From the NCBI GenBank assembly GCA_030390025.1, contig CM059431.1, positions 106,766,001-106,830,000 of the forward strand: a DNA stretch of 64,000 bases. The letters are read 5' to 3'. Made by a program: the position numbers and the translations under genes. Numbering within the stretch: the stretch's first letter is position 1; every line of letters begins with the position of its first letter. The notes under the pieces were generated by a model. The model worked only from the letters and a program-made list of their open reading frames with translations. It searched no databases and was not told the DNA's origin. This DNA is from Squalus acanthias. Taxonomy: Eukaryota. Of this stretch, positions 1 through 64,000 are shown piece by piece.

Positions 1-962
1 GGTGTGACGGGGCGGGTGTGACGGGGCGGGGGTGATGGCGCTGGTGTGATGGGACGGGTGTGATGGGACGGGTGTGAAGGGACGGGTGTGACTGGGCAGG
101 TGTGACGGGGCGGGTGTGATGGGACGGGTGTGACGGGGCGGGTGTGACGGGGCGGGGGTGATGGGGCGGGTGTGACTGGGCAGGTGTGACGGGGCGGGTA
201 TGACGGGATGGGGGTGATGGCGCTGGTGTGATGGGACAGGTGTGATGGGACGGGTGTGATGTGGCGGGTGTGACTGGGTAGGTGTGACGGGGCGGGTATG
301 ATGGGACAGGTGTGAGGGGGCGGGTGTGACGGGGCGGGTGTGACGGGTCGGGTGTGATGGGACGGGTGTGATGTGGCGGTGTGACGAGGCGGTGTGATGG
401 GTCGGGTGTGATGGGTCGGGTGTGATGTGGCGGTGTGAAGAGGCGGTGTGAATGGTCGGGTGTGACGGGACGGGTGTGATGGGACGGGTGTGACTGGGCA
501 GGTGTGACGGGGCGGGTGTGACGGGACGGGTGTGACGGGGCGGGTGTGACTGGGCAGGTGTGACGGGGCGGGTGTGGCGGGACGGATGTGACGGGGCAGG
601 TGTGACGGGACGGGTGTGACGGGACGGGTGTGACGGGGCGGGTGTGACGGGGCGGGTGTGACGGGGCGGGTGTGACGGGGCGGGTGTGATGGGGCGGGTG
701 TGACGGGGCGGGTGTGACGGGGCGGGTGTGAAGGGACGGGCGTGACGGGGCGGGTGTGACGGGGCGGGTGTGACGGGGCGGGTGTGACGGGACGGGTGTG
801 ACGGGACGGGTGTGACGGGGCGGGTGTGACGGGGCGGGTGTGACGGGGCGGGTGTGATGGGACGGGTGTGACGGGGCGGGTGTGATGGGACGGGTGTGAT
901 GTGGCGGTGTGAAGAGGCGGTGTGATGGGACGGGTGTGAAGAGGCGGTGTGAAGAGGCGGTG
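1..962. repeat. G-rich minisatellite, ~15-bp unit GGGCGGGTGTGACGG (continues off the left edge)
   Basis: Roughly 60 tandem copies with variants (GGGAC/GGGGC, GAC/GAT), read directly. Confidence 0.97.
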
Positions 963-2818
963 TGATATGATGGAACATATAGCCCACTTGTGTGCTTTTC
1001 TTTCGAAAAAAAGTCTGTGTCCTTCCCAACTACAGCTTGTAAAAGCCATGCTCATGTTTATTAAGGTACCGCATTGACTTTAAGCCACGGATACCCTTTT
1101 TGACAGCAATCATTTGAAATTACAAATATACCCATTCCACAACCTCCACGATCGCAAAGATTAAGGCCCGGACAAATTCCGTACTCAATCACAGTTATTT
1201 ACTCAAGTTCTTGTGTCTCGCCCTGTATCTCCCTTCCATCAAATCACACAGGGGGATTATTCTCTGTAAAGAAAACTTAATAGCAAATGAAAGATAAAAA
1301 GTGACATTGGTATAGTGACGAGGTGCAAACAATCGATTGCCCAAACCTTGCCATGTAGCCGTGCATGAGGTTACAGGCTTCAGCCCTGTCCTGTATCGAT
1401 CTGCTAATACTTTATTGTTTGCCTGCCGTGTCCTGCCAACTAATCTCATTTTACTTAATTTTGTGGTCTGGAATTCTCATTTTCTCTCGGCCAATTTTCT
1501 CTGGGACCTATTAAATCTCACTTTGTTGTGCAAACGGGCTTTGGAAATTAAGCTCGTCCGAAGCTCTTTCCAGTGCAAAGCAAATCTCTTTCGGTCTCTG
1601 GCAGCTTGTGCGTCAAGTGGTTTTGCATGCGGATAAGGGCGCCGTTGAAACAGCAGGTGCCATCAATCACCGTGACTTTTTGACGCACGCCATTTCACCT
1701 CTACCTGCATGAAGGACTGGCGAGATGGCAAAACAGCGGCCCTTGAGTGACGCGAGTCCTTTGCATCCAGCCCACCTCGGCGGTCCAGCTACACAGAAGC
1801 CAGCGAGGGGGTGGGGGGGGGTGCGTGGTACCAGGTCGCCATCAAGATATCAGGAGTGATTTATTTCCCCACCGCACCCCCACCTCTCCTGTTCCTCTGT
1901 AAGCACCAAGGGGCAAAGCAAAGCCTGCGTTCTTAAAAGGTTTTCACATGAATAACCACAGTGGGGCTCTTTAAAAAAAACAGTTCGCTGAGAGATGCCA
2001 CTAGTCGGCACGGTTTGTCAAGAGTAATTTGCTGATGTTACAGAATCAGGACGAATGTATCAGGTGGGCCCTGCTATGCAGTTTACTCTCGTGACAGGGT
2101 AGCACCAGGGGCAGGTACAACTTTAAAACTTCCATTAAAGGTAATTGAACCAAATCACAGCAGTGGATATGAAATCTTGATAAAAGCGGCATGACAAAGA
2201 GAATGATACAAGTAGCAGGAAGGCTGTAACAATTAGCTGACAAATCTGCTAATAAAAGAAACGTTTAATTAATGCACTGCACTACACATTCACGGTGATT
2301 GAATTATGATACTAATGGGCACTCTTCACAGTTAGAACTGTAATATTCAGGCAGGCAGATTCTCATTTTGCACTCATGTTTTTGAGCGTGCACAGTGGAA
2401 TTGAAACCCTCCCACTGACTACAGAAAGAATTTTAATTTTTGTTCCCTCTGCCCTCCACCACCCCCCGCCCCCACCTCCACCCCCCCCAATCCCACCACA
2501 CACAATTTTGAACTTCCTTCTTTCTAATCAGTAAACTTTTTTGTGCTTGTTCTGTTCAGCAGGCTGGAGGGAGGTGCTGGACAGTTAACTCCGCAGATCA
2601 CCCTGGAACCCGGAAGGAGCTGAAATGAGGTGGTGGTCTGCCCAAGGATGGATTCAGGAGAACTGAACTACCAGCATGCCTACGGAAGAGGGAGAAAGTG
2701 ATGGGGCTGATCAAGCATGTGGTTATAGCGAGCAGCTGGAAATGTCATTGTCTCCTGTTGCAAAAGTCTGGACATTCCAGCAGCTGCTTACACTTTGAGG
2801 AGGGGGGGGGAGGGCGGT

Positions 2819-4219
2819 GGGGTAGAGTTTCCGTTAGTTTTGCTCCCAGATTCCAGCACAATCAGCCGAACCAGCGGAAAAGATTGGGGAATTTGAAAAC
2901 GTAAGTGAGTCGCACCAAAAATCACTCGCGTTCCTGTTTTCCACGATCTTTTACTCCGGTTCAGGATTCAATTCACCCTAATCAGACCCCACCCACAAGA
3001 CTGGCCACACCCCCCCAGGTCGACATTGCGGGATTCTGACGATTACGCTGGTTCAGAAAGGCTCTTCAAATCGCGCTCATTTTCTTAGATGCACAGGCAT
3101 TAATAGGCATGTTTTTTCATATAAAAAAATATTTAATTTACTAAGAAACTGACTAGTGCAAGGATTAGTTATGACTTTCACACCTCCCACGTTAGGCATT
3201 AGAGTGGGGTTCATGGACCTGAATCCACTTCAACAGAAACACACACACACACACGCTGTCTCTCTCACAGAGATCTTTTATTTAACCACGAGCACATGGA
3301 TTAAATAAGAAATGCAACTAGACCTGTCCTGGAGTCTTCAAGTGCCCGGTGGCCAAAATGACGATCAACCAGAGTCTGTTGAAATCTTTAGACGCCTTCT
3401 CTTCATTAGACCAGGACACGTTTGTCCTCGCCGACTGCAGTAAAAAAAAATACGTGTTGTGTTGATTCTTATATTCTTTGTGTTCAGACTCCTCTCGTGG
3501 CACATCTTAATGATTGGTAACTTCAAGCATGGCTTTTCTCCTTGTTGTTCATAGTTGGCTCAAAACTTAGTGGGGTTACTACATCATGCGTGTCACCTGC
3601 TGCAGTTTAATGAGGGTCTTATCTCAAGACCGTGCTGGTCGGTTCCACTGGTCCCACAGCAACTCCAGATTTGTCCTTGTGTCTGAGTAATAATGCCTGT
3701 TAAAAAAATGTTCCTCCCTATTCCTGTTTATCAACTTGCATTTCGATGTGGTATAGCCATCATTAAAATTCTCTTTTGTATTAAAGTTCTTCTTGGTGTT
3801 AGTGATGTTTAAAACTAAGTTTCCTTTACCAGTGTACACCCAAGCAACTATTAAATGTTTCAGTATAGTTTTTTATGTCATCTTCAGTGATTTTTAACTC
3901 CAGTTACTCACAGGCGGAGGACTGGGCACCCTGCTTAAAAATGCTTATTTTTTGGTGATAAAGCCATTTTCAGCTGTAATAATAAAACCTGCACTAGGTT
4001 ACCGCTCTTAACTACATCAAGGAATACTTTTTAATGGAAAGAAAAAATAAACCATTACGTTCCATTACACTGTCCAATGGTGCTGGTTCATGGAGGATTT
4101 TACGTTTGTGATTATGCAAATGAATTTTAGCGGAAACTTGACACCTAACCGAACCGCACAATTCCAAGCGCATTTTGGGCGCAATTTCCCGATTGAGCCA
4201 AAAGCGGAAACTCTACCCC
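2819..4219. mobile_element. Non-autonomous DNA transposon (MITE, Harbinger-like ends)
   Basis: Perfect 15-bp TIR GGGGTAGAGTTTCCG (2819) / CGGAAACTCTACCCC (4205-4219); subterminal regions resemble the copy at 47129-49030. Confidence 0.8.
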
Positions 4220-4975
4220 CGTGTCTATAACATAAAAAGTGGCTGAGATGTAGCTTTATCTTCACTCCCTTTTGGATTGGCACCTCTGGGCTCCAAAGCG
4301 AATCACAAATTAACAATGAAGCTCAATTTTAATACAAAAATAAATAGGCTTTTAGTTAATTTTCAGATTAAAATGGTAACCTATAGAATCATAGGCTTGA
4401 TTTTAACTCCTCCTATCTGGTGGAAACCAGGCCGGGGGTGGGGGGGTGCAGTTAAAATGGAATGGGAGACTTACCCACTCCTGTCCCGATCTGATCTATC
4501 TGACTGCAATTTTGAATCGCAGACGGCAAGGACACTGCCCCTGAGTCGGGGTGGGTTCTCTTTAAATATGCAGATCGGGCTCCCATGACATCATCGGAGC
4601 GCGAGCAGCCATTTTAACCTGTGGCCTGCGCAGGGGGAGCAGTGACAGCGTCCTCGACATGCCAGACCTTCCGGGTACAGATGCCAGGGTCCAGCAAGAC
4701 AAGTTTTCATCGTTAATTTTAGTTTCCTCATGCACCAAGAGGAGCAGGAGTGCTCCACCAAGCCTCACAAGGCAACCTTGCACCTCTCCTAGCCTGGGCA
4801 TCATCCCCATCCCCTCCCGCACCCGGGATTCTCCTCCCAGAGCACTTATTTTGTGCCGGGGGCCGTCCGCCTATCTCCCCTAGCGACGGCTTCTGCCGCC
4901 CAACAGTTTGATAGAAGAAAATTGGGCAGGGTGTAAAGCAGGCTGACGATTCACTATCGCCCATTTTTGCACTAG

Positions 4976-5457
4976 ATTGATCCCTGGGATGAGAGGGTTG
5001 TCCTATGAGGAGAGATTGAGTAGAATAGGCCTATACTCTCTGGAGTTTAGAAGAATGAGAGGTGATCTCATTGAAACATATAAGATTCTGAAGGGGATTG
5101 ACAAGGTAGGTGCTGAGAGGTTGTTTCCCTGGCTGGAGAGTCTAGAACCAGGGGGCATAATCTCAGGATAAGGGGTCGGCCATTTAAGACTGAGATGAGG
5201 AGAAATTTCTTCACTCAGAGGGTTGCAAATCTTTGGAATTCTCTACCTCAGAGGGCTATGGAGGCTCAGTCGTTGAGTATATTCAAGACTGATATCGATA
5301 GATTTTTGAATTCGAAGGGAATCAAGGGATATGGGGATCGGGCGGGAAAGTAGAGTTGAGGTCGAAGATCAGCCATGATCTCATTAAATGGCGGAGCAGG
5401 CTCGAGGGGCCGAATGGCCTACTCCTGCTCCTAATTCTTATGTTCTTATGTCTTATG
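4976..5457 (+). mobile_element. CR1 LINE 3' fragment
   Basis: Encodes IPGMRGLSYEERL...LEFRRMRGDLIETYKI, matching the ORF2 C-terminus at 35848-38715; CR1 3' UTR and TTCTTATG tail repeats. Confidence 0.92.
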
Positions 5458-6039
5458 CTAACGCCAAAAAACAATGTCGCCACCCCGAAATTTCTAACGT
5501 AGTGTTTCACTTGTCACACAAGTACCTTTCTGTATTCTGCACAGTATATCAAGTCACTGCAGCAACACATCACATTACAGAGCGATGAGGATTTCCACAT
5601 CTTCCATGAGGTTAGTAAAAGTTGTGTTGAAGTCAATTTAGAACAATTATCAGTGCATCTTTACTTAAACCAGCAGTAAATGTTTGGAATAACTCTACCA
5701 AGCATATAATAGGGGCAAAAACACGAGTTATTCAAAATACAATGAGACGGCATAATGAGGGAGATAATGTGCTAGATGGATGAGCTTTGATGGTCAGTAT
5801 AGCCTTTTCTCATCCTTGACTTCACTTATATACTTCATCACAGATGTGGTGACTGAATTCCAGAGTCAGACTGCCCGGGGGCACAAATTTCCTTCAGAAT
5901 TTTCTGAATGTACTGACTCATGCCAGGGAATTTATCTGCCAGTTCTGGCCTTTCACGGCCTCCGAACTTAAGTCTCTCATTCTGCCGACCCACCCCTTGC
6001 ATCTCATTATTGTGGGCAAACGCTTGTGGAAGACATATA

Positions 6040-6323
6040 GGCCCCGATATTAACTGGTCCCCACCTGGCAGAAACCGGTCCTCACGGGTCCCTGGCTGCG
6101 GCCTCCTGTCGCCTACTTCCGCTCCCGCCCTCCGGCATGGCCGGCAATCTGCCCGGCAATCAGGCGGGAGTCTGCAGCATGTTATTTAGATGAAGCCCCC
6201 CCCCCCACCCCACCCCCCAGCCCGTTAAATCGACGGGGCCTCCATGTCCCCGGCCTTGCCTGATTTCCCCTGCACTACCACTCTCCGCCATATCCTCCCC
6301 GCCTCCCAATTAATATCGGGGCC
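6040..6323. mobile_element. Short MITE
   Basis: Perfect 14-bp TIR GGCCCCGATATTAA / TTAATATCGGGGCC. Confidence 0.8.
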
Positions 6324-7461
6324 TAATACGCTTTGCTGCATTTCATCTTCCATCTTAAAGGACTGCAATTTAAAATGCCACAAGAGTCAAAACGCTCACC
6401 CAAACATTTTGTCAGTATCTGTCATGTTGAAGAAAAAGGTTTAGTGGGCACTTAATGAAGCAGAAAGATTATAAGCCGTCAGTAAATTTCCTGCAAAGTG
6501 ACATCTCGGTTCTATAGAAAATGATAGGATTTTATGTACCATTTTACATGAAATCTGACTCTCTCTGACCCTAGATGTGTACCACAGCTTACTTTTAATG
6601 TACTTCACATAGATAAAAATTATGCAAAAAAATGATGGGGTCACAAGGATCACATTAAGTTAATGACAGCACATTAAGATCTAATCGGCTTAAGTAGTAA
6701 ATGTTGTACTACAAGGAGGAAATGTGTCTATATAATAAATCAAAGAAACAATCTACGCTGGTTTATGTGTCCTTGACTTATGTCCCACCAGACATATGAA
6801 GTGTTGTGTGCAACTTATATTTTAGTAGGGATTATACAAAGATTTCAGGCTCGGACTTTAACTCAGAGCTTGTACTCACTGTTTGTATGTAAGTTCTGTT
6901 ACTTTAATATTGCTGAATGTTGAACTGCTGCTGCTAGTCCTTCAAAGGCAGTACCCCACACCTCCGAAATAACAGTGCACATTAACTTCAAAGCCAAGGT
7001 GTCACATAAGACTGTGTTTCTGTATCACAGCAGACAACCAGATGATACATGCCTTACAATGAAATTGGAAACAATGGAACCTGATGGAACTAGCAGGAGG
7101 AAGTATATGTAACATTTTGCTGATACTGAATTAATGTGGGTTGCAGTTAAGTGCGTACAAATTAGCAGAGGCAGTTGAACCACTGGTGGGCATCAAACCA
7201 AAGTAATGATGATCGGAGAAATGCTTTGCCATATGACAACTGCATTTAAAAATAAAGTGCATTAGAGTGAAGTCCAACATGCAACTCTGCATATTTGCTC
7301 ATCAAGTTGACTGGGTTTTGAATTTACAAAAGTAGAAATTCCATTGGAAAATGGGTCAGTATTTTCAATTTTGAAAGCATGCGGTTTATGTAGGGTGAAT
7401 GGGGGACTATCACGCCTATATTTTTTTGAATATCAGTAGTGCTGCCGAATTATGCATATAC

Positions 7462-7880
7462 AACCACAACAACTTGCATTTATACAGCGCTTTTAACGTA
7501 GTAAAATGTCTCAAGGTGCTTCACAGGAGCGTTATCAGACAAAATTTGGCACCAAGCCTCGTAATGAGATATTAGCACAGGTGACCAAAAGCTTGGCCAA
7601 AGAGTTAAGCTTTAAGGAGCGTCTTAAAGGAGGAGAGAGAGGTGGAGAGGGGGAGAGGTTTAGGGAGGGAATTCCAGAGCTTAGGGCCCAGGCAGTTGAA
7701 GGCACAGCCGCCAATGGTGGAGCGATGTAAATTGGGAATGCGCAAGAGGTCAGAATTGGAGGAGAGCAGAGATCTTTGATGTTTGTAGGGCTGGAGGAGG
7801 TTACAGAGTAGGAAGGAGCGAGACTATGGAGGGATTTGAAAATGAGGCTCAGAATTTTAAAATTGAGGCATTGCCGGACG
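7462..7880 (-). mobile_element. L2-type LINE 3' fragment
   Basis: FKILSLIFKSLHSLAP... peptide; tail GCGCTGTATAAATGCAAGTTGTTG shared with other copies in the window. Confidence 0.85.
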
Positions 7881-7890
7881 ACTGTACATT

Positions 7891-8212
7891 TAAAAAGAAA
7901 GAACTTGCATTTACATAGCACCTTTCACGACCTCAGGATGTCCCAAAGCGCCTCACAGTGACTGAAGTCCTTTTGAAGCGTAGTCACAGTTGTAATGCAG
8001 GAAACGCGGCAGCCAATTTGCGCACAGCAAGCTCCCACAAACAGCAATGAGATAATGACCAGATAATCTGTTTTAGTGATGCTGATTGAGGGATATATAT
8101 TGGCCCAGGACACCGGGGATAACTCCCCTGCTCTTCTTCGAAGAGTGCCATGGGATCTTTTACGTCCACCTGTGAGGGTGGACGGGGCCTCGGTTTAGTG
8201 TCTCATCCGAAT
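7891..8212 (-). mobile_element. Deu-domain SINE (SacSINE1/AmnSINE-like), 5' truncated
   Basis: Reverse complement matches the body and tail of the full copy at 51551-52024. Confidence 0.85.
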
Positions 8213-8831
8213 GAGCTTCTTTCGAGTTTGGATCACGTGCTCCTGCATGGATTGAGCAGCAAGTTAAAACCAGCCACACTGAAGAGATTGTGGCTGTCCA
8301 GTTTATTAGCTCATTTTATAGGCAGGCTTTGGTTTGAGTCTAAACCAAACGGATGGGTTGAAAGCATTTCTCTCTCACTCAGCTTTAAGAGTCCCATGTG
8401 AAATAATTGGATGATCTCAACCCAGTTCCTAATGAAAGTGAGTGTGTAGCATATAATTTGGCACTAATTGACACCACATTGCAACCTCAGTTAAGACAGA
8501 TCACACACCTGTTGCGTGTCGGAGTGAAAATGTCGCTCTGTTGAAGAAGAGAATAAAGAGCTGATCTTCTGAAGATGAGGTTAAGATTTGTAGGGGTAGA
8601 GTAAAAAAGAAATTTATTCCACATCTAAACAATGTTATACTTGAAAATGTACTGATTTATGTTGAAACTAGATACAGAAAACTGGCTCCATTTCCCGCTG
8701 TGACATCCCTCATCTTGAAAAATGCTCATAAGGAAAAAAGAGAACAAAATTACAGCCAACACATTTACCTGGTCATTCCTGGTCAAACCAAGATACCTGG
8801 TCAGCTTAACATCTGTGCACATGCAAGCAAT

Positions 8832-9632
8832 GGCCCGGATTCTGCGGTCGGGATAATGGCGAACTGGCAGCGTTCGCCGTCATTCCGCCTTTGAAACTGA
8901 CGGCAACTTCAGGATCTGGTGCAGGCGCAGGCACATGCGGAAGTCCTGAAGTTGCGGTCTGTCATTCGCTGCTCCTCCACAGGCTGCGCGGGGCCACCCG
9001 CCCCCTCCCCCGCCCCTGCTCCCACCCTGAGCCGGCAATCAGTGAAATCACTCAAAGCAGGGAAACTAATGAAAACGTTGGCTTTTCCGTGGGACTATCA
9101 CTGTAAAATGCCCCACTAAAAATTAGACCCAAAGGGATTAGAAGTAACTGGGGTTTTAACAGCGTATTGACTGCTAAACAGAGGTTAAGGGCCTGAAAAA
9201 CTTATTTTAATTTTGTGGAGTGTGAAATTTGTCCATTTTAATAAAAAATTAAAACATTTTAAGAAAACTTTTTAAAAATTAATTTCTTTTTTAAAGTTTG
9301 TGATCTTTATTTCAGGTTTGCCTTTTCCCCGTGTGAGAGCACCAATCTTTGTTTTGCTCTCTCTAACATTTTTAAAAAGTTGGAATTTTAAGAGCTTACC
9401 CACTTCCTGGTTCGCTGTCTGTGAGAATTCTGTGTTTTGATTGGCTGCTCAGACAGCCTGTTGACGTGACGGCAGCTCGCACTAGGGGATCCCCACTGTA
9501 CTTCATTGATTTGAATTGAATGTCAGAAAACATGAAATTCTCGACACAGTGATCGCGCGATCCTTGTGCGAAGTTTCCTTCAGGGCCAGCGGAGAACGCC
9601 TTTGCTTCGCCGTTGACTGCAAATTCCGGGCC
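8832..9632. mobile_element. MITE, Harbinger-like
   Basis: TIR GGCCCGGATTCTGCGGTC / GACTGCAAATTCCGGGCC (3 mismatches); AT-rich core. Confidence 0.8.
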
Positions 9633-9880
9633 ATTATCTGCTTCTCTATTCCCCTCTTCTCAACGCTCAAAACAGCTACAGCCATTATATTACTCCCAGC
9701 TGTGACATCACCACCTTAACTGGTCCTGAACCTAAACACAATTCTCAATCTTAGTAATAATATCATCTGGACCGACACGGGACAATTCCAATTTGTGTTC
9801 ACGCAAACATTTATTTTGCTGCAGTTATATTGACGGGAGGGATTTCAATTCCCTTGGTGCCCTTCGATTGAAATTATATA

Positions 9881-10039
9881 GGGGCTCATTTTATCAGTCT
9901 CCCTCTGCCGGCAGTACATCATGGGAAGTCGGGTGGGCACTGCCTGTGATTTCCGTTGTAGTGGAAGGAAAATCATGGGTAGCGTGCCCGTGACTTTCCC
10001 AATACACACAGTTGGCGGGCAAAGTCGGAAAATCACCCC
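9881..10039. mobile_element. Short MITE
   Basis: Imperfect TIR GGGGCTCATTTT / AAAATCACCCC. Confidence 0.5.
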
Positions 10040-10089
10040 TCAAAAGTAAAAACAAGAGAGTGGGAGGTTCTTTTGGCACTACGTTCCCA

Positions 10090-10517
10090 TGATGTATTAA
10101 GGGGAAGCTAGATAAGTACATGAGGAAAAAGCTCTTTACCCAGAGAGTGCTGAGAATGTGGAACTCGCTACCACAGGGAGTCGTTGTGGCTGATAGTATA
10201 GATGTATTTAAGGGGAAGCTAGATAAACACATGAGGGAGAAGGGAATAGAGGGTTATGCTGATAGAGTTAGATGAGGAAAGACGGGAGGAGGCTCGAGTG
10301 GAGCATAAACGCCGGCATGGACTGGTTGGGCCGAATGGCCTGTTTCTGTGCCGTATATCCTATGTAAATCTATGAAGGGGAAAGGAATAGAAGGAAATGC
10401 TGATAGAATGAGATGAAAAGGGATGGGAGGAGGCTTGTGGGGAACATAAACACCGGCATAGACCAGTTGGACAGAATGGCCTGTTTCTGTTCCGTAAACT
10501 CGATGTAACTCTGTGCA
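10090..10517 (+). mobile_element. CR1 LINE 3' end with a second tandem 3' UTR copy
   Basis: FTQRVLRMWNSLPQ coding remnant followed by two copies of the ...GAATGGCCTGTTTCTGT tail. Confidence 0.8.
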
Positions 10518-10866
10518 ATGTGAATTGCACTGAGCCACAATGTAAATGTGCCTTAACTAACATCGGACCGTAATCCAAGTCAGTCGCAGAGCAAGATCTA
10601 ACTACAGGATTCAGCAAATAATCAAAAGTGATCTTTTTTTAAAATCGCTGAATGATTCTTCTTTTCACATGTGTGGCTTGGCAGTGTCTGTGATGATAAC
10701 ACATACCTGTACTTAATCTCCCTGACTGGCTTTGTGCAGTAAGTTATCTGTGTTTGGAGAGAGAGAGAGAGAAAGAAAACACATTTTATGCTGGTTTACG
10801 GCAGTGACAGCAAAAACAACTCTTCCTGATAGATGGCCTTAGTAAATCCAACAACTTTAATTTTGA

Positions 10867-10976
10867 CAATAGCAAAATACTGCGGATGCTGGAAATCAGA
10901 TAATGCTGGAAACACTCAGCATCCGTGGAGGGAGAAATAGAGTTTCTGTTCTGGTCTGTGACCCTTCGTCAGAACT
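10867..10976 (-). mobile_element. Minimal Penelope-derived element (degenerate hammerhead + 3' tail)
   Basis: Matches the PLE 3' end (21988-22087); flanked by a perfect 14-bp direct repeat AACTTTAATTTTGA (10853-10866, 10973-10986). Confidence 0.8.
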
Positions 10977-11063
10977 TTAATTTTGAGATTGCCACTCGTG
11001 AAACCCATATGTTAGGAACAAAAAACAGTACCACAGCATTGCAGCAATACAAAAACTGCTTAG

Positions 11064-11316
11064 ATGGAGGCCGTGCCTTCTGTTGCCTGGGCCCTAAGCT
11101 CTGGAATTCCCTCCCTAAACCTCTCCGCCTCTCTACCTCTCTTTCCTCCTTTAAGACGCTCCTTAAAACCTACCTCTTTGACCAAGCTTTTGGTCACCTG
11201 TCCTAATATCTCCTTATGTGGCTGGGTGTCAAATTTTTGCTTGATAATCGCTCCTGTGCAGTGGCTTCGGACGTTTTTGCTACATTAAAGGCACTATATA
11301 AATGCAAGTTGTCGCT
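11064..11316 (+). mobile_element. L2-type LINE 3' fragment
   Basis: GGRAFCCLGPKLWNSLP...FKTLLKTYLF peptide and L2 tail. Confidence 0.85.
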
Positions 11317-11485
11317 GTAGATGTACAATCTCTGAGGTTATTTTGAAACTGTGTCCCATTCTGTGAACCAATAAAAATTCTTCTTAAAAAAAAATCGCGA
11401 CTGCGTTCATTTGTTGAGAAACAAAAAGCTTGGAGTGAGACTGATGGGATATAATAGTTTAGAAAAGTTCAAGTATAAGCAGTGG

Positions 11486-12524
11486 GAATTTCCTCAGGGG
11501 TTCCCCGCCCTCACCCTCGTCAGCAGCGAGCAGGTCGGCAGAAGGTCCTCTACTAACCTGCCCCCGCGACACAGTACTACCCCCCGATTATCAAAATCCA
11601 CGACAAGGCCTTGGACAACGTGGACCACTTTCCATACCTCGGGAGCCTATTGTCAACAAGGGCAGACGTCGACGACGAAGTCCAACACCGCCTTCAGTGT
11701 GCCAGTGCAGCCTTCGGTCGCCTGAGGAAGAGAGTGTTTGAAGACCAGGACCTCAAACCCGGCACTAAGTTCATGGTCTACAGAGCAGCAGTGATACCCT
11801 CCCTGCTGTATGCCTCAGAGACATGGACCATGTAGAGCAGGCACCTCAAAGCACTGGAGAGGTACCACCAACGCTGCCTCCGCAAGATCCTGCAAATCCA
11901 TTGGCAGGATAGGCGCACCAATGTCAATGTTCTTGCTCAGGCTAACATCCCCAGCATCGAAGCTTTGACCACGCTCGATCAGCTCCGATGGATGGGTCAC
12001 ATTGTCCGCATGCCTGATACGAGACTCCCAAAACAAGCACTCTACTCGGAGCTCCAGCACGGCAAGAGAGCCCCAGGTGGGCAGAGGAAATGCTTCAAGG
12101 ACACCCTCAAAGCCTCCTTGAAAAAGTGTAACATCCCAACGACTCCTGGGAATTCCTGGCCCAAGACCGCACAAAGTAGAGGAGAAGCATCCGGGAAGGC
12201 GCCGCACACCTCAAGTCTCTTCGCCGGGAGAAAGCGGAAGCCAAGCGCAGGCAGCGCAAGGAGCGCACGTCAACCCAAGTACCCCACCCACCTGCCCCTT
12301 CAACCACCGTCTGCCCCACCTGTGACAGAGACTGTAGGTCCCGCATTGGACTCATCAGTCACCTGAGAACTCATTTTTAATGTGGAAGCAAGTCATCCTC
12401 GGTTCCGAGGGACTGCCTAAGAAGAAGAGAAGGTTGGTAGAAAGCACCCTTTGTGCCTGCATGCGGGGTTTCAGCCGATATTACACCGGATTCACAGCGG
12501 CCAAATTTCCCCCTGAGGAAATTC
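11486..12524. mobile_element. Short MITE interrupted by an RTE insertion
   Basis: Perfect 15-bp inverted repeat GAATTTCCTCAGGGG (11486-11500) / CCCCTGAGGAAATTC (12510-12524). Confidence 0.7.
11546..12430 (+). mobile_element. RTE-clade LINE, 5' truncated
   Basis: VDHFPYLGSLLS...ASAAFGRLRKRVF...QLRWMGHIVRMPDTRLPKQALYSEL...GGQRK, C-terminal CPTC zinc finger, (AAG)n tail; diverged TSD AGGTCGGCAGAAGG / AGGTTGGTAGAAAG. Confidence 0.92.
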
Positions 12525-13139
12525 ACGGTGAAGAAGTTGACGGGTGTATTTAATCTACAGGTTTAGCATCGGCGCGAAGCGGTTTTGGCTTTGCGCTGCT
12601 ACTGAACTGTTCCACTGTAAATCCAGTGGTAAGACCCGAACTGACGTGGAAGCTAAGTGAGTGAAACCCCTCCTCCAGATTCAGGCCACATTTCCATCAT
12701 ACACGCAGTGTTGGTGCAAAGCAACAATTACAGTTGTAGTATAAATGCACCCTAAGACTGCGGCATTCTATGCGAAGTAAAAGGGTACATTTATAAGCAC
12801 AAATGTAATCTCTTTTACATTTCTTGAATTATTGGTCCTTGCGCTCACTCTCTCATTCCCTTTTCCAGTTCATTTCCGTTGCAACAGGGTGTAAAATAAT
12901 TGTTGTCTGTTAACAGGTATCATGTGGTGGGATCCAAAAAAATATGTCGCATAGACGCTGGCCGTCAACATTTCAGCTCAACCTTGGGAAGATTTACACT
13001 CTTGGATTCCCTTCCCAAGACCGCTCTTCCTCTCAGTATCTCTCTCTCTTTTCCTTTGAGGTTCTCCTGAAGACCCCACCTCTTTGATCTATTATTTTGC
13101 GACTAATCTCTCCAACTTTAGCTGGGCCTTCATTATTTC

Positions 13140-13845
13140 TTTTTTTTTAATCGTTTATGGGATGTGGGCGTCGCTGGCAAGACCAGCATTTATTGCCCAA
13201 ATCTAATTGCCCTTGAGAAGGTGGTGGTGAGCCGCCTTCTTGAACCGCTGCAGTCCGTGTGGTGATGGTACTCCCACAGTGATGTTAGGTAGGGAGTTCC
13301 AGGATTTTGACCCAGCGACGATGAAGGATCGGCGATATACTTCTAAGTCAGGATGGTATGTGACTTGGAGGGGAACTTGGAGGTGGTGGTGGTGTTCCCA
13401 TGCACCTGCTGCCCTTGTCCTTCTAGGTGGAAGAGGTCATGGGTTTGGGAGGTGCTGCCGAAGAAACCTTGGCGAGTTGCTGCAGTGCATCTTGTAGACG
13501 GTACACACTGCAGCCACGATACGCTGGTGGTGGAGGGAGTGAATGTTTAAGGTGGTGGATGGGGTGCCAATCAAGCGGGCTGCGTTGTCCTGGATGGTGT
13601 CGAGCTTCTTGAGTGTTGTTGGAGCTGCACTCATCCAGGCAAGTGGAGAATATTCCATCACACTCCTTACTTGTGCCTTGTAGATGGTAGAAAGGCTTTG
13701 GGGAGTCAGGAGGTGAGACACTCACTGCAGAATACCTAGCCTCTGACCTGCTCTTGTTGCCACATTATTTATGTGGCTTGTCCAGTTAAGTTTCTGGTCA
13801 ATGGTGACCCCCAGGATGTTGTTGGTGGGGGATTCGGTGATGGTT
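13140..13845 (-). mobile_element. LINE 3' fragment (CR1/L2 group, a family distinct from the CR1 copies)
   Basis: ILGVTIDQKLNWTSHI...TIYKAQVRSVMEYSPLAW peptides; tail CAATAAATGCTGG...AAAAAA. Confidence 0.85.
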
Positions 13846-14923
13846 CTTGTACCTCTGTGAGGCACTTTGGGACTTATTAAAGGCAAGTTGGTGTTACTGT
13901 AATCCATATTTGGATGCCTCCTTGTAAAATTTGCGAATGTGAAGAAGACTGCAGCAGATAGTGGATTGGTGCAATGTATTAGACAGCTTCATAAGACGCA
14001 GGCCTCAGTACAGCATTTCCCAGGCCTCCAGTTCCATCAGAACGATCACAGCATATCATCTACCAAACTCTAAACCACTGCTGCCTCCTGTAAAATCTTG
14101 GAATGTGGTGCAGCTGAAGGATCGTCTGCTTTTAAAGGTAAACAGGGGAAGAGAGCGAAAAATATAATTAGCTTTTCAATCATGCTTTTGGGGTTGGCGG
14201 TATGCTACTGAAGGAGCAATCTTTGTGTTCTGGTTGAAACAATGAAGAAATTAGGATGGTACCCTAACTATACTGTAATTTTTAAAAGAAAAACATCTAG
14301 AGACAGAAAAAAACACTAAAGAGCTCTGAGATGTTTTAATGCCAGCCCTATAATCAGCATACCAGATGCTGCATAATTACAGACCTTGAATATTGTGGAA
14401 GGAAAACAATGGGGAAAGAATGCTTTATGACAAACCATAAAACATCACAAAGGCTTACTGAGGAATGCATGTTGCGATGTAGACAGTTTCGTAGGAGGAG
14501 CTCTGTTCCATAGAGTAAACTTCTCTGCCTGATCAGTGGGTAAGTTATTAGCTTCTCATGTGCTTACAGAGAGGGAGCGTAATCTGAAGGCACATTACCT
14601 ACATAGGCTGAGTTGGCGTCTCTCTACTGTAAGCTTTTTGATCAGGGCAAAACCTTGTGCTTTTTAAAAAAAAACCTTACTTGAATCTTCATTTTAAGCA
14701 CTGTATGCACACTTGCAACTGAATGACGCTATTAAATGCAGCAATAATTTACATCAGGCGGCATTTCTGGATCATGGCATTGAGGAACAAATAGAAGAAA
14801 ACTCCAAACAGATTGCCAAATGTCTGATTCCTCTTACAGTACTATTATGGTAGAAGTACTTTCTGGGGAGGGGAGGAGAGAAAATACTGGTTAAAAAGGA
14901 GGGCAAAAAAAAGTGGACAGAAA

Positions 14924-15680
14924 GGGCTGGATTTTGATACTGGGGCGGGCTTGGGTTGTGTTATCCACCCGACTGCAATTGGATGTGGGAGATTGATGCA
15001 ATTTTCACCTAATTGGGCAATTGAGTTCCAGCATGTGGGAACCCATGACCCAATTAGTGGTTTCAGTCTGAAAGTCACCTCTGATGATGTCATCATTGCT
15101 GCTGCATTGAAGGTCAGAGACTGCCTGACCTTTGCTGTGAGAGGACCTGGATGCAAAATGAGCAGCAGCTCTAAGGAGAGAGAGAGAGAGAGAGAGAGAA
15201 TTAATTAATTAATTAATTATTCATTTTGCATCCAGGTCCTCTCACAGCAAAGGCCAGGCAGTCTCTGAAGTCGTTCAATGCAGCAGCATCAGAGGCGACT
15301 TTCAGACCTAATACTACTACTACCTTCATTACATCTCCGTTGTAATAGTGGACCTGTAGCTGATTGTCAGCTATCCAAATGTGCTCCCGCCAAGTTTCAC
15401 AATCATGGTTCAGAACAGGCGTGCTTCACGTAGATCAAGGGTTAAAATCACAAAGGCCTTTCAAAATGGCATTATAGAGCCAATTTAGTGCTTGTTAAGG
15501 GCCTTAACAGCCTATCCCACCTCTTAAAGGCGGGACGGAGTCGGGACTAGCAGACACGATTTAATGAAAATTGCGTGGAGGCGGGATGGAGGCGGACTTG
15601 TGCCCGCCTGCCAGTTTTCGCAATTTTAACCCCCCACATGCCTCCAAACCCGCCTCCACGGGTCAATGCAAATCCAGCCC
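14924..15680. mobile_element. MITE, Harbinger-like, with internal long inverted repeat
   Basis: TIR GGGCTGGATTT / AAATCCAGCCC; 3-bp AAA on both flanks. Confidence 0.8.
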
Positions 15681-15972
15681 AAAGTATATTTTGGAGTAAA
15701 AACTGGGAAGAAGTTGAGGGATTTGGTGAGAAGACTTGTGGAGGTAGTTTGACCTTTCTAAAAGGGATGAGCTTGTTGGGCAAAATGAACTCTTAAAACA
15801 TTTAGGCTAGAAATGACCATTGAAGCTATCAATGGGCAGAAGCTGAATGTGACTTTCCTGTGTCTGCTTTTTTGACTGAGGCATTAACCCATGTTAAATA
15901 AACTGATTAACACACCTGTCATTATACAGGACTTAGTAAAGCCATACAAGCACATAAAGTGTCCTGCTAATA

Positions 15973-16068
15973 AAAACAGTAAAATGCTGGAAATACTCAG
16001 CAGGTCAGGCAGCATCTGTGGAGAGAGAAAGAGAGTTAACGTTTCAGGTCGATGACCTTTCATCAGAA
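15973..16068 (-). mobile_element. Minimal Penelope-derived element: hammerhead ribozyme core + 3' tail
   Basis: Reverse complement reads TT CTGATGA A AGGTC ATC GACCT GAAAC GTT AACT...GATGCTGCCTGACCTGCTGAG; TSD GTGTCCTGCTAATA / GCGTCCTGTTAATA. Confidence 0.85.
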
Positions 16069-16974
16069 GCGTCCTGTTAATATCGCCAACAGTCATTTCT
16101 AAGCTTTTATGTTCTTCAGGGTATGTCATTTATGCCGAGAATCTTTAAGTTACGAGCAATTTCCTTGTACGCCTCTATTTTAACACGGCAGTGAGTTTTT
16201 TGCATCAACAAGGGGGCCAAAGTGCCGCTCCAGTTCTTACGAATATTATCGTTTGTAATAGATACTGCAATATTTGATAAAGTACTGGGTTTGTAACTGT
16301 TGTGATTACTGAATTTGTTGTCCTGGCTGCATTGCGAGGTAGTTCGTTCAAAGAACACTCAGCAGGTGCCAAACCAGTAATCACAAAGATGCCACGTTTA
16401 GCAGTTGCCCAACATGGGGCTCCAACCCCACCAGTGAGAGAGACGTTTCACCTGTCACAGTAAAGCACAGCTCACAGGAAGCGGCTTTGTCAGAACAAAG
16501 CTGCTTAGCAATGCGCTGCCTCATTTCATCCTCAACATGTACCTGTGTGTCACCAGTTACAAAGCTGAAATGTACCGCTGTCTCCGTCCGTCAATCACCA
16601 AATGAGTTAAGAATCATAATTAATTTTTTTAATTAATTTTCTAAATTTTCTAAGCGCGGGCGTTTTAATGGTGAAAATCCTCTTACAGTTCTGAAGAGGC
16701 ATTGAGCCTGATTTTCGACCACACATCTGCCCCACCATTGGGCAGGTCGTGCACCTTGCAAATCAATCTGATTGGAGTACTGCTGAACCTGGATGAATTT
16801 CTGTGTGCAACTAATTTACATGTTGTCGACATAAGTAGTGTGAGGTAAGTGCTGGGGGTCTCGGCAGTGGTCCAAGAGGGGAACCTGTGCACTGCGACAA
16901 CTTAAAAGGACAATAATTTTGTTTTGAATGCTGGCAGCAGAACAACTCTCTGGCTGCTGAAGGCACCAGGCACA

Positions 16975-17170
16975 GTGTGGGAAGGGCTCCTCATTTTCAA
17001 GGGAGGGCGGTGGAAATCATGCTGCTTGCTTCAAGGTGCCGCTGAAGAGGATGGTGCTGTCTCCCAGAAATGGCCGTGCCCAAGACGCAGGAGCACAGAG
17101 CCTTGACAGGAGGTGGCTGGTGTGCTGAATAGAAGGCACGCCCCACTGCTCAGATGGTGCAGAAGGACAA
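16975..17170 (+). pseudogene. Heavily degraded Harbinger Myb/SANT-like gene remnant
   Basis: Frameshifted remnants (RAPHF...AVEIMLL...QEVAGVLNRR...WCRR) resemble the Myb/SANT exon at 29730-29972. Confidence 0.4.
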
Positions 17171-17189
17171 TCCTTCTCGGCCTCCTCCT

Positions 17190-17372
17190 GAGGTCCCCAT
17201 CATCACACATGCCGGTGGTCTTCGGCCAAATTCGATTCATTCCGCGTGACATCAAGAAACGGCTGAGTGCACTGGACAACAGCAAAGGCTGCAGGTCCCG
17301 TCAACATCCCGGCTGTCGTGCTGGAGACCTGTGCTTCAGAACTAGCCGTGCCTCTAGCCAAGCTGTTCCAGC
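17190..17372 (+). mobile_element. LINE internal fragment (pre-RT region)
   Basis: IRFIPRDIKKRLSALD...NIPAVVLETCASELAVPLAKLFQ remnants. Confidence 0.75.
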
Positions 17373-17536
17373 ACTTATTGAATTTTGAAGCTTTCTGAAT
17401 TTTCACTCTTCCCCCTGTTTGTGACATTCCCCTTTAATTATCCTCATTCCTTTAAAATTTGACTTGCATGCAATTTTCCTTTCCTGCCAGTGGTGTCATT
17501 GCTACACCCGTTGGAGTGTTCACCTGGAATTGTGAA

Positions 17537-18322
17537 TACATAGAATTACATAGAGTTTACAGCACAGAAACAGGCCTCCTCCCAACCCTACTTCATCTAA
17601 CTTGATCAGCATGCCCTTCTATATGAGGAGAGATTGGGTCGATTGGGCTTATACTCGCTGGAGTATAGAAGAATGAGAGGGGATCTCATCGAAACATATA
17701 AAATTCTGACACGTCTGGACAAACTAGATGCAGGAAGAATGTTCCCGATGGTCGGAGAGTCCAGAACCAGGGGTCATAATCTAAGGATAACGGGTAAGCC
17801 ATTTAGGACAGAAATGAGGAAGAATTTCTTCACCCAGAGAGTGGTGAACCTGTGGAATTCTCTACCACAGAAGGTAGTTGAGGCCAAGTCATTAAATATA
17901 TTCAAGAATGAGTTAGATATATTTCTTAAAGTTAAAGGTATCAAGGGATATGGGGAGAAGGCAGGTACAGGGTACTGAGTTTGGATGATCAGCCATGATC
18001 TCATCGAATGGCGGAGCAGGCTCGAGGGGCTGAATGGCCTACTCCTGCTCCTATCTTCTATGTTTCTATGTTTCCTTTCTCCCTCATATGTTTATCTAGC
18101 TTCCCCTTAAATGCATCAATGCTATTCGCCTCAATTACTTCTTGTGGTAGCGAGTTCCACATTCTAACCACTCTGGGTAAAAAAAAGATTCTCTTGAATT
18201 CCCGATGGGATTTATTAGTGTTTATCTTATATCTAGTTTTGGATTTCCCCACAAGTGGAAACATCTTCTCTGCGTCTACCCGATCAAAGCCCTTCATAAC
18301 TTTAAAGACCTCTATCAGGTCA
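17537..18322 (-). mobile_element. CR1 3' fragment interrupted by an opposite-strand CR1
   Basis: MKGFDRVDAEKMFPL...RVVRMWNSLP peptide at 18073-18322; its tail is at 17537-17620. Confidence 0.8.
17621..18072 (+). mobile_element. CR1 3' fragment (young subfamily)
   Basis: LGLYSLEYRRMRGDLIETYKIL...GYGEKAGTGY, closely similar to the ORF2 end at 38715. Confidence 0.92.
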
Positions 18323-18392
18323 AAATGAGGTCAGATTGGTGAGTTGAGCACTATTTGTACTACATATTCCGGCAGATCTTAAAGCAGTTCGT

Positions 18393-18758
18393 AAGAACAT
18401 TAGAACATAAGAATTAGGAGCAGGAGTAGGCCATATGGCCCCTCGAGCCTGCTCCACCATCAATAAGATCAAGATTGATCTTCGACCTCAACTCCACTTT
18501 CCCGCCCGATCCCCATATCCCTTGATTCACCTAGAGTCCAAAAATCTATCGATCTCAGCCTTGAATATACTCAATAACTCAGCATCCACCAGCCCTTTGG
18601 GGTAGAGAATTCCAAAGATTCACAACCCTCTGAGTGAAGAAATTCCTCCTCATCTCAGTCTTAAATGACCGACCCCTTATCTTGAGACTATGCCCCTTCG
18701 TTCTGGACTCTCCAGCCAGGGGAAACAACCTCTCAGGATCTATCCTGTCAATCCCCCT
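18393..18758 (-). mobile_element. CR1 3' fragment
   Basis: Reverse complement of the CR1 ORF2 end and 3' UTR. Confidence 0.88.
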
Positions 18759-19036
18759 CAGTTACAAACAAATTAGAACTGACTTACACCTGAAAACAAT
18801 TTGCCTCATGGTATCATTATTATTTTTGTATTGAGGAGGTGTAGTTGTTGGTGCTGTCTGGTGTACCTGGTGCTGCTGGTGTTCCTGGTGCTGCTGCTGT
18901 TGAGACTGATCATAGTGGGATTCTGAAGGCCAAGGTGAGAGAGTATAAAGGGCACCCATGTTGATGGAATAGATGGCAGGTGAAGTTAAGATGACAGAAG
19001 CATTCTGTCAGTGGTGAGAGAGGTTGTTCCAATGAG

Positions 19037-21718
19037 GTGACACTGGATAGAGAGTTTGCTCCAAACACTTGCAACCTGCATAAAGCTCAGGTATCTTCCA
19101 AGACTCGGTTTCACAGCCACATTACTTTCCTCAGCAACTGTCTCCGGTTCCGACTTATCCCACGTGGATTCCAACTAAACTTCCACCCTTCGTGTTTCGG
19201 ATCAACCCAGGATTACAAATATCTCCAAGATATTCATCGTTCCTCGAACTACTGCTCTCGCCGCATCTTGAGATCCACGCTCAACGCCATGCGGCGCCAC
19301 ATGAACACTCTCGACCTCTCTCTTCAGCAGCACCGACGCACTCTATCTCAAAGCTGTCCGGGTCCACAGTTCCATTTCATCCTTAGACTCATCCGACGCT
19401 TCAACAAACAACTTTTCTTCTTCCTTTCCGATGTCAAGGATCGCAAGCTTCAACAACTCTCGGACACTAACGCCCCTCCGGAACCTTCTTCCCCTTCACT
19501 TTCCTCTGACCCCCCTTCTCCCAATCTCACCCCCTGCCGCGTTTTCACTATCCCCTCTGACCTTCCCCTCTCTGACTCCGAACGATCAGTCCTCAGCAGA
19601 GGCCTGACCTTCATCCCCTTACGCCCCCATCTCAATGAATTTCGAGCTCGGCACGATGCTGAGCTCTTTTTCCGCCGCCTCCGTCTCCGTGCCCACTTCT
19701 CTGGCCAGGAGTCTTCCCCCCGCACGGCTGACCCTTTCTCCCGCTTTCAGAATTCTTGTTCCACCTGGACCCCTCCCTCTGGCCTCTTACCCTCTCTAGA
19801 TCTTTTCATTGCTAACTGCCGCCGTGACATCGGCCAGCTCAATTTCTCTGCTCCCCTCACTCACTCCAACCTACCTCCCTCTGAACTTGCAGCACTCCAT
19901 TCTCTCCGATCCAACCCTGACATTGTCATCAAACCTGCTGACAAGGGTGGCGCTGTTGTTGTTTGGCGAACCGACCTCTACCTAGCGGAAGTTGAATGCC
20001 AACTCTCTGACACCTCCTTCTACCTCCACCTGGACCATGATCCCACTACTGAACATCAAGCCACCGTGTCCAAGACCGTCACTGACCTCATCTCCTCTGG
20101 AGATCTTCCCCCCACGGCCGCCAACCTCATAGTTCCCCAACCGCGCACAGCCTGCTTCTACCTCCTTCCCAAGATCCACAAACAGGACTGCCCCGGTAGA
20201 CCCATCGTTTCAGCCTGTTCTTGCCCCACGGAACTTATCTCTTCCTATCTCGACTCTATTTTTTCTCCCCTTGTCCAGTCTCTTCCCACCTACATCCGCG
20301 ACTCTTCCGATGCCCTCCGCCATTTTAACAGTTTCCAGTTTCCTGGCCCCAACCGTCTCCTCTTCACTATGGACGTACAATCCCTCTACACCTCCATTCC
20401 CCACCAGGATGGCCTGAGGGCGCTCCGCTTCTTCCTTGAACAGAGGCCCAACCAGTCCCCATCCACCACCACCCTCCTCCGCCTCACATTGAACAACTTC
20501 TCCTTTGACTCTACCCATTTCCTCCAAATTAAAGGTGTTGCTATGGGTACCCGCATGGGTCCTAGCTATGCCTGCCTTTTCGTGGGATATGTGGAACACT
20601 CTTTGTTCCAGTCCTACTCGGGTCCCCTCCCTCACCTCTTTTTCCGGTACATTGATGACTGTATCGGTGCCGTCTCCTGCTCTCGCCCTGAACTAGAACA
20701 TTTCATTAACTATGCTTCCAATTTCCACCCTTCCCTCACCTTCACATGGTCCATCTCCGACTCTTCCCTTCCCTTCCTCGACTTCTCCATCTCCATCTCT
20801 GGGGATAGGTTATTGACTAACATTCACTACAAGCCCACTGACTCCCACAGCTACCTGGACTACACTTCCTCCCACCCCGCCTCCTGTAAGGACTCTATTC
20901 CATTCTCCCAGTTTCTCCGTCTCCGCCGCATCTGCTCTGATGATGCCACCTTCCATACCAGTGCTTCCGACATGTCTTCCTTTTTCCTCAACCGAGGATT
21001 CCCCTCTACCGTGGTCGACACGGCCCTCAACCGTGTCCGTTCTATCTCCCGCACTTCTGCCCTTACCCCTGCCCCTCCCTCCCGGAACCACGATAGGGTT
21101 CCCCTTGTCCTCACCTTTCACCCCACCAGCCTCCACATTCAACAGATCATCCTCCGCCATTTCCGCCACCTCCAGCGTGATCCCACCACCAAACACATCT
21201 TCCCCTCACCTCCCCTTTCAGCATTCCGCAGGGACCGCTCCCTCCGCGACACCCTAGTCCACTCCTCTACCACTCCCAGCACCCTTTCCCCTTCGCCTGG
21301 CACCTTCCCGTGCACGCGCAGGAGATGCAACACATGCCCTTACACCTCCCCTGTTCCCACTGTCCAGGGCCCCAAACACCCCTTCCAGGTGAAACAGCGA
21401 TTTACTTGTACTTCCTGCAATTTAGTATACTGTATTCGCTGCTCACGATGTGGTCTCCTCTACATTGGGGAGACCAAACGCAGATTGGGTGACCGCTTTG
21501 CGGAACACCTCCGTTCAGTCCGTAAGGGGGACCCCGAGCTCCCGGTGGCCTGTCACTTTAATTCACCGCTTCACTCCCACTCTGACCTCACCGTCCTCGG
21601 CCTATTACACTGTTCCACGGAAGCGCAGCGTAAGCTCGAGGAACAGCACCTCATCTTTCGTTTAGGCACGCTACAGCCCTCTGGACTCAATATCGAGTTC
21701 AACAATTTTAGATCATAA
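19037..21718 (+). CDS. Penelope-like reverse transcriptase / GIY-YIG endonuclease polyprotein (element-derived part starts ~19091; the GTG start lies in flanking DNA)
   Basis: IKPADKGG, FYLLPKIHK...GRPIVS, MDVQSLYTSIP, GVAMGTRMGP, FRYIDD, Cys linker CTRRRCNTC, NLVYCIRC..CGLLYIGET.R.L..RF.EH, GLN; uninterrupted frame. Confidence 0.93.
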   Translation: MTLDREFAPNTCNLHKAQVSSKTRFHSHITFLSNCLRFRLIPRGFQLNFHPSCFGSTQDYKYLQDIHRSSNYCSRRILRSTLNAMRRHMNTLDLSLQQHRRTLSQSCPGPQFHFILRLIRRFNKQLFFFLSDVKDRKLQQLSDTNAPPEPSSPSLSSDPPSPNLTPCRVFTIPSDLPLSDSERSVLSRGLTFIPLRPHLNEFRARHDAELFFRRLRLRAHFSGQESSPRTADPFSRFQNSCSTWTPPSGLLPSLDLFIANCRRDIGQLNFSAPLTHSNLPPSELAALHSLRSNPDIVIKPADKGGAVVVWRTDLYLAEVECQLSDTSFYLHLDHDPTTEHQATVSKTVTDLISSGDLPPTAANLIVPQPRTACFYLLPKIHKQDCPGRPIVSACSCPTELISSYLDSIFSPLVQSLPTYIRDSSDALRHFNSFQFPGPNRLLFTMDVQSLYTSIPHQDGLRALRFFLEQRPNQSPSTTTLLRLTLNNFSFDSTHFLQIKGVAMGTRMGPSYACLFVGYVEHSLFQSYSGPLPHLFFRYIDDCIGAVSCSRPELEHFINYASNFHPSLTFTWSISDSSLPFLDFSISISGDRLLTNIHYKPTDSHSYLDYTSSHPASCKDSIPFSQFLRLRRICSDDATFHTSASDMSSFFLNRGFPSTVVDTALNRVRSISRTSALTPAPPSRNHDRVPLVLTFHPTSLHIQQIILRHFRHLQRDPTTKHIFPSPPLSAFRRDRSLRDTLVHSSTTPSTLSPSPGTFPCTRRRCNTCPYTSPVPTVQGPKHPFQVKQRFTCTSCNLVYCIRCSRCGLLYIGETKRRLGDRFAEHLRSVRKGDPELPVACHFNSPLHSHSDLTVLGLLHCSTEAQRKLEEQHLIFRLGTLQPSGLNIEFNNFRS

Positions 21719-22087
21719 CCTCAGCTCCAATCACATTTATATTTTATTTTTTCCATCCTTTTATTTGCCCCCCCCCCCACCTTTTTTTTCCTCCTAGAAG
21801 CTGGCAGCTTTCCTTCATTCTACCAGTGGATTTCACACTTCTTTCAGCCATAATCTGTCACATTAACACCACCTCTAGCCTTGCATATCTCTTAATGTCT
21901 CTTCATCTCCCCCTTTGTTCTTTTATCCCCTCCCCCTTTTCCCAGCTTTACTCTGGCCTTAAATCTATTTGATTTCCGGCTCTTCACAGTTCTGACGAAA
22001 GGTCATCGACCTGAAACGTTAACTCTCTTTCTCTCTCCATGGATGCTGCCTGGCCTGCTGAGTTTTTCCAGCGTTTTCTGTTGTTAT
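19090..22087 (+). mobile_element. Penelope-like retroelement (Neptune type), slightly 5' truncated
   Basis: RT + GIY-YIG ORF, pyrimidine-rich 3' UTR, hammerhead motif; 13-bp TSD TGCATAAAGCTCA at 19077-19089 and 22088-22100. Confidence 0.95.
21988..22024 (+). ncRNA. Minimal type I hammerhead ribozyme in the Penelope 3' end
   Basis: AGTT-CTGACGA-A-AGGTC-ATC-GACCT-GAAAC-GTT-AACT: stem I AGTT/AACT, core CUGANGA and GAAA, 5-bp stem II, palindromic ACGT stem III, GUU cleavage triplet. Confidence 0.82.
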
Positions 22088-23479
22088 TGCATAAAGCTCA
22101 ATCTGTGTTCCAAATGCAATAAGCAACAACTTCTGAGCATGGAAAGTAAAAAAAACTGTGAATTGGGAGCTTTTATAGCACATTTCAAGCTGTCAAGTAA
22201 TCAGCTGATTCAATGGCCATTCATCTCCTGCCTCAGCTTAACAGACATGATCCCTGAGCAGCGAGGACCCCAGAAGGGGGAGGGGGGGGGGGTGGGTGGC
22301 GAGCATGTAAAGTCAAAAGGTAAACTAAAATGTATTCTTAATGATGTCTAAACAAGGTCATAATGAGCTTAATTGGGTCCCGCACCGCTGCGCGTAGGGT
22401 CTGCTCAGCGCTGAAAGACCCGACATTGGGAAAGGCACGTGGTGACGGGTTGGCAGTGGGGTCCCGCCCCGTTGTGAAAAAAAACAACTTTCCCACACGA
22501 CCCGCCACCGATTCCACCCGCTGACCCCCCGGAAAATTCCAGCCGTTGGTTGAGGGATAAATATTGGCCAGGACACCAGGGATAACTCCCCTGCTCTTCT
22601 TCAAAATAGTGCCATGGGATCTTTTACATCTACCTGAAAGGGTATACTTCATCTATGGTATAAGTTTCATCATTGTACTGTATTATCATGCTGCTATTTC
22701 TTTTTGCTTAGATATATTTCTTATCTGTTCATAAATCCAAACTTGTAATTTAGCCTTTATAATATGGTACAATTTGGGCGGTCCAAATATTTGGCAGTGA
22801 ATGATTTGCCGTGATTCAGGATTATTATTTTTTTAGATTTGAGCTGCTCCAACCCATATACCACCCAAAGAATGAATACATAAGGGACTTGGTTGGTTTG
22901 TGAAAGCTGCACTCTAAGCCATGAATACAAGAAAGGATTTGGGAGAAAAGCCAGAACTCTTACAGCAGTGGGTGAGTCATAGTTTGTAGGCGAGGAGAAG
23001 GAGGTGCTGGTGCCAGAGGAGGAGCAGGAACCCCCCTGCCCTGATGGCCTCATTGGTACCTTCTCAATGACCTGTTCTACATTGAGAAAACCCACTGGCA
23101 CAGTGAAATTGGGCCACCCAAATTGTTGGCTTTGATCAACAATGCATCAGTCACTTGCTGGATACATCTGTGGGCAGAAAGTTAGATGATTCTGTTGACC
23201 TCCCCCATGCCAGCATGAAAGGACAGGAAGAAATGAATGTTGAGTGTGGGCAGTGACTTTGACTGTCACTCTCAGGGCCTTCCCTGCGGTAGACACTGGC
23301 TGCAGATTGCCTTGCAGCAGATGACAAGGCATTGCACCTGACTCCTTGCTCACCCAGAACTTATAGAGGCAGTAGATATGGGCTTGTATGCTCTGGCTGA
23401 TGGCATAATAGCTGATGCAGCCAATCCAAAATTTGGTGCCATCTGATTTCCCTGTATATCTTCCCTGTATATCTGTATA

Positions 23480-24219
23480 TCAGTGTGCCAGTGCAGCCTT
23501 CGGTCGCCTGAGGAAGAGAGTGTTTGAAGACCAGGACCTCAAACCCGGCACCAAGCTCATGGTCTACAGAGCAGTAGTAATACCCGCCCTCCTGTATGCC
23601 TCAGAGACATGGACCATGTACAGCAGGCACCTCAAAGCACTGGCGAGGTACCACCAACGCTACCTCCGCAACATCCTGCAAATCCATTGGCAGGATAGGC
23701 GCACCAACGTCAGTGTTCTCGCTCAGGCTAACATCCCCAGCATCGAAGCTTTGACCACGCTCGATCAGCTCCGTTGGACGGGTCACATCGTCCGCATGCC
23801 CGATACGAGACTCCCAAAACAAGCGCTCTACTCGGAGCTCCGACACGGCAAGAGAGCCCCAGGTGGGCAGAGGAAACGCTTCAAGGACACCCTCAAAGCC
23901 TCCTTGGAAAAAGTGCAACATCCCCACCGACACCTGGGAATCCCTGGCGCAAGACCGTACAAAGTGGAGGAGAAGCATCCGGGAAGGCGCCGAACACCTC
24001 GAGTCTCTTCACCGGGAGCAAGCGGAAGCCAAGCGCAAACAGCGGAAGGAGCGCACGTCAACCCAAGCACCCCACCCACCCGTCCCTTCAACCACCATCT
24101 GCCCCACCTGTGACAGAGACTGTAGGTCCCGCATTGGACTCATCAGTCACCTGAGAACTCATTTTTAATGTGGAAGCAAGTCATCCTCGGTTCTGAGGGA
24201 CTGCCTAAGAAGAAGAAGC
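23480..24219 (+). mobile_element. RTE-clade LINE, 5' truncated
   Basis: Same family as 11546-12430; ends CPTCDRDCRSRIGLISHLRTHF followed by an (AAG)n tail. Confidence 0.92.
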
Positions 24220-25239
24220 TATCTTCTTTAATCTTCATAATTCTCTTGTGTATTAGCATTAAAGCTATTCTCATATCTTGCAACAGCAGGAAATAATGAG
24301 CGATTCCTTCTGACAGGTAATAACATTGCTGGCTTTGCACACTTCTTTTCAATGGGCCACCTTGTTACTGGGCAGGAGTGAGTGGAGACATTGGCTGCCT
24401 CATTATGCCCTAATTTGAACAAAACGTTGGTGCCTAATAAAGCTCTCGGACATTCTGCGCAAGAGAGGGCACAGGCAGCAGAAAGCGAGGTGAGGAATCT
24501 TCCGCGCAGTGCAAAGAGGGCAGAGGAGCTGGTAAATTTTGTCATTTTTGATTTCAGGGCCTCTGGTTGATAATTTCCTGCCAGATAAAGCACCTTCACC
24601 AGTCGGAATTTCCACCCTGCCGGTGCGATTTTCCATGTTTTTATTTTCAAGTTTAACTCTGATTAGTGGGGAGGATTATGCATCATTCAACCTCTACTAA
24701 TTTATTGCACGTAGAGTCTTTAGTGGGTCCAATCCTTATTGGGTAGATAACCGGGCTCAAGCCATGATTTCAGTCCGAGACCCCCGATCTAATCTGCTTT
24801 TCATTCATCCTGTTCCTCCTGCATCAACATTAGGCTTTAGGCCTGTCTGGCTCATTACTCACAGTCCTTAGCTGAGGTGAAGCAGTTTAATTATACTCAT
24901 TAACATAAAGACCAGAGAATTAAAAAACAAACTCTAACTAGCTATTATAAAGTGATTCATGCATCCTTAATAGCACACAGTACACAAGTCAGAATTACAG
25001 TAATTCTTGCACACAATTCTCAGAATATGGCCTTGTGTGTCAGTTTTCTTTATTCTAAGAAGCATATGTAAGCACATCTGCTATTTGATCTTGCTTACTA
25101 CAGGCTTCTTCGCTCAGGTGAAACCGATCTGTCATAGAGCAGTTTCAACCAATGGTTATTTTACTGGAAAGGCGAATGCAGAACAAATAAAATCAACAAG
25201 GCTCCTGAAGCAGGAATTGAAATTATGAGGATAAAGAAT

Positions 25240-26007
25240 GGTATGAATTTCCGATCGGAGGCCTCCGCCCGCAGGAAGATCGGAAAAAATCTACGCACTT
25301 ACCTGCTGGATCCGTAGGTCCCGAGACTTGCGATCCTGGGCCTCTCCTCTACGAAATGCGCAGAGGCCCAGGTATCCCAGGGGCGCAGGCGGTTCGCAAG
25401 CGTCCCTGGGATCACGTGGACCGTGGGGAACCAATCAAAGAAGGGAATCCCCCTTCACACTTTTGACAGGTCTCTACGCACAGATCTGTCAAAAGTATGA
25501 ATGGAGATCACTTAGAAAACACACTAAAACATTAAATAAATTTTTAAAAATCATCACATATTTAAAATTAGTTAAAATTACTTTAAATTAAATATTTTAA
25601 ACAAAAATTTAATTTTTTGAAAAAAATAATTGAAGTTTTTTTCGGGGCTAAAAATAAACTTATCTTTTTAAAAGTATTTTTAAATTATAAATGAATGACA
25701 ATGTTTTATTGTTTTATTTTTTTAAACTCTTATACTGGTAAAAGCAGACCATACACAGGCTTTTACCAGTTGTAAGATTTTTAAAGGTTTTCAGCGGGCG
25801 GAAGTTCTACAGAAAGCGGAACTCTCCCCCCCGCCCCCCCCCCCCCCCGCAGAGGCCCTTCTCCAGGGCAGGCATCCGATCTGTCAAGAGGATTCTTGAC
25901 AGAGCGGAAGTGCCGGGTTTTAGCGCATGCGCTTCGCATGCCTGAAACCGGCAATGCAAGGCCCCTATGGGTGCGTACACACCTGTGGGGGTCGCAAAAT
26001 CTGGCCC
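25240..26007. mobile_element. MITE, Harbinger-like
   Basis: Degenerate TIR GGTATGAATTTCCGATC / GGTCGCAAAATCTGGCCC; AAT on both flanks; GC-rich arms and AT-rich core. Confidence 0.65.
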
Positions 26008-26017
26008 AATATTTTTC

Positions 26018-26540
26018 ATTACAACAACAACAACTTGTATTTATATAGCACCTTTAAAACGACCCAAGGCGCTTCACAGGAGTATTTTAAGACAAGAAAT
26101 TTGACACCAAGCCACAAAAGCTTGGTCAAAGAGGTAGGTTTTAAGGAGCATCTTAAAAGAGGAAAGAGAGGTAGTGAGGCGGAGAGGTTTAGGGAGGGAA
26201 TCCCAGAGCTTAGGGCCCAGGCAACAGAAGGCACGGCCACCAATGGTTGAGCGATTATAATCAGGGATGCTCAAGAGGGCAGAATTAGAGGAGCGCAGAT
26301 ATCTTGTGGGGTTGTGGGGCTGGAGGAGATTACAGAGATAGGGAGGGGCGAGGCCATGGAGGATTTGAAAACAAGGATGATGATTTTGAAATCGAGGCAT
26401 TGCTTAAATGAGTGAACGGGACTTGGTGTGAGTTAGGACACGGGCAACCGAGTTTTGGATGACCTCAAGTTTACAAAGGGTAGAACGTGGGAGGCCAGCC
26501 AGGAGTGCGTTGGAATAGTCAAGTCTAGAGGTAACAAAGT
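26018..26540 (-). mobile_element. L2-type LINE 3' fragment
   Basis: LHGLAPPYLCNLLQP...IGGRAFCCLGPKLW peptide; (TTG)n tail. Confidence 0.88.
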
Positions 26541-28773
26541 CAGGGGCTATGTACACCAGAGTCGCAGATCCCATGCTTTTGATGCTATGTTGCTTAACCT
26601 TTATAAAAAGATGTGAACATAAAATGGCTATGAATAGAATTGAGCCTTATAAGTAGAGGTAGTGAGTATATCGATTCTGTATCTAACATGTTGGATGTTT
26701 CCTTAGCTGCTGGGTCATAGTATTGCATATGCAAGAAGGCAACAGGTGTAAAAGAGACAATTTTCCAAATGCACCCTCTTGGTGTTGAACCTTCTCTGCT
26801 GGGAGTGCACACGATAATCCCGGGTGCACAAGATTTTTCTGCACATTATTTTAATAGATGGGAAATTGTGGGGAGCACACTCAATACGCACATCCATCAG
26901 GTGAGGCCCTGCACCAGAAGCACACATTTGGAAATTCAATGCTAAGTATGTCGGCGGTGAGGTTAGGTAAGTAATTTGAGGGTGCCTTTTGAGGACAAGG
27001 AGAAATTTGCGTCAACTTTTCTCATGGAATTAAATGGATCAAGTAAAGGAAAGAAAGATCTTTCACGACCTAAGGATGTCCCAAAGTGCTTTACAGCCAA
27101 TGAAGTACGTTTTTTGAAGTGTAGTCACTGTTATGTAGTCACTGTTGTGAAGTAGTCACTGTTGTGAAGTAGAGTTTATAGATTGCATAAACTTTATGGA
27201 AGGATCAGACTTGTTGAACAAATTGGCCTTTTCTTGAATCACATTTTCTTCCATTCTGATTGGCTGTCTCAAAGCTTAATCTGTCTGAGGTTCCAGTGGG
27301 TTGGATAACTTTTGTATTTGTTTGTTGGTGCACTCTTAATGGGCTGAATTTTCATGGGGACGGCGAGTTTGGAGCGGGGGGTGGGGGAGGGAGGGGCTCT
27401 GAAGCAGCCGGGAAGCACAGGAAGGCGGGTTTCCTGCAGGCCCTGCGGACTTTAACGGCAGGGCCTGATTTGAATGGGAAGCCTCTATTTCCCACCTGTA
27501 GCCAGCCAGATTGAGAGGTCGGAAGTGATCGGGTGCCGGGACTAGCATGGGGGAGGGACGGAGTCTGAAGAAATCGTGGACTGGGGCTAGCACGGGGGTC
27601 TGAAAAGATCGGAGGCTGGGACTTGCGGGGGTGGGGGAGAGTTCGGAAAAGATCAGGGGCCGGGAGGAGCACGGTGGGGGGGAACGTCAGGGGGGTCTGA
27701 AATGATTGGGGGCTGGGAGGAGCTCGGGAAGGGGTGGAGTAGCAGAGGTGGGGTGGGGGGGTGATGGTGTCAGCAAAGATCGGCGACCGGAGGAGCGGGG
27801 GAGGGAAGGAGGAGCAGGGGTGGGGGGGCGGGGGGTGGCTGGCAGATGACATCGGAGGGCCGGAGGAGTATGGGAGGGGGGATGCCTCATAGTGGGGATC
27901 GGAGGCCTGGGGGGAGAGATCGGAGGCCTAATGGGGGAATTAGAGGCCTTGTTGGGGGGTCTCCAATCGTGGGGGGTAGGTTAGGCAGGGACCTTGGATC
28001 TAGGAGTTACGTGTAAAGGCACTTACCTCCTGGATGCAGCAGTCCTCACCTTGCATTAGGTAATGGGTTTCACAAGGCCTGCTGAACCTGACCAGCTAAA
28101 GTTAAATTCAAAATGGAGGTTAAAGCAGAGGCTTCCAGCCTCATTATAATATTTAAATAGACGACCCACCTCCTGGGAGCAGGTTGGCTGCCTGCCCACA
28201 TCCCGCCTCCATTAAAACCGGAAGTGAACGGGTTGGACCCAGGTTCAGGCCGAGCATCAGATTTTTAAACTTTCTGGGCTGGAAATACATGTGGTTTGGG
28301 CCACGAGTTAACAATGGGGCTAAAATGCCGTTGACAGCTGTAATGACAGCTGATGCCGGGTCCAGCCCCTCGCGCCATACTGGTGGTGCCGGTAGTGCTG
28401 CCAGTAACCTTGATCGCCAGGGAGCTCGCCATGATGGAGATCGTGACATCAGTGAGTGTGCAACGCTCACTGTACACCCAATCTCCCAACTTCGTTTTAG
28501 CCAAGGTACTTACCGGCTGGAGAAAGCAACGACAGGTTGAAGTGGCGAGCAGCAGCAGGAAGCTGGCTCCAGTGACGATATTTAAAGGGATCCTCACCAA
28601 TCACTCGCACCTGTCAGGGTTTTGCAGTTTGAGTGGCTGTGCTACTTCTTGCTACTGCAAGAGTTTTCCTTAGTCAGTTCAAGGTTCTTTGGTATGAGGG
28701 AATGTTCTGGCAACTACAAAAATCCCTCATTATTTTTGAAAGGTTTCAAAGTACAACACTTGGTAAAATCATT

Positions 28774-29369
28774 CACTCACTTAATGTGCAGTTGCTGTGT
28801 GGCCACGGACAGCGAATTCTCATTGTCAATGCCCTCTATCCTGGCAGCAGCCACAATGTCTTCATCCTGCACCAGACCGGTGTGCCAGCACTCTTCCAGC
28901 CACCACCTCAAGCTCGAGGGTGGCTGCTCAGAGATGAGGGCTATCCGTTTTCCACCTGGCTCATGACTCCCCTCCGCAACCCCAACACTCATGCCCAGCA
29001 CTCATATAATGAGAGCCATGCTTTCACCAGGAACATCATCAAGCAGACCATTGGCCTGCTGAAGCAACGGTTCCACTGCCTTGACCACTTGAGAGGAGCC
29101 CTCCAGTACTCGCCAGAGCGGGTGTCCATTTTGTGATGGTCTGCTGCATGCTCCACAACTTGGCCATCATGAGACCGCAGCCCTTGCCACCAGGGATTGG
29201 GGGACCACCTCAGGAGAAGGTTAAGGCAGAGGAGGATGAGGAGGAGGAGGAGGACGAGGAGGAAGAGGACGAAGAGGAGGAGGAACAGGAGGGAGATAGG
29301 AGGCAGCCACTCAATCAGGCTTCCGGATGGGCGGTCCGTGACCGGCTCATCAGACTGCGATTTGAATGA
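28774..29369 (+). pseudogene. Harbinger DDE transposase (HARBI1-like), C-terminal half, frameshifted
   Basis: HSLNVQ...YPGSSHN...GWLLRDEGYP...LMTP...YNESH..TR.IIKQTIG.LKQRF.CLD; frameshift near 29133 into CCMLHNLA and an acidic tail; AATAAA right after the stop; conserved acidic residues altered (HD>HN, IE>IK). Confidence 0.88.
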
Positions 29370-29729
29370 ATAAAACCCCAAATCCCCATTGCTCACCACA
29401 TCCCTGTCATACCATCCCTGTCTCACACCATATCACAGTGTCCTCCAGGGTGCAAACGTGAAATGAGAGAGACCACAAAATATTCCAAACACCATTAATA
29501 AATGTATCTATAAACATATCACACATATCACATGAATTCTAATAACTAATGACCCTTGTGCCTGCCATAGTTGAATAGCTGTCATTGTGTGCAAGTTGTG
29601 AGACGTGTGTGTGGTGTTGCTAGGTAGAGATTGTTGCTGGGTGAGTGCTGGGGGTGTGGTGCATTGAGCAGTGTGTGAAGCTTGTGGTACAGATGGTGGT
29701 ATGTAACATTTGTTGAAGCCTTCACTCAC

Positions 29730-29972
29730 CCTGACCACCCGTGTGAGCTTGTTAAACTTCCTCCTGCACTGTGTGTGGGTCCTGGGGAGCACAGTGCTGC
29801 CCATGACGTGGTGTGCCACCTCCCTCCACATAGTCCGGCAGACTTCTGACGAGGGCCTCCTGCCAGTTGGTGCATACAGGACCGCCCGCCTTCTCTCCAC
29901 CGCTAAAACCAATGCCTCCAAAGCTTCTGCGGAAAACCCCCAGGCTCTCTCCCTGGGGCAGCGATCTGCCAT
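29730..29972 (-). pseudogene. Harbinger Myb/SANT-like DNA-binding protein, first coding exon
   Basis: MADRCPRERAWGFSAEALEALV..VERRRAVLY...MWREVA...RTHTQCRRKFNKL, followed by a GTGAGT splice donor; no downstream exons recognised. Confidence 0.82.
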
Positions 29973-30999
29973 CAGGATTTGTAAATAAGTGCTCCTTCTC
30001 CTTGTCCTTCTTCTTATGGTTGTTGAGGCAGCTGCACATCCAAAAATGCTGAGAATGAGGTGCTGCAGCATCTTTGAACCTTCCTTTTAAACAATGAAAA
30101 AAGCCAGTGGCAATCATTACTTGGGTTTAGACTACACCCGATATTGGTCCATCTTTTCAGTGTAACGCCAATGAGCTTGGGTTTTTAGACTAGAATCATG
30201 ACTGCAATCATTTTAATGAGGAGGGATGATGAATTTTGCGTACAGCCTAGACGATTTTCAACTGGCGCTACTTAACCATTTTTAGTCTAAACACCGCCCA
30301 TTCCTTGGCTACAACGAATTTCTAGCCCAAATTTAACTTTCCACACGCCCCCAACACACCCGTTTTTTTTAGGTTAAAATTCCCCCCATAATGAAGGGCT
30401 TAGATTTGACGGTTGCAAACTTTCATGCTTATCAATTTAAATACAAGGCTCAAATACTAATCTAAACTGATGGGATGCTACGTAACGCAAAAGAACAGGT
30501 GCCTGTGGTATGAAACAGTGCTCCATTGACGGGACAAAGGCATTAATGTGCTTGCTGACGTGAAACGCTACTGTATGATGAAGGGATGGCTAAGACAGCT
30601 GGCTGATGAGAAAAAGATGCAACATGATTGATGGGATGGGACACCTGATGAGAATCTACTTCAGTGAAACTAATGGAAGGGGATCGAGATAAATTAAAGT
30701 AAATGGACTTTAACCTTTAATCTCCCAGTGGGTCCGGGAAATTTTATTTCCCTGGACCTTCCAGTCTTGTTTTTTTCCCCAGCCCATCCAGTACTATGCT
30801 GAAAAAAAACCATTAATATTACAGTAATCAAGCTACTCAAGCATCAGAAATAATATTATTATAAAATAAAACATGAGTGACAAAATTAAGTATCTAAAAC
30901 ACAACTTTACATCAATTATTTAGAAAAAGTTACTGCTCGTGCCTTATCCTTTTTTCCCTCGTATTTTCTATTTCCTCTGTGCTAATTTTGTTTTTAACT

Positions 31000-31260
31000 T
31001 TACCATTGGCGGCCGCGCCTTCAGCTGCCTGGGCCCTAAGCTCTGGCATTCCCTCCCTAAACCGCTCCATCTCTCTGCTTCTCTCTCCTCCTTTATGACG
31101 CTCCTTAAAACCTGCCTCTTTGACCAAGCTTTTGGCCATCTGTCCTGATATCTCCTTCTGTAGTTTGGTGTCAAAAAATGTTTCCGATTGATATCATTCT
31201 TGTTAAGCGCCTTGGGATGTTTTGCTACTTTAAATGTGCTATATAAATGTAAGGTGCTGT
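31000..31260 (+). mobile_element. L2-type LINE 3' fragment
   Basis: TIGGRAFSCLGPKLWHSLP peptide and tail. Confidence 0.85.
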
Positions 31261-31446
31261 TTTTGTTTCTTCTGTTGTCTACCAATGTGCTCCAATCCAC
31301 TTATTCTGATCATTTTCCTGTGAATTTTGCCTCCCTACTTCCACAGTTCATTTTGAAGGTAGGAGCAAATTTGTCTTTTGATTGGCTGACAACAAGAGGA
31401 AGCGAGATAAGCACATGAGGGGGAAAGGAATAGAAGGGCATTCTGA

Positions 31447-34400
31447 TACTGTACCCCATCCAACTCCCCGCGCTTTCACACACACACTGTACCCCATCCA
31501 ACTCCCCACCCTTTCACACACACTCTGTACCCCATCCAACTCCCCGCCCTTTCACACACACTCTGTACCCCATCCAACTCCCCACCCTTTCACACTCTGT
31601 ACCCCATCCAACTCCCCGCGCTTTCACACACACACTGTACCCCATCCAACTCCCCACCCCTTTCACACACACACTGTACCCCATCCAACTCCCCACCCTC
31701 ACACACTCTGTACCCCATCCAACTCCCCGCCCTTTCACACACACACTGTACCCCATCCAACTCCCCGCGCTTTCACACACACACTGTACCCCATCCAACT
31801 CCCCGCCCTTTCACACACACACTGTACCCCATCAAACTCCCCGCCCTTTCACACACACACTGTACCCCATCCAACTCCCCGCACATTCACACACACTCTG
31901 TACCCCATCCAACTCCCCACCCTCACACACACTGTACCCCATCCAACTCCCCGCGCTTTCACACACACACTGTACCCCATCAAACTCCCCGCCCTTTCAC
32001 ACACAAACTGTACCCCATCCAACTCCCCGCCCTTTCACACACACACTGTACCCCATCCAACTCCCCGCCCTTTCACACACACACTGTACCCCATCCAACT
32101 CCCCACCCTCACACACACACTGTACCCCATCCAACTCCCCGCGCTTTCACACACACACTGTACCCCATCCAACTCCCCGCACATTCACACACACACTGTA
32201 CCCCATCAAACTCCCCGCCCTTTCACACACACACTGTACCCCATCAAACTCCCCCCCCTTTCACACACACTCTGTACCCCATCCAACTCCCCACCCTCAC
32301 ACACACACTGTACCCCATCCAACTCCCCGCACATTCACACACACACTGTACCCCATCCAACTCCCCGCGCTTTCACACACACACTGTACCCCATCAAACT
32401 CCCCGCCATTTCACACACACACTGTACCCCATCCAACTCCCCGCACATTCACACACACACTGTACCCCATCCAACTCCCCGCCCTTTCACACACACTGTA
32501 CCCCATCCAACTCCCCGCCCTTTCACACACACACTGTACACCATCCAACTCCCCACCCTTTCACACACACTCTGTACCCCATCCAACTCCCCGCGCTTTC
32601 ACACACACACTGTACCCCATCAAACTCCCCGCGCTTTCACACACACTCTGTACCCCATCCAACTCCCCGCGCTTTCACACACACACTGTACCCCATCCAA
32701 CTCCCCACCCTTTCACACACACTCTGTACCCCATCCAACTCCCCGCCCTTTCACACACACACTGTACCCCATCCAACTCCCCACCCTTTCACACACACTG
32801 TACCCCATCCAACTCCCCACCCTCACACACACTCTGTACCCCATCCAACTCCCCACCCTCACACACACTCTGTACCCCATCCAACTCCCCACCCTCACAC
32901 ACACACTGTACCCCATCCAACTCCCCGCACATTCACACACACACTGTACCCCATCCAACTCCCCGCACATTCACACACACTCTGTATCCCATCCAACTCC
33001 CCACCCTTTCACACACACTCTGTATCGCATCCAACTCCCCGCCGTTTCACACACACTGTACCCCATCCAACTCCCCGCACATTCACACACACACTGTATC
33101 CCATCCAACTCCCCGCACATTCACACACACTGTACCCCATCCAACTCCCCACACATTCACACACACACTGTATCCCATCCAACTCCCCGCACATTCACAC
33201 ACACGCTGTATTCCATCCAACTCCCCACCCTCACACACACTGTACCCCATCCAACTCCCCGCACATTCACACACACTGCACCCCATCCAACTCACCGCAC
33301 ATTCACACACACTCTGTACCCCATCCAACTCCCCGCCCTTTCACACACACACTGTACCCCATCCAACTCCCCGCCCTTTCACACACACACTGTACCCCAT
33401 CCAACTCCCCACCTTCACACACACTGTACCCCATCCAACTCCCCGCACATTCACACACACTGCACCCCATCCAACTCACCGCACATTCACACACACTCTG
33501 TACCCCATCCAACTCCCCGCCCTTTCACACACACACTGTACCCCATCCAACTCCCCGCCCTTTCACACACACAGTGTACCCCATCCAACTCCCCACCTTC
33601 ACACACACTGCACCCCATCCAACTCCCCGCCCTTTCACACACACACTGTATCCCATCCAACTCCCCACCCTCACACACACTGTACCCCATCCAACTCCCC
33701 GCCCTTTCACACACACTCTGTACCCCATCCAACTCCCCGCACATTCACACACACACTGTACCCCATCCAACTCCCCGCACATTCACAAACACACTGTACC
33801 CCATCCAACTCCCCACCCTTTCACACACACTCTGTACCCCATCCAACTCCCCACCCTTTCACACACACACTGTACCCCATCCAACTCCCCGCACATTCAC
33901 AAACACACTGTACCCCATCCAACTCCCCACCCTTTCACACACACACTGTACCCCATCCAACTCCCCGCCCTTTCACACACACACTGCACCCCATCCAACT
34001 CCCCGCCCTTTCACACACACACTGCACCCCATCCAACTCCCCACCCTTTCACACACACACTGCACCCCATCCAACTCCCCAACCTTTCACACATACACTG
34101 CACCCCAACTAACTCCCCAACCTTTCACACACACGCTGTACCCTATCCAACTCCCCAACCTTTCACACACACACTGCACCCCATCCAACTCCCCACCCTT
34201 TCACACACACACTGTACCCCATTCAACTCCCTAACCTTTCACACACACACTGCACCCCATCCAACTCCCCAACCTTTCACACATACACTGCACCCCAACT
34301 AACTCCCCAACCTTTCACACACACACTGCACCCCATCCAACTCCCCAACCTTTCACACATACACTGCACCCCATCCAACTCCCCAACCTTTCACACACAC

Positions 34401-34595
34401 ACTGCAACCTAACTAACTCCCCAACCTTTCACACACACGCTTTACCCCATCCAACTCCCCAACCTTTCACACACACACTGTACCCCATCCAACTCCCCAC
34501 CCTTTCACAAAGACACTGCAACCTAACTAACTCCCCACCCTTTCACACACACACTGCACCCCATCCAACTCCCCACCCTTTCACAAAGACACTGA
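31447..34595. repeat. ~3.1-kb minisatellite, ~36-41 bp unit CTGTACCCCATCCAACTCCCCGCCCTTTCACACACACA
   Basis: About 80 tandem units with a variable (CA)n tract, read directly. Confidence 0.97.
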
Positions 34596-35569
34596 CATGG
34601 ATTTCTCTCTGAATTACTGTCCATTTTGGGGCAGACTCGGGGGTGGGAGGTCTAGATCGGGGAGGTGTTGTCTTGATCCAGTTGGGGGTGATCTCGATTG
34701 GGGTGGGGGGAGGTCACTATTGGGGTTTGAGGGGGTACTCGATCGGGGGTGGGGGGAGCAGGCGGTCTCAATCCTTCAGAGGAGGCCGCCACCAAAAAAG
34801 GGGAGGTTAAAAGAAATACATACTAGACCGTGGAACCAGGCGCAGCAAGGGTCATCCACCCATCGCCACATCAAATCTGCGGACTGCTCTTGGGCACCGC
34901 TTTCCCCTGTCCCGAATGCCACCCTCTCCCCCACTCCCACGGACTCACCATTGTTTCTTGGCCAGTGTGCCAGTGGGCTGATTGGGCTATTTTCCCTCCC
35001 CGACCAAACCAACCCTCCCTTCCGCAACCGACATGCTGCCTCTGGGGCTGCAACGAAAACCCGCAGCTGTCCGGTGCTATACGGGAAATCTGAAATACAA
35101 GCACCAAAACGCTAGCCTCATGATTAAAAAGACACCAGGGTACATTTTTTCGAGAGTCTAGCATGGACGTTTGGTTGATGAGTGAGCAAATTGGAGAATT
35201 GGGCACCTGATTCTCCAAACCGCACTGCCATCAAGTGCGGCTTCAAGTTGGGAGCAGAATCCTGCAAAATGTACCGCACCATCTTGAGCAAATCCAACGT
35301 TTACCATCTGGTAGAGTTATTTCCATTTGACACTTATATAAGGGCATGTTAGGGTTCTCAAGGGAGAAATATCCAGCTCAGCTCTTTAAAAAAATACATA
35401 TGTCTTTGTATAAAATCAGATAGTTTTGTATAATTTTTATATAATGTATTTTCTTGCTTGTATTCCAGAATGTATTGTAAAGGTTTATTATTGACTTCCC
35501 CTAAGGCTCCGCAAAGTTACTCAGTGACTGGCTGAGTGATACAGGCTCGGAAGTTTCAGGTTCAATCAA

Positions 35570-35773
35570 GTGCCACGTGCTAGTAAGAGTACAGAGAACA
35601 GGATAGTTAGGCTAAATACGTGGCTTGAGCAGTGGTGTAAATTTTTGAGGCATTGGAACCAGTTTTGTGGTAGGTGTGACCTATACAAAAGGGACGGTCT
35701 ACACCTGTGCAAAGATGGAACTGATGTTCTCGGGGTAATTTTTGATAAAGCAGTTCGGGAGCATTTAAACTAG
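35570..35773 (+). pseudogene. CR1 ORF1 C-terminal fragment (SGNH esterase-like domain)
   Basis: VPRA...LNTWLEQWC...FLRHW...DLYKRDGLHL...LN-stop; the DGLHL motif is typical of CR1 ORF1 esterases. Confidence 0.85.
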
Positions 35774-35847
35774 TATGGCAGGGGGCTAGAAACCTATGTA
35801 GTGAAATAGAGGAAAGTGAAAGGCAGACAGAAATAAATGGTAAAAGG

Positions 35848-38715
35848 GTGAGAAACAAAAAACAAAGGGCCAAACCAATTCATAAAAAATGTGAGCATAA
35901 AAAAAGCCTGAGGGTTTTATACCTTAATGCGAGAAGCATCAGGAACAAGGTAGATGAATTAGCTGTGGAAATAGAGGTTAATAATTATGATCTAATTGGG
36001 ATTACGGAAACATGGTTGCAGGGTGAGCAGGGCTGGGAGCTTAACATACAGGGGTATTCAGTATTTAGGAAGGATCGACAAAAAAGAAAGGGAGGAGGGG
36101 TAGCATTGCTGGTAAAAGAAGGGATAAATGCAATTGAAAGGAAGGATATTAACTCAGTTAATACAGAATCTATATGGGTGGAGCTAAGAAATAGCGAGGG
36201 GCGAAAAACATTAATAGGAGTGGTATATAGGCCTCCAAATAGTAAAATAGAGGTTGGGGAGGGCATCACGAGGGAAATTAGAGAAGCGTGCAATAAGAGC
36301 ACAGCTGTCATCATAGGTGACTTTAACTTACATATAGATTGGAATAGCCTAATCAGTAAAAATAATGAGGAGGAGGAATTCCTTGAGTGTTTAAGGGATG
36401 GTTATCTGGATCAATATGTCGAGGAACCAACTCGGGAACAGGCTATATTGGACTGGGTACTGTGCAATGAGAAGGGACTAATTAGTAATCTTGTTGTACG
36501 GGGACCCTTGGGTCAGAGCGATCATAACATGATCGATTTCTCACTCGAAATGGAGAGCGAAGAAATTGACTCAGATACTAAGGTCCTGAATTTAAACAAG
36601 GGGAATTATGATGCCATTAGACGGGAACTGAGTAGGTCTGATTGGACAACGTTCCTGGGAGGACTGGAGGTAGATAAACAATGGCAAGCATTTAAAGATA
36701 GAATGACAAAATTGCAAAAATTGTTTATACCAATCTGGCATAAAAGGAAATCTAAAAAGGTGACTCAACCGTGGATAACAGGGGAAATTAGAGACAGCAT
36801 AAAATCCAAAGATAGGGCGTATAAAATAGCCAAAAAAAGCGCCAGAGCGGAAGATTGGGAACAGTTTAAGATAGAGCAAAGGAGGACAAAGGGCTTAATC
36901 AAGAGGGGCAAAATAGCTTACGAAAGCAAGCTGGCGGAAAATATAAAAACTAACTCCAAAAGCTTTTATAAGTATATCAAGAGGAAAAGACTGGTGAAAA
37001 CCAAAGTTGGCCCATTGCAGTCAGATACGGGGGAATATATACCGGGAAATAAAGAAATGGCAGACCAACTAAATGCATACTTTGGGTCAGTCTTTACGAA
37101 GGAAGACACAAAAAACCTCCCTGGGATATCGGGAAAAATAGGGACATTTGCAAAGGAGGAACTGACGCAAGTCAATATCTCTAAGGATATGGTGTTAAGG
37201 AAGCTAAAGGGATTGAAGGCGGACAAATCCCCAGGGCCTGATAACATGCATCCTAGGGTGCTGAAGGAGGTGGCCCTAGAGATAGCGGATGCACTAAGTA
37301 TGATTTTTCAGAATTCATTAGACTCGGGAACAGTGCCCATGGATTGGAGGGTAGCTAACGTTACCCCACTATTCAAAAAGGGGGGTAGGGAAAAAGCAGG
37401 TAATTACAGACCTGTAAGCCTTACATCAGTTGTGGGCAAAATGCTGGAGTCCATCATTAAGGATGAAATAGCGGAGCACTTAGCAAATGGGGACAGGATA
37501 GGACAGAGTCAACATGGATTTACAAAGGGTAAATCGTGCTTGACTAATCTATTGGAATTTTTTGAGGGAGTAACTGGTAAAATAGATGGGGGAGAGCCAG
37601 TAGATGTGGTGTACCTGGACTTCCAAAAGGCCTTCGATAAGGTCCCACATAAAAGATTAGCAGGGAAAATTGAAGCTCATGGGATAAAGGGGAAAGTATT
37701 GACGTGGATAGAGAACTGGCTGTCAGATAGAAAACAGAGAGTTGGAATAAACGGCTCATTTTCTGAATGGCAGGCAGTAACAAGTGGGGTACCACAGGGA
37801 TCTGTCCTGGGTCCCCAGCTGTTCACAATTTACATTAATGACCTGGATCAGGGAGTCGGATGCAGCATTTCCAAATTTGCAGACGACACTAAACTAGGAG
37901 GGGGGGTGGGCTCAGAGGAGGAGACCAGGAAGCTCCAGAGCGATTTGGACAGACTGGGTGATTGGGCGGATAAATGGCAGATGCACTATAATGTGGACAA
38001 GTGCGAAGTTATCCACCTTGGGTGCAGGAACGGGAGGGCAAATTATTATTTAAATGGCAATAAATTGGGAGAGGGGGAAGTACAGAGAGACCTGGGTGTT
38101 CTTGTACACCAGTCACTGAAGGCGAGCATGCAGGTGCAACAGGCGATCAAGAAGGCAAACGGTATGCTGGCCTTCATAGCAAAAGGGTTGGAATACAGGA
38201 ACAGGGATACCTTGCTGCAGCTGTACAGGGCACTGGTGAGACCACACCTCGAGTACTGTGTACAGTTTTGGTCGCCTCATCTGAGGAAAGATGTTCTTGC
38301 CATGGAGGGGGTGCAGCGGCGATTCACCAGGCTGATACCAGGAATGGCGGGATTGACCTATGAGGAGAGACTATGTAGTTTAGGGATGTACACACTGGAG
38401 TTTAGAAGATTGAGAGGGGACCTCATAGAAGTGTATAAAATTCTGACAGGTCTAGACAGACTAGATGCAAAAGGAATGTTTCCCTTGGCGGGTGAGAACA
38501 GAACCAGAGGACATAATTTAAGGATAAGGGCTAAACCATTTAGGACAGAAATGAGGGGGAATTTCTTCACTCAGAGGGTGGTGAACCTGTGGAACTCATT
38601 GCCACAGAGGGCAGTGTACGCCAGCTCATTAAATATATTTAAGAGGGAATTAGATATATTTCTACAGGCAAAAGGGGTTAAGGGTTACGGAGAGAAGGCG
38701 GGGACGGGATACTGA
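35848..38715 (+). CDS. CR1 ORF2: APE endonuclease + reverse transcriptase
   Basis: YLNARS, GITETWL, GDFN, SDH (APE); NYRPVSLTS, YLDFQKAFDKV, GVPQGSVLGP, KFADDTK (RT); 955 codons without a stop; frame open from 35749. Confidence 0.96.
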   Translation: MRNKKQRAKPIHKKCEHKKSLRVLYLNARSIRNKVDELAVEIEVNNYDLIGITETWLQGEQGWELNIQGYSVFRKDRQKRKGGGVALLVKEGINAIERKDINSVNTESIWVELRNSEGRKTLIGVVYRPPNSKIEVGEGITREIREACNKSTAVIIGDFNLHIDWNSLISKNNEEEEFLECLRDGYLDQYVEEPTREQAILDWVLCNEKGLISNLVVRGPLGQSDHNMIDFSLEMESEEIDSDTKVLNLNKGNYDAIRRELSRSDWTTFLGGLEVDKQWQAFKDRMTKLQKLFIPIWHKRKSKKVTQPWITGEIRDSIKSKDRAYKIAKKSARAEDWEQFKIEQRRTKGLIKRGKIAYESKLAENIKTNSKSFYKYIKRKRLVKTKVGPLQSDTGEYIPGNKEMADQLNAYFGSVFTKEDTKNLPGISGKIGTFAKEELTQVNISKDMVLRKLKGLKADKSPGPDNMHPRVLKEVALEIADALSMIFQNSLDSGTVPMDWRVANVTPLFKKGGREKAGNYRPVSLTSVVGKMLESIIKDEIAEHLANGDRIGQSQHGFTKGKSCLTNLLEFFEGVTGKIDGGEPVDVVYLDFQKAFDKVPHKRLAGKIEAHGIKGKVLTWIENWLSDRKQRVGINGSFSEWQAVTSGVPQGSVLGPQLFTIYINDLDQGVGCSISKFADDTKLGGGVGSEEETRKLQSDLDRLGDWADKWQMHYNVDKCEVIHLGCRNGRANYYLNGNKLGEGEVQRDLGVLVHQSLKASMQVQQAIKKANGMLAFIAKGLEYRNRDTLLQLYRALVRPHLEYCVQFWSPHLRKDVLAMEGVQRRFTRLIPGMAGLTYEERLCSLGMYTLEFRRLRGDLIEVYKILTGLDRLDAKGMFPLAGENRTRGHNLRIRAKPFRTEMRGNFFTQRVVNLWNSLPQRAVYASSLNIFKRELDIFLQAKGVKGYGEKAGTGY

Positions 38716-39585
38716 ATTGGAGGATCAGCCATGATCTCATTAAATGGCGGAGCAGGCTCGAAGGGCCGGATGGCCTACTCCTGCTCCTATCTTCTATGTA
38801 TCTATGTATCTATGTAAGATCAGGAAGTCCCCAGACCCAATCCCTTCTGTGCTATATTGGCTTTTATCAGCTGGGTGTTAGTAGAACCATGTTGTTGTAG
38901 GATAGGGAGGGGAAAACTGGCCGGGATTCCTGCCTCTGATCGTGAGCCAATAACCCCTGGCAGACGTGTATTGGCATCAGGCGTGAATCAGATCACCCCC
39001 GATCTCACTGAATGGCGCAACAGGCTCGAGGGGCTGAATGGCCGACTCCTGTCCCTATGTTCCCAGATCAGGCTTGTCTGTGATGCTCTTTCATGTTGAA
39101 TAGCTTACCAATACCGACTGTCAAGGTTCACATGCATGTACCGAAATCTAACATGAGACCGTGGAACCACTGCGAGGAGTCCATGCCTTCAGGAGGGGAG
39201 AGGCGAAGGAGAAAATTGGTGACAGAAAGAAGAGATCTCATATCACCGCTCTGGGCCCTATGATAATTGGCACAAGCTGAAACCCCATTTTGGTTTAACA
39301 TTCTGTTTCTGCTCCAGCTAAAGTATTTATACCTTATCATGAGTTCTTTAACCCTAACAGTAGGGTCACAGGCAGCGCCCACTCTCACAAGCTGTTGTCC
39401 TTAGCGTATACATATGCTGCAGCTACAACACAGCAGGACATGTCAAGCATAATGCCAGAAAGGAATTTGCTTTTCACAGAAAATGCCGATATTCGAAAAG
39501 GAATTCTTCTTTACTTCTAATTGTCGCAGTTGCATTTGAGGAGAAGCTGGATAAGCACATGATGGAGAAAGGAATAGAAGGATAT

Positions 39586-40727
39586 GTTTGCCTTGTCCTT
39601 TTGCCTTGCACCATCATCCCTTTTGTCTCTTAATCTCTCCTGCCCTCCATCCTATCACAGACCTTCCCTTTTGTTCTTTCTTCCCCTCCCCCCTCTCCCT
39701 GCCCCTACACTTGCTAAAAAACCTTTTACATCTCCAACTTTTTCCAGTTCTGATGAAGGGTCATCGACCTGAAACATTGGGGCGATTTTCCCAGCCCTGG
39801 GAAGGCGGGTATGGAGGCGGGACAACCGGCAAAATGGCAGAAACTGGGAGCGGGTACCCATCCCGCCCCCAACCCGCCTCTGTGCCATCTTCCCAGGAGG
39901 CGGGTACCCGACCAGCATCGGGTCCCGTCTCCTCGAGGCGGGAAGGGGATTAGTGCCAATTAACTGCCTGTTAACAGCTAGTTAACAGAAAGTTTTTTGG
40001 CTAATCCCTATTTTGAGCCCTAAAGTGTGGGCTTCCCGACGGCTCCGACCCTCGCCAGGGTAAGCGAGGTGAGCCGTGGGTCTGCGGGGGTCGGAGAGGA
40101 CAAAATTTCCAGTGTGCAGGTGAGTGATGAGTGCAAGTGTGGAGAGGTAAGTGTGTGAGGTGAGTCTAAAGTGTTTTAATAAGATTACTTACCTTTGCTT
40201 CTTCCTCCAGGCTTCATCCCTTTAGGCTGTGGAGCTGCCTCATCTCACCGGCAGAGAAAGCAGAATGGCCGTTGCATTCTTAAATGCTGCAGCCTTCTGC
40301 TTTCTGCTCAGGAAAGCTTTCTAAGTAAGCCTGTGTCCAAAGTCTCAACTTAGAAGATAGATTGTCAGTGTTTGACAGCTTCACAGAGCTGTCAAACGAT
40401 GACAATTCATCTGTCAAAAAATCTTGACAGATGAAACGTCATACGCTGACGTCATCTGTCACCAGCTTTCCCTTAATTGGCCGGCTAAGCCCGCTGGGCG
40501 GGCTTAACAAGGCCAATCAAGGGAAAATAGCGTGGGTTGGCCGAACGTCGATGGAGGCGGGACTAAAACCCGACAAGCAGCTTTCCCGCCTCCATCACGT
40601 CCCCATTGATAAAATCAGCCCCGTTAACTCTGTTTCTCTCTCTACAGATGCTGCCTGACCTGTTGAGTATTTCCAGCATTTTCTGTTTTTATTTTAGATT
40701 TCCAGCATCCGCAGTATTTTGCTTTTG
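39586..40727 (+). mobile_element. Penelope 3' fragment with hammerhead, inserted in a CR1 tail and itself split by a MITE
   Basis: Similar to the PLE 3' UTR; TSD TAGAAGGATAT at 39575-39585 and 40728-40738. Confidence 0.85.
39779..40622. mobile_element. MITE, Harbinger-like (second copy at 63254-64000)
   Basis: TIR GGGGCGATTTT / AAAATCAGCCCC; 3-bp flanks ATT/GTT; high similarity to the copy at the window end. Confidence 0.88.
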
Positions 40728-40968
40728 TAGAAGGATATCTTGATAGGGTGAGATGAAATGGGGTGGGAGGAGGCTCGTGTGGAGCATAAACACCGCATGG
40801 AGGGCTGAATGGCCTGTTTCTGTGCTGTACATTCTATGTTATTGTTTTTCAGTGAACAGACATTTTAATGATTTTGTTGAACCTTGTTTGTCAAGCCCTG
40901 ATAGAAAACAGCCAGTGTGCTTTGCAGAGAAAAAATAATTTATTATCAATCACAAGATGAAACTGATC

Positions 40969-41635
40969 AGGTACAGAAAATAATCAAAAAGGCTAATGGA
41001 ATGCTGGCCTTTATATCTAGAGGACTAGAATACAAGGGGGTAGAAGTTATGCTGCAGCTGTACAAAACCCTGGTTAGACCACACCTGGAGTACTGTGAGC
41101 AGTTCTGGGCACCACACCTTAGGAAGGATATATTGGCCTTGGAGGGAGTGCAGCGTAGGTTTACCAGAATGATACCCGGACTCCAAGGGTTAAGTTACGA
41201 GGAGAGATTACACAAATTAGGGTTGTATTCCCTGGAATTTAGAATGTTAAGGGGTGATCTGATCGAAGTTTTTAAGATATTAAGGGAAACAGATAAGGGA
41301 GATAGAGAGAAACTATTTCCGCTGGTTGAGAAGGCTAGGACCATGGGGGCATAGTCTAAAAATTAGTGCCAGACCTTTCAGGAGTGAAATTAGGAAACAC
41401 TTCTACACACAAAGGGTGGTAGAAGTTTGGAACTCTCTTCCGCAAATGGAAACTGATGCTAGATCAATTATTAATTTTAAATCTGTGATTGATAGCTTTC
41501 TGTTAACCAAAGGTATTAAGGGATATGGGCCAAAGGCGGGTATATGGAGTTAGATCGCAGATCAGCCATGATCGCATTGAATAGCGGAACAGACTCGAGG
41601 GGCTGAATGGCCTCCTCCTGCTCCTATGTTCCTAT
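40969..41635 (+). mobile_element. CR1 3' fragment
   Basis: KKANGMLAFISRGLEYK...LVRPHLEYC peptide and 3' UTR. Confidence 0.92.
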
Positions 41636-43222
41636 TTTAAGATTTTTTTTTCTTTTAATGTAACTTTTTATCGGGCAGTTTTATAGTTATTTTTTTTTCT
41701 AACAGATTTACTTTTCCACTTATTATTTTGCATTTACATTATCTGTCTTTATGCTTCCCCTCACAATTCCTTCTGCAACACTTGTGCTTAATTTTCCATG
41801 ATCGACCAAGCAGGTTTCAGACTGTCTCTGCTGTGAGTAACGTCTGAAGCCGATTTTCCCATTTTGAACCACCTCCCACTTGGGGGGATTTTTCTCCTCT
41901 TCTATTTTAGTATTTGCCCTTGTGTCTGTGTGGTAGCCTTATTTTCAATTGGAAAAGATCCGGTATCCCATCATTCCACTATTTTTGCATTTGGGAATTT
42001 TTATTAATGCTACCTTAAGGTTTCCAGGCATTGGATGAGTGAAGGTTTATTCGGAACGTTCCATTTCCAAAACAAAGTGGTGATAGCTCTGCGACATATG
42101 GCCAGAAGTCTATCCAGCTGACTGTATCTCCAGCATTTGTCCTTCATTGCCTTTCTTGTCGTTTAAAACAACGCATGCTTTTTGCATAATTCGAAAGTCC
42201 ACTAATGGATAAAATGAATAATTTAAGCTTCTGCAAGCACACATGTTATGCGTGCTTTTGAAGTTCTATCTCGTAAACAGTTATTTAAAATAAAATTGAT
42301 GCTCCTTTTGTCATTCCACTGTGCTAATTCAAGTGGCTGCATGTTTGCAAATGTTGGCAAAATACAATCGCACGGTTTGGGCTTAATATATACGCCTGTA
42401 TACTCGTAGTCATTCAGCAAGGGCAAGTGATTTTTTAAATATACTTTCAGGGCATCGGAACAGTTGGTTTATAGCACTTATCCAGGCTTTGAGAGGGAAT
42501 CCGTTATTCTGATGACAGCAGGTTATAGATGTGCTCTGATCTTAGCCTTGTACCTTATCATCTGCTTGATTGCAAGTGGTAAGGAACAATGTGCTCCATA
42601 AAGATGGCTCCCAGCAATGAATTAATGAATTCTGTAAAGACTGCAATCCCCCGTCATACTCATTTTCACTGCCACAATAGACCAGCAACTGTCCTGACTT
42701 ATTGCGTGTTTTGTCTTTGAGCATATTCTCCCTGTTGGAGCAGTTCTGTTTCAAAATTCATTGCTAAACTGAATGCATTTAGGAGACATGATAAGGGCTG
42801 CCTGGAGGTGGCCTGACATTTACAAATTGATTTATCATGACCAGTATTCAAACACTGGGAAATTAATTGGGACATAATCAGTGGCCATTGCTTGTGCATT
42901 GTATGTACCTCAGTAACATTTTAGCAATATGTGCACAATGATAGTCACCTCATTCTAAAGATTTAATAATTACAAAAAGGGTATTTTTTTTAAAATGCGC
43001 TACTGGCACAATCGTTCTCTTTCACAGAAAAATATTTGAGCCGTGAGCCCTTTTTTATGTGAAATGTACTACTTACGCAGACCAGCACATCAGAACTTGG
43101 GAAACAATTGCTTTCCTTGATCATTCGCGAGATGCTGTCTGTGGTTACGCCATCTGAAAGCATTGCCCTCCCCTCCAAAAAAATGTAGAAAAACACTTTA
43201 GAAACAGAACAAAAAAAAATAT

Positions 43223-43384
43223 GGCCTCGAAATTCATCACGGGCGAAATGGCGCCAAACGGGCGGTATCGGATCGCCTGCCCGTTAAACGCAGCAACGGA
43301 ACCGAATCTCAGGCGCTGTGTATAACAGGCGGCAGATCCAATACCGCCCATTTTGCACCATCATCTGAGATGAATTTCTAGGCC
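43223..43384. mobile_element. Short Harbinger-type MITE
   Basis: 16-bp TIR GGCCTCGAAATTCATC / GATGAATTTCTAGGCC (1 mismatch); 3-bp TSD TAT. Confidence 0.85.
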
Positions 43385-45699
43385 TATGAGTTTACATAGC
43401 ACCTAAGCAGATGTGACAGAGCAGTAATACTATCAATGGTGGGATATCTGTTCAAAAATAAAGCACCTAGCTTTTCGAAATCTAGTGCACATTGGATACA
43501 TGCCTAAAAGAAGGAAAACTACTCAAATTGAACTGACCCGTATCGTTTGGGTTATTTACATATTCGGATGGAATATGCCTGCGCCTGTTTAAATAAAAAA
43601 GATGCACCGCAGAAGCATATCTTTCAAAATAAGAGCCTTTTCTCTTGTTAATCCATTTAAAGGGGGCATCTAGACCCTCCCAGCCACGGCGAATTTCCTT
43701 TTTTCAATCACATCACTGACTCCCTCCTTGTTTAATTATTAGAAGTGTTTCTGAACTGTCTTCTCTTACTCCGAACGGTTTGCACTTGCTTATTATTCCA
43801 TACCCTCTTATTGAGTGAACCTAGGTCACCGTGACATGCCTTTTCCAGCTCAGTATTGACAGTAAGTTAATAGTGCTGCAAACTTACAGTCACTGGGTAT
43901 AGCATTCTTTGTACAAAATATTTAAGCTAATGGGAGAGGGATTAGATGTGCTTTACATCGGAACAATCATCTATCCAGAACTCTTAAGAGGATAATTTAG
44001 TCATCTCAACCCAGTTGGGTTACTTTCAACTGTATTGAATATTTTAATCAGTGGAATAAGAAATAAGTAAGAAACTATCCCAGTAATGAGATATTGAGTA
44101 ACGTAATGCAATTGTGATCTCTGGGAATTTCCTCATAAGTCAGCTGTGTTATCTGAAATTCAAGAGCGAAGCAGCATTTGTAGAAAGATGCTTCAGATGT
44201 GAGTCCTACCTGCACATGACACAGTTATCTGGAAACTACATGGCAGAAAATATCTAATTAAACTTGCTCTGACAAGGTAGCACTGTACAAAAGGCAATGT
44301 TACTAAGCAATGATACTTTGGCCATAATGAGGCAAACCAGAAAAAAAGATTTCCAAGAAATATATGGGCGGGTTCAAGGACAAGGACCAATAAGTAGAGA
44401 CAAACGTATTTAACTCAGAAATGTTTCATGAGATTGTACAGTTATAACGTGCAAAATGTAACAGCGAAAGCAGAGGAGTGCGAGCGTCAGTAATTACACC
44501 CAGTCCCCTTCCAAAGCAAGGCTAAAGGGTGAGCAACACTGACAGCAAAGTTCTCAGATATGTGACCAGCATTCAAGGACACACTTCAGGAGAAAGCTTA
44601 GACAGACAATTACCATTTGAATCTACTCTCGGCACCCTTACCGCAACTCGAAAGAATCCCCCCCTTCCTCCCTTTCGATCTTGATTACTCAGGCAGGCAG
44701 GATCTAATTAGACATTCCAGACAAACTGCTGGGTGTGTCTTGTCCTCCAATGGGACCAATCAGAAATCCGGTCTTGTCCTCCAAAGGGACCAATCAGAAT
44801 TTTGGTGTTACAAATAGTTACAACCTTTTATTCTTGTCTGGTAGGCCGAAGGGAAAAGTGAGACATCAGATCACGTTTGGATGTTACCAAGAAGATGTGA
44901 GAGAGAAGCCGGAATTAGAAAAGAAGGAGCCCCAGAACCAGAGAGATGTTGAGAAGAAGGATAGGAACTTCTTTGTTCACCATTGGAAGATAATAGCCCC
45001 GATCTTGACCGGGCGGGTTTTGTGAGCGAGGGGGAGGAATCTTGGTTGGGAAACCCGGAACAGCGTGCGTCTTTTTATCCAGTAGATTCTCCGCCTGGTT
45101 GACAGGCTTGGCTCTCTGTCGGGCAAGAGCACTCTGGATGAGGCCGCAGCCCAGGAGCAGGTAGGGAGCCTGCTGCTGGGTAAGCGGTAGTGGGGTGTGC
45201 GGGGGGTCCAGGGGGTGGGGGGGTGTTCGCCCATCCCTGGGGGTCTGATACTGATGGTGGGGGGGGTGGGGGGAGAGTATGGTCGCTGATCCCTGGGGAA
45301 AGGGGTCCGATACCGAGGGGTGGGGTCTGATCGCAGGGGGTGGGAGTGGTTGCTGATCTTGGGGCCCTCTCATCCCTGATCCCAAGGTGGGGGTCTGATA
45401 CTGCGGGGGGAATCCAATTCCCGATCCCGGGAGGTCCGATCTCGCGGGGGTTGGGAGGGTGCGTCTTTGAATGGGGGGTGTCTGATGGCGGGCAGGGAAG
45501 AAGGTAAGCTTGGGGGGCCGGGACGAAGGACTCCTGCTCCTCCTGCCCCACAAGCAATGCTGTAAAGGCACTTACCTTCTCCACAGAGAAATCCTCGCCT
45601 CCCTTTAGCTGAGGTTCGGGAAACTCGGTCGGCCAGGGTTAAACCTGGAAGAAGGTTAAAGATAGGCTAAAAACAATATATTTGCAAGGACGCACAAAT

Positions 45700-45959
45700 A
45701 GATAATCTGTTTCAGTGATGTTGGTTGAGGGATAAATATTAACCAGGGGAGAACTCCGCTGCTCTTCTTCGAATAGTGGCACAGGATCATTTAAATCCAC
45801 CTGCAAGGGCAGACAAAGACAGCACCTACTGACAGTGCAGCACTCCCTCAGTACTGCGCTGGAGTGTCAGCCTAAATTTTGTGCTCAAGCCTCTAGAGTG
45901 GGACTTGAACCCACAGCCTGCTAACTCAGAGGTGAGAGTGCTACTAACTGAGCCACAGT
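45700..45959 (-). mobile_element. Deu-domain tRNA SINE, partial
   Basis: Reverse-strand A box TGGCTCAGTTAG and B box GGTTCAAGTCC plus SINE body. Confidence 0.82.
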
Positions 45960-47321
45960 CAAAAACTAGTGTACAAAATACCTGCATTAATCAGCTTGCT
46001 AATATCAATTTGTAAAATCACTAGTACTTATGAATAAAGTCATTCCATAAATATTCTTTGGTTTCACTTCGTTCTCAGTCTCTTTCCACTAGATGATTAT
46101 TCGAAAGCCATAAATGAAATAATTATATTATTTTGCCCACAGAAGACTTGTCTTCATCCTGCTCTGCTGCATCCACCCATGAGGATATAACCATCAGTGA
46201 CGAGATACAGGAGAGAAACAAAAAATTCTCTGGGGGCAAATGGACAACAGGCTCTGAACACTTACCGTCCAGGTAATAAAAGTCCATTACTCATTGTCCA
46301 GCAGCGGTGAGGCCTGTCACTAAACCCTCCACTGGGGTTACCTTGAAGTACAACAACCATTCTGGAGGTACTGCAACAGTAGAAGACAGGACATCTGGCT
46401 GCAAAGCTTTGGAGGAACACAATAATAAAGGATTAGTTGGAAAACATTGCGCAGGAGGTCTGAATTAACCAGCTTGTTAACATAAGTTTGTAAAGTCAGT
46501 ATGTGAAAAGTCTTTTTATAACTATATTTCAGACTTGTGCCAAATGAGAACTAGATGCTGCCTCTAAAAGCCTCCACAGATAGGCCACAGGTGATTAAAG
46601 AGAGCTCTAATAGTATTATCCTGAAGCAACATTGAGAGGGGTGCTAGTTCTATACCACTGTGGTGAGCAAACTGACTAGGAAGCCAAACTGTTCCACCAA
46701 CTGTGCCCAGCCCAATTGCATCATATACAACCCTTCCAGTGCTGGTATCTCTACCCTCAGTAACTCGAGAACGCCTGAAGATTTATGATGGTACTTGCAT
46801 CAGAATCACAAACTGACAGGACAGGACCAAAGAGCCACAATTTGCACCTGTTCTGTCAGTATGTGGAGCAACAATTGGGCAAAGAATTAAATCACGGTCA
46901 GAGCCAGCAAAGACCTGAAATCCATCTAAGGTGTATTCTAAGCATCATTTACCACCAGAGCAACAAAGTAAAATGACCCTTATCATTACTTAGGGTGGCT
47001 TCATTCTTTGCAGGGGAGTGGAATGCAGATGGGTTAAAGGAACCTGGGACTGACTTAATCACTGAAGGAACCCAGGACTGAAACAGTGACATGTCGGATA
47101 CTATACAAGGTAGCAACACACAAAGCTTGGCCTGAAGTTTCTACTAGGCTGCGCTGATTTTTTCAACGCAATTCACCCAAAATCGGCTAAACCAGCGCAG
47201 AAGATTGTGGAATTTCAGGCGCAAATTACGTCCAGCGCAAATCGAGTTTCCGCGATCTTCTGCGCTAGTTTAAGAGACACCGCGCTAGAAGCCGGCGCAA
47301 CCCACAAAACTGGCCACGCCC

Positions 47322-48116
47322 TGTAAGATTCTACAAAAAAGTAATAAAACCGCTGCTACCGTGTGGAGATCAAAATTGCGAATGAATTGTGAAATGGTAA
47401 CGGACGGACTCAAAATATAGGAAGTCAGCATGTGGTCCTTTGTCTGTGAGGACACAAAATGGAGGAAGTCAGCAGGGGGTCCTTTGTCTGTGAGGACACA
47501 AAATGGAGGAAGTCAGCAGGGGGTCCTTTGCCTGAAAAGACTCAACATGGTCAGCATATGGTCCTTTGTTTGTGAGACCACATGGACAGGAAGGAGAAAC
47601 ACCGGATGAGGAGGAAGTCCAGCCCCCACACACATCACAGGAACATGAACGTGTCATGCAGAAGGAACTCCAATCAGGGAAGATTGGGAGTGAAACTGAC
47701 CTATCAGAGGGAGGCTGACGAAGAAATACGAGAGGGGCTGGCAGAAAGGCACTATAAAGGAATGACCCAGATGCAGGAAATTCAGAAGAAGAAGAAGAAG
47801 AGAAGAGACAAAGAAGAGACAAAGGTAGCGGTTTGACTGGCCAGCCCATGTTTGCAACCTACTACTTTTCCGGACTGATCCCCCTGGGATAAGAGTATAT
47901 ATGAAAGTCAGACATAGAGCTTAGTTATTGCTAAAGAATAATTTTATGTACGGTAAATTGTGAGCATATTAATTGTGAGGGAATGCTTCTATGTATGCTT
48001 GAATTTTGAACTGTAGTGTGAATAAAGACCAATTTTATGGATCACAAACTTATCTGTCATTGTTACGCTTAATCGTAATACTCGAGGTCCGAACAGTAGT
48101 AAGAGAAAGTCTTGCA
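47322..48116 (+). mobile_element. Solo LTR (Gypsy/ERV type)
   Basis: TGTAAGA...TCTTGCA termini; 4-bp TSD GCCC; TATAAA at 47753; AATAAA at 48021; internal ~46-bp direct repeats. Confidence 0.85.
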
Positions 48117-48296
48117 GCCCACAGATCAAATTAATCACCATGGCTTTCCACTAATTGTGCCCATTTGCGGGCCTTCGAGGAAGCTCTTAACATTAAGATT
48201 CCTTTTTAGGCGCAAGTACACCAATAGGTACCTATTAACAGCTTTTAAATATATTTTTTTTAATTTACCATGAAGCTGACTACTGTACACCAATAT

Positions 48297-48673
48297 AAAA
48301 AGAAAGAAAAGAAAGACTTGCATTTATCTAGCGCCTTTCACAATCACCGGATCTCGCAAAGCGCTTTACAGCCAATGAAGTGCTTTTGAAGTGTAGTCAC
48401 TGTTGTAATATAGGAAACGCGGCAGCCAATTTGCAAACAGCAATATGAAAATGACCAGATTTATTGAGGGATAAATATTGGCCAGGACACCGGGGATAAC
48501 TCCCCTGCGCTTCTTCGAAATAGTGCCGTGGGATCTTTTACGTCCACCTGAGAGAGCAGACGGGGCCTCGGTTTAACGTCTCATCCGAAAGACGGCACCT
48601 CTGACAGTGCAGCGCTCCCTCAGCACTGCACTGGAGTGTCAGCCTAGATTTTTGTGCTCAAGTCTCTGGAGTA
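48297..48673 (-). mobile_element. Deu-domain SINE
   Basis: Reverse complement of the body and tail of 51551-52024. Confidence 0.88.
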
Positions 48674-49516
48674 AATATTAAATGGCTCTGTATAGTTTTT
48701 TAAAGTAATTTTCAGCTATTTAAAATCGGGTTACTCACGGGTAGTGGACTAGACACTCTGATTAAAATGCTTATTTTTTGTGATAAACCCATTTTCAGCT
48801 GTATTAATTAAAATGCTCTGAAATATATCAAGGAATATATTTTAATGCAAATTTTTTTTCAAAAATTACGTTCTAAAACGCTTCCCAATTGCGCTGGTCC
48901 AGGGAGGATTTTACGTTCAGCGATATGCAAATGAGTTTGAGCAGAAACTTGAGCAAAAAGAAGCACTTCTTAAAACTAGTGCAATTTGCGCCTGGATCGC
49001 CGATTGCGCCCAAAGCGGAAACCCTTGGCGCTTGTTTTGGTTTGGTGGCTTCTGAGTACTTTATGAATGGTTAATAAAGTGAGCTGCTTTCCTAAACCCA
49101 AGGATAATTTAGCTTTAAGCCATGGCTACCTGAGACAGGCACTTCCAAACAGAAGCTCAACTATAGGCTAACTCCAGTAAGTGCCTGAAATAATTGCAGC
49201 ACAACAGGGGAGTTGTGGAGTTACTTTCACTGGTGTAAGCAAAGTCTAATTCTTGAGGACATGACATAATAAATCCTGCTACAGCTTTTTGCAGAGCTCA
49301 TAGATCATTTGTTCAGTGGATGCAGGTAACATTTGTAAGTTAGACTAGTTCAGAAACTAATCCATTGTCTATATATCCTGTAAAAATGTGCTCTTCATCT
49401 CCATAGCCTCTTGTGCCAAGACTTATACCCTTCAACTATCTTGATGTCTGTGTTTCTTGCTCTTGGTGTGTGAATATTTTATATTGCTCTGCTGATGATA
49501 ATGCTTTGAGAAATGT

Positions 49517-50343
49517 GAACCTAGAAATTGGCCCATTTTACGGGCGCTGCACAGATTACTAAGGATCCAATATGGCCAGCAGGAAACTTGTGCACATTTC
49601 AGGTCAGAAATGTGCTGCCCGCCATATTGGGTAAGGACAAACAAGAGGCGTCCTTTGCCCATAAGGGGCCAAACACATTCGGGTAAGATTGGTTTGTCCT
49701 GATGTAGCTGTAACAAAGGAGGTAAGTAACTTACCTGAATGTGGAGCCGAGAGGAGCATGGATTGCTGCTCCTCACCCCACATTATAGGACCCAATCGCC
49801 GCTCCGACTTCCCCCCCACCCCCATCGCTGCCGCTCCTGCCCTGACCCCCGAACCCCAGCCCCAATCGCCCACCTGCTCCTAACCCGACCCCCGATCCCC
49901 ATCCCGATCTCCTAACTGCTCCCAACCAAACTCCTGTTACCGTTAGCCCTGATCTCCCACCTGCTCCTGACTCGGCCCCTGCGATCCCCAACACTGAACC
50001 CCACGGTCCCCGACCCAGGCCCCATTCCCTGAACCCAACTCAGGCCTCGACCCAGGCCCCCGACCACCAACCAAGGTTTCGACCCCGAAACCCTTGACCC
50101 CACCCTGATCCGCGATCCGTATCTCGATCCCCGACAACACTAACTGAGGACCGTTGTGACGCTAGCAGCAGCCCAAACATGGACTCCTCTTCACTGGTGG
50201 GCTTGTCACGCATCTCCAGCAACATTGCAATAAGTCTCAAGGCCCACTATGTGGACAGCCTCGGAGCTCACCATTCAGGCATGGGGGAGCACAAACTACA
50301 ACCCCCGTACGCAAAAAAAATGGTCGCAGCCCAATTTCTAGGC
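49517..50343. mobile_element. MITE, Harbinger-like
   Basis: TIR core CCTAGAAATTGG / CCAATTTCTAGG; TGT on both flanks; C-rich interior. Confidence 0.75.
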
Positions 50344-50380
50344 TGTGGTATTAATAATACCACAATGAGTGTTAACTTGT

Positions 50381-50663
50381 AAGAAAAAGAAAGAGTTGCA
50401 TTTCTATAGCACCTTTCATGACCACAAGACCCCCCAAAGCGCTTTACAACCAATGAAGTACTTTTGAAGTGTAGTCACTGTTGTAAAGTAGAAAACGCGG
50501 CAGCCAATATGCGCACATTAAGCTCCCACAAACAGCAATGTGATAATGACCAGATAATCTGTTTTTTAGTGATGTCGGTTGAGGGATTAATATTGGCCAG
50601 GACACAGGGGAGAACTCCCCTGCTCTTCGTCAAAATAGTGCCTTGGGACCTTTTACATCCACT
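50381..50663 (-). mobile_element. Deu-domain SINE, 3' part
   Basis: Matches the 3' half of 51551-52024. Confidence 0.85.
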
Positions 50664-51550
50664 TGTAAAAGACGTTATTCTGCCACATATGTTGTTATTA
50701 TTAGTGGTCATTTACATATATATATATGCAAATAGTACAAAAGTGCTGATGCACCAGTGCAGAATATCGAGCAGGGAGAGTTCCTTTGTGTACTATTTGT
50801 AACTAAATCACATACTGATTGATAAAGAATGTGCTTCTGATTTGCTTACTCATAGCACATAGAGGAAATCAATTTGCACAGATACCAAGCACCAGCACTG
50901 CAAAGCGCTACGACAAAAACACACAAAATTGGGCCCAAAGTCTCGCATTGTTCAAAAGTTTGAAATATTGCTGAAAACCGTCCAAAAAACTGTCAAAGTG
51001 GTAGAAAAACCCACAAGAAATAGCAAGACAAATATTCAATTCAATTTATAATTGATGTATATGGAAATTTTACCTTGAGTTCAATATTTGAGCAGCTGTA
51101 GTTGCAGATCCCAAGAAACATTGCTGAATAATAAAATCATTTCAAAAGTGTGACTTTACATTTTTTCTTTAGTGCAGGAATATCTAAGTTTTAATCAAGA
51201 TCAGAAATTGGGCCGTGTAGTGCCCGTGGGCGGGAGGGGCCTTGCTGCACTTGCTCTACCTTCCTTTCTTTCGCACTGAGTCAGTTAAATGAAGGCAAAC
51301 TGCGCCTCCCCTTTAAGAGGTGCATGCTGCCTTTAAATGGCGTCACTGACGCCCAATTTCCTGACCCCTGCCAATAAACAGCGACAGTAGTGCTGCCCGC
51401 CACGCATTCTCGCGCGTGCCTCTCGCTGATGTCACCGGACGCATGATCCGATTGCCGTCTACTTTGCAGCTGTTTCCAGCACCAGTTGAATTTCTTCTCC
51501 CTCCCCTAAGATGTTCAAATTGCCCCTGGGTACCATAATGGGAGAGTTAG

Positions 51551-52024
51551 GGTCAGCTGTGGCTCAGTGGGTAGCACACGTGCCTTTGTATGTCAGAAGG
51601 TTGTGGGTTCAAGTCCCACTCCAGGGACATGTAGCACATAAAATCTAGGCTGACACTCCCAGTGCAGTGCTGAGGGCGTGCTGCACTGTTGGAGGTGCTG
51701 TCTTTCAGATGAGATGTTAAACTGAGGCCCCGTCTGCCCTCTCAGGTGGATGTAAAAGATCCTATGGCACTATTTCAAAGAAGAGTAGGGGAGTTATCCC
51801 CGGTATCCTGGCCAATATTTATCCCTCAATCAACATCACTAAAAACAGATTATCTGGTCATTATCACATTGCTGTTTGTGGGAGCTTGCTGTGCGCAAAT
51901 TGGCTGCTGTGTTTCCTACATTACAACAGTGACTCCACTTCAAAAGTACTTCATTGGCTGTAAAGTGCTTTGAGACGTCCAGTGGTCCTGAAAGGCGCTA
52001 TAGAAATGCAAGTCTTTCTTTTTT
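51551..52024 (+). mobile_element. Full-length tRNA-headed Deu-domain SINE (SacSINE1-like) with L2-type tail
   Basis: Pol III A box TGGCTCAGTGGG and B box GGTTCAAGTCC; central Deu-like domain; tail AAGGCGCTATAGAAATGCAAGT shared with the L2 copies. Confidence 0.88.
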
Positions 52025-54074
52025 GAAGAAACAGAAAGGGTGAATTTCCACGGGGGCTCTCTCCCCCTCTCTCTCTCTCCCCTGTCCTGGATAAAATGGG
52101 CAGGATTGGGCAGAGAGGAGGGAGAACCCTGGCGGAGAATCTAATCCCATGATCTTTGATGAGCCGAATGGCCTCTTCTCATCCTTGACTTTTCTGAAAA
52201 TAAAATCGATCGGTCTCTCGGAATATTTTCCACCGGTGTTTAAAAAATGCATCTCAAATGTAATTGGGAGTGATATAATACATCTGTAATGCAACCACTA
52301 TTCCCTTAAGTGTTATCATAACAGATTGAATATCCTTTCTTTGCTGCAGTGTGCTAACTTTTATTTTTAAGCTCACGATACTGAACAAAATTAAAAACAT
52401 ACACACAATAGCAGACATTGCCTTTTCATATCGGACAATGTCATCAGGCTATCTGTCATCCGCTGCTGTAGCATCAGTTTCAACAATAAGAGATTCACCG
52501 ATGAGACCATGCAGTAAGGTCACAGACACCCTCGCCTGTTTGCTCTGACCTATCCTTTTACACACCGCATGCCCCACAGGGACGCTTCAATCACAGACAA
52601 TCCCTGCTTCCACACTCGCCCTGCTGATACCTGGCCTGCCTCTCTCCCACACAGATATAGACAAAATGTCATCGACAACATGACGGAGAGGAGGATGAAA
52701 AAAATCAAGCCTCTGTCTCCACGTACAATCTGCCAGGGCGCTTGTTTTCATCTCTCCTCGCTGCAGCTGTCCATCAATGTCAATCAATTTGTGCTGGAGG
52801 AAATCACGGAGCTGGCTATTGATTTAATTTAGGCGAGATCAGATAAAACTCAATTATGTAATCGCTGCTCAGGGAAGCAAGGTTGGAGAGACAAAAAGAC
52901 CGAAAGGTTTGCAGGTGAAAATGTGAGGTTGATGGATTTACCGAGTGTCCCCAAACGATTATTATGCAATTATGTAAATGATTCACTTAACTTGATTTAG
53001 CCAAAGGACAAAATGTGTAACATAAATGCAGACCTTTTTTCCTCCCAGAGAAAATCGATATACTCTCAGCACAGAGCTGCCTCTTAATGCAGTGGGTTTA
53101 ATGTAAAGGGACACACTAATACGCGCCTTTCAACTTGGGTATCATTCTGGGCACCGACTGTGCCTAGTAAGAGAGAAACGGTGTGTGAAAGAGCAAGACA
53201 CAGAAGGAAACAGTGATGAGAAAATAAAGGATGTGAAAGTGAGTGGAAAAAAGAGGCAGGAAAATGAGCAAAGGAAATAATAATTGCATTGACCCCCAGG
53301 GACTGTTGTTTTTTTTTTAGGAAGGATAATGTAAGCTGCCAAGGTTTTGAACCTCGAAAAAGTAGCTAAAGTCCTGGTGGATGTTTGCACTTGAGCAGAT
53401 TCTGAAGGCAAGGTAATTTGGTAATTGCTACACACAATGGGAGAAAGCGAAAGCAAAGATATCTGTTTCTTAGTGAAACATTTTGATTTGCAGTTGTATT
53501 GACAGTCGCACGCCGTACAAATAGCAAACATTTTAACACAGGCCGACAAAAATTACTTTAATGACTTAAAAGTTTGAAGCCATGGAATAGTTGGACACAG
53601 GATGGTGCCTCAGATCCCACCCACGGTGATTGGCCGAATTCTGCTGTGCGGTCAAGGGCAGTGGTCCAGCAGAAGCCAGATGGTTCCACACAAGGAGGGA
53701 GGGAAAGTCAGAGAGCTAGTCACTCCATGCTGCTCTTCTATATCTCGCAGCCCAGTTACACAGTGGTACTTGCAGGTGCCTGAGAATTGATTGTCAATCT
53801 GCCCTATTGGTTGCAGTCCAGTGCGTGTAATGGGGAAATCTGAAGAAGTAAAGGAAAAATGTACAAAATAATAAACTTTGCTCATTTTTAATGCTCTTAA
53901 TTATCAGCCAGTAGACTGCATTATCTGCAGGATAGTATAGGTTACAACCTTTCTAATAACCTGCACACCTAATGTATGCATGTAGTTTGGCTTACTGCTT
54001 GGCAATACTTGGCAGCTGTTTGGTACTGTGGGAGTACCTTCACCACACGGACTGCAGCCAAGGTTCAAGAAGAA

Positions 54075-54695
54075 GGCATAGAATATAAGAGCAGGGAGGT
54101 TATACTTGAACTGTATAAAACACTAGTTAGGCCACAGCTAGAATACTGCATACAGTTCTGGTCACCACATTACAGGAAGGATGTGATTGCACTAGAGAGG
54201 ATACAGAGGAGATTTACGAGGACGTTGCCTGGGCTGGGGAATTTTAGCTATGAGGAAAGATTGGATAGGCTGGGGTTGTTTTCTTTGGAACAGAGGAGGC
54301 TGAGGGGAGACCTAATTGAGGTGTATAAAATTATGAGTGTCCTAGATAGAGTGGATAGGAAGGACTTATTTCCCTTAGCAGAGGGGTCGATAACCAGGGG
54401 GCATAGATTGAAAGTAATTGGTAGGAGGTTTAGTGGGGATTGGAGGAGAATGTTTTTCACCCAGAGGGTGGTGAGGGTCTGGAACTCACTGCCTGAAAGG
54501 GTGGTAGAGGCAGAAACCCTCATCACATTTGAAAAGTACTTGGATATTCACTTGAGGTGCTGTAACCTACAAGGCTACGGACCAAGTGCTGGAAAGTGGG
54601 ATTAGGCTGGATAGCTCTTTGTCAGCCGGCACAGACAAGATGGGCTGAATGGCCTTCTTCTGCGCTACAAATTTCTATGATTCTATGATTCTATG
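54075..54695 (+). mobile_element. CR1 3' fragment nested in another LINE tail
   Basis: GIEYKSREVILELYKTLVRPQLEYC peptide; (TTCTATGA)n tail; flanking AAGAAGGC repeat; host LINE tail at ~54025-54074 and 54696-54793. Confidence 0.9.
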
Positions 54696-55489
54696 AAGAA
54701 GGCCCACCATCACCTTCTCAAGAGCAATTAGGGATGGGCAATAAATGCTGGCCTTACCAACGACGCACACATTCCGTGAACGAATAAAAAAAATAGCCTA
54801 TTCTGACAGGGGGTGAAGGCTAGACTCTGTGCACCTGCCAGCTCTGGACTCTTTGGCATAGAAATTGGATCGTGCCTGAATCGATCCCAGTGCAGCACAC
54901 GCTACACGCGCCTAATGAGGCCAGGGGCAGGACCATGGCAAATTGGTCCGCTGACCTCATAGGGATGTTACTGGTGAGATGCAGGCACAAGTCACGGCCC
55001 CAGAGGATGCCCTCCAATGGCGGATGGGGGCGGGAGGGTGCGAGTGGGGAGATGGAGCAAAATCAGCCGGCTGGGTCAATGGCCAAAGGCCTCAGCTGAG
55101 CCTGGGGCAGGAGGGCAGAGGAGGGGGGTCGAGCACCGGCCAACATTGGCCAGTAGAGGCGCAAAGTTTTGACGTGGAGCCACGAGGAGCAGGAGCAAGC
55201 GTTGCTCCAATGACACTGGGTAACGCACCACCCTTCAGTGGTTAGCAAAGGGACTGGAGCTGAATTCTGTGCGGAATCAGCCAGGGCAGCATTTGTGGTG
55301 ATACAATTGGCTTCAGAACTGCCGGATCTACAGAGAGGAAAAATCAGCCTGGGTTCCCATTCCAGATTATTATCCATTGATCCCGACTTGACCTCATGTG
55401 AGAAGACATTTGAGCTTGGCCATGTTGGCTTCTCTGGGTGAGTAGCCTGCTACCATTCACTACCTCTCTGCCATTGACTTGCAGCAACA

Positions 55490-55966
55490 CTCAAGAAGCT
55501 CAACACCATCCACGACTGAGCAATCCACTTAATCGGTATCCCGTCCACCAGCTTAAACATCCACTCACTCCACCACCGGCGCACCATGGCTGCAGTGAGT
55601 ACTATCTATAGTATGCTGTACAGCAACTAGCCTCGGCTTCTTTGGCAGCACCTCCCAAAACCGTGACTTAAAACTCCTAGAAGAACAAGGGCAGCAGGCG
55701 CATGTGAAGACCACCACCTTCAAGTTCCCCTCCAAGTCACAAACCATCTCAACTTGAAAATATTTCAGCCGTTCCTTCATCGTCACTGGGTCAGAATCCT
55801 GGAACTCCCTCCCGAACAGCACTGTGGGAGCACCTTCACCGCACAGACTGCAGCGGTTCAAGAAGGTGGCTCACCACCACCTTCTCAAGGGCAATGAGGG
55901 ATAGGCAATAAATGCCGGCCTTGCTAGTGACACCTATATCCCTAGAACTAATAAATAAATAAAAAA
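55490..55966 (+). mobile_element. LINE 3' fragment (family of 13140-13845)
   Basis: Reverse-complement similarity to 13140-13620. Confidence 0.85.
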
Positions 55967-56210
55967 TGTAGGCTCGCACAGAATGAATAACTACCTGGTC
56001 AAGGTAGCAGAAAACTGCCAACATGAAGGGTAATAGCGAATTAGTACCTGTGTGGGGGAAGGGGGGAAAAATTGGGGAAAAAAAGCTACCAAGACAGTTC
56101 AAAATGACCAAACCAGCAGTAACTGGTACACATTAATTGGAGGTGAGTTTCTATAAGTTTTATTTTCATATATACTTTTAAGCACTGCGTGATTCTTGCC
56201 AAAGACTTAC

Positions 56211-56670
56211 AACAACAACTTGCATTTATATAGTGCCTATAACAACAACAACTTGCATTTATATAGTGCCTATAACAACAACAACTTGCATTTATATAGT
56301 GCCTATAACAACAACAACTTGCATTTATATAGTGCCTATAACAACAACAACTTGCATTTATATAGCACCATTAAAGTAATAAAAACATCTCAAGGTGCTT
56401 CACAGGAGGGCAAATCATACACAATTTGACATAAAAAGATACTAGGACAGGTGACCCAATGCTCGGTCAAAGAGGTGGCTTTTAAGGAGAGAGGCGGAGA
56501 GGTTTATGGAGGTAATTCAGATCTCAGGGCCCAGGCAGCTGAAGGCACGGTCGCCAATGGTGGAGCCATGAAAATAGGGGATGTGCAAGAGGCCAGAATT
56601 GGTGGGGCGCAGAGATCTCGGAGGGTTGTAGGGCTGGAAGAGGTTGCAGAAATAGGGAGGGGACGAGGCG
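56211..56670 (-). mobile_element. L2-type 3' fragment whose 33-bp tail is tandemly amplified about 5 times
   Basis: (ACAACAACAACTTGCATTTATATAGTGCCTATA)n at ~56209-56366 followed by the L2 body. Confidence 0.85.
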
Positions 56671-57490
56671 TAAGTTATATTTTCATATGTACTTTTAAGC
56701 AGTGAGTGATACTTGCCAGAGATTTACGACAGTCTTAATGCCACAAATCCCCAACAGAAATTGTGTATCTCTATAACCGGAAGCAATGACAACACAGTGT
56801 GTAATAGAAAGACTATGCCGCTGTTTATAACACCTTGGTTGAGGTCTCCATGGTAGAAATGCTGCTCCAGGCTGTGCAGTATTAGCGGTGAATTATAATT
56901 TAGTGAATACCAGGAGTTTCATTAAGTTTTTAAAAAAGAAGACTTGCAAAAAGTTAATGCAGAGACAACTCGAAACGCCATATGGTCGGCATTAATAGGG
57001 TGTGCTCCACAAATCTATCAGTAATTCATTGAAAGTGACAGGCCTCCGAGCTCCTAATTGGTCTTTACCAAAGTGTCCTTGCATCTCCCTGTGCAGCTTT
57101 AAACATCTTCCTGTGTACAAATCACATAAAGTATGGAAACATTACAATTGCGGTGCAACTTTGCTGAATAATAAATAAGAGCCGGGCTGCTTTGCAGCTA
57201 CTTGTTACGCTCAGTTATTCTTCAGAATTAGTATTTACAGCTGATTTATATTTACATAAAAAAAGCACTTTGAGCTGGGTTGCTCACATCTGCTGAGAGA
57301 AAAGTGAGTTTTTGGAGTTTGCTCTGTACGGAACAAACTTCAAGCAAAGGCATTCACAGGTATTCAGGGACCTCAGTGACACTTCAATGACACTTTGCCA
57401 TTGGTGCTGAGGCTCCAGGGGAGCAGGCCTCAAAACACAAACCTGCAATCTCTGAGCACCGCTCTCCTGCAGTGTGTGCCATTAGCTTTA

Positions 57491-58170
57491 AGAACAAGAA
57501 CATAAGAAATGGGAGCAGGAGTAGGCCATACGGCCCCTCGAGCCTGCAATAAGATCATGGCTGATCTTCGACCTCAACCCCACTTTCCCACCCGATCCCC
57601 ATATCCCTTGATTCCCTTAGTGCCCAAAAATCTATCGATCTCAGCCTTGAATATACTCAACAACTGAGTGTCCACAGGCCTCTGGGCTAAAGAATTCCAA
57701 AGATTCACCACCCTCTGTGAAGAAATTTCACCTCATCTCAGTCCCAAATGGCTGACCCCTTATCCTGAGAGTATGGCCCCTCAGGAGTATTCTCCAGCCA
57801 GGGGAAACAACCTCTCAGCATCTACCCTGTCAAGCCCTCTAAGAATTTTATACGTTTCAATGCGATCATCTCTCATTCTTCTAAACTCCAGAGAATATAG
57901 ACCCATTCTACTCAATCTCTCCTTGTGGGACAGCCCTCTCATCCCAGGAATCAATCTAGTGAACTTCAGTTACACCACTCCAAGGCAAGTATATCCTTCT
58001 TTAAGTAAGGAGACCAAAGTGTGGCCTCACCAAAGCCCTATATAATTGCAGGAAGACTTCCTTACTCTTATACTCCAACCCACTTGCAATAAAGACTAAC
58101 ACGCCATTAGTCTTCGTAATTGCTTGCTGTACCTGCATGCCAACTTTCTGTGGTTCGTGTACAAGAATAC
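57491..58170 (-). mobile_element. CR1 3' fragment
   Basis: Reverse complement of the CR1 ORF2 C-terminus and 3' UTR. Confidence 0.88.
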
Positions 58171-58206
58171 CCAATGCTGAGCTCCTGCTGGTAACACAAC
58201 ACTAGT

Positions 58207-59606
58207 GGGCCCGATTTTAACTTCCACCACCTGGGGGATACCAGGCGGCGGGGAGGGGAGTGGGTAGTTCAAATGAGGGCAGTCACTTAACCCCCCAGCT
58301 CCCCTCCCCTGTGATCCTGCTGCCATCCCGTCCAGTTGCGCTATCAACCTGCTCACTGGAACAGTATGCCTGCTCCAAGGTGGCGGGGCCCTGGTTAAGT
58401 ATGCTGATAGGGGCCTGTCATTTCAGGTGGAGGCCTGAGCGAGGGAGCAGTGACGGCTTCACCGTCAGGCCAGATCTGTCGGAAGGGGGATCATTTATTT
58501 AAGATGTCCTTGTGGGCCAGAAGGAGCCGGAGTGCCATGGACCTCCCCTACCACCATCTTCCCACTCTCCTCTCCCAACCCTGATTGTATCCAGAACCCC
58601 CCTCCCCCATCACACCCTGAGCCCACCTCCCCCATTACACCCCTCCCCCGATCACACCCCAAGCCCCCTCTCCTTCCCGGGATCACATCCGAGACCCTCC
58701 CCCCAATCATACCCTGATCCCCCCTCCCCTGATCGCACCCCTCCCCCCCACCCCCTCCCCCTACCCCGATCACACCCCGAGTCTCCCTCCCCGGATCACC
58801 CCGAGCCCCCCTCCCCCGTGCCCCCTCCCCCCGAGCCTCCCTCCTCCAAGCCCCCCTCCCCCGTGTCCCCTCCCCTGATCACACCCCAAGGGCCCCTCCC
58901 CCGAGGTTCTCTCCCCTGAGACCCCCTCCCCGATCACACCCTAACCGAGACCCCCTCCCCAAGCCCCCTCCCCCGAGACCCCCTCCCCGATCACACCCTG
59001 AGCCCCTCCCCTCCTCCATGCCCCCCTCCCCCGTGGTTCCCTCCCCCGAGCCCTCCTGCCCGATTGCACCCTCCCCTGCGACCCCCTCCCCCGATCACAC
59101 CCTCCCCCGAGAACCCCTCCCCGAGACCTCCTCCCCCGAGCCCGTCCCCCTTGATCACGTCTGGACCCCATCCCCCACCGACTTATCTGACCTCCTGCCG
59201 CCCGAACTCCTCGCTCCCCACAGCTGGCCAGGTAGTGGATCTTTTTTATTAAAATTCGTTTATGGGATGTGTGCATCGCTGGCAAGGCCAGAATTTATTG
59301 CTCATCCCTAGTTGCCCTCGAGAAGGTGGTGGTGAGCCGCCTTCTTGAACCGCTGCAGTCCGTGTGGTGAAGGTACTCCCACAGTGCTGTTCGGGGGGGA
59401 GTTCCAGGATTTTGACCCAGCGACGATGAAGGATCGGCGATCTAGCTGTGTTCGAGTGGCACTTGGAGAACGGTTATGGTAACGAGGCCTTGCTGTTAAG
59501 ATCGGATGGTGTTCCACATCCCCAGGTTCACTGCCCACTTCGGGGCTCTCATGCACCATACCCGTGCCCCCCCCCACCCGCCCCCGCCCCCTTTAAAATC
59601 GGGGCC
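58207..59606. mobile_element. MITE with C-rich degenerate repeat interior and a nested LINE tail (~59240-59443)
   Basis: TIR GGGCCCGATTTTAA / TTAAAATCGGGGCC. Confidence 0.78.
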
Positions 59607-60067
59607 ACTACATATAGAGCAGCTTTATACTGATGCCTGTTTTGTTTATACTCGGGGACAACCATGAGCTGCTCCCAACATTTACACTACTAAATCCAAC
59701 TACCGCATCCCAGGGACAGAATGGTAGACCTATGAGCCAGATTTAATAGTGTAAATGGCACACAATCTGACCGCAAAATAACTTGTATTTATAAAGCACT
59801 TTTAACATTAAAAAAAAAGCCCCAAGGCCTTTTACAATAGTAAATAGACAGGAAATTGGAAAACTGTTCAAAAGCAACTCAAAAATATCTTGTGTGATAT
59901 CTCAAAACACTGAAATGAATCCGAGTGGTGACTTAATCTGCAAGAGAGTGCACCAGGAGATTGTAACATTCCTGCTACTAATCAAACTGCCTGAAGAACA
60001 GTGAATCATCGATTGAGAGTATGACAATAATTGAGTTTATCTACTGATCCGGTAAACCTGAGCTCAT

Positions 60068-60545
60068 CCGCTGTCCATATACTAACTCGCACTAAGTCCT
60101 GTTCACCCATCACCCCTGTGCTCGCTGACCTACATTGGTTCCCGGTCTGGCAACGCCTCAATTTTAAAATTCTCATCCTTGTTTTCAAATCCCTCCATGG
60201 CCTCATCCCTCCCTATCTCTGTAATCTCCTCCAGCCCTACAACCCTCCGAGATATCTGCGCTCCTCCAAATCTAGCCTCTTGAGCATCCCGATTTTCATC
60301 GCTCCACCATTGGTGGCCGTGCCTTCAGCTGCCTGGGCCCTCAACTCTGGAAATCCCTCCCTGAACCTCCCTAGCTCTCTCTCCTCCTTTAAGATGCTCC
60401 TTAAAACCAAAATCTTTGACCAAGTCTGCCCTAAATATCGCCTTATCTGGCTCGGTGTCAAATCTTGTCTGATAATGCTCCTCTGAAGCGCCTTGGGATG
60501 CTTTACTATGTTAAAGGCGCTATATAAATGTGGTTGTTGTTGTTG
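60068..60545 (+). mobile_element. L2-type LINE 3' fragment
   Basis: PITPVLADLHWFPVWQRLNFKILILVFKSLHGL peptide; (GTT)n tail. Confidence 0.9.
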
Positions 60546-61746
60546 ATCACTGCAGTCATCATTGGTTTGTTCGGGAGGAGTCACTCAAACACTAACTCCA
60601 AGTAAAATGCCCTAGGAAGTTATGTTTTATTCCGGTTGTGCAGTGAGTTTCATCGCTTACATTAAACATGACTTGAAACAAAGTGGAAAAAGCTGGAGAA
60701 GATATTATCCGAGTAATTGCTTGACATAAGCCATTACGGGAGCTGATTAATTGATCAACAAATATCAGTTCCATTACCTCTACCGAGGAAAACAATGGGC
60801 ACTGTTTTTTTTTGAATAATTACCTTTTTACTTATTCAAAACTGTAATGTGCAAAGATTTAAGTTTTTGACTCTGAAGTGAATTGGCACACCTCAGCAAC
60901 TGCTCCGGAGCTATCTCTGCGGAATGGCAAAGGCTAATCGTTCCGTCTGAGATAGTCACATTAATCTAAGCACTGTTCCTGCTTCACAATGCTGAGCGCT
61001 GTCCCATTCAGATGCGCAAGGTGTGAGCCAGTGCGATGCAGGTGGTCCCATTGCTGCAAACCTGTGCTAAATTGCTGCTATTCATTATAGTTACAGGCTG
61101 CCTGCGTGGATGCCAGGCATGGGCCAGGGTAACTAATCCACTGCTGTCATAAAATGGCATGTCACTGACAAAGCCTTAATTACACCATTTATTAATGGTA
61201 CAATTTCCAACACATCCCGCATCGTAGCCCAGACCTCATTAGTGCCATTTATGAATAATATCTTCTGGTGTATAATACTCTATAAAGTGAAGTTTAAAAG
61301 AAAAAAAAAACATTAGACTTCCTCGGTGACAAGAGTACAAATATCCCGGAGCCTAAATTAGCATCTGGATGTGGGAAATAGCATCTTTTCAATCACCTGT
61401 TAAACAATGATGTTGACTTTGAAGAATAACAGCGATGTTCCTGACTCTGATGTTGACACCTGCAAATTCATCATTTAGTTAATAAATTATGAAGTGTTAC
61501 CCATCATTCAAAATTCTACCTCTCGTAGATTCGAATGTTGCTTAGCCCTTGTCCCCGAGCATTTATTCACCAACTGTGATGTGTTTGAATTTGTGGAGAA
61601 AGGCTGATTATTTCCCTGTCTATTTTACAGTACTCGTTGCAGAGATTACCTTTTCCTGCTAGCTGCCTGGCCTTGTGCTTGAGTGTTAGCAGATATTAAA
61701 AGGTTTGTCATGAGTAAAAGGGAATAGAACTGTATGTATATATATT

Positions 61747-61780
<34 letters not shown>

Positions 61781-62527
61781 CGTGCATATAGGAAACATTG
61801 CTTTGTGTCTCACTAGATAGTGACAAAAGATTGTAGGAAAAAGAAGCATGAAATAGGTGATCATTTTGATATTTTAATGGCAAATGGAATGTTTAATGAG
61901 GCATAAGTACAATTAAGGACTGACATGCTGTGTTCTGTAAGGAGTTTCAACTCTTGTTATTAGAATACTGCATCAACTGGTGAATGATGAAATATTTAAA
62001 AAGGCATTGTCTGGATCTCGAGAGGCTTTTACTCTGTGTGATTTGACACTCAGACTGGTAGGAATATGTTAATTAAATTCTGTTCAAATTCACGAACAAC
62101 ACGGAACCCTCAAAAAATGATCTTCAGAGTTTTGAATGTGATTAATGAAATAACTTCTGGCAAAGTGTGAAATGCAACCGATTGAAACCTTTGGTGTCCT
62201 TAGATACCATATTACGGAGTTAAATAATACATTAGGGTTAAGGTGTATAACAGCCTCTTTACCTACAACAGCTTTACAATGACGGAAATAAAAAAGAAAA
62301 TTACCTTCCCACAAAAATGATAGATTTTGTTGCGTCACAGCTGGCAACATTACATACTTTAGTTGTGGAGAGTTCCTTCTTCTCTTCATGTGTACTATTG
62401 TCTTTTAAGATGTCGACCTTAACTCACGTGTGCCCTGAAGAAGGAGGCACTGACAGATTATTGTAACATTAGGACTGAGGGCAGATTGTAGGCAACATTT
62501 ACTTCCTCCTTAGTCTGTCCAAGGTAC

Positions 62528-62665
62528 TAGAACATAGGAACATAGGCCACAGGAACAGGCCATTCACCCCCTCAAACCTGCTCCGCCATTCAATTAGATC
62601 ATGGCTGATCTGCACCTCAACTCCATTTACCTGCCTTAGCTCCATATCCCTTGATACCCTTACCC
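62528..62665 (-). mobile_element. CR1 3' UTR fragment
   Basis: Reverse complement of the CR1 tail. Confidence 0.8.
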
Positions 62666-63149
62666 AATAAAATTACACCTCTGTCAATCATGCCTGTTAA
62701 TAACACATCTTGTTCGATGTTCTGCATAGATAATTGAGGAATCATTTTTTTTTGTAGTATTGTTTGCGTTTATTCTCTGTGGCAATATATTGGCGATTCT
62801 TTGTATGTTTGGGCTAGTGACTCTTGTTTTTCAGGTGATTTGGTCTCAGAGAGGACTTACTTGGGCAATTTCTTCTACAGCTGAAGACTATGTGAGTGCT
62901 AGTATGCAAGCAATTGCCATCCTCGCTGAGGCAAGATCCATTTCCCCGTCTCTCTTGCAACTCCATTGTTTTGCGTGTCCAAAATTAAGGCCTGTTGTAC
63001 AGATGCTATGGCTTCCTCTAATTGCCCCCAAACCTCCAACTCTTGATGGGAGCTCATGATACAAATTAAATTGAAAAGTTTAGTGTGGAAAGTGCCTGAT
63101 AGCCTCCATCACGAGTGGGGCCTTGCATGCAGTGAGTGGCTTACAGTAG

Positions 63150-63253
63150 TGTCAGCTGTGGCTCAGTTGGTAGCACTTTTGCCTTTCAGTCAGCAGGTTG
63201 TGGGTTCAGGTCCCACTCCAGGAACTTGAGCACAGAATCAAGGCTGACACTTC
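63150..63253 (+). mobile_element. tRNA-derived SINE head interrupted by a MITE
   Basis: A box TGGCTCAGTTGG and B box GGTTCAGGTCC. Confidence 0.82.
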
Positions 63254-64000
63254 GGGGGCGATTTTTCCCAGCCCTGGGGAGGCAGGTTTGGAGACGGGAC
63301 AGCCGGTAAAATAGCAGAATCTGGGAGCGGGTACACAACCCGCCTCCGTGCCATCTTCCCAGGTAGTTAACAGGCTGTTTTTTGGCTAATCCTTATTTTG
63401 AGCCCTAAAGTGTGGGCTTCTTGACGGCTCCGAACCTCGCCAGGGTCAGCGAGGTGAGCCGTGGGTCTGCGGAGGTCGGAGGGGCCGAAATGTCTGGTGC
63501 GCAGGTGAGTGATGAGTGCAAGTGTGGGAGGTAAGTGTGTGAGGTGAGTCTAAAGTGTTTTAATAAGATTACTTACCTTTGCTTCTTCCTCCCGGCTTCA
63601 TCCCTTTAGGCTGCGGAGCTGCCTCATCTCACTGGCAGAGAAAGCAGAATGGCCGCTGCATTCTTAAATGCAGCAGCCTTCTGCTTTCTGCTCAGGAAAG
63701 CTTTCTAAATGAGCCTGTGTCCAAGGTCTCAACTTAGAAGACAGATTGTCAGTGTTTGACAGCTTCACAGAGCTGTCAAACGATGACAATTCATCTGTCA
63801 AAAAATCTTGACAGATGAAACATCATACGCTGACGTCATCTGTCAACAGCTTTCCCTTAATTGGCCGACTAAGCCTGCTGGGCGGGCTTAACAAGGCCAA
63901 TCAAGGGAAAATAGCATGAGTTGGCCAGACATCGATGGAGGTGGGACTAAAACCCGACAAGCAGCTTTCCTGGCTCCATCACGTCTCCATTGATAAAATC
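63254..64000. mobile_element. MITE, same family as 39779-40622 (runs off the window)
   Basis: Extensive identity to 39779-40616 with an internal deletion. Confidence 0.9.

Follow-up and report, generated by a model that had tools for sequence, protein, structure and literature searches.

A 96-bp insert in a 64-kb window of the Squalus acanthias genome (the whole stretch of DNA analysed here) raises the question of whether a hammerhead ribozyme and the tail of a Penelope-like element (PLE) spread as a discrete mobile unit, or whether such short copies are by-products of a longer element whose copying ends at the ribozyme. The insert itself is real: it lies at 15973..16068 on the minus strand between two 14-mers, with the coordinates and letters given in the preliminary description, and its start two bases before CTGATGA is confirmed from the letters. 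With C3 of the hammerhead core (the C of CUGA) set as position 0, it runs from -2 to the short-tail end at +97. The target-site duplication consists of GTGTCCTGCTAATA (15959..15972) on the 3' side of the unit and GCGTCCTGTTAATA (16069..16082) on its 5' side; these match at 12 of 14 positions, and in the 64-kb window the left 14-mer is matched at 12/14 or better at just these two sites. The last four nucleotides (minus strand) of the 15959..15972 copy overlap the TATT end of the element, and the unit shares a TT microhomology with the 16069..16082 copy. Because the first TT and the last TATT of the unit are common to the target, the duplication lengthens to 16 nt (14/16), and the shared TT means that the 5' end of the insert may be placed anywhere from -2 to 0.

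The unit consists of two parts. A minimal type-I hammerhead motif (16034..16068, minus strand), recognised from sequence and with the architecture given in the accessible text of PMC4209133, comprises the CUGAUGA core (C3 = 16066), an extra A, stem II (AGGUC/GACCU) and GAAAC-GUU, with cleavage predicted between 16038 and 16037. The 5' strand of its stem I is cut to 2 nt: two of the four bases of AGTT are present and the AG is missing, so the hammerhead in this unit is incomplete. The PLE 3' segment follows (15969..16033, minus strand) and ends at the short-tail terminus (+97), the first of the two seen in the family. Over 100 nt, the insert is 92% identical to the 3' end of an ORF-bearing copy in the same window; it is a 5'-truncated copy, with a subfamily-A-type haplotype, of an abundant Penelope-like (Neptune-type) family.

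In the 3.7-Gb Squalus acanthias genome, the tail 38-mer has 15,775 exact matches and a degenerate hammerhead 29-mer (+12..+40) has 35,253, and the family comprises at least 35,000 copies. The full unit, as seen in ORF-start copies, runs from a hammerhead and tail through a 5' UTR, an ATG near +168, a 916-aa frame and a 3' UTR to a second hammerhead; the ATG-started 916-aa frame was present in 4/4 other copies checked, and of 89 copies holding the ORF start, 48 extend as far as the upstream hammerhead. The 3' ends fall at two termini, about +97 (short tail) and about +131 (long tail). Pfam matches of the ORF protein are weak, both being under the curated cut-offs (RVT_1, E=8e-6; GIY-YIG, E=4e-4), and YIDD and VYCI..YIGET motifs are visible, with a Cys-rich linker (CTRRRCNTC) upstream of the nuclease. 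The combination of a reverse transcriptase (RT), a C-terminal GIY-YIG domain and the Cys-rich linker thus identifies an EN+ PLE, presumably of Neptune type given the linker and the vertebrate host. This linker feature is ascribed to Neptune and Nematis in the accessible text of PMC8557442. Further EN+ PLE traits are the single ORF carrying both domains, partial tandems that form pLTRs, inverted 5' copies and an optional tail. The hammerhead of the family is of the minimal type-I kind, with a C-G pair at 15.2-16.2 and a 4-bp stem I formed by AGUU (-4..-1) and AACU (+29..+32); an Rfam scan of the window returned two chance hits and no hammerhead. In a young branch of subfamily B (L211-L229), GUC replaces GUU at the predicted cleavage triplet (12/225 motif matches). 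Truncated subfamily-B copies (L216-L218, C1 6.98-7.13 Mb) are spaced ~1.7 kb apart within a ~35-bp satellite, and the copies clustered at C1 7.0-7.1 Mb, considered as candidate retrozyme arrays, were rejected as satellite duplications.

Several other copies occur in the window. For the insert at 10867..10976 (minus strand, -4/0 to the long-tail end), independence and a nearly identical start hold as proposed earlier, but it represents a different, more diverged variant with a long tail and a degenerate hammerhead, the core of which is broken (GAAAC/GTT). Its 14-bp duplication is perfect (10853-10866 / 10973-10986), with AGTT shared. The ORF-bearing copy (19090..22087, plus strand) is a 5'-truncated member of subfamily B with a 3' UTR, a complete minimal hammerhead (21988-22024), a short tail and a 13/13 duplication (19077-19089 / 22088-22100). 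Its open frame (19091-21718, 875 aa) encodes RT and GIY-YIG without an ATG; truncation has removed the 5' pLTR together with the start codon and the first ~35 codons, and five residues are deleted within the RT. Another short copy (40622..40727, plus strand) begins inside the hammerhead at +25 and has a long tail, and a fragment (39663..39778, plus strand) retains 3' UTR and the 5' half of the hammerhead with no tail. The 96-bp unit, the 10867-10976 copy and the ORF copy have three different haplotypes, the tail of the ORF copy being of subfamily B and that of the 96-bp unit of A type. With these three haplotypes and an ORF copy that is 5'-truncated and carries an RT deletion, the suggested autonomous/non-autonomous system within one window finds no support; the ORF copy is not autonomous as it stands, nor is it the parent of the 96-bp unit. 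Tandem repeats also occur in the window (1-700, 31403 onward and 58566-59150), with periods of ~14, 38 and 15-25 bp.

The distribution of 5' ends was obtained from stretches fetched round tail-, hammerhead- and ORF-selected matches, mostly on contig C1 with some on C2-C7. Copy arms were mapped against real long copies (481 anchors, 472 mapped, 428 after de-duplication), and 276 arms were kept after dropping arms chosen as long, second-pass arms and edge arms. In this own-genome sample, 74 of the 193 arms reaching +2 stop at -6..+2, a 9-nt wall (4.3%/nt), against 0.1-0.24%/nt (about 0.2%/nt) in the upstream bins from -16 to -344; the rate at the wall is ~20 times higher, and the background rate predicts 3.5 stops there. 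The counts from -6 to +2 are, in order, 4, 12, 13, 15, 9, 6, 6, 6 and 3, which gives a 9-nt peak with its mode at -3 to -5, blurred by 1-5-nt microhomology; at -15..-7, 12/119 arms stop. The wall is present in arms without a close inverted partner (47/152) and in each subfamily (A0, 57/140; A1, 4/13; B, 12/33). The histogram of 5' breakpoints proposed in the preliminary description thus gives a sharp excess at the 5' edge of the ribozyme and excludes smooth truncation. No pile-up was found at the predicted cleavage site, where 2/245 arms reaching +32 stop (one each at +28 and +29), so self-cleavage does not set the copy ends; four arms stop at +25. Genome-wide, the 29-mer count falls from that of +12..+40 to 33,090 at +2..+30 (-6%) and from there to 24,540 at -8..+20 (-26%), which is a drop in the same direction as in the sample and smaller, between patterns that are not equivalent in degeneracy. 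By extrapolation, the short-copy class is on the order of 10,000 arms.

Duplications of 9-18 bp were found round 18/56 solo hotspot copies, a set that takes in some arms from biased loci, and round 0/56 at a shifted position; 14 of these 18 overlap the element by 1-5 nt. The flanks of 45 stand-alone hotspot copies match one another at best at 15-19/40 (15-21 when shuffled) and match long-copy UTRs at 12-21/40, whereas 84/86 long copies reach at least 27. The hotspot flanks are therefore unrelated, which leaves no hidden subfamily and no shared upstream exon.

The same fold is met again in the 5' pLTR of ORF-bearing copies, and here 5/48 stop (Fisher p=1.3e-4; 2/91 copies did not fit and were left out of this count). 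This is ~4x the background of ~1.3 expected stops (p about 0.01) and well below the 38% at the wall; the other 43/48 continue further upstream. Among those 43, seven 5' ends (L099, L104, L109, L110, L116, L180 and L182) cluster at -22..-33, possibly marking a second, upstream RNA start.

Another PLE family, with a protein 33-38% identical, was found in the same loci (e.g. L046:7900, L039:1931, L192:1545) and is very abundant (44,875 and 21,784 exact tail 35-mers). Every stem I pair of its hammerhead is changed (UCAC/GUGA), the 15.2-16.2 pair is G-C, the triplet is CUU, stem II is variable, and two tail lengths occur. With 84/86 arms placed, a wall appears in this family as well: 28/73 arms stop at -9..+2, compared with about 0.25%/nt elsewhere, the stops making up 9/52 solo and 19/21 paired arms. 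Eight copies end at exactly -7, and in 7/8 the base before A(-7) is a G, against C or T in the template; five of these seven Gs could be supplied by the partner arm and one by the target duplication.

The fetched loci contain 54 inverted pairs (e.g. L006, L016, L026, L122). In 42/43 classifiable cases, a head-to-head insertion combines an arm with the short tail and an arm with the long tail, 11 more being unclassifiable. A single 9-17-bp target duplication surrounds 30/46 of them. Inverted insertions are single events, and the pairing suggests that each RT start site is used once for priming in an event. Arm lengths within one insertion are correlated (46 pairs, rho 0.45, p=0.002), with 35 short-short, 5 long-long and 6 mixed pairs.

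Could the short copies then form a discrete non-autonomous mini-element, a ribozyme SINE with its own masters mobilised in trans by the PLE protein, as had been suggested from the 96-bp insert? We consider this unlikely. Many short copies do stand alone with true duplications (18/56, against 0/56 in the control), and non-autonomous PLE derivatives are described in the accessible parts of PMC8557442 and bioRxiv 10.64898/2026.07.22.740005. Against a family with its own lineage, at least five haplotype classes are common to short and long copies, the 5' ends scatter across 9 nt, the 45 solo short copies end at either terminus (21 short, 21 long and 3 other), and of the 74 hotspot arms 29 belong to inverted insertions as one of the two halves, the other 45 being solo. 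No private haplotype emerged: among 172 unbiased arms, the nearest-neighbour haplotype share is 0.390 against 0.387 when shuffled (46/100 shuffles as high), in a test limited in resolution by its 95-nt length. When the full set (302) is taken, the site differences trace to oversampled long B copies. Short masters freshly derived from each subfamily may be compatible with this 95-nt test.

For the cause of the wall, the explanation we prefer, giving it about an even chance, is run-off: reverse transcription would begin within the tail and end where its template ends, on an RNA whose 5' terminus is at stem I. The autonomous PLE protein would nick AT-rich DNA and prime at +97 or +131. The template would be an RNA that has not been cleaved, in the simplest case the 5' pLTR part of a transcript of the element itself, and its 5' terminus would arise either because transcription starts immediately upstream of stem I or because a nuclease trims the RNA back to the fold, where protein is bound. 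Microhomology would then link the cDNA end to the target, leaving a ragged wall, and the short copies would be by-products remade from every active subfamily, with no lineage of their own. The wall in all subfamilies and in the second family, the shared haplotypes of short and long copies and the lack of a peak at the cleavage site are consistent with run-off, and so is the G before A(-7) in the second family, six of the seven Gs having a possible other source. The weaker second-pass stop also favours a template end, because a stop caused by the sequence alone should recur at the second encounter, and the correlated arm lengths fit since one template end would limit both arms, although simultaneous release of two polymerases could produce the same correlation. 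In the accessible text on a Poseidon PLE, an uncleaved RNA that extends across the pLTR-ORF junction is primed internally at two sites in vitro (PMC11167929), and Penelope transcription is reported to start within the pLTR (PMC2377424). On the other side, a main start at stem I should cap most full-length copies and 43/48 pass it; to keep run-off, one must also suppose that most long copies derive from tandem or read-through RNA. In D. virilis, the Penelope start does not coincide with helix I but is placed ~120 nt upstream of it (PMC4209133, PMC2377424, accessible parts), the 26% genome-wide 29-mer drop across the wall is less than the sample suggests, and the first family has no excess of G before the junction as a cap signature (18/74 vs 11/68 and 16/55).

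The preliminary description had raised an RT stop at the 5' edge of the ribozyme; the hotspot stood as a pattern, while the stop as its cause is a rival to run-off, which we put higher. Such termination, a possible though less than probable cause, would release the enzyme from a long template just after it has copied the hammerhead, through a nascent-cDNA hairpin (-4..+32) combined with a weak dA:rU hybrid on the upstream pyrimidine tract, or through a bound protein. In both families, the sequences of which are unrelated, the stop position does follow the fold and a pyrimidine-rich tract lies upstream, the monomer is predicted to fold more stably as one hairpin from -4 to +32 (-9.2 kcal/mol) than as the hammerhead (+0.4 kcal/mol), and a weak excess persists on the second pass. 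Yet the stop is about four times weaker when the same sequence is met again, the RNA fold would already be unwound when RT meets the 5' strand of stem I, subfamily B has less U upstream and an equal stop rate, and arm lengths are correlated. Very unlikely, in our judgement, is an origin of the short copies from ribozyme-cleaved or circular RNA, in the manner of retrozymes, or from RNA spliced at CAG|TT before the core. The conserved minimal hammerhead, the canonical GUC triplet of one subfamily, the polypyrimidine-CAG at -3 in the first family and a Penelope intron ending at helix I (PMC4209133, accessible text) would accord with it; the near-absence of ends at +28/+29, the 45 solo flanks that share nothing and hence no common upstream exon, the wall without an AG in the second family and the lack of short-unit tandem arrays in the sample all speak against it. 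Ordinary smooth 5' truncation, or alignment of a conserved ribozyme against the wrong upstream UTR, is almost certainly not the answer: truncation outside the peak is smooth at about 0.2%/nt, but 74 stops stand against 3.5 expected, the hotspot flanks match neither each other nor long-copy UTRs, and the duplications abut the junction.

Two observations near the wall were given no weight. The sequence at the wall resembles the initiator consensus, as CCAGTTC in the first family and YYACTTC in the second, and such motifs are common in pyrimidine tracts. Contigs over a pLTR-ORF junction (four runs, three guessed to be RNA) have their highest depth at the hammerhead and tail; these contigs cannot give starts, strand or level, and the upstream UTR is subfamily-specific. 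They list no joint of a unit-length linear or circular RNA at the cleavage site, although contigs cannot show absence.

A wider reading, which we offer as speculation and think rather improbable, is that the hammerhead and tail of PLEs together form a self-contained module, 100-135 nt long and capped, for both transcription and priming, emitted by any pLTR, including short copies, and copied in trans by the PLE protein as a many-master ribozyme SINE. Run-off cDNA would then be an intermediate resembling strong-stop DNA, which on transfer to the 3' pLTR would give rise to long and tandem copies, and a protein dimer would prime one short-tail and one long-tail cDNA per insertion.

The element class is already known, as the following comparison, drawn from the accessible parts of the cited papers, indicates. 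The family resembles Neptune-type EN+ PLEs (PMC4209133, PMC8557442) in its RT with C-terminal GIY-YIG, Cys-rich linker, pLTR-forming partial tandems, inverted 5' copies, optional 34-nt tail, minimal hammerhead, extra nucleotide before stem II, palindromic 15.2-16.2 pair and many single dispersed motifs in truncated copies, whereas the 10.1-11.1 pair is A-U or G-U here and G-C there. Cervera & De la Pena (2014, PMC4209133) described minimal hammerheads within pLTRs, for the most part as lone motifs in truncated PLEs, Craig et al. (2021, PMC8557442) described inverted copies, tails that are often present at just one end and non-autonomous Chlamys elements, and solo pLTRs and microhomology junctions are mentioned in PMC3846280. 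Truncation is frequent in PMC4209133 and PMC8557442, but their accessible text reports no breakpoint peak at the hammerhead 5' edge, and no published report of such a peak was found in a search of mainly open-access papers, so that prior notice is possible; the tables of preprint 10.64898/2026.07.22.740005 may include these families. The two-family wall and the short-plus-long pairing are real and apparently undescribed.

Two internal RT starts that define the tail, cutting and extension of both DNA strands, AT-rich (ATT) targets and an uncleaved RNA template are shared with Poseidon PAc of Anolis (Frangieh et al. 2024, PMC11167929), the insertion of which does not need hammerhead cleavage. 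Unlike in PAc, where the ATG lies in stem II, it lies ~168 nt after C3 here, and the short-plus-long arm rule (42/43) is sharper than in PAc in vitro, where start sites are equal between strands (PMC11167929). Non-LTR retrozymes (Cervera & De la Pena 2020, PMC7229834; Li et al. 2026, 10.64898/2026.07.22.740005) are likewise non-coding, hammerhead-bearing, pLTR-related and dispersed as monomers with long target duplications. They form tandem repeats with canonical type-I hammerheads and unit-length circles, whereas the units here are single or head-to-head, with a minimal, often clipped hammerhead and ends unrelated to the cleavage site; head-to-tail tandem hammerhead units, the mark of a retrozyme, were found in none of the 74 short copies.

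These results touch on the role of the PLE hammerhead and on the origin of pLTRs and inverted ends. Copy ends in two families mark the 5' boundary of the ribozyme and not its cleavage site, which provides a sharp, testable landmark, and the wall and the pairing point to a fold that serves as the 5' module of the RNA or as a handle for protein, and not as a place where the template is processed. An RNA end or an RT stop is predicted within one 9-nt window. For annotation, 100-135-bp repeats of this sort can mimic a SINE family without being one. The tail (22013-22075; 16045-15969) also resembles a 3' splice site, with a pyrimidine tract and CAG followed by ATG, and the long tail adds two further acceptors (TTTCAG/CCGCAG), so that inserts could be exonised.

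Follow-up and report, generated by a model that had tools for sequence, protein, structure and literature searches.

Organization of the Penelope-like element and its family

At positions 19090-22087 of the window, i.e., the whole 64,000-nt stretch of Squalus acanthias DNA analyzed in this work, we identified an insertion of a Penelope-like element (PLE), flanked by 13-bp duplications, in which the upstream pLTR is absent and a single (3') hammerhead motif is present. The coordinates of this insertion, of its parts and of other related sequences in the window were collected in Table 1.

Table 1. Features of the Penelope-like element, its hammerhead motif and related copies in the window.
Feature	Position	Strand	Remarks
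Left target-site duplication, 13 bp	19077..19089	+	Identical to 22088-22100; microhomology with the element over its last 3 bases
5'-truncated RT + GIY-YIG ORF, assigned to a Neptune-type PLE	19090..21718	+	~99% identical to intact copies
C-X4-C-X2-C linker between RT and endonuclease, CTRRRCNTC	21311..21337	+	Neptune/Nematis hallmark
Pyrimidine-rich 3' UTR, upstream portion of pLTR	21719..21987	+	Subfamily mean identity 0.61-0.66
Minimal type I hammerhead, as judged from sequence, pattern search and covariance model	21988..22024	+
Stem I, 4 bp	21988-91/22021-24	+
CUGACGA box	21992-98	+
Extra A	21999	+
Stem II, 5 bp	22000-04/22008-12	+
GAAA	22013-16	+
Palindromic ACGU (stem III, loopless)	22016-19	+	Predicted cut after 22020
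pLTR tail, short form	22025..22088	+	Ends 68 nt past the predicted cut
Right target-site duplication	22088..22100	+
Short copy, hammerhead + short tail	15969..16068	-	Begins at the ribozyme 5' edge; stem I 5' strand truncated
Short decayed copy, long tail	10866..10976	-	Ribozyme-5'-edge start; target duplication present
5' half of a split copy, older-subfamily hammerhead	39746..39778	+	Split at the cleavage triplet
Non-coding element, 844 bp	39779..40622		Inverted repeats at both termini, with GGGGC at their start; the cleavage triplet is present as a 3-bp duplication (ATT/GTT)
3' half of the split copy: GTT, stem I 3' strand, long tail	40623..40708	+

The element contains a single ORF with a DKG motif, YIDD, the C-X4-C-X2-C linker and, at its C terminus, GIY-YIG with CCHH. 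The Pfam models RVT_1 and GIY-YIG match this ORF, both slightly below their curated cut-offs, and its nearest named relative among the 120 homologs listed, which comprised no named Neptune reference, is a Chiloscyllium protein (70% identity). A CX2-5CxxC linker defines Neptune and Nematis (PMC8557442), and since a preprint reports only Neptune and Poseidon among vertebrate PLEs (bioRxiv 2026.07.22.740005), Neptune may be preferred over Nematis; the label Neptune-type, as used here, thus rests on the linker motif and the vertebrate distribution.

In comparison with four intact copies, the window ORF shows 21-34 mismatches over approximately 2,630 aligned bases, is devoid of the first 34 codons (including the ATG) and carries a 15-nt in-frame deletion within RT, near position 20482. 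The preliminary description of this DNA spoke of a near-intact element, which is an overstatement for a sequence that is 5'-truncated and has neither the ATG nor the upstream pLTR, besides the deletion in RT. This copy is a dead, 5'-truncated insertion and, as it holds only one hammerhead, it is unlikely to cut in cis.

The family itself is young, as its copies are about 99% alike and 7 of 12 full-length ones have an intact ORF (915-916 aa), and it is very abundant. The 12 full-length loci, picked for having the upstream repeat, all carry two hammerheads, located 3,189-3,207 nt apart, and the ATG of full copies lies 140 nt downstream of the upstream predicted cut. Partial tandems, inverted 5' copies and an optional tail of 30-40 bp, i.e., traits of EN+ PLEs, are all present; an inverted neighbour was found for 52 of the 169 tail-anchored copies that were sampled (100 from the start of C1 and 69 spread over C1-C3). 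At one copy, the inversion junction holds arrays of 47-bp and 115-bp repeats derived from RT, as though through repeated slippage of the enzyme.

Elsewhere in the window, a 988-codon stop-free frame (35749-38715, + strand), probably a LINE ORF2, adjoins CR1-like repeat ends, and a 38-bp tandem array (31400-34300) is open in all three + frames.

The hammerhead motif

The sequence of positions 21988-22024, read from the window, consists of AGTT, CTGACGA, A, AGGTC, ATC, GACCT, GAAAC, GTT and AACT, so that the CUGANGA, GAAA and NUH core follow one another in the type I order. A 37-nt pattern gave two matches in the window versus 0.00 expected, and a covariance model constructed from 10 non-shark relatives ranked 21988-22024 at the top of the window (35.1 bits, rough E-value 7e-7), followed by 16033-16071 (- strand) and 39750-39778. 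A check with the Rfam hammerhead models, proposed in the preliminary description, was negative, as the scan of the window gave no match to the hammerhead families up to an E-value of 5. The previously drawn layout of the stems and core, with the predicted cut after 22020, agrees with the rereading of the sequence and with the first rank in the covariance model search, and its assignment to minimal type I hammerheads of a Neptune-type PLE, stem III being palindromic and loopless, is supported by covariation across related families. On these sequence grounds, we consider the motif to be a genuine minimal hammerhead of type I, located in a terminal repeat of a young Neptune-type Penelope element and of a kind already published (PMC4209133). 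It is unremarkable in itself, being a member of the known minimal PLE hammerheads in which one conserved pair has changed.

Amongst the copies present in the window, the hammerhead is intact only at 21988-22024. It was claimed earlier that four copies keep the stem II pairing; however, the motif is not kept in all of them, since at 10940-10976 (- strand) stem II contains GACCA and the GAAAC-GTT core is destroyed, at 16034-16070 (- strand) two of the four stem I pairs are gone (GCTT), the copy starting inside stem I, and the hammerhead at 39746-39778, together with the tail at 40623, represents one copy split by an 844-bp element. The C/T variation at N7 of these copies need not be a sign of a free position, since N7 sits in a CpG and deamination suffices to explain it; true freedom of N7 (A, C, T) was observed only across distant relatives.

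Within the 3.7-Gb genome, the core descriptor found 62,658 matches versus 1,191 in the reversed control (approximately 61,000 above control), and the tail anchor 65,988 versus 0. Among 17 long copies of several subfamilies, taken together with the window copy, mean identity was 0.93 for the hammerhead, 0.61-0.66 for the UTR and 0.94 for the tail, the last value including the anchor used for picking copies. The preliminary description had made its claim depend on a core better conserved than the flanking UTR across subfamilies, and the hammerhead does exceed the UTR in this respect; the tail, however, is equally conserved, so that the conservation of the hammerhead across the shark subfamilies cannot be ascribed to catalysis specifically.

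A strict descriptor, applied to 80 metagenome loci of related PLEs, matched 14 times in sense and once in antisense orientation, with no match in five shuffles, and relatives with at least 300 nt of 3' sequence matched it in only 7 of 24 cases. Removal of a duplicate and a second copy left 12 loci; two of these, having a 6-nt stem III, were set aside and the other 10 aligned. In this alignment, both sides vary in 8 of 10 pairs, although the pairing counts in relatives are partly circular, because the descriptor demanded three pairs per stem and the palindrome. Features lying outside these demands are the extra A (13/13) and the fourth stem I pair (11/13), with a shuffle p of 0.0004. The covariation that was to be looked for across genomic copies is seen in the relatives, the shark family itself showing only the G·U/A-U exchange at 10.1-11.1. 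The extra nucleotide between A9 and 10.1 is A in 94/94 shark copies and in 12/12 relatives, and stem III is formed by the palindrome ACGU in the shark and by ACGU, AUAU, AGCU, ACGCGU or AAAUUU in relatives. A young subfamily with the cleavage triplet GUC instead of GUU accounts for 9 of the 94 sampled copies, and in sister subfamilies (2,295 matches versus 0 in the control) stem-loop II is one base shorter, many of them having a UUCG loop.

Insertions at the cleavage triplet

The 844-bp element that splits the copy at 39746 has inverted ends and a 3-bp target duplication, both being traits of PIF/Harbinger, and its longest stop-free frame has 68 codons; by these end features we take it to be Harbinger-like. 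Genome-wide, 1,370 copies are broken just before the cleavage triplet, and because 91 of the 100 breaks listed are preceded by GCC, GGC or CCC, some 1,250 (or more) of them may be insertions of this kind. The main inverted-repeat end was counted 95,048 times versus 3,003 in the control, which corresponds to approximately 46,000 elements, and so a few percent of the inserted elements would sit at the hammerhead GTT site. As the remaining insertion sites are AT-rich and bear 3-bp duplications, a target preference is the simple reading of this hot spot. At 43223-43384, the window also contains a 162-bp element with related inverted ends and a TAT duplication.

Ends of the genomic copies

For the description of copy ends, C3 of the hammerhead was numbered 0, so that stem I begins at -4 and the predicted cut falls between +28 and +29. 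The tails of the sampled copies end at two points, approximately 68 nt (95 of 169 copies, short form) or 102 nt (74 of 169, long form) past the cut, matching the signature reported in PMC11167929. At the other side, 52 of the 141 copies that reach +11 start between -8 and +11, and 11 of 89 within the next 92 nt, which gives a rate ratio of 15 over the upstream region (12 without inverted copies); this pile-up was found in both samples and for both tail types. Genome-wide, 770 copies start at -4 versus 71 at -8, i.e., about 7-fold more after correction for pattern odds. The ribozyme 5' edge is likely an RNA 5' end, and its sequence context resembles an initiator. The Penelope of D. virilis has an internal promoter within its repeat (PMC2377424). 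Of 20 long young copies, 19 continue past the edge of the upstream hammerhead and one stops there (p 0.004); with such an almost regular passage, a simple linear RNA with its start at -4 cannot be the sole template.

Apparent starts at the cut site amount to 309 at +29 versus 81 at +30 genome-wide (the +25 control for such counts is swamped by the inserted Harbinger-like element). Reading of 30 of these junctions revealed 6 internal indels, 6 stem I fold-backs and 7 plausible true starts, the remaining 11 being other inversions, tandem joins or different repeats. Among the sampled copies, 2 of 158 start at +28 to +30, near background and with no clear excess. A footprint of cleavage was thus rejected as a clear signal. 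Length-dependent truncation was also rejected, because copies with short and with long tails have a common stopping point. No shared spliced exon was seen upstream of the short copies, and at the putative branch point and acceptor beside the cut site the young family reads CACGG, not CACAG.

The six stem I fold-backs among the 30 junctions join an arm ending AGTT to AACT, which is a DNA image of stem I, and such inverted joins through the 4-base stem suggest fold-back of cDNA at the ribozyme 5' edge. Separately, single assembled contigs extend from the tail ends to this edge over 104 and 132 nt, being possible head-to-tail dimers of a short unit.

Predicted activity and mode of propagation

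In the 94 shark copies, the 10.1-11.1 pair is A-U in 62 and G·U in 28, still closing in both forms, and G-C in none, whereas it is G-C in 12/12 relatives. In minimal PLE hammerheads, G10.1-C11.1 is highly conserved, although not absolutely (PMC4209133). In the shark family, G-C presumably became G·U by CpG decay, and A-U thereafter. According to the energy model, the best fold of the monomer pairs UGACG with CGUUA (-9.1 kcal/mol versus -5.9 for the hammerhead fold, which has a probability of 0.002), so the monomer is predicted to misfold, with its core trapped against the cleavage strand. The double-hammerhead fold (-9.7 versus -18.2 for two monomers) is not favoured either in this model, which ignores core contacts. 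Monomers of minimal PLE hammerheads were reported to be inactive and dimers slow (PMC4209133). For PAc, the Poseidon element of Anolis carolinensis, it was described that cleavage occurs only with the element's protein and is dispensable for insertion in vitro, that uncut RNA is the main template, and that two internal RT start sites yield the optional tail (PMC11167929).

Taking the data as a whole, we regard as probable an explanation combining a dimer-dependent minimal hammerhead, copies made mostly from uncut RNA and a transcript 5' end at the ribozyme edge. The hammerhead alone would be inactive, and a slow cut after GUU would occur when both hammerheads of a full tandem element pair via their ACGU palindromes, the element's protein probably assisting. 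Most genomic copies would arise from uncut RNA, on which reverse transcription would start internally at one of the two tail sites and run through the ribozyme; about a third of the copies would stop at its 5' edge, the likely end of the transcript. A more detailed joint reading, which we put forward only tentatively, is that the first base of stem I is the RNA start and that priming of RT at the 5'-repeat tail produces a run-off cDNA of 100-135 nt, like retroviral strong-stop DNA, which may integrate as a stub, fold back via stem I or transfer to the 3' repeat, giving long copies. If this is true, the stubs are a fossil map of the transcript 5' end, and the main template in vivo is RNA that was not cut. 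Both such a template and a transcript beginning with the first base of stem I are offered as predictions.

Doubt about catalysis itself has its grounds, as G10.1-C11.1 was lost, the monomer is predicted to be misfolded, the tail equals the hammerhead in conservation and no clear footprint was seen at the cut site; moreover, Naiad PLEs spread without canonical hammerheads (PMC8557442), and 8 of 9 Xenopus retrozyme dimers failed to cleave (bioRxiv 2026.07.22.740005). We nevertheless consider it unlikely that the ribozyme is catalytically vestigial in this shark lineage and kept as part of a conserved signal block (a promoter, a protein-binding site or an RT start region), since the core, stems and palindrome were retained across subfamilies whose UTRs are about 60% identical, the change from G·U to A-U keeps the pair closed, and related families maintain the fold with compensatory changes.

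The remaining alternatives concern the template and its end. A 3.2-kb unit could be excised by the two hammerheads and circularized, with rolling reverse transcription producing more-than-unit copies, as proposed in PMC4209133; the occurrence of two hammerheads one unit apart in all full loci and the read-through of the upstream one by long copies, as on a template without a 5' end, would fit this scheme, but read-through transcripts or strand transfer give identical DNA, the pile-up of short copies at -4 requires a linear 5' end or a barrier there, and cleavage is dispensable in vitro (PMC11167929), and thus we find it rather doubtful. That the pile-up reflects a barrier to reverse transcription or a splice-related end, and not the start of transcription, also appears improbable to us, notwithstanding that a pyrimidine tract and CAG/TT lie at the edge in all aligned subfamilies, just before the ribozyme core, that the pile-up is spread over approximately 20 nt, and that the D. 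virilis Penelope intron ends at helix I (PMC4209133). A fixed barrier should stop the second pass too, yet only 1 of 20 copies stops; short copies have no common upstream exon and often directly abut the target duplication, and no GT..AG joint to the edge was present among the 15 of 51 joints listed, which come from contigs only and weigh little.

Comparison with known systems

In the open-access literature searched, no work dealing with this motif or with the 5' pile-up in sharks was listed, and the searchable supplements of PMC4209133 contain no mention of sharks; shark families may be listed in the supplements of bioRxiv 2026.07.22.740005. The motif resembles the minimal hammerheads that Cervera and De la Pena (2014, PMC4209133) described in pLTRs of metazoan PLEs, Xena, Poseidon and Neptune of fishes among them, in being of type I with a 4-bp stem I, an extra base between A9 and 10.1 and a loopless palindromic stem III, in occurring twice per full element and in being found mostly as dispersed single copies. 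It differs from them in the replacement of G10.1-C11.1 by A-U or G·U. The approximately 61,000 core matches in the shark may be set against about 4,000 in the coelacanth and 9,000 in X. tropicalis given in that paper, bearing in mind that the descriptors differ. This family offers a natural A-U variant of the conserved pair.

With PAc (Frangieh et al. 2024, PMC11167929), the shark family shares the presence, downstream of the hammerhead, of two 3' end points separated by about 34 nt, as well as copies that read through the cut site; no ends were found at the cut of PAc, and no clear excess of them in the shark. PAc belongs to another clade, and its ATG lies within the ribozyme and its tail within the ORF, in contrast to the shark elements, in which the ATG follows the cut; furthermore, the activity of PAc was demonstrated, whereas that of the shark hammerhead is putative. 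As in animal non-LTR retrozymes (PMC7229834; bioRxiv 10.64898/2026.07.22.740005), type I hammerheads are tied here to PLE terminal repeats; unlike retrozymes, the shark copies sampled represent PLE ends, truncated or inverted, that lie dispersed and bear target duplications.

What the first reader, a model, noticed from the sequence alone, without database searches (positions are those of the whole stretch)
35749..35850. CR1 ORF1/ORF2 junction has an in-phase U_UUA_AAC slippery site, and ORF2 has no AUG before its endonuclease domain
Seen: ORF1 ends CAT TTA AAC TAG (heptamer 35764-35770, stop 35771-35773). The -1 frame is open from 35749 (…F K L V W Q G…) straight through ORF2 to 38715. The first in-frame ATG is at 36529, just after the APE SDH motif. 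Established: U_UUA_AAC is the canonical -1 frameshift heptamer of coronaviruses. Inference: ORF2 is made as an ORF1-ORF2 fusion by programmed -1 frameshifting rather than by reinitiation. I see no obvious downstream pseudoknot.
Basis: partly seen in the sequence, partly recalled or inferred. Interest (0 to 1): 0.7.

Follow-up and report, generated by a model that had tools for sequence, protein, structure and literature searches.

The report
Frameshift site joining CR1 LINE genes
A common animal jumping gene (a CR1-type LINE) appears to make its copying enzyme the way retroviruses do: ribosomes slip back one base at a slippery sequence in the first gene and run on into the second, and distant relatives keep such a sequence in the same register.

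Summary
Observation confirmed: U_UUA_AAC (35764-70) plus stop ends ORF1, and the -1 frame is open to 38715 with its first AUG at codon 261, behind the endonuclease. ORF1 here is only a 5'-truncated remnant, so this copy cannot use the site itself. I fetched 95 related loci by endonuclease motifs, blind to the heptamer. Of 50 family representatives, 40 overlap ORF1/ORF2 in -1 phase. Of those 40, 28 carry an in-phase X_XXY_YYZ heptamer (2.7 expected) and 25 have no AUG before the endonuclease. Lineages use different heptamers (A_AAA_AAC, U_UUA_AAC, U_UUU_UUA, G_GGA_AAC); a +1-phase lineage lacks one. The window has no 3' structure, but has an adjacent stop and a G-run at +11 shared by 8 of 12 U_UUA_AAC junctions. 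Best reading: programmed -1 frameshifting gives an ORF1-ORF2 fusion (0.8); nothing was measured. Main rival: AUG-independent reinitiation. The scan found this before on another piece of this genome (e1-8041403). Ten library searches found no CR1 frameshift report, but the primary CR1 papers were not available.

The parts
35569..35773 (+). 3' remnant of ORF1 (C-terminus of an SGNH esterase, DGLHL motif), 5'-truncated, lacking 15 nt in frame behind 35637; ends ...HLN*
   Evidence: HMM E=2e-05; full-length relatives hit Lipase_GDSL_2 and PDB 4c1b
35764..35770 (+). slippery heptamer U_UUA_AAC in ORF1 phase
   Evidence: same place in relatives
35771..35773 (+). ORF1 stop (UAG) directly after the heptamer; UGA in two relatives; reads as Leu in the -1 frame
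35775..35789 (+). out-of-frame AUG and 4-codon mini-ORF after the ORF1 stop; not in the ORF2 frame
35781..35785 (+). G-run 11-15 nt after the heptamer, at the same position in related junctions; candidate stimulator (untested); also encodes Gly in the ORF2 frame
35749..38715 (+). ORF2 frame, open for 988 codons, overlapping ORF1 by 22 nt before its stop, in -1 phase
35770..35925 (+). lysine-rich linker between shift site and endonuclease; holds near-cognate GUG (35848) and CUG (35908)
35926..36525 (+). APE endonuclease domain
   Evidence: Pfam PF03372 residues 60-259
36529..36531 (+). first in-frame AUG of ORF2, behind the endonuclease
37384..38016 (+). reverse transcriptase domain
   Evidence: Pfam PF00078 residues 546-756
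38716..38815 (+). short 3' UTR and octamer-repeat tail (three units, 38792-38815); no target-site duplication found

Best explanation
The stretch is the ORF1/ORF2 junction of a young, 5'-truncated CR1-type LINE. In the full-length parent, most ribosomes translate ORF1 (esterase) and stop at UAG. A minority, with Leu and Asn tRNAs on UUA AAC, slip back one base onto UUU AAA and read on through a 52-codon linker into endonuclease and reverse transcriptase, giving an ORF1-ORF2 fusion in the manner of Gag-Pol. The pause probably comes from the adjacent stop codon and perhaps the G-run at +11, not from a pseudoknot. Shown: anatomy, phase, conservation and swapping of heptamers, lack of AUG, lack of a 3' hairpin. 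Inferred: that slippage happens, its rate, the stimulator, and that the fusion is the working enzyme.
For: (1) Of 96 loci (95 chosen by endonuclease motifs, plus the window), 62 could be scored: 48 in -1, 11 in +1, 3 in the same phase; after clustering at 70% identity, 40 of 50 in -1. (2) 28 of those 40 have an in-phase strict heptamer in the overlap, 2.7 expected; 29 in 1,548 in-phase positions against 7 in 3,016 out-of-phase positions and 19 in 10,131 upstream ORF1 codons. (3) Different heptamers serve: A_AAA_AAC 14, U_UUA_AAC 6, U_UUU_UUA 5, G_GGA_AAC 2, A_AAA_AAU 1. Three of these are named among the most shift-prone in PMC5009743 (passage). (4) Not explained by the protein: elsewhere in the same elements Leu-Asn is spelled this way 4 of 195 times, Lys-Asn 10 of 147, Phe-Leu 10 of 121. 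(5) Esterase-type loci: heptamer 0 or 3 nt before the ORF1 stop in 18 of 25 (8 of 15 without the HMM seeds), against 56 of 4,354 stops overall. (6) In the 14 A_AAA_AAC representatives the -1 frame stays open for 165-231 nt under ORF1 after the site and closes 3-87 nt before it; reinitiation after the stop would not need that. (7) L059-L061 keep the homologous ORF1 motif but are in +1 phase and have no heptamer there; L043 and L066 lack it at the usual codon and have one 8 codons upstream. (8) A U_UUU_UUA subgroup has an 8-pair hairpin 11 nt downstream with 2 pairs changed on both sides (5 sequences; 15 of 500 shuffles as high).
Against: No experiment, peptide or ribosome profile. No 3' structure in the window or in most relatives (mean z about -0.4), and a bare heptamer usually shifts weakly (recalled). 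12 of 40 -1 representatives have no strict heptamer; 11 of them have only a looser G_GAA_AAC or G_GGG_GAA/C that I defined after looking. 15 of 40 have an in-frame AUG before the endonuclease, and 3 of 8 window-like junctions have one 2 nt after the stop, well placed for reinitiation. L009 and L059-L061 look intact, are in +1 phase and have no heptamer, so the mechanism is not universal. The elements are related (12 clusters at 50% identity), so the p-values overstate independence. 34 of 96 loci were unscorable. Base-level constancy of the heptamer among young copies is unproven: 68 variant rows were not shown.
Confidence: 0.8

Rival explanations
1. ORF2 is made as a separate protein by termination-reinitiation after the ORF1 stop, at an AUG where there is one and at any or a near-cognate codon otherwise (L1- or SART1-like). 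The heptamer is a relic or a minor route.
For: L1 ORF2 tolerates any sense codon in place of its AUG (PMC1965478 passage); SART1 uses UAAUG (PMC2699510 passages). In-frame AUG 2 nt after the stop in L001, L002 and L035 (3 of 8). In-frame CUG at 35908 and GUG at 35848 with a purine at -3. 15 of 40 representatives have an upstream AUG.
Against: Does not explain why -1 phase is kept in 40 of 50, why four canonical heptamers alternate in phase, or why the -1 frame is open 165-231 nt before the ORF1 stop in 14 representatives, several with the stop only 17 nt before the first endonuclease motif. The window's only nearby AUG is out of frame.
Confidence: 0.12
2. The conserved sequence is a splice acceptor (pyrimidines then YAG) for a spliced ORF2 message.
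For: U_UUA_AAC_UAG and most U_UUU_UUA_G sites end in AG after a T-rich stretch.
Against: No joint among 1,861 RNA reads laid on 35480-36040, depth about 90 at the junction, and no loose end at 35773 among the 12 best-supported rows (143 not shown). L035 and L048 have UGA, L005 and L065 lack the AG after the U-run, and A_AAA_AAC sites are not acceptor-like.
Confidence: 0.03
3. A base is added at the RNA level by polymerase slippage on the homopolymer, giving an in-frame message.
For: A6 and U6 runs occur in two of the heptamer types. One gene model from a ray reads ORF1 and ORF2 in one frame (P0003).
Against: U_UUA_AAC and G_GGA_AAC are not homopolymers, and the A-runs end in C after exactly six A in 14 representatives. 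No insertion at the junction in RNA reads at the 3% threshold. P0003 may be a mutated copy or a modelling artefact; its DNA was not seen.
Confidence: 0.03
4. Chance or protein constraint: ORF1 simply ends in Leu-Asn, and the phase is inherited.
For: The elements share ancestry; the heptamer is common in DNA (12 in the window).
Against: The same dipeptides are rarely spelled as heptamers elsewhere; the terminal residues differ (LN, FLx, GN, KN) while the slippery pattern stays.
Confidence: 0.02

Closest known systems
Retroviral gag-pol and coronavirus 1a/1b -1 frameshift sites (RSV, HIV-1 U_UUU_UUA, IBV U_UUA_AAC; PMC5009743, passages)
   Same: X_XXY_YYZ heptamer in phase at the end of a structural ORF, polymerase ORF in the -1 frame without its own start; the same heptamer spellings.
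   Different: A non-LTR element with an APE endonuclease and no protease domain found to release ORF2; no pseudoknot or hairpin found at the window's site.
Dictyostelium TRE5-A and TRE3-A (PMC5911963, figure-legend passage; lead from e1-8041403)
   Same: APE-type non-LTR elements said to require a -1 frameshift for ORF2.
   Different: Another group of elements and host. The legend cites 1992 and 1998 element descriptions that I did not read, so I do not know whether it was measured; no heptamer is given in the passage.
Drosophila R1B elements (PMC2718515, passage) and HeT-A (PMC5009743, passage)
   Same: R1B ORFs overlap by 14-59 bp in -1 phase; HeT-A gag needs a frameshift.
   Different: The R1 passage gives phase only, no slippery site or mechanism, and R1A is -2; the HeT-A shift lies within gag and gives no reverse transcriptase.
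Pea enation mosaic virus and PRRSV shift sites (PMC5009743, passages)
   Same: Precedents for the two candidate stimulators: a nearby stop whose identity can change, and a short protein-bound motif 11 nt 3' of the shift site.
   Different: The motif here is G-rich, not C-rich, and no binding protein is known; the likeness is in position only.
L1 AUG-independent reinitiation and SART1 UAAUG coupling (PMC1965478; PMC2699510; passages)
   Same: Two-ORF LINE message with a problem of ORF2 access.
   Different: These give a separate ORF2 protein; here ORF2 overlaps in -1 phase and no start codon is conserved.
Zebrafish ZfL2-1 esterase ORF1 (PDB 4c1b; PMC3905857, passages)
   Same: Same SGNH esterase ORF1 class (E=1.7e-32 with alignment A2).
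   Different: That paper has no occurrence of 'frameshift'; the ZfL2-1 junction was not examined here.

Membership tests
Programmed -1 ribosomal frameshift cassette (retrovirus/coronavirus type) | X_XXY_YYZ heptamer in the phase of the upstream ORF | tested here: met
Programmed -1 ribosomal frameshift cassette (retrovirus/coronavirus type) | [quoted passage not shown] | tested here: met
   35749-38715 open; 40 of 50 representatives in -1 phase
Programmed -1 ribosomal frameshift cassette (retrovirus/coronavirus type) | Conservation at nucleotide level beyond protein need | tested here: met
Programmed -1 ribosomal frameshift cassette (retrovirus/coronavirus type) | Stimulatory stem-loop or pseudoknot a few nt downstream | tested here: not met
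   window z +0.4, U_UUA_AAC group mean z -0.4; a hairpin only in a U_UUU_UUA subgroup; pseudoknots not explicitly predicted
Programmed -1 ribosomal frameshift cassette (retrovirus/coronavirus type) | Measured frameshifting or transframe peptide | not testable with these tools
   needs reporter, mass spectrometry or ribosome profiling
CR1-clade LINE with esterase ORF1 | ORF2 with APE endonuclease and reverse transcriptase, no RNase H | tested here: met
   Pfam scan
CR1-clade LINE with esterase ORF1 | SGNH esterase in ORF1 | tested here: met
   remnant aligns to full relatives; these hit Lipase_GDSL_2 and 4c1b. The remnant alone had no Pfam esterase hit
CR1-clade LINE with esterase ORF1 | Short 3' UTR ending in an octamer tandem repeat; 5' truncation (features recalled) | tested here: met
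CR1-clade LINE with esterase ORF1 | Placement in the CR1 clade on a reverse-transcriptase tree with named references | not tested
   no named CR1 references were available; the tree holds unnamed loci only, so the label CR1 for the relatives is provisional
Stop-start reinitiation (SART1 type) | In-frame AUG overlapping or next to the ORF1 stop | tested here: not met
   window AUG at 35775 is out of frame; in-frame AUG in 3 of 8 window-like junctions only

The most novel reading that the evidence does not exclude
Programmed -1 frameshifting is the ancestral, clade-wide way in which CR1-type LINEs make reverse transcriptase, kept across at least two ORF1 architectures (esterase and PHD types) with interchangeable heptamers. 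The active enzyme is a Gag-Pol-like ORF1-ORF2 fusion, and in the window's group the shift is driven without RNA structure by an adjacent stop and a protein-bound G-run at +11.
Probability: 0.45. Interest if true: 0.88.

Novelty: new variant of a known kind. Interest (0 to 1): 0.74.

Why it matters
How two-ORF LINEs translate ORF2 has been worked out for few elements (L1, SART1), both by reinitiation to give a separate protein. CR1 is among the most widespread LINEs of vertebrates (recalled). A retrovirus-like -1 shift would mean that its reverse transcriptase is made fused to the ORF1 protein, which fixes the ratio of the two and ties the enzyme to the ORF1 particle. It would place CR1 under host factors that act on frameshifting, change how CR1 ORF2 is annotated and cloned, and supply many natural shift sites, including a possible structure-free stimulator. 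The claim can be tested with a 120-nt reporter insert.

Tried and rejected
No whole genome is held for this window, so copies could not be counted directly. A protein search with the ORF1 remnant found nothing (3 candidates, none significant). Locus searches gave no relatives with the single APE protein in viral and genome contigs, with alignment A1 in viral contigs, with P0003 in genome contigs, or in plasmids; alignment A2 was too variable to search with. DNA-pattern scans gave 0 hits or 120 and 117 bacterial and phage stretches that I treated as chance matches and left out of all counts. Raw DNA runs X21 and X22 held almost nothing (3 and 0 reads). The codon-usage calculation (30 sites, 5 expected) is not used as a test, because the sites were chosen for having a heptamer. 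A base-pairing partner for the G-run within the element gave only loose duplexes, with no control run. No target-site duplication was found. The tree is the quick version, with weak deep branches; no order of events is drawn from it. RNA reads lie on both strands about equally, so they do not show authentic CR1 transcripts. Papers searched by passage without anything relevant: PMC1925062, PMC5006619, PMC4255032, PMC5633606.
Full report
What is in the window. Bases 35569-38815 are one LINE copy on the + strand. ORF2 is open for 988 codons (35749-38715), with an APE endonuclease at residues 60-259 and a reverse transcriptase at 546-756, followed by a short 3' UTR and three octamer repeats. Upstream lie the last 67 or so codons of ORF1, the C-terminus of an SGNH esterase: the remnant aligns with complete ORF1s of related loci, and these match Lipase_GDSL_2 and the ZfL2-1 esterase structure 4c1b. 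Reads from other copies leave the window sequence before about 35569 and carry 15 more bases behind 35637, so this copy is 5'-truncated and cannot make ORF1. The junction is a record of the parent element. The best named protein relatives are from a ray, which fits a cartilaginous-fish host.

The observation. ORF1 ends CAT TTA AAC TAG, with the heptamer at 35764-35770. The -1 frame reads F K L V W Q G. The first in-frame ATG is codon 261, after the endonuclease's SDH motif. An ATG 1 nt after the stop is out of frame and opens four codons. The downstream 90 nt have no stable fold (z +0.4). The heptamer occurs 12 times in the window on both strands, so one occurrence proves little.

The comparative test. 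No genome was held. The choice was blind to the junction. With the window this gave 96 loci. 34 were set aside by fixed rules (11 without an upstream ORF of 75 codons, 10 with the APE start unmatched, 7 with too little 5' DNA, 6 with a broken APE). Of 62 scored, 48 were in -1 phase, 11 in +1 and 3 in the same frame. Clustering at 70% identity left 50 representatives: 40 in -1, 7 in +1, 3 in frame. Several non -1 cases are copies with a broken ORF1 that still show the heptamer (L001, L037, L083). Among the 40, 28 have a strict X_XXY_YYZ heptamer in ORF1 phase inside the overlap; 2.7 are expected from the rate in upstream ORF1 codons (19 in 10,131), and the two other phases hold 7 in 3,016 positions. 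The elements are related (12 clusters at 50%), so I rely on the pattern, not on the p-values.

The pattern. Esterase-type elements end ORF1 with U_UUA_AAC plus stop, U_UUU_UUA plus one codon plus stop, or G_GGA_AAC plus stop. An HMM located the esterase end in 25 loci; 18 have the heptamer 0 or 3 nt before the stop, 8 of 15 if the ten seed loci are left out, against 56 of 4,354 stops overall. Of the seven misses, three have a heptamer nearby in phase (L001, L006, L028), three are decayed copies, and L009 is an apparently intact +1 element without one. Elements with a non-esterase ORF1 (PHD finger in four of seven scanned) use A_AAA_AAC inside ORF1, and the -1 frame then stays open for 165-231 nt under ORF1 while closing 3-87 nt upstream of the site (14 representatives). 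Anchoring on a protein motif alone, 11 of 16 rows with a readable site spell it xCA AAA AAC (19 rows found, 3 unreadable); two of the five others (L043, L066) have the heptamer 8 codons upstream, and three (L059-L061) are in +1 phase with no heptamer. Elsewhere in these elements the same dipeptides are seldom so spelled: 10 of 147, 4 of 195, 10 of 121. A third group has G_GGA_AAC (L027), G_GAA_AAC or G_GGG_GAA/C at what looks like one homologous place; these looser sites were defined after looking and are only suggestive. 25 of the 40 have no AUG between the upstream in-frame stop and the endonuclease; 15 have one at scattered distances.

Stimulator. Most junctions have no downstream fold. A U_UUU_UUA subgroup of five has an 8-pair hairpin starting 11 nt after the heptamer, 95% paired, with two pairs changed on both sides (15 of 500 shuffles as high), which recalls HIV-1; five related sequences make this modest evidence. 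The window's group has instead a stop directly after the heptamer (UAG in 6, UGA in 2 of 8) and GGG(G/A)G exactly at +11 to +15 in 8 of 8, with pairwise identity 0.92 there against 0.29 and 0.35 in the flanks among five of them. Four U_UUA_AAC junctions of another branch lack the run, five of the eight are over 60% alike, and the run encodes Gly in the ORF2 frame, so it is a lead only. Seven proteins from a ray and a frog show the matching [FV]KLxxxG before the endonuclease. PMC5009743 gives precedents for a stop-dependent shift site and for a protein-bound motif 11 nt downstream (passages).

Young copies. On 35480-36040, 1,861 RNA reads of one run and 717 contigs of another were laid; two raw DNA runs gave 3 and 0 reads. 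No joints were found. The only listed indels are the 15 nt at 35637 and a 1-nt loss at 35899 in three contigs. None of the 40 listed substitutions lies in 35713-35852, but 68 rows were not shown. Phase is therefore kept among close copies; base-level constancy is not proven.

Mechanism. Most likely a fraction of ribosomes slip -1 on U_UUA_AAC and make an ORF1-linker-APE-RT fusion (0.8). The serious rival is reinitiation without a fixed AUG (0.12): L1 tolerates any sense codon at its ORF2 start (PMC1965478, passage), three of eight window-like junctions have an in-frame AUG 2 nt after the stop, and the window has a CUG just before the endonuclease. Both routes could coexist. Reinitiation does not account for the swapped heptamers or for long open overlaps. 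Splicing and RNA-level slippage are unlikely.

What is known. [quoted passage not shown] The review's single passage with the term non-LTR covers HeT-A and TART only. A figure legend in PMC5911963 states that TRE5-A and TRE3-A need a -1 frameshift (cited primary papers not read), and PMC2718515 notes -1 overlap in R1B. Ten full-text searches returned no paper proposing frameshifting for CR1, judged from listings and the passages named. The library lacks most subscription papers; Kapitonov and Jurka 2003 and Kojima 2005 were not held, and the 1997 chicken and turtle CR1 descriptions (recalled) were not seen and may have remarked on the overlap. No supplements were read.

Verdict. A real, conserved feature that works like a -1 frameshift site on every sequence test except the 3' structure; not shown by experiment. 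New variant of a known kind; interest 0.74.

Noticed in passing
window 31448-34594: 38-bp tandem array, 84 copies, 90% matches, strongly C-rich, ending about 1 kb upstream of the LINE.
   Followed up: no
window 1-965: 14-bp G-rich tandem array, about 70 copies.
   Followed up: no
window 4970-5451, 17622-18074, 18401-18727, 40983-41631, 54064-54501, 57500-58173, 62528-62610: Seven further 3' fragments of related LINEs, 66-82% identical to this element; none reaches the junction.
   Followed up: partly
window about 38985-39065: A short stretch resembling this element's 3' UTR lies 170 bp downstream of its tail, possibly the tail of a SINE that borrows the CR1 end (seen by eye).
   Followed up: no
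P0003: A ray gene model named hydroxyacid oxidase 2 isoform X1 consists of CR1 esterase joined in frame to the APE domain, so the name is probably a misannotation.
   Followed up: partly
L081-L095: Prokaryote genome assemblies hold contigs with animal LINEs, which points to host-DNA contamination; P0008 is a similar case.
   Followed up: no
L005:1095-1118, L084, L010, L065, L083: 8-pair hairpin 11 nt after U_UUU_UUA with two compensatory changes, an HIV-like cassette in a LINE.
   Followed up: yes
L011, L012, L013, L015, L018, L024, L032, L049: These keep -1 phase with G_GGG_GAA/C where L027 has G_GGA_AAC; a possible non-canonical shift site.
   Followed up: partly
L009; L059-L061: Apparently intact elements in +1 phase without a heptamer; their ORF2 must be reached another way.
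   Followed up: partly
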